This document shows, piece by piece, positions 1 to 10,149 of a stretch of 10,149 bases of DNA. Below the pieces are notes generated by a model. It was not told the DNA's origin. It did no database searches and worked only from the letters and a program-made list of their open reading frames with translations. How positions within the stretch are numbered: the stretch's first letter is position 1; each line of letters starts with the position of its first letter. Origin of the DNA: Christensenellaceae bacterium (GTDB lineage Bacteria; Bacillota; Clostridia; Christensenellales; DTU072); NCBI GenBank assembly GCA_031260775.1, contig JAISKW010000110.1:1-10149 (forward strand), read 5' to 3'. The translations under genes were made by a program, and so were the position numbers.

Positions 1-1419
1 TACGGCATTCTTATTTGGCAAGACCTCCCGTTCGCGTGCGGACTTTACCCTTTCGGCGATACGGGCTTCCGAAACAATGTTTTAGAGGAGGTCAAAGAGA
101 ACGTTTCGCGGCTGAGGAACCACGCCTCTATGGCTTTGATTTGTGGAAATAACGAAATCGAGGGTATGAAAGCCGCATGGACGGGGCGCAATAAGCTTCT
201 TAACGAATACCGCGACTTCACCTACGGCGACTGCGCGAATTTAATCAAGAAAATCACAACCGTGCAGTTCACACCATCCTCTCCCGTCGGCAGCGAGTAT
301 ATGAAAGGCACCGCAAGCGACAACGTCGGCGATACGCATATTTGGAACGTTTGGCACGGAATGATGCCGTTTTCGTATTTCTTTAAGCGGAACACCCGCT
401 TTTGCTCGGAGTTCGGGTTCGAATCGCTGCCGCCGGTTGAAACCGTCCGAGACATTGCCGAGTCCGAAGCGGACTTAGACATCTACTCACCGTTAATGCT
501 CGCGCACCAAAAATGCGCCGTGGGTAACGCGCGAATTTTGTATTATATTATCGATAAATACCGCATACCCAAAAGCTTTTCGCACCTGACATACTTGTCG
601 CAACTCACGCAAGCCGAGTGTATACAAGCGGCAACCGAGCATTGGAGGCGCAAAACCGGACGGTGTAACGGCTCGCTGTATTGGCAAATCAACGATTGCT
701 GGCACACCGCAAGCTGGTCAAGTATCGATTATTTGGGATATTATAAAGCGTTGCATTACTCCGCGCGCGAGTTTTTCAAAAGCGTTACGGTAACCGAACA
801 TCAGGTCGGCAACGCAATCCGTATAACCGGCATCAACGACAGCCTCGCACCGTTCAACGGCACGCTCACGCAACGGGTCGTCGGCTTCGACGGAAAGGAG
901 TATCTTAAAAAGGAAGTCGCCGTGACGCTTGCAGCGTACTCGGTCGATACCATAGCCACCGTGCGTATCGACGGCGAGGAATATTCTCCTAAATGGGTAT
1001 CCGTAATCGCCGAATTGAGAGACGAAAACGGCGTTCTTGTGTCGCGCCGCGAGCATTTACCGGTAAAGGAAAACGAGGCGTCTCTGCCTCAAGCGTTTAT
1101 TACAAAGAGCTATAAAATTACCGAAACGGGCGCGGAAATCACCTTAAAATCCAACGCGTATGCGCGCAGAGTGTTTTTGACACTCCCCGGAGTCACCGAG
1201 CCGTTTTCGAAAAACCTGTTCGATATCGAAGCAAACGGCAGCGAAACTATCACCTTAGAACGGGAGAACTTGACCGCCGAAATCATCGAAAAACTCGAAA
1301 TCATCTCCTATTCCGACATCCAACCCAAATATCCCCGCTATATTGAAAAGGCGAAGAAGCTTAAAATAGCCCTAATTCCCATAAATTTTATCAACCGAAT
1401 CATTTACCGTTTTATGTAG
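1..1419 (+). CDS. beta-mannosidase, glycoside hydrolase family 2 (C-terminal ~470 aa; 5' end upstream of window)
   Basis: Frame 1 is open from base 1 (YGILIWQDLPFACGLYPFGDTGF...NHASMALICGNNEIE), so the ORF-track Met at 130 is internal. LIWQDxxFAC, ALxCGNNE and GDTHIWNVWHG match conserved GH2 beta-mannosidase catalytic-domain motifs. Stop at 1417-1419 is followed by a hairpin terminator. Confidence 0.85.
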   Translation, partial: YGILIWQDLPFACGLYPFGDTGFRNNVLEEVKENVSRLRNHASMALICGNNEIEGMKAAWTGRNKLLNEYRDFTYGDCANLIKKITTVQFTPSSPVGSEYMKGTASDNVGDTHIWNVWHGMMPFSYFFKRNTRFCSEFGFESLPPVETVRDIAESEADLDIYSPLMLAHQKCAVGNARILYYIIDKYRIPKSFSHLTYLSQLTQAECIQAATEHWRRKTGRCNGSLYWQINDCWHTASWSSIDYLGYYKALHYSAREFFKSVTVTEHQVGNAIRITGINDSLAPFNGTLTQRVVGFDGKEYLKKEVAVTLAAYSVDTIATVRIDGEEYSPKWVSVIAELRDENGVLVSRREHLPVKENEASLPQAFITKSYKITETGAEITLKSNAYARRVFLTLPGVTEPFSKNLFDIEANGSETITLERENLTAEIIEKLEIISYSDIQPKYPRYIEKAKKLKIALIPINFINRIIYRFM

Positions 1420-1453
1420 TGGGGGTAAATTACACTTTAATAACGAAAGCAAA

Positions 1454-1483
1454 CAAGGCGCGTAGGTGCGCCTTGTTGTGTAT
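1454..1483 (+). terminator. rho-independent terminator after the beta-mannosidase gene
   Basis: CAAGGCGC (1454-1461), loop GTAGGT, GCGCCTTG (1468-1475) form a perfect 8-bp GC-rich stem followed by TTGTGTAT. Confidence 0.7.
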
Positions 1484-1526
1484 AATCCAAACTCAGCTTA
1501 TTTTCTCCTCCGCGAAAAAACTCATA

Positions 1527-1555
1527 TTAGAAACCCCCCGGTTTAGTAGTATAAT
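1527..1555 (+). promoter_or_regulatory. candidate sigma-A promoter of the flotillin gene (TTAGAA -35, 17-bp spacer, TATAAT -10)
   Basis: Perfect TATAAT at 1550-1555 lies only 6 nt before ATG 1562, with TTAGAA at 1527-1532 and a 17-bp spacer. No SD precedes ATG 1562 or ATG 1575. Confidence 0.45.
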
Positions 1556-1561
1556 ATTTGT

Positions 1562-2938
1562 ATGGTAAACGCAATGAGCGCAGGAGGAATCGTCGGGTTA
1601 ATATTAGCCCTCGTATTTGTAATAGGAGGCAGTATGTTGCTGTTTGCAACGCGGTACAAAAAGTGCCCCTCCGACAGAGTTCTCGTAGTCTACGGTAAGG
1701 TAGGCAAAGCCAAAGACGGCGCAAAGGCGAGTTCGCTTTGTATCCACGGCGGCGCACGGCTTATTATTCCGCTTATCCAAAGCTTTGCATACTTGGAATT
1801 AAAACCGATTTCGATTTCGGTCGATTTGAAAAACGCCCTTTCGCGGCAAAATATCCGCGTGGATATCCCCTCGAACTTCACAATCGGAATCTCCACCGAA
1901 CCGGGGATTATGGAGAACGCGGCTGAGCGTCTTTTGGGGCTCCCCGAGCTTCAAATAAAGAGCCTCGCGGAGGATATCATTTTGGGTCAATTACGTTTGA
2001 TTGTCGCCACAATGGAAATTGAGGAAATCAACGCCGACCGCGACAAGTTCTTAGAAGCCGTCGCATGGAACGTCGAAACGGAGCTTAAAAAAATCGGGTT
2101 GCGCTTAATCAACGTTAACGTAAAGGACATCAGCGACGAAAGCGGATACATCGACGCATTAGGTCGCGAGGCCGCCGCGAAAGCAATCAACGACGCGCGC
2201 CGCTCGGTTGCCGAAAAGAACCGCGAGGGTGCAATCGGCGAGGCTAACGCGCAGAGCGACCAAAGAATCAAAGTCGCCGATGCCGACAGCTTGGCAATCG
2301 TTGGAGAAAATAAAGCGAAAGAGGCCATTGCCGATGCGAACGCTACCTTAATGGAGCGTCAAGCCGAGGCGAAAAAACGTGCCGAAGCCGCGACAAAGGT
2401 TCAAACCGCAAAAGCTTTGGAAGAAGGTTACGAGGCGGAAAGAGTAGCCGAATTAAAGCGTGCCGAAAAGGAAAAAGCCACGCAGGAAGCGAACATTCTT
2501 GTTGCGGAGCGTACCGAAAAGGCCCGTAAAGAAATCTCCGCCGAGGCGGAAGCCGAGCGTCTGCGCCGCGTTGCAAAGGGCGAAGCCGACGCAATGTTCG
2601 CCAAACTTGACGCGCAGGCTCGCGGCGGTATGGAAATCTTAACGCAGCAAGCGCACGGTTTCGAAGCCTTGATTAAAGCCGGCGGAAACGCAACCGCGGC
2701 TGTCAACCTCTTGCTTGCCGACAAAATCGAGGAAATTGCGCGCATTCAAGCCGAGGCTATCAAGAACATCAAAATCGACAAAATCACAGTTTGGGACAGC
2801 GGCAAAGGTGAAAACGGCAACAGCTCCACCGCCAACTTCGTCTCCGGACTCTACAAAAGCGTCCCCCCTCTCCAAGACGTCTTTAAGCAAGCCGGTCTTG
2901 ACGTTCCCACCTTCCTCGGTTCCGAGAGAAAAGAGTAG
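1562..2938 (+). CDS. floT: flotillin family protein (SPFH/band-7 domain, FloT/YqiK-like)
   Basis: N-terminal hydrophobic hairpin (GGIVGLILALVFVIGGSMLLFA) then RYKKCPSDRVLVVYGKVG and an SPFH core (IHGGARLIIPLIQSFAYLELKPISISV, TMEIEEINADRDKF, NVKDISDESGYIDALGR). A long Ala/Glu/Lys-rich coiled-coil region and C-terminal IDKITVWDSGKGENG parallel B. subtilis FloT (IDKITVVDTGGSGE). Start could alternatively be ATG 1575 or ATG 1634 (AGGAGG 4 nt upstream, but this would delete the membrane anchor). Confidence 0.85.
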   Translation: MVNAMSAGGIVGLILALVFVIGGSMLLFATRYKKCPSDRVLVVYGKVGKAKDGAKASSLCIHGGARLIIPLIQSFAYLELKPISISVDLKNALSRQNIRVDIPSNFTIGISTEPGIMENAAERLLGLPELQIKSLAEDIILGQLRLIVATMEIEEINADRDKFLEAVAWNVETELKKIGLRLINVNVKDISDESGYIDALGREAAAKAINDARRSVAEKNREGAIGEANAQSDQRIKVADADSLAIVGENKAKEAIADANATLMERQAEAKKRAEAATKVQTAKALEEGYEAERVAELKRAEKEKATQEANILVAERTEKARKEISAEAEAERLRRVAKGEADAMFAKLDAQARGGMEILTQQAHGFEALIKAGGNATAAVNLLLADKIEEIARIQAEAIKNIKIDKITVWDSGKGENGNSSTANFVSGLYKSVPPLQDVFKQAGLDVPTFLGSERKE

Positions 2939-2969
2939 TTTTTAACGGTTAGTATTTCGGAGAGGAGGA

Positions 2970-3047
2970 ATGCTTTTAAGTAAAAAGAAATCCCCCTCCC
3001 CTTTGAAAACTCATTTGCCTTATATGTTTTGGGGAATGGGGATATAA
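2970..3047 (+). CDS. hypothetical 25-aa micro-ORF (MLLSKKKSPSPLKTHLPYMFWGMGI), doubtful
   Basis: GGAGAGGAGG lies just upstream of ATG 2970, and the ORF ends inside copy 1 of the tandem repeat. A second unsupported micro-ORF (MLYIFLGMVI, 3070-3102) sits in copy 2 without an SD. Confidence 0.15.
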   Translation: MLLSKKKSPSPLKTHLPYMFWGMGI

Positions 3048-3125
3048 GAAAGGTTTGGATATAACACAAATGCTTTATATTTTTTTGGGAATGGTAATAT
3101 AAGAAAGGTTTGGATATAACACAAA
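3020..3125. repeat. tandem direct repeat, 2 copies of ~52 bp at ~54-55 bp period
   Basis: 3020-3070 TTATATGTTTTGGGGAATGGGGATATAAGAAAGGTTTGGATATAACACAAA versus 3074-3125 TTTATATTTTTTTGGGAATGGTAATATAAGAAAGGTTTGGATATAACACAAA. A 29-bp core, ATATAAGAAAGGTTTGGATATAACACAAA, is identical in both copies (3042-3070 and 3097-3125). Confidence 0.85.
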
Positions 3126-3155
3126 GGGCGCGAATAATTGCGCCCTTTTTCTTTT
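3123..3155. terminator. bidirectional rho-independent terminator between convergent flotillin and rlmH
   Basis: AAAGGGCGC (3123-3131), 8-nt loop GAATAATT, GCGCCCTTT (3140-3148), then TTTTTCTTTT on the + strand. The complement carries a weaker U-tract (TTTGTGTT) for the minus-strand transcript. Confidence 0.75.
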
Positions 3156-3213
3156 GCCATAATGAATGATTTGATTTTCCTTGCCATTCTGCGCGCAAGG
3201 GGCGGAATCCGTT

Positions 3214-3666
3214 TTACTTATGGTACGGTACGTTATTAATGATGCACAATCCCCGATAAATTTGTTCTTCCAAAACGATGCGGCAAAGGCGGTGCGGAAG
3301 GGTTATCCGCCCGAAAGATATTTTCTGCATAGAGGAGGCACGGACTTTGTCGCTTACTCCCCTTGAACCGCCTATGACAAAGGTGATTTGAGGTTGAGTT
3401 ATTACGGCTTTTTGTATCGTGCTTGCCAAATCCTCGCTTGTGATAAGCGTGCCGCCGATATCGAGCAAAATCACAAAGCCTTTGAGCGCGGCAAGTATGC
3501 CGTTTTCTTCTTTAATAACGGCGTTCACACCGTCCTCCTTGGACTCGGCGCATTCGATAACGGTTATTTCGGCAAAACGCGAAATGCGTTTCAGGTATTC
3601 TTCCTGCGCGTCCTTAAAGAATTTATCCTTCAAGTTACCCACGCAGACAACGTTAATTTTGTACAT
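3214..3666 (-). CDS. rlmH: 23S rRNA (pseudouridine1915-N3)-methyltransferase RlmH (SPOUT family)
   Basis: 150 aa. MYKINVVCVGNLKD...EYLKRI, ILLDIGGTLITSEDLA, FVIGGSRGVSDKV and ITLPHRLCRIVLEEQIYRGLCIINNVPYHK align along the full length with E. coli RlmH/YbeA (MKLQLVAVG..., [30 protein letters not shown]...HPYHR). Start ATG overlaps the upstream stop (TAATG). Confidence 0.9.
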   Translation of the reverse strand: MYKINVVCVGNLKDKFFKDAQEEYLKRISRFAEITVIECAESKEDGVNAVIKEENGILAALKGFVILLDIGGTLITSEDLASTIQKAVITQPQITFVIGGSRGVSDKVRASSMQKISFGRITLPHRLCRIVLEEQIYRGLCIINNVPYHK

Positions 3667-4436
3667 TAATCCTTGTGCCTCGGGAACTGTTCCTTATACG
3701 GCGCGGCATCTATATCTAACCTTTCAAAAATAATGTTGTCGCAGTTATTTTCCTCTGCACGGGTGTAGAACTCATCGTTTTTGATGGTCCAGCTAAGCAG
3801 TTTCAGATTAAAGCCTTTTACGGCGATTTCAATTCGTTTGCTCGGTAAAAAATCGATATGATACGCCAAAAAGTCGGGACGGACTACGCAAAGAACCCAG
3901 TAGGGGTTTACCAATTTATACAGTATACGGAGCGGGAAATTCTTCGCCTTTTCGCCCAAAATGCCGCGGCGAACCTCCGGCGCGTTTTCGGTAAACCAGT
4001 GAACGCTGTAGGGGTTAAAGGACTGAATTGTCACCCACGGCTTGCCTTTAATTTGCGAATAGAGCATTTTTTCAAGGGCAAAATCGGTAGGACGGCCGGC
4101 TTTAATTTCGCAAAGAATATCGACTTTGCCGTCAACAAGTTCGAGTAAATCCTCAAACAGCGGAACTTTTTCGCCGTTCGGGAGGAAGTATTCGGGTTTT
4201 TCGAGGTCTTTACTTGAGAGTTTTTGAATTTTAACCCGCTTGCCCGTCACCCTTTTCATATTGCTGTCGTGGAAAATGGCAAGCTTACCGTCGGTCAGTA
4301 AACGCACGTCGGTTTCGATGTTAAAGCCCTTTTCGATAGCAAGCTTGAACGCCTGCATAGAATTTTCGATAACGTTTACGTTCCCGTCGTGCAGCCCCCT
4401 GTGGGCAATCGGCATTGTATAAAATCTCTCCCCCAT
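3666..4436 (-). CDS. glycerophosphodiester phosphodiesterase family protein (GDPD, GlpQ/UgpQ-like)
   Basis: PIAHRGLHDG, E(T)DVRLLTDGKLAIFHD and the overall GP-PDE TIM-barrel signature are present. Stop overlaps the rlmH start. The true start may be the second ATG at 4415 (MPIAHRG), because GDPDs usually begin a few residues before the HRG motif. Neither ATG has a well-spaced SD. Confidence 0.8.
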   Translation of the reverse strand: MGERFYTMPIAHRGLHDGNVNVIENSMQAFKLAIEKGFNIETDVRLLTDGKLAIFHDSNMKRVTGKRVKIQKLSSKDLEKPEYFLPNGEKVPLFEDLLELVDGKVDILCEIKAGRPTDFALEKMLYSQIKGKPWVTIQSFNPYSVHWFTENAPEVRRGILGEKAKNFPLRILYKLVNPYWVLCVVRPDFLAYHIDFLPSKRIEIAVKGFNLKLLSWTIKNDEFYTRAEENNCDNIIFERLDIDAAPYKEQFPRHKD

Positions 4437-4480
4437 AATTAAATATATGAAAACCTCCGAACTTACGCCCGAAGGTTTCG
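4437..4480 (-). terminator. hairpin plus U-tract, read on the minus strand, between the feo operon and the GDPD start
   Basis: Minus-strand RNA AAACCUUCG-(10-nt loop)-CGGAGGUUU forms a 9-bp stem with one G-U pair (plus coordinates 4451-4478). It is followed by UUUUCAUAUAUUUAAUU and ends directly at the GDPD ATG. Confidence 0.5.
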
Positions 4481-4556
4481 CTACAATAATAATTTACTAC
4501 TCATTTCCACCTAAATTCAAGTGCAAAATTATTAAAATACGAAAAGTGAAATGCTT

Positions 4557-4766
4557 TTAACTTTCCTCATTTTTTTCACAGCATGACTTCCCGCCGTCCT
4601 TACCCTTACACGCGGGGCAGGTGCTTGCGGACGGGCAGTACGGGCAGGCGTGCTTGCCTTTCTTTTTGTTTATTATCAGCCGGGCAATTATAAGCCCGAC
4701 CGCTACTATCAGAACAGCGGAGACGATTATCGTTCCCAAATTTTCGGTAAAAAAGTTGTTAAGCAT
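4557..4766 (-). CDS. FeoB-associated Cys-rich membrane protein (small single-TM peptide with C-terminal CxxC-rich tail)
   Basis: 69 aa. TM helix IIVSAVLIVAVGLIIARLII, basic stretch NKKKGKH, then CPYCPSASTCPACKGKDGGKSCC. Good RBS AAAGAGGAA 6 nt before the ATG. Sits downstream of feoB as in many Firmicutes. Confidence 0.8.
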   Translation of the reverse strand: MLNNFFTENLGTIIVSAVLIVAVGLIIARLIINKKKGKHACPYCPSASTCPACKGKDGGKSCCEKNEES

Positions 4767-4782
4767 TTTGATTCCTCTTTAA

Positions 4783-4990
4783 TTTACTAAAGTAAACACT
4801 GATTAAGTCGCGTAATTTGTTTCGCGTAAGCGAAAACAAATTTCTCTTGGCAGCTTTTGGTGCATTTTGGGGCAAAATCGCCGATTTTTCAATTCATCGG
4901 CGGACATACAGTCCGCTGCGTTCTTGAAAAACGTCTACTTTGCCTTCTCAAAATCCGCACAAGGACTTAATCAGCGTTTACTAAAGTCGA
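4783..4990. repeat. inverted repeat (17 bp, 16/17 match) plus 11-bp direct repeat bracketing the 200-bp feoB / small-gene spacer
   Basis: AGTAAACACTGATTAAG (4791-4807) and the reverse complement of 4966-4982 (AGTAAACGCTGATTAAG). TTTACTAAAGT occurs directly at 4783-4793 and again at 4977-4987. The right copy overlaps the feoB stop codon. Inside the spacer there is a GCGGAC/GTCCGC hairpin (4900-4916) and an AATTTGTTTCGC/GCGAAAACAAATT hairpin (4814-4842). Confidence 0.7.
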
Positions 4991-7265
4991 TTTTCTTCCA
5001 AATTAATTTGTCGGGAGGGCAGGCGATTACATATATATACAACGCAAGCGCAATGAATGCTAATACGGTAAAGGCGATATCTAATCCGTTCAAGCCGCCG
5101 ACAAATACGCTGCCGATACGGTATATAACAAACGAGTAGAAATACGCCGTCAGAGTTTGATACCCTATTGCCGCCCAAAACCACTTCGCGCTTTTCATTT
5201 CGCGTCTTATGGCTCCTATTGCTGCAAAACAGGGAGCACAAAGCATGTTGAATACTAAAAACGAGTACGCTTGTAACGGTGCATAAGATGCCGCGAGTGC
5301 GCCCCAAGTTCCGCTTTCTTCCTCCGCAAAATTAAAGAGGATAGCAAGCGTTCCCGCGATGTTTTCCTTTGCGATAAGTCCCGTAACGGTTGCAACCGAA
5401 CTCCTCCAATCGGCAAAGCCCAAGGGGTAGAACAAGTATTTAATGACATTCCCTATTGCCGCAAGCATCGAATTTTCGGCATCCTCAACCATTCCGAACT
5501 TGCCGTCCTCAACGCCAAACGACGATGTAAACCACACGAATATTGTCGCCAAAAGTATGATAGTTCCGGCTTTTTTCACGAACGAGGAAATCCTCTCCCA
5601 AATACTCAACGCGACGTTTTTTACCGACGGAAAGCGATACGACGGCAATTCGGTAATGTAGGGGGCTTGCGCGCTCTTGAACGGCTTTAACTTTTTCAAA
5701 AGCAAGCCCGACAAAAGAATTACGGCAATACCCATAAAGTAAACGCTGACCGCAACCCACCACGCATTGTTGAAAATTGCACCGGCAAAGAGGGCGATTA
5801 CCGGGAGCTTTGCCGAACACGGAATGAATGTTGTCGTCATAATCGTCATTCGTCTGTCGGCGTCGTTTTCGACGGTACGGCTTGCCATAATGCCCGGAAC
5901 TCCGCAGCCCGTGCCGATTAAAATCGGTATAAACGACTTGCCCGACAAGCCGAATTTCCTAAATATTTTGTCCAAAATGAACGCAATACGGCTCATATAT
6001 CCGCAGCCCTCTAATATAGCGAGGAAGAAGAACAAAATAAGCATTTGCGGCAAGAAACCAAGTACCGCCCCGACGCCGGCGACGATTCCGTCAACGATAA
6101 GGCTTTGCAACCAATCCGCCGTGTTAATGGCTGTTAATCCGTCCGAAATTACCTTAGGCAAGCCCCAATCGCTGCCGAAAATGCCCTCGTTTACGAAGTC
6201 GTTTGCGATTGTTCCGACCGTCGTTACCGATACATAGTAAACGGCGAACATTACAACTATGAATATCGGCAGCGCGAAAATTTTGTGCGTCAACACGCGG
6301 TCGATTTTTTCGGTCGTGCTGACTTTCTTAGGAGCTTCCTTAACAACCTCTTTTTTTAGGGCTTCGATAAACGTATAGCGCGCCGAAATTACCACACCGT
6401 CGCCCGAATCGTCGTACTTTTTTTCGATTTCTTCGATAAGCGCGGTAATTTTTTGTTTTATGTCCGCGGGGAGGTTGAGCCTGTCGAAGGTTAAACCGTC
6501 GCGCTCAAGTAGCTTTACGGCGAAAAAGTGCGAGTGGAGGTAGTCAATCGGCAACGTCTTCAAATAGACCTCGATTGCGCGGACTTTTTCGTTAAGCTCG
6601 TCCGTTAAAAACAGCGAGTCGCCGCTGTGTTCTTGCAGATATAAATCGGTAGGGAGTGCGTCGGGGTGGTGAAATAGGTTCGCTCCTTTTTTGCGTGCCT
6701 CGGCGAGAACCGTATCAACGGCTTCCTTCAATCCCGTGCCCTTGAGTGCGGAAATGCATACGACGGGAACGCCTAAACGCTCCGAAAGCTTTTGCGTATC
6801 GATAACGTGCCCCTGCTTTTTGATGACGTCGGTTAAGTTCAAACAAACGACTAACGGGATACCGATTTCGATTAATTGGGTAGTCAAATAAAGGCTTCTT
6901 TCTAAATTAGTGCTGTCAACAATGTTCAGAATGGCGTCAATGTCCTCCTCTATTAAGTAGTTGCGCGAAACCTTTTCCTCGGGTGAATAGGGCGAAAGAG
7001 AGTAAATGCCCGGGAGGTCGGTTACGGTTACGTCCTTATTTGATTTGAGCTTGCCTTCCTTTTTTTCGATAGTGACGCCGGGCCAGTTGCCGATGTATTG
7101 CACCGCGCCGGTGAGGGCGTTAAAGAGCGTTGTTTTGCCGGAGTTTTGGTTGCCTGCGATAGCGATTTTAAGCGCGTGAGTTTGCCCGTCTGCGGTTATG
7201 TAATCGGTTTTTTCCTTACCCTTTTTGGCAAAGACGTTGTGAAGTTTAACTTTGAAGGAGTTCAT
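4971..7265 (-). CDS. feoB: ferrous iron transport protein B (FeoB), G-domain plus polytopic membrane domain
   Basis: 764 aa. G1 AIAGNQNSGKTTLFNALTG, G3 VTDLPGIYSL, long C-terminal multi-TM region with Gate-motif-like segments. Start overlaps the feoA stop. A 32-aa N-terminal extension precedes the G-domain. Confidence 0.95.
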   Translation of the reverse strand: MNSFKVKLHNVFAKKGKEKTDYITADGQTHALKIAIAGNQNSGKTTLFNALTGAVQYIGNWPGVTIEKKEGKLKSNKDVTVTDLPGIYSLSPYSPEEKVSRNYLIEEDIDAILNIVDSTNLERSLYLTTQLIEIGIPLVVCLNLTDVIKKQGHVIDTQKLSERLGVPVVCISALKGTGLKEAVDTVLAEARKKGANLFHHPDALPTDLYLQEHSGDSLFLTDELNEKVRAIEVYLKTLPIDYLHSHFFAVKLLERDGLTFDRLNLPADIKQKITALIEEIEKKYDDSGDGVVISARYTFIEALKKEVVKEAPKKVSTTEKIDRVLTHKIFALPIFIVVMFAVYYVSVTTVGTIANDFVNEGIFGSDWGLPKVISDGLTAINTADWLQSLIVDGIVAGVGAVLGFLPQMLILFFFLAILEGCGYMSRIAFILDKIFRKFGLSGKSFIPILIGTGCGVPGIMASRTVENDADRRMTIMTTTFIPCSAKLPVIALFAGAIFNNAWWVAVSVYFMGIAVILLSGLLLKKLKPFKSAQAPYITELPSYRFPSVKNVALSIWERISSFVKKAGTIILLATIFVWFTSSFGVEDGKFGMVEDAENSMLAAIGNVIKYLFYPLGFADWRSSVATVTGLIAKENIAGTLAILFNFAEEESGTWGALAASYAPLQAYSFLVFNMLCAPCFAAIGAIRREMKSAKWFWAAIGYQTLTAYFYSFVIYRIGSVFVGGLNGLDIAFTVLAFIALALYIYVIACPPDKLIWKKIDFSKR

Positions 7266-7507
7266 TATAATTCCACCTCCACGATAGTCGCGTCGTCTTT
7301 ACGCACGGTTAGGCTATAGCCCCTGAGGATTAACTCCATCGGGTCGCCGAGAGGCGCGGTTTTACGAACCGTTACGACAACGCCTTTGGTTACGCCCAAA
7401 TCCATAACGCGCCGCCTGAGCGCGCCCTCGCCGTTTACTTTCGTAACCGTTGCGGATTGACCTACTTTTAACTCGTCTAATCTCATTTGTTTGCCGTCAT
7501 ACCACAT
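7265..7507 (-). CDS. feoA: ferrous iron transport protein A (FeoA, SH3-like)
   Basis: 80 aa. MRLDELKVGQSATVTKV...RRRVMDLGVTKGVVVTVRKTAPLGDPMELILRGYSLTVRKDDA is the typical FeoA pattern. The start could be the second Met (MRLDELK); neither has a clear SD. Confidence 0.9.
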   Translation of the reverse strand: MWYDGKQMRLDELKVGQSATVTKVNGEGALRRRVMDLGVTKGVVVTVRKTAPLGDPMELILRGYSLTVRKDDATIVEVEL

Positions 7508-7511
7508 TATA

Positions 7512-7559
7512 TGTTAGCTTTGACTAACAATATGTTAGCATAGGCTAACACGCTGTCAA
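7512..7559 (-). promoter_or_regulatory. feoA promoter (TTGACA -35 at 7554-7559; TAACAT -10 at 7532-7537, read on the minus strand) overlapped by two TGTTAG-N6-CTAACA palindromic operators
   Basis: O1 is TGTTAGCATAGGCTAACA (7533-7550), spanning the spacer and -10. O2 is TGTTAGCTTTGACTAACA (7512-7529), covering +1 to the 5'UTR. Centres are 21 bp apart. The -35 is an exact consensus hexamer with a 16-bp spacer. Confidence 0.6.
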
Positions 7560-7606
7560 ATAGGCAGATTTTGAGAATGAAACGATAGAGTTACAACAAT
7601 CCAAAT

Positions 7607-7637
7607 GTAACCAAAAAACTAATTATTCGTTTATAAT
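7607..7637 (+). promoter_or_regulatory. candidate promoter(s) of the ECF sigma gene: ECF-like GTAACC-N16-CGTT, plus a TATAAT at 7632-7637
   Basis: AAC at 7609-7611 and CGT at 7628-7630 are spaced 16 nt apart (an ECF -35/-10 like pattern, hence possibly autoregulated). A perfect sigma-A-type TATAAT lies 11 nt before ATG 7649. Confidence 0.3.
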
Positions 7638-7648
7638 AGTGACAGCTA

Positions 7649-8140
7649 ATGAAGGAAAATATGGACAACGAGCTGGACGCACTGTTCAGAGAGCACTACA
7701 ATCCCTTAAAATTGTATATATGGTCGTTGTGTAAAAACATTCATCTTGCCGAAGATGTGGCGTGCGATGCGTTTTATAAAGCCTTGAAACTTCCGTCTTT
7801 CACCGACGGTAACTTCAAGTATTGGTTGTACAAAACCGCACGGAACCGCCTAATCGACCTCATAAGACGGAAAAAGTTCGAGGGGGAAATGCCCGAGCAT
7901 TCCGAGCCGGTTTCGCCCGAAAATTCGCCCGAAAACGAGCTGATTAAGAACGAAAGATACCGCGCACTCTACCACGCACTCGACTTATTAAACGAGGCGC
8001 AACGCGAGGTACTAATGCTTATGTACTTTCAGGATATGAGTATTATTGAAATCTCCGCCCTGACGGGTAAAACCGAAGCCAACGTCAAAGTATTGCTGCA
8101 CAGAGGCAGAGAGGAATTGAAAAAACTTTTGAATACATAA
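7649..8140 (+). CDS. RNA polymerase sigma factor, sigma-70 family, ECF subfamily
   Basis: Region 2 (LYIWSLCKNIHLAEDVACDAFYKAL, WLYKTARNRLIDLIRRKK) and region 4 (LNEAQREVLMLMYFQDMSIIEISALTGKTEANVKVLLHRGREELKKLL) are present. The start may instead be ATG 7661, which has GAAGGA 4 nt upstream. Confidence 0.85.
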   Translation: MKENMDNELDALFREHYNPLKLYIWSLCKNIHLAEDVACDAFYKALKLPSFTDGNFKYWLYKTARNRLIDLIRRKKFEGEMPEHSEPVSPENSPENELIKNERYRALYHALDLLNEAQREVLMLMYFQDMSIIEISALTGKTEANVKVLLHRGREELKKLLNT

Positions 8141-8160
8141 AATAATAAGGAACCATAAAT

Positions 8161-8706
8161 ATGGACGATTTTAAGACATTATACGAAAAATACATCAAGG
8201 GCACGGCGAGTGAAGAGGAAATCCGCTATGTTGAGGACACTCTTTCTAAGAGCGATTCGGTGTTTGCCGAAAACAGCTCCGAGGACAAATTACACGCGCT
8301 TGACGAGGAAAAACTCACTCATGCCGACACGGCAACCATTGAAAACATCAAAAAACGTATCAAGAAAAAAACCTTAACCGCGACTCTTTTAACCTCCTTG
8401 GCGATTTTAGGCGTGGCAACCGCAATAGTACTCGGCAGCGTCTTCGGCGCGGCGGGGTATCATGCAAAGAAAAATTCCTTGATTGACGAGGACGAAGCCG
8501 AGTCTATCGCACGCGCTTTCGCCGAGGAAGAATGCGGTGTTGACGATTCGTACGAAACCGATTACGTCCACCAACGCTTAGTCTTTAGAGGCGCGCTCAA
8601 AAACACCTATTACGAGCATGTTGTCGAGTTTGAATACAACAACCGCGAGGTTGTGATTATCATCGACGGAATCAGCGGCGAAGCCACTCTGCACAAGGCG
8701 GAATAA
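8161..8706 (+). CDS. putative anti-sigma factor: cytoplasmic N-terminal domain, one TM helix, extracytoplasmic PepSY-like domain
   Basis: The 20-nt gap after the sigma gene implies an operon. N-terminus MDDFKTLYEKYIKGTASEEEIRYVEDTLSKSD has the helical anti-sigma N-domain pattern but no His/Cys zinc ligands. TM helix LLTSLAILGVATAIVLGSVFGAAG. C-terminus IDEDEAESIARAFAEEECGV...YYEHVVEFEYNNREVVIIIDGISGEATL fits the PepSY fold pattern. Confidence 0.65.
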   Translation: MDDFKTLYEKYIKGTASEEEIRYVEDTLSKSDSVFAENSSEDKLHALDEEKLTHADTATIENIKKRIKKKTLTATLLTSLAILGVATAIVLGSVFGAAGYHAKKNSLIDEDEAESIARAFAEEECGVDDSYETDYVHQRLVFRGALKNTYYEHVVEFEYNNREVVIIIDGISGEATLHKAE

Positions 8707-8764
8707 GCAATTTGCGGTTATCCGCGCGGTGCCGTCAAGCCGGCAAAAACATTAATTATTAGAA

Positions 8765-10108
8765 ATGGCAAAAATATATAAAAAAGCCGAAATGTGGGAC
8801 AAGATGCAAGACATCATGGAAAAATGGAACGACCACATGACCCACGGCTACTTCGAATTAGACAGAAATATTAACTCCGACAACCTCAAAATGGCTTGCG
8901 AATATGTGGCGGATTGCGTCCCGATATTAAAAGCAAAATGGTATTCGGGCGTTTTTCATGCCCGGTGGATTGAAACCGATACTAAGGCGAATGAGTTGCC
9001 GATTTTCGAGTTTAGGGAGACCAAAAACAAATTATCCGCAGAGGGCAACCTCCTTTTAACCCGCATTGTAAACAAGAAAAACGGCCCGCAATTCAGGGTA
9101 ACTCTCCTAAGAAACGGCTCGAAAGATGCGGTTTTGTTCGTAACGAACCACCAAATTATGGACGGCGCGGACTTAAAGCTTTTTTATAAGTCCATTGCAG
9201 ACGTATACTCCGCGCTCGAAAAGGGGCTTCCTGCCGAGACCGTTCAAATCAAAAACGGAGAGCGCGGCATCGAACAGCTGTATAAAAACTTCACCGACGC
9301 CGAAAAGGCGAAGCTAAAAAAGATGATTTCCTACTCCAAGGCGCAAAAGAAGAAGATTGAGGTGCGCTTTGCAAAGAGTAAATTCACCGACCGTTTGCCG
9401 AAGCTTAACAAGGCGATTTTGCCGGCAGAGACGTTTCTTAAACTTAAATCGAACTGCAAAATTTTGGGCGTAACGCTTAACGACATTATTTTGGCGCAGT
9501 ACCTGAGGACGGTTTACGAGTTCGGCGACCTGCCCGATGATGCGCGTTTGGGCGTGCCGAATATGATAAATATGCGCAAGTACCTCAACGGCGAGGAGAG
9601 CGGTGGTTTCTCTAACCTTACCTCTATGGTCGTGCCCGCGCTCGCAAAGCTCGGCGCGGAGCTGCCCGAAACTGCCGTGCGCTGCCGCTTTGCTATGGAC
9701 AGGCTCAAAAAGGACTATCCCGGCTTTCACGGTTGGTCGCTTTTACAAGACGTTTACCATTACGCGCCGCACTCGCTTGCGAAATTCCTCATAGGAACCT
9801 TCTTCAAAAACCCGCTTGTCGGAATTTCAAACATCGGCATCATCGGCGACAAGGAAGTTGAGTTCGGCAATGCCGAAATAATCGACGCGTATATGACCGG
9901 TTCGATTAAACACCCTCCGTACATTCAGCTTGCATTAACGACCTTCAAAAACAAAATCACCTTTACCATGGCGGAGTTCGGCACGATGCAAGACTACATT
10001 CTTATCGATTGGATTTTGGATAGCATTGTCGACGGCTTAACCGCCTTCGCTAACGCTCACATCACCGAAGAACTCGCCAAAGCTGCCTACGAAAACGCTA
10101 TCCGTTAA
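8765..10108 (+). CDS. HxxxD-motif acyltransferase, WS/DGAT- or condensation-domain-like (CoA-dependent acyltransferase superfamily)
   Basis: 447 aa. HQIMDG at residues 129-134 within FRVTLLRNGSKDAVLFVTNHQIMDGADLKLF parallels the WS/DGAT HHxxxDG context. The C-terminal segment VGISNIGIIGD...AEIIDAYMTGSIKHPPYIQLALTTFKNKITFTM parallels the WS/DGAT ISNVPGP...QALNITxxSYNG region. No SD precedes ATG 8765; later in-frame Mets at residues 10, 14 and 18 are alternatives. Confidence 0.6.
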   Translation: MAKIYKKAEMWDKMQDIMEKWNDHMTHGYFELDRNINSDNLKMACEYVADCVPILKAKWYSGVFHARWIETDTKANELPIFEFRETKNKLSAEGNLLLTRIVNKKNGPQFRVTLLRNGSKDAVLFVTNHQIMDGADLKLFYKSIADVYSALEKGLPAETVQIKNGERGIEQLYKNFTDAEKAKLKKMISYSKAQKKKIEVRFAKSKFTDRLPKLNKAILPAETFLKLKSNCKILGVTLNDIILAQYLRTVYEFGDLPDDARLGVPNMINMRKYLNGEESGGFSNLTSMVVPALAKLGAELPETAVRCRFAMDRLKKDYPGFHGWSLLQDVYHYAPHSLAKFLIGTFFKNPLVGISNIGIIGDKEVEFGNAEIIDAYMTGSIKHPPYIQLALTTFKNKITFTMAEFGTMQDYILIDWILDSIVDGLTAFANAHITEELAKAAYENAIR

Positions 10109-10149
10109 TTTGTGTGGATTCTTTTGGGAGGGGGAGGAATCTGCATTTC

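Follow-up and report, generated by a model that had tools for sequence, protein, structure and literature searches.

Iron control in Firmicutes is usually credited to Fur. Among the described systems closest to the locus analyzed here are those of the DtxR/MntR family of metal-dependent repressors. IdeR recognizes a 19-bp box, TTAGGTTAGSCTAACCTAA, which contains four CCTAA-type repeats arranged as two overlapping one-dimer units. A single IdeR dimer reads repeats 1 and 3 of this box (TTAGG-N4-SCTAA), with Gln43 contacting the inner base, and is able to bind half boxes alone (PMC8464063). In Bacillus subtilis, MntR dimers occupy 18-bp sites composed of two 9-bp inverted repeats, which overlap σA promoters, and adjacent sites are bound cooperatively (PMC11882963). 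The enterobacterial MntR box has been defined as AACATAGC-N4-GCTATGTT, an AGC-N4-GCT layout (PMC1698941). A connection between DtxR and ferrous iron uptake has been described in archaea: a DtxR-family gene adjoins feoA/feoB in Methanococcus voltae (Mvol_0620) and Pyrococcus furiosus, and its product is regarded as a repressor of feoAB under conditions of available Fe(II) (PMC8516115, which cites Zhu et al., 2013). Within the limited literature searched, nothing specific was found on the motif described below, or on DtxR together with feoB, in Clostridia.

The window, i.e., the whole 10,149-bp stretch of DNA analyzed (contig JAISKW010000110.1 of a Christensenellaceae bacterium), carries a feoA-feoB operon on the minus strand, in whose promoter region two palindromes, here called O1 and O2, are found. 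The features of this region, in the direction of transcription, are the following:

7554..7559, minus strand: -35 hexamer TTGACA of the feoA promoter, from the promoter scan
7533..7550: O2, candidate upstream operator, TGTTAGCATAGGCTAACA, a perfect palindrome with the core GTTAGC-N4-GCTAAC, over the promoter spacer and the -10 hexamer
7532..7540, minus strand: extended -10 element TGcTAACAT, with a 16-nt spacer, TG present and 10 of 12 matches
7512..7529: O1, candidate downstream operator, TGTTAGCTTTGACTAACA, an 18-bp palindrome covering the region in which transcription is predicted to start
7265..7507, minus strand: feoA (Pfam FeoA, 5.6e-20), longest open reading frame from 7507
4971..7265, minus strand: feoB, ferrous iron transporter (Pfam FeoB_N, Gate, FeoB_C and FeoB_Cyto)
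4557..4766, minus strand: gene for a small FeoB-associated membrane protein rich in Cys (Pfam PF12669, 25.2 bits, slightly below the cut-off of 27)

The preliminary description of this DNA had reported two TGTTAG-N6-CTAACA palindromes with centers 21 bp apart. Both are indeed exact 6-N6-6 palindromes of 18 bp (7512-7529 and 7533-7550) with that center-to-center distance. No other copy of the half-site pair had been noticed in the window, and no third copy is present in the 10,149 bp even when up to two mismatches are allowed; at this stringency, 0.24 matches per window are expected by chance, and two matches were reached in 3 of 200 shuffles. The assignment of a consensus TTGACA -35 and a TAACAT -10 to feoA has been borne out as well: in the scan of the minus strand from 7200 to 7800, TTGACA-16-TGcTAACAT is the sole sequence resembling a promoter. 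Because of the position of this promoter on the minus strand, O2 fills the spacer and supplies the -10 hexamer (TAACAT, 7537-7532), which is formed by its right half-site. O1 starts 3 nt past the -10 and covers the start region, so both sites lie over the core promoter and start region of a metal-uptake operon. An everted reading of the intervening sequence (CTAACA-N3-TGTTAG between O1 and O2) was considered and rejected, as everted pairs of any spacing are found 0-2 times in all loci; such a pair is a by-product of the 21-bp spacing between O1 and O2.

With regard to the rest of the locus, feoA probably starts at the ATG at 7486 (MRLDELKVG...), as judged from the alignment with relatives. The FeoB of the window is 100% identical to a protein deposited as 'ferrous iron transport protein B [Christensenellaceae bacterium]'. 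Its reading frame has about 31 additional N-terminal residues with respect to the relatives (7170-7265 region, minus strand), and the feoB ATG and the stop of feoA overlap. The window thus lacks both a gap between feoA and feoB and an internal operator, whereas in 28 of the 45 related loci described below a site is found in the gap or just 5' of feoB. The Cys-rich peptide gene at 4557-4766 is probably the last gene of the feo operon, and a small Cys-rich gene is also present 3' of feoB in 23 related loci. Divergently from feoA, an ECF-type sigma factor gene starts at 7649 (7649-8140, plus strand). It is preceded by AAC-N16-CGT at 7609-7630 (plus strand), which resembles an ECF-type promoter and lies about 60 bp from the candidate feoA operators without overlapping them, and it is followed by an open reading frame for 181 aa (8161-8706) that has no Pfam match and possibly encodes an anti-sigma factor.

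The palindromes are a real and conserved element. The comparison set consisted of 45 loci encoding FeoB relatives (33-57% identity), with one genome per species, mostly from uncultured Clostridia (Acutalibacteraceae, 'Fimenecus', Erysipelotrichaceae, Butyrivibrio, and Oscillospiraceae). In the 395 kb that these 45 feoB loci and the window comprise, the exact core GTTAG-N6-CTAAC occurs 74 times against 0.38 expected, while the same half-sites at spacings of 0-5 or 7-12, or in everted orientation, give 0-2 copies each. All copies except one are located within 400 bp 5' of feoA or inside the feoA-feoB gap; the Smithellaceae locus has no copy of GTTAG-N6-CTAAC. The consensus of the sites of the relatives is RGTTAGC-N4-GCTAACY, in which the four central bases vary freely, and O2 and O1 match it at 12 and 11 of 14 positions, respectively. 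The O2 core with identical central bases (GTTAGCATAGGCTAAC) is found again in three loci (L014, L023, and L121), and the 16-bp core of O1 (GTTAGCTTTGACTAAC) has an identical copy in L077 and a copy with a one-base difference in L051. Of the hexamer originally proposed, the GTTAG/CTAAC part is the conserved one, in the form GTTAG(C)-N4-(G)CTAAC. Its outer T/A does not hold for the relatives: at the outer position of the half-sites, A accounts for 59%, G for 28% and T for just 12%, so that TGTTAG/CTAACA, a form shared with two Butyrivibrio loci, is a minority variant, as is the 21-bp spacing of the window.

The position of the sites with respect to the promoter is also very regular. The best-scoring promoter has the consensus -35 TTGACA in 36 of 37 related feoA loci. 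In 33 of the 37 loci in which promoter and site are both present, the arrangement is TTGACA-17-TAnnnT followed by the site, whose first G lies 7-11 nt past the -10, i.e., at the predicted transcription start; about half of these 33 loci carry a second site 34-35 bp further downstream. In the three Erysipelotrichaceae loci (L001-L003), the upstream site is found inside the spacer of the promoter and lies 22 nt ahead of the end of the -10, and in two of them (L001 and L002) the second site begins 7-10 nt past the -10. The window, with sites at -18 and +3 with respect to the end of the -10, is a variant of this Erysipelotrichaceae design. Altogether, a placement on the core promoter or start site comparable to that of the window is seen in 36 related loci. 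The distance between neighboring sites at feo loci, measured start to start, peaks at 34-36 bp (26 of 56 pairs), with smaller groups at 29, 24-26, and 21 bp, so that no single helical phasing applies to the family. The layout had been interpreted as that of a dimeric repressor occluding RNA polymerase, and this interpretation gains from finding the same palindrome fixed on consensus feoA promoters of dozens of other Clostridia.

Some minor features of the related sites deserve mention. In several feoA-feoB gaps (L007, 1568-1614; L004, L011, L018, and L043), the site is located just 3' of a terminator-like hairpin with a T tract and just 5' of the feoB ribosome-binding site, which suggests either a separate repressible promoter for feoB or a roadblock formed by the bound protein. 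A terminator scan of the gap gave a match in L007 and none in L011, and the gap-terminator pattern therefore rests partly on reading by eye. Over all 74 sites, a strand asymmetry is apparent in the sense orientation: an outer G..T pair is found 20 times, an outer A..C pair 6 times, and the four bases in the center are rich in A. Given that the first site starts at +1, the feoA mRNAs of most relatives would begin with a hairpin of 6-8 bp.

The branch of relatives that uses Fur offers a natural control. The closest named relatives of the window FeoB (58% identity) belong to C. hylemonae, C. scindens, and Blautia. In the first two of these, a Fur box lies directly 3' of the -10 of the feoA promoter, and no GTTAG site is found in 14 kb at their feo loci. 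These Fur boxes, which served as positive controls, score 12-13 of 14. In the window, a Fur box was sought between 7480 and 7660 and rejected, the best matches being 8 of 14 to the 7-1-7 form TGATAATNATTATCA and 10 of 19 to the 19-mer GATAATGATAATCATTATC, in agreement with the initial statement that the half-site is unlike a Fur box. The two arrangements share the operon, the place of the operator and the expected logic of repression by a metal-loaded protein, and they differ in that the Fur family and its motif are unrelated to those proposed for the window. At one and the same position of the promoter of this operon, one branch thus carries a Fur box and another branch the GTTAG palindrome, which supports the view of the palindrome as the operator of a metal-dependent repressor. 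As a side observation, an 80-aa open reading frame with a Fur-family domain only (L168, 5238-5480) lies directly ahead of feoA-feoA-feoB in C. hylemonae, with the Fur box in the shared promoter.

The geometry of the palindromes points to the family of repressors that is probably involved. O2 reads TTAGC-N4-GCTAA and O1 reads TTAGC-N4-ACTAA, and both fit the one-dimer DtxR/MntR operator (TTAGS-N4-SCTAA), the spacing of which is exclusive in the relatives (74 copies at N6 against 0-2 elsewhere). The classical 19-bp IdeR/DtxR box (TTAGGTTAGSCTAACCTAA) was tried and rejected, because the best match is 14 of 19, in offset registers that align the pair of one dimer, and each site has two repeats instead of four. 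The initial claim that the spacing differs from that of DtxR sites was not borne out, as TTAGC-N4-GCTAA has precisely the spacing of repeats 1 and 3 read by one IdeR dimer (PMC8464063). The sites of the window and of IdeR/DtxR thus share the (S)CTAA pentamer, the within-dimer spacing, and the overlap with promoters of iron uptake genes, which IdeR and DtxR repress. The difference is in the assembly of the units: in the 19-bp site of Actinobacteria, two interleaved dimer units lie on opposite faces at a distance of 5 bp, whereas the units of the window and its relatives stand alone, in tandem, 21-35 bp apart. MntR operators are also alike, with one dimer, as proposed for the window, per 18-bp site of 9-bp inverted repeats, a TAGC-N4-GCTA core, sites that overlap σA/σ70 promoters ('doorstop' repression), and adjacent sites that can be cooperative (PMC11882963, PMC1698941). 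Nonetheless, the identity of the window to the enterobacterial MntR box is only 9 of 16, and the arrays of B. subtilis MntR advance in 19-bp steps, in contrast with 21 bp in the window and mostly 34-35 bp in the relatives.

A candidate protein of this family was found by clustering all open reading frames of the 45 loci. The sole recurrent regulator family in these neighborhoods is a DtxR/MntR-family protein of about 120 aa, whose gene adjoins feo in 16 of the 45 genome loci, mostly divergent from feoA across the sites. It is located in other cases 3' of feoB in the same orientation (L170 and L171; also 3' of feoB in L035, a Christensenellaceae MAG) or is unlinked from feo (L169). No DtxR-like gene is present in the window, which spans the entire contig; for this reason, we infer the presence of the regulator in the genome of the window from relatives with at most 58% FeoB identity, and its gene presumably lies off contig JAISKW010000110.1. 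As the unlinked gene of L169 illustrates, the lack of a regulator gene in the window does not count against a DtxR-type model. Since the geometry matches and a DtxR/MntR-family regulator is linked to the sites in the relatives, the regulator family can be considered known. The suggestion of an uncharacterised iron regulator made in the preliminary description holds in the sense that the subfamily and its feoAB regulon appear undescribed, within the limited literature searched; it does not hold for the family.

The linked regulators contain the Pfam domains Fe_dep_repress and Fe_dep_repr_C only, and the SH3-like domain is absent from them according to both Pfam and the alignment to DtxR. They score under the cut-offs of the NCBIfam MntR and DtxR equivalogs (81 versus 153 bits for MntR), the solved structures that match them best are those of E. 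coli MntR, DtxR, IdeR, and B. subtilis MntR (E about 1e-13), and their homologues, which amount to hundreds, are nearly all metagenomic with generic names only. In the alignment to DtxR, the primary metal site (Met10, Cys102, Glu105, and His106) is conserved, as is His79, whereas Glu83 and His98 of the ancillary site are not kept; Cys102, Glu105, and His106 are retained in nearly all regulators examined. The recognition helix reads S-x-P-S-V-S-R, to be compared with S37-G-P39-T-V-S-Q43 of DtxR. Consequently, the linked regulator resembles IdeR/DtxR in the Ser and Pro of the helix and, in the main subgroup, in the four primary ligands. It differs from them by lacking the third domain and Glu83/His98 and by having Arg or Val, not Gln, at residue 43. 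With MntR, it shares the two-domain build, and it departs from MntR in having Cys at the metal-site position at which MntR has Glu and in its presumed target, which is feoAB instead of mntH/mntABC. The archaeal DtxR-feoAB pairs are alike in gene adjacency and proposed logic, and their promoters are archaeal, not σ70 (PMC8516115).

Two subtypes of the regulator are recognized among loci L001-L165. The first has the ...SVSR helix, Met at the Met10 position, and a strongly conserved inner C:G operator pair; in the second, the helix is ...SVSV, the Met10 position is taken by Asn or Asp, and the inner operator base is degenerate. In the linked pairs of regulator and site, Arg at the Gln43 position is accompanied by an inner C, which corresponds to the G of GCTAA on the opposite strand, in 72% of the half-sites, and Val in 45%, at the residue that in IdeR contacts the inner base (PMC8464063). 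This co-variation between helix residue and inner base speaks indirectly for a metal-dependent binding of the regulator to the sites; because the sequences are related, it has the value of a pattern in favor and not that of a statistical test. In the three Erysipelotrichaceae loci, a second paralogue of 106-113 aa is encoded 3' of feoB (L001, 6453-6794; L002, 6462-6794; L003, 3345-3665), which has the DtxR-type DNA-binding domain only and none of the metal ligands.

On these grounds, O1 and O2 are proposed to be tandem operators of a metal-dependent, short two-domain DtxR/MntR repressor acting on the feoA promoter and responding most likely to Fe2+, a reading to which we assign a probability of roughly 0.78. 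The repressor, of about 120 aa, would comprise a winged-helix DNA-binding domain and a dimerization/metal-binding domain, without an SH3/FeoA-like domain. Each 18-bp inverted repeat would be occupied by one dimer, every GCTAA half-site being contacted by a single recognition helix. When metal (most likely Fe2+) is plentiful, loaded dimers would occupy the spacer and -10 through O2 and the start site through O1, and would exclude RNA polymerase or block DNA opening, shutting off ferrous iron import. At low metal, the apo-protein would depart and feoA-feoB would be transcribed. As O1 and O2 are 21 bp, i.e., two helical turns, apart, the two dimers would lie on the same face of the DNA, possibly aiding each other's binding. 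The binding of a DtxR-like protein to these sites, repression rather than activation, and cooperativity are all presumed from the comparisons above.

The breadth of the regulon was explored by a scan of metagenome contigs for two cores 2-32 bp apart, which gave at least 120 loci. Among the matches listed, an HMM search found feoA, feoB, or the regulator in 40 loci (a third of 120), and most of these 40 tandem-site loci include the regulator gene. Other genes flanking tandem sites, again among the matches listed, encode NEAT/Shp haem-binding proteins (at least three, one of them fused to a periplasmic binding domain), a TonB-dependent receptor adjoining the regulator gene, ZIP transporters (at least two), ABC ATPases (at least three), NrdI (at least two), and DUF2325 proteins (at least three, one in an operon with the regulator). 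Genes without an evident metal link were also present among the matches listed: SAM methyltransferases (at least nine), DUF3793 (at least five), and enolase (at least three). A search for the palindrome at metal genes had been suggested as a check, and among the matches listed tandem copies are strongly enriched at iron and metal uptake genes; the enrichment at iron uptake is clear, without the palindrome being restricted to such genes.

For the identity of the metal, an alternative has to be weighed. The sulfur ligands Met10 and Cys102 are thought to favor Fe(II) over Mn(II), and swapping them alters the response (PMC11672702). Met10 is kept, together with Cys102, in 20 of 22 Arg-type regulators, while the Val-type regulators have Asn or Asp at this position together with Cys. 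Among the regulators beside the nearest FeoB relatives of the window, that of L106 has Asn, that of L161 Asp, and that of L054 Met at the Met10 position, so that the ligand argument for iron is not clean there; it appears good for the family and moderate for the genome of the window, and Fe(II) would be the effector metal. The same sites and the same family could instead serve a manganese sensor of the MntR type, if FeoAB imported Mn2+ or the operon were shut off by Mn, and FeoB2 of Porphyromonas gingivalis is a transporter that accumulates manganese. The top NCBIfam matches of the regulator are two MntR models, both below cut-off, its best solved relative is E. coli MntR, the JGI name for the relatives is 'Mn-dependent DtxR family transcriptional regulator', Asn or Asp occupies the Met10 position in many members, as in MntR (PMC11672702), and the two-domain build and the one-dimer 18-bp site layout are those of MntR (PMC11882963). 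We nevertheless regard a manganese sensor as unlikely: the position of MntR Glu99 is Cys in nearly every member examined, the largest regulator subgroup has the full DtxR set Met/Cys/Glu/His, the scores are far under the MntR equivalog cut-offs (81 versus 153 bits), haem-uptake NEAT/Shp genes and the TonB-dependent receptor bear the same tandem sites, and Fur, an iron sensor, takes the same promoter position in the nearest named relatives. MntR proper, defined by Asp/Asn and Glu at the Met10 and Cys102 positions and a score above the NCBIfam cut-off, was rejected for the linked regulators of the relatives, which have Cys in nearly all cases and reach 81 versus 153 bits.

That a regulator of another family binds the palindromes, with the neighboring DtxR-like gene as a co-regulated passenger, would agree with the lack of a regulator gene in the window, with the roughly two thirds of site-bearing feoB loci that have no regulator gene within 4 kb, and with the occurrence of the palindrome in arrays and at genes without an obvious metal link. 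It is nonetheless very unlikely, given that half-site and spacing fit DtxR-family recognition (PMC8464063), that the recognition-helix residue co-varies with the inner base, and that the DtxR-like gene is the only recurrent regulator gene family nearby. Finally, the palindromes could act as RNA, a 6-8 bp hairpin in the feoA leader or the feoA-feoB spacer controlling mRNA stability or translation. The location of the first site at the predicted +1 in 33 of 37 related loci, the sites just 5' of the feoB ribosome-binding site, and the bias of the sense strand (outer pair G..T 20 times versus A..C 6 times, A-rich center) would suit such an element. In the window, however, O2 is 5' of the start, and transcription is predicted to begin within the left arm of O1; O2 being untranscribed and O1 cut, neither hairpin would be transcribed whole. 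The L001-L003 loci also have one site in the promoter spacer, and the stem is invariant across families, without compensatory changes, while the loop is variable, which is the signature of a protein-DNA site. No Rfam covariance model matched 7300-7800 up to E = 1. An RNA element is therefore considered extremely unlikely as the explanation, and a hairpin may have a minor side role in other lineages.

Under the repressor reading, a DtxR-type protein most likely stands in for Fur at feoAB in many gut Clostridia. For the window itself, this explains a promoter and reveals no new kind of system. More generally, the data speak for a DtxR/MntR subfamily that is widespread among low-GC gut anaerobes and replaces Fur on the main ferrous iron importer, and its sharply defined operator and very regular promoter design provide a ready motif for annotating the iron regulons of MAGs. 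The subfamily also offers natural variants at the positions for metal selectivity (an invariant Cys combined with Met, Asn, or Asp) and at the position that reads the base (Arg or Val), and a simple one-dimer model for DNA reading by DtxR-type proteins. A bolder reading can be formulated, according to which a large group of uncultured gut Clostridia (Christensenellaceae, Acutalibacteraceae/Oscillospirales, Erysipelotrichaceae, and some Butyrivibrio) would control ferrous iron uptake, and in places haem uptake, by a minimal two-domain DtxR-type sensor instead of Fur, with a hybrid (Met/Asn/Asp)-Cys-Glu-His site and single dimers on tandem GTTAGC-N4-GCTAAC sites. In its boldest form, free-standing FeoA would act in trans as the missing third domain, an idea that derives from the homology of FeoA to the SH3/FeoA domain that the repressor lacks. 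In the streptococcal repressor MtsR, the SH3/FeoA domain mediates oligomerization on promoters (PMC6698748). If this were true, FeoA would bridge the tandem dimers or complete the metal site, giving a product feedback on feoAB. This bold reading is quite improbable.

The occurrence of the sites at genes without a metal link and in dense arrays indicates that other proteins may also use the palindrome. Dense arrays of the 16-bp palindrome are found in L099 (27 copies in 9.9 kb), L121 (612-773 and 1864-1959), L124, and L159, with steps of 19-20, 28-40, or 33 bp and, often in L099, L124, and L159, GC-rich flanks (cccgggca). The open reading frames beside these four arrays have no Pfam match above the curated cut-offs, and a different protein or a mobile element may use the same palindrome there. 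Tandem palindromes are also located 5' of DUF3793 genes in L065, L088, L110, L131, and L153, and upstream of class I SAM methyltransferase genes in L049, L050, L056, L073, L084, L090, L117, L122, and L164. Eight of these nine methyltransferase loci share GTTAGAT...CTAAC sites with a 34-35 bp spacing, L117 being the one that differs.

Follow-up and report, generated by a model that had tools for sequence, protein, structure and literature searches.

A candidate ECF sigma/anti-sigma operon that likely reads through into a condensation-fold enzyme gene in a Christensenellaceae bacterium

Does an ECF sigma factor with a membrane-bound anti-sigma partner control the stand-alone HxxxD-type enzyme encoded directly downstream, or do these genes lie side by side by accident? 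The question is raised by three co-directional ORFs located at the end of the window, by which we mean the entire 10,149-bp contig that was analysed. The Christensenellaceae are gut bacteria that are heritable and linked to host health; to our knowledge, almost nothing is known of their envelope biology and stress signalling. The gaps are of 20 nt between the sigma and the 181-aa genes and of 58 nt between the 181-aa and the 447-aa genes; this layout and the domain calls (Table 1), which were re-derived here, agree with a preliminary description made from the sequence alone. The Shine-Dalgarno-like run close to the end of the contig is strong and another co-directional gene probably lies downstream of it. 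An Rfam scan of the window returned no match.

Table 1. Features of the sigma/anti-sigma/enzyme locus (positions in the window).
Feature	Position	Strand	Size or basis
Candidate autoregulatory ECF-type promoter	7607..7632	+	motif conserved in homologous loci
ORF 1, sigma (open from 7649)	7649-8140	+	163 aa
ECF (group 4) sigma factor, likely ATG 7661	7661..8140	+	Pfam and TIGR02937
ORF 2, single-pass anti-sigma candidate	8161-8706	+	181 aa; neighbour conservation, PepSY-like region, AF2
Cytoplasmic N-terminus of the anti-sigma candidate	residues 1-30		conserved
TM segment of the anti-sigma candidate, L72-Y100	8374-8460	+	sole hydrophobic segment, read from sequence
PepSY-like ectodomain of the anti-sigma candidate, residues 108-174	8482-8682	+	sub-threshold Pfam
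Spacer	8707..8764	+	58 nt; without terminator, sigma-A promoter or ECF motif
ORF 3, stand-alone condensation-superfamily (HxxxD) enzyme	8765-10108	+	447 aa; Pfam, AF2, Foldseek
HxxxDG codons, H129-Q-I-M-D133-G134, after invariant N128	9149..9166	+	alignment A1, model
Shine-Dalgarno-like run GGGAGGGGGAGGAA	10126..10139	+	read from sequence, 10 nt short of contig end

The first gene encodes an ECF sigma factor, as had been proposed, with matches to Pfam Sigma70_r2 (1.6e-11, residues 12-76) and Sigma70_r4_2 (6.7e-14, residues 105-157) and to the ECF superfamily model TIGR02937 (93.9 bits for a cutoff of 42.9). It has the composition and size that define group 4 (sigma-2 and sigma-4 domains only, ca. 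160-200 aa). None of the NCBIfam subfamily or equivalog models reached its cutoff with this protein, the closest subfamily model being SigM (111.6 bits vs 147.95). The true start is probably ATG 7661 and not 7649, because a ribosome-binding site, AAGGAA, occurs ahead of it at 7652-7657 and because the NCBI annotation gives a product of 159 aa. Upstream of the gene, a -35 element GTAACC (7607-7612) and a -10 element CGTTT (7628-7632) are separated by 15 nt, and no other such match occurs on the + strand of the window. This motif also occurs upstream of homologous sigma operons (loci L089, L092, L093, L095, L097, L099, L102-108 and L110), where its flanks are likewise conserved (tGTAACCttt ... 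gCGTyTatt..GTGaAA). In the form GTAACC-N15/16-CGTyT, it fits the AAC-type -35 and CGT-type -10 elements expected of autoregulated ECF operons, and GTAACC-N15/16-CGTTT is thus a candidate autoregulatory promoter of this sigma family.

The second gene product is a candidate for the cognate anti-sigma factor. A homologue of ca. 180 aa adjoins the sigma gene in 14 of 14 lineages and follows it in every sigma locus long enough for both genes, the two genes overlapping or being only a few nt apart in homologous loci, with the 20 nt of the window as the widest gap. These homologues were obtained from the neighbours of sigma homologues and from a metagenome scan with the alignment; a word-indexed search with the 181-aa protein returned only itself, and a PDB sequence search with the family profile gave no meaningful match. 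The sole hydrophobic segment is directly preceded by a basic stretch, KKRIKKK (residues 64-70). Class I anti-sigma domains (ASD/ZAS) form an N-terminal bundle of ca. 80-90 aa with 3-4 helices, and have HxxxCxxC in the zinc-binding subclass. Here, conservation at the N-terminus is limited to residues 1-30 (LYEKYxxGTAxEEEIxYVE), no Cys/His zinc motif occurs in this part, and a weak single-sequence AF2 model (overall pLDDT 58.9) displays two N-terminal helices; the protein matches NF010501 ("anti-sigmaE") with E=0.028. The preliminary description of this product as a single-pass anti-sigma factor with a PepSY sensor domain holds for the single TM segment, the short cytoplasmic N-terminus and the adjacency to sigma; the PepSY domain is detected only below threshold. 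Pfam PepSY (PF03413) matches residues 108-174 with E=0.12 and 13.1 bits, and homologues score better in this region (2.4e-4, 21.8 bits, and 0.027, 15.2 bits), all of them below the gathering threshold of 24 bits. In the same region, the AF2 model has a helix (H110-125) followed by four strands, with modest confidence (pLDDT about 70-77, a range that includes the N-terminal helices). The family profile (positions 130-180) further matches repeats of neighbouring multi-PepSY proteins (best ca. 2e-5), which are themselves bona fide PepSY proteins (2.2e-31 with Pfam PepSY), and "PepSY-like" seems a fair label for this ectodomain.

The third gene was described as encoding a soluble protein of 447 aa with an HxxxDG motif, a description that our data bear out. 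No TM segment or signal sequence was found by inspection, and Pfam Condensation (PF00668) matches with 32.6 bits, above its gathering score of 30.6. Across alignment A1 (33 homologues), N128, D133 and G134 never vary, and conservation of H129 reaches at least 90%; the canonical HHxxxDG thereby appears as N-H-xxx-D-G, with the catalytic second His, the Asp and the Gly kept and the first His replaced by an invariant Asn. The AF2 model (pLDDT 92.4, pTM 0.91) places the motif between a strand (120-128) and a helix (134-152). Foldseek retrieved 251 PDB matches at E<=1e-3, of which the best 50 all share the condensation-type fold, including condensation, epimerisation, PapA5 and TRI3 folds as neighbours; the best match is AzeD (8s6l) with a TM-score of 0.77, and PapA5 reaches 0.70-0.72. 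A pseudo-dimeric two-lobe fold is thus predicted with confidence, and the secondary-structure context suggests that H129 sits at the lobe interface.

The initial framing of this enzyme in terms of WS/DGAT and actinobacterial lipid biology is weak, and curated cutoffs speak against its being a WS/DGAT or PapA5 member. Scores are far below cutoff for TIGR02946 (12.1 bits vs 309.95) and for WS_DGAT_C (PF06974, 14.2 vs 20.7), and what the enzyme shares with WS/DGAT is membership of the HxxxD superfamily. The PapA5 model NF006787 did not match the window protein and gave 36 bits, for a cutoff of 396, with a second subfamily of the enzyme family described below; no PKS or MmpL gene occurred in the loci inspected. 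By sequence, the nearest proteins of solved structure are epimerisation and condensation domains of NRPSs, the family profile matching best the epimerisation domain of bacitracin synthase 3 (1.5e-17), followed by GrsA and TycA (ca. 1e-9 to 1e-10). Some homologues are labelled "WS/DGAT domain-containing" by NCBI and precomputed Pfam. The family comprises ca. 1,016 clusters (E<=1e-30, counted at 50% identity), mostly from Clostridia/Christensenellales, and we know of no characterised member. Like PapA5 (1q9j), AzeD, TRI3 (3fp0) and the NRPS C/E domains, the 447-aa protein has a two-lobe CAT-like fold (TM 0.64-0.77), carries HxxxDG after a beta-strand in the N-lobe and falls in the size range of about 420-450 aa. 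It differs from all of them by its low identity (10-16%), by an N-H instead of an H-H motif, by having no PKS, NRPS or carrier-protein partner nearby and by belonging to a family mainly confined to Clostridia/Christensenellales MAGs.

How the enzyme gene is transcribed can be approached from the sequence that precedes it. A scan of the + strand of the spacer for promoters and terminators found nothing, a relaxed scan for a second ECF motif ahead of the gene was also negative, and the spacer RNA folds no more stably than shuffled sequence (z=0.05), with no structured RNA. All 17 other members of the subfamily to which the window enzyme belongs have a sigma-A element, TTGACA-N17-TATAAT-nTGnTTAGATA, just upstream, and this element is absent from the window gene even when up to 3 mismatches are allowed. 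Because the sigma-A element is missing and the gap contains neither promoter nor terminator, the gene is likely transcribed by read-through from the ECF promoter. No Shine-Dalgarno sequence is evident ahead of the gene, which counts against the explanation favoured below.

Another indication comes from operons in which a membrane-protein gene precedes the enzyme gene. Using the pattern defined on sigma loci, and counting as matches those within 250 nt upstream of the membrane-protein gene on the same strand, the motif was found ahead of 18 of 46 such operons in Christensenellales loci without sigma within 6-kb flanks. The other 1.66 Mb of sequence contains only 2 stray matches (for 18/46, Poisson P is about 3e-48). 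Grouped at 70% identity, the 18 operons fall into at least 10 lineages, and the distance from motif to enzyme start is fixed (-929 to -1064 nt). In L060 and L080, which form one distant clade, a multi-PepSY gene is followed by sigma and anti-sigma, and then by this promoter ahead of the membrane-protein gene and two paralogous enzyme genes. Evidence of the opposite sort comes from L082, where the sigma pair is decayed and the operon persists. An alpha/beta-hydrolase esterase is sometimes encoded between the paralogues. The enzymes concerned belong to the second subfamily, about 29% identical to the window enzyme and very often located behind this promoter type, and have a polytopic membrane-protein partner that the window lacks. 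This partner has a weak perm_prefix_1 N-terminus reminiscent of PadR-regulated "permease-prefix" proteins; with neither such a membrane protein nor a PadR gene in the window, the likeness concerns the wider family only. At several loci, the gene immediately ahead of the membrane-protein gene encodes a product whose C-terminal end looks PadR-like when read by eye. Since several ECF sigmas can coexist in such a genome (a second one adjoins the first in L115 and L116), the motif could be read there by a paralogous sigma instead. The ECF-type promoter common to the sigma and the enzyme families suggests a link in trans, which supports the proposal of an ECF switch driving an HxxxD-type enzyme and rescues it despite the lack of conservation of the trio.

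Neither the 14 sigma/anti-sigma lineages nor the roughly 96 enzyme homologues yielded another contiguous sigma/anti-sigma/enzyme trio, and the preliminary description had itself taken such a lack of conservation in relatives as a sign of fortuitous adjacency. If this were so, the sigma pair would be a self-contained unit and the 447-aa gene would depend on a weak unrecognised promoter or constitutive read-through, with no tie to the ECF system. In favour of this, what follows the sigma pair in 12 of the 14 lineages is unrelated, with no such enzyme nearby, and it is not the same even in L089 and L090, two nearly identical loci. Moreover, no sigma gene lies near any of the 17 other members of the subfamily, and the closest homologues (46-48% identity) come after a gene for thiamine pyrophosphokinase or for tRNA modification (tRNA_Me_trans) and have their own sigma-A promoter. 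The window lineage is also a singleton, with best identities to sampled relatives of 48% for sigma, 32% for anti-sigma and 48% for the enzyme; because no close relative has been sampled, the conservation of its arrangement cannot be judged. Against it stand the shared promoter at the head of many enzyme-family operons, the loss in the window gene of an otherwise universal sigma-A promoter, the gap without terminator, and the finding that two independent lineages out of 14 have a family member on the same strand no more than 2 kb downstream, for which we put chance at about 2e-4, estimating 2-4 copies of the family in a genome of roughly 2 Mb. On this sequence evidence, the adjacency is probably not fortuitous, and an accidental neighbourhood is rated as rather unlikely. 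A chimeric contig joining the sigma pair to an unrelated gene is very improbable: the contig is a 10-kb metagenome assembly that terminates 41 nt past the enzyme gene, and the arrangement has no second copy, but the junction shows no repeat, N-run or sharp composition break (GC 0.44-0.46) and the gap has the short length usual within operons.

The chemistry is a separate matter. Most likely, the enzyme is a transferase that moves an acyl or aminoacyl group to a hydroxyl or amine, either on an envelope precursor or on a xenobiotic. It might instead be under ECF control and catalyse epimerisation or dehydration of a carrier-bound or small-molecule substrate, or serve as a non-catalytic scaffold. 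In favour of this, AzeD, the best structural match, is a stand-alone C-family protein and a dehydratase according to its PDB entry, and "dehydrating condensation family proteins" are described in a 2026 preprint. By sequence, epimerisation domains match best, and the first His of HHxxxDG is replaced. Such a role is nevertheless unlikely, given that no carrier protein, adenylation domain or NRPS gene was found nearby in the loci inspected, that the family has weak matches to the AATase, WS_DGAT_C and PapA5 models, and that an esterase between paralogues in ECF-driven operons fits ester chemistry.

The explanation that we favour, and regard on the whole as reasonably probable, is an autoregulated sigma/anti-sigma operon that reads through into a captured enzyme gene. 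The short cytoplasmic N-terminal segment of the anti-sigma factor would hold sigma while its extracytoplasmic PepSY-like domain would receive an envelope signal, and sigma would be released by regulated proteolysis, by analogy with RsiW and RsiV. Freed sigma would then use GTAACC-N15-CGTTT to transcribe its own gene and that of the anti-sigma, and transcription would continue across the spacer into the 447-aa gene because no terminator or promoter intervenes. The product is predicted to be a cytoplasmic stand-alone member of the condensation/CAT fold with an intact HxxxDG centre, and in the window lineage a member of the normally sigma-A-driven subfamily appears to have lost its own promoter and to have been captured by the sigma operon.

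In Bacillus subtilis, the ECF modules sigma-M, -X, -V and -W have membrane anti-sigmas, and sigma-V induces OatA and the dlt operon. The window resembles these modules in its small two-domain sigma with a single-pass anti-sigma, presumably co-transcribed, in a putative autoregulatory promoter of the "TGTAAC/GAAC ... CGT" kind and in an output that plausibly acylates or otherwise modifies the envelope. It differs in a sigma that stays below every NCBIfam subfamily and equivalog cutoff, in an anti-sigma N-terminus of ca. 30 conserved residues without zinc motif, in a PepSY-like sensor domain, and in a soluble condensation-fold enzyme as output instead of a membrane O-acetyltransferase or Dlt machinery. 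As the preliminary description had supposed, a literature search found no described ECF regulon of sigma/PepSY-anti-sigma/HxxxD composition; queries on ECF with PepSY anti-sigma, on COG4908 and on ECF with wax ester synthase gave nothing relevant, and PepSY, acyltransferase and condensation all go unmentioned in the main text of the ECF reclassification paper.

That many relatives have the same promoter type in front of related enzymes suggests a stress regulon not described so far. It is possible, as a tentative reading, that a PepSY-sensing pair of Christensenellales drives a lineage-expanded family of stand-alone condensation-fold enzymes, usually together with a dedicated polytopic membrane protein and an esterase, from GTAACC-N15-CGTTT in response to envelope stress, the outcome being reversible acylation of a cell-envelope lipid or polymer or of an incoming toxic compound; the window would then represent this regulon at its most compact, the enzyme gene being joined into the sigma operon. 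Should the link be wrong, the locus is an ordinary ECF pair beside an unrelated hypothetical enzyme. If it is true, the repertoire of anti-sigma factors would be widened by a PepSY-type sensor, and the known outputs of ECF regulons would gain a soluble condensation-fold enzyme. Tying this enzyme family to a defined promoter and to a sigma/anti-sigma pair offers an experimental handle.

The three forward-strand genes of the preliminary description, with their intergenic gaps of 20 nt (ORF 1/2) and 58 nt (ORF 2/3), were re-derived identically on the window, which is one complete contig (10,149 bp) from a Christensenellaceae MAG (see table). The first product is, as had been proposed, an ECF sigma factor that matches Pfam Sigma70_r2 (1.6e-11), Sigma70_r4_2 (6.7e-14) and TIGR02937 (93.9 bits, cutoff 42.9) and that scores below every NCBIfam subfamily cutoff, the closest being SigM (111.6 vs 147.95). 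Its start is likely ATG 7661, which is preceded by an AAGGAA ribosome-binding site and agrees with the 159-aa product annotated by NCBI, rather than the ORF opening at 7649, which would be almost leaderless if transcription began near 7640. At the other end, a strong Shine-Dalgarno-like run (GGGAGGGGGAGGAA) stops 10 nt short of the contig end; a further co-directional gene probably lies 3' of the 447-aa gene and the operon may therefore exceed three genes. A tandem pair of 21-nt boxes (ATATGTTAGCTTTGACTAACA, ATATGTTAGCATAGGCTAACA), each an imperfect palindrome, immediately precedes the divergently oriented feoA-feoB-(FeoB-associated) genes and is suggestive of a DtxR/IdeR-type metal-regulator operator for this operon.

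Features of the window and of loci carrying homologues of its sigma factor or enzyme
Locus	Feature	Positions	Strand	Evidence or remark
Window	ORF 1, ECF sigma	7649-8140	+	Pfam and NCBIfam profiles
Window	ORF 2, anti-sigma candidate	8161-8706	+	position, architecture
Window	ORF 3, condensation-fold enzyme	8765-10108	+	Pfam Condensation
Window	ECF-type element	7607-7632		before sigma operon
Window	Tandem boxes	7509-7550		
Window	Shine-Dalgarno-like run	10126-10139		
L016	Sigma-A element	5925		
L018	Sigma-A element	1949		
L032	Sigma-A element	4995		
L030	Esterase	~7300-8400		
L053	Esterase	4996-5910		
L082	Anti-sigma fragment	3823-4143		C-terminal
L090	Small ORF	7217-7459		78-80 aa, 3' of anti-sigma
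L091	Small ORF	7252-7494		78-80 aa, 3' of anti-sigma
L113	Small ORF	7252-7494		78-80 aa, 3' of anti-sigma
L115	Small ORF	4698-4934		78-80 aa, 3' of anti-sigma
L110	Anti-sigma variant	1093-2307		404 aa
L111	Anti-sigma variant	6998-8212		404 aa
L115	Second ECF sigma and anti-sigma	1572-3240		RsgI_M-type
L116	Second ECF sigma and anti-sigma	841-2509		RsgI_M-type

The 181-aa second product, which retrieved only itself in a word-indexed search, carries a basic KKRIKKK (residues 64-70) and a single hydrophobic segment (L72-Y100), and its position and architecture point to an anti-sigma role. The proposal of a PepSY anti-sigma factor stands as to the single transmembrane segment and a PepSY-like C-terminus but not as to formal Pfam PepSY membership (E=0.12). 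An anti-sigma homologue adjoins every sigma homologue examined, the common parts being an N-terminal LYEKYxxGTAxEEEIxYVE, one transmembrane segment and a C-terminal domain. In two homologues this C-terminal region reaches 2.4e-4 and 0.027 against Pfam PepSY, and the family profile matches single repeats (best ca. 2e-5) of neighbouring four-repeat PepSY proteins that themselves score 2.2e-31. AF2 run on the single sequence gave a model of low overall confidence (pLDDT 58.9), showing two helices at the N-terminus and, at the C-terminus, a helix with four strands at ca. 70-77; "PepSY-like ectodomain" is a fair label for the C-terminus. Two loci encode a larger variant in which the N-terminal segment and transmembrane part (profile positions 2-93) are common and the ectodomain is different and larger, which suggests modular sensor swapping. 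In two others, the PepSY-type pair is directly preceded by a second ECF sigma with an RsgI_M-type anti-sigma; several ECF systems thus coexist in these genomes, and assigning the promoter to one sigma calls for caution.

The third product narrowly passes the Pfam Condensation model (32.6 bits, gathering score 30.6). Across 33 aligned homologues (27-48% identity), N128, D133 and G134 are invariant and H129 occurs in at least 90%. The AF2 model built on this alignment is confident (pLDDT 92.4, pTM 0.91) and the 50 matches listed out of 251 in a Foldseek search of the PDB (E<=1e-3) all have condensation/CAT-like folds, including AzeD (8s6l; TM 0.77), the TycB3 and GrsA epimerisation domains, PapA5 (1q9j; TM 0.70-0.72, target-normalised) and TRI3. 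The acyltransferase fold suggested earlier was thus recovered by structure prediction, but its WS/DGAT and actinobacterial framing was not, since TIGR02946 (12.1 bits vs 309.95) and the PapA5 models fail. The family, whose profile finds its closest sequence matches among the epimerisation and condensation domains of NRPSs (1.5e-17 for bacitracin synthase 3), comprises 1,016 clusters at 50% identity with E<=1e-30, mostly from MAGs of Christensenellales and other Clostridia and often in several copies per genome; no characterised member was found. It divides into the window's subfamily (18 sequences, 40-48% identity to the window protein) and a membrane-protein-linked one (ca. 29%).

Sigma operons are preceded by a conserved ECF-type element, GTAACC-N15/16-CGTyT, whose flanks are conserved as well (tGTAACCttt ... 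gCGTyTatt..GTGaAA) and which, in operons led by a multi-PepSY gene, stands in front of that gene. The element was also found 929-1064 nt upstream, on the coding strand, of many enzyme homologues having no sigma gene in their 6-kb flanks, directly before a ca. 281-aa polytopic membrane protein gene that the enzyme gene follows. With sigma-linked loci left out, it occurs at most 250 nt upstream of 18 of the 46 membrane-protein genes preceding enzymes and only twice in the other 1.66 Mb, both strands (Poisson P ~3e-48, which overstates independence as the sequences are related). Its positional specificity is clear, and clustering of the motif-bearing operons at 70% identity leaves 10 groups or more. 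The gene order common to L060 and L080 is multi-PepSY gene, sigma, anti-sigma, ECF-type promoter, membrane protein and two enzyme paralogues. Judging from sequence, the common promoter links the sigma family to the enzyme family. In other sigma loci, small PepSY-like ORFs (ca. 80 aa) likewise follow the motif; the 80-aa ones of L090 and L091, 3' of the anti-sigma gene, display YEFYVDxxTGEV, have their own motif copy, as in L100, and are probably regulon members.

Conservation of the trio as a unit, on which the preliminary description had made its reading depend, was not found. A sigma HMM run against the ORFs of 88 enzyme loci detected a sigma gene within 6 kb in L060 and L080 only; the genes of the four closest enzyme homologues (46-48%) are preceded by one for a thiamine pyrophosphokinase or for tRNA modification, and others adjoin LuxS. 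Among 14 sigma lineages, collected through three look-ups plus one metagenome scan and grouped by eye on identity and synteny, the sigma and a ca. 180-aa anti-sigma occur in all 14, with an enzyme homologue downstream only in the window and the L060/L080/L082 clade; the window lineage is without close relatives in the collections (best identities: sigma 48%, anti-sigma 32%, enzyme 48%). L082 retains only a C-terminal anti-sigma fragment, and no sigma gene was detected there; its ECF-type promoter, membrane-protein gene and two enzyme paralogues are all intact.

This lack of conservation would fit a fortuitous adjacency, which is nevertheless unlikely given the second independent sigma/enzyme linkage, the promoter common to both families and the sigma-A promoter missing from the window gene. 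This promoter, TTGACA-N17-(g)TATATAAT-nTGnTTAGATA, is strongly conserved just upstream in 17/17 other members of the window's subfamily and does not occur before the window gene even at up to 3 mismatches. Neither a sigma-70-like promoter nor a second ECF motif was found upstream of this gene, and the 58-nt gap showed no terminator and no structure of unusual stability. An assembly chimera is highly improbable. An ECF-controlled enzyme whose chemistry is other than acyl transfer would share the regulation proposed here, and the nearest structure, a dehydrating C-family protein, and nearest sequences, epimerisation domains, speak for it; it is rated improbable. Against it, the loci inspected have neither carrier-protein nor NRPS genes nearby, and an esterase partner in related operons favours ester chemistry. 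This alpha/beta-hydrolase (BD-FAE/Abhydrolase_3, 1.8e-28) lies between two enzyme paralogues in ECF-driven operons of L030 and L053 and hints at paired acylation and deacylation.

Acyl transfer is the putative activity, downstream of an ECF switch in which the 181-aa protein would bind and inhibit the sigma factor until, by analogy with other single-pass anti-sigmas, an extracytoplasmic cue on the PepSY-like domain frees it, the three genes being presumably co-transcribed. The earlier interpretation, an envelope-signal switch for an acyl-transfer activity, is partly supported. ECF sigma/anti-sigma modules driving envelope-modifying enzymes are a well-known kind; the literature searched gave no description of a PepSY-like anti-sigma family, of a stand-alone condensation-fold enzyme family as ECF output or of the GTAACC-N15/16-CGTyT promoter.

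In many genomes the sigma-A element precedes both enzyme subfamilies, ca. 40-90 nt upstream of enzyme or membrane-protein genes (L001-L049; 35/35 matches on the coding strand), and in some loci the arms of a 10-nt inverted repeat (GTTTATGTAT ... ATACATAAAC) bracket its -10 box, suggesting an operator for some repressor. In six loci (L041, L072, L073, L026, L050 and L067), the membrane protein and enzyme pair is found directly 3' of a gene with a PadR-like C-terminal sequence, recognised by eye, and the same operon would then be wired, depending on the lineage, to the ECF promoter, to the sigma-A promoter and conserved element, or to PadR. The simplest reading of the window is a promoter swap, in which the 447-aa gene has lost the promoter typical of its subfamily and become the third cistron of the ECF operon.
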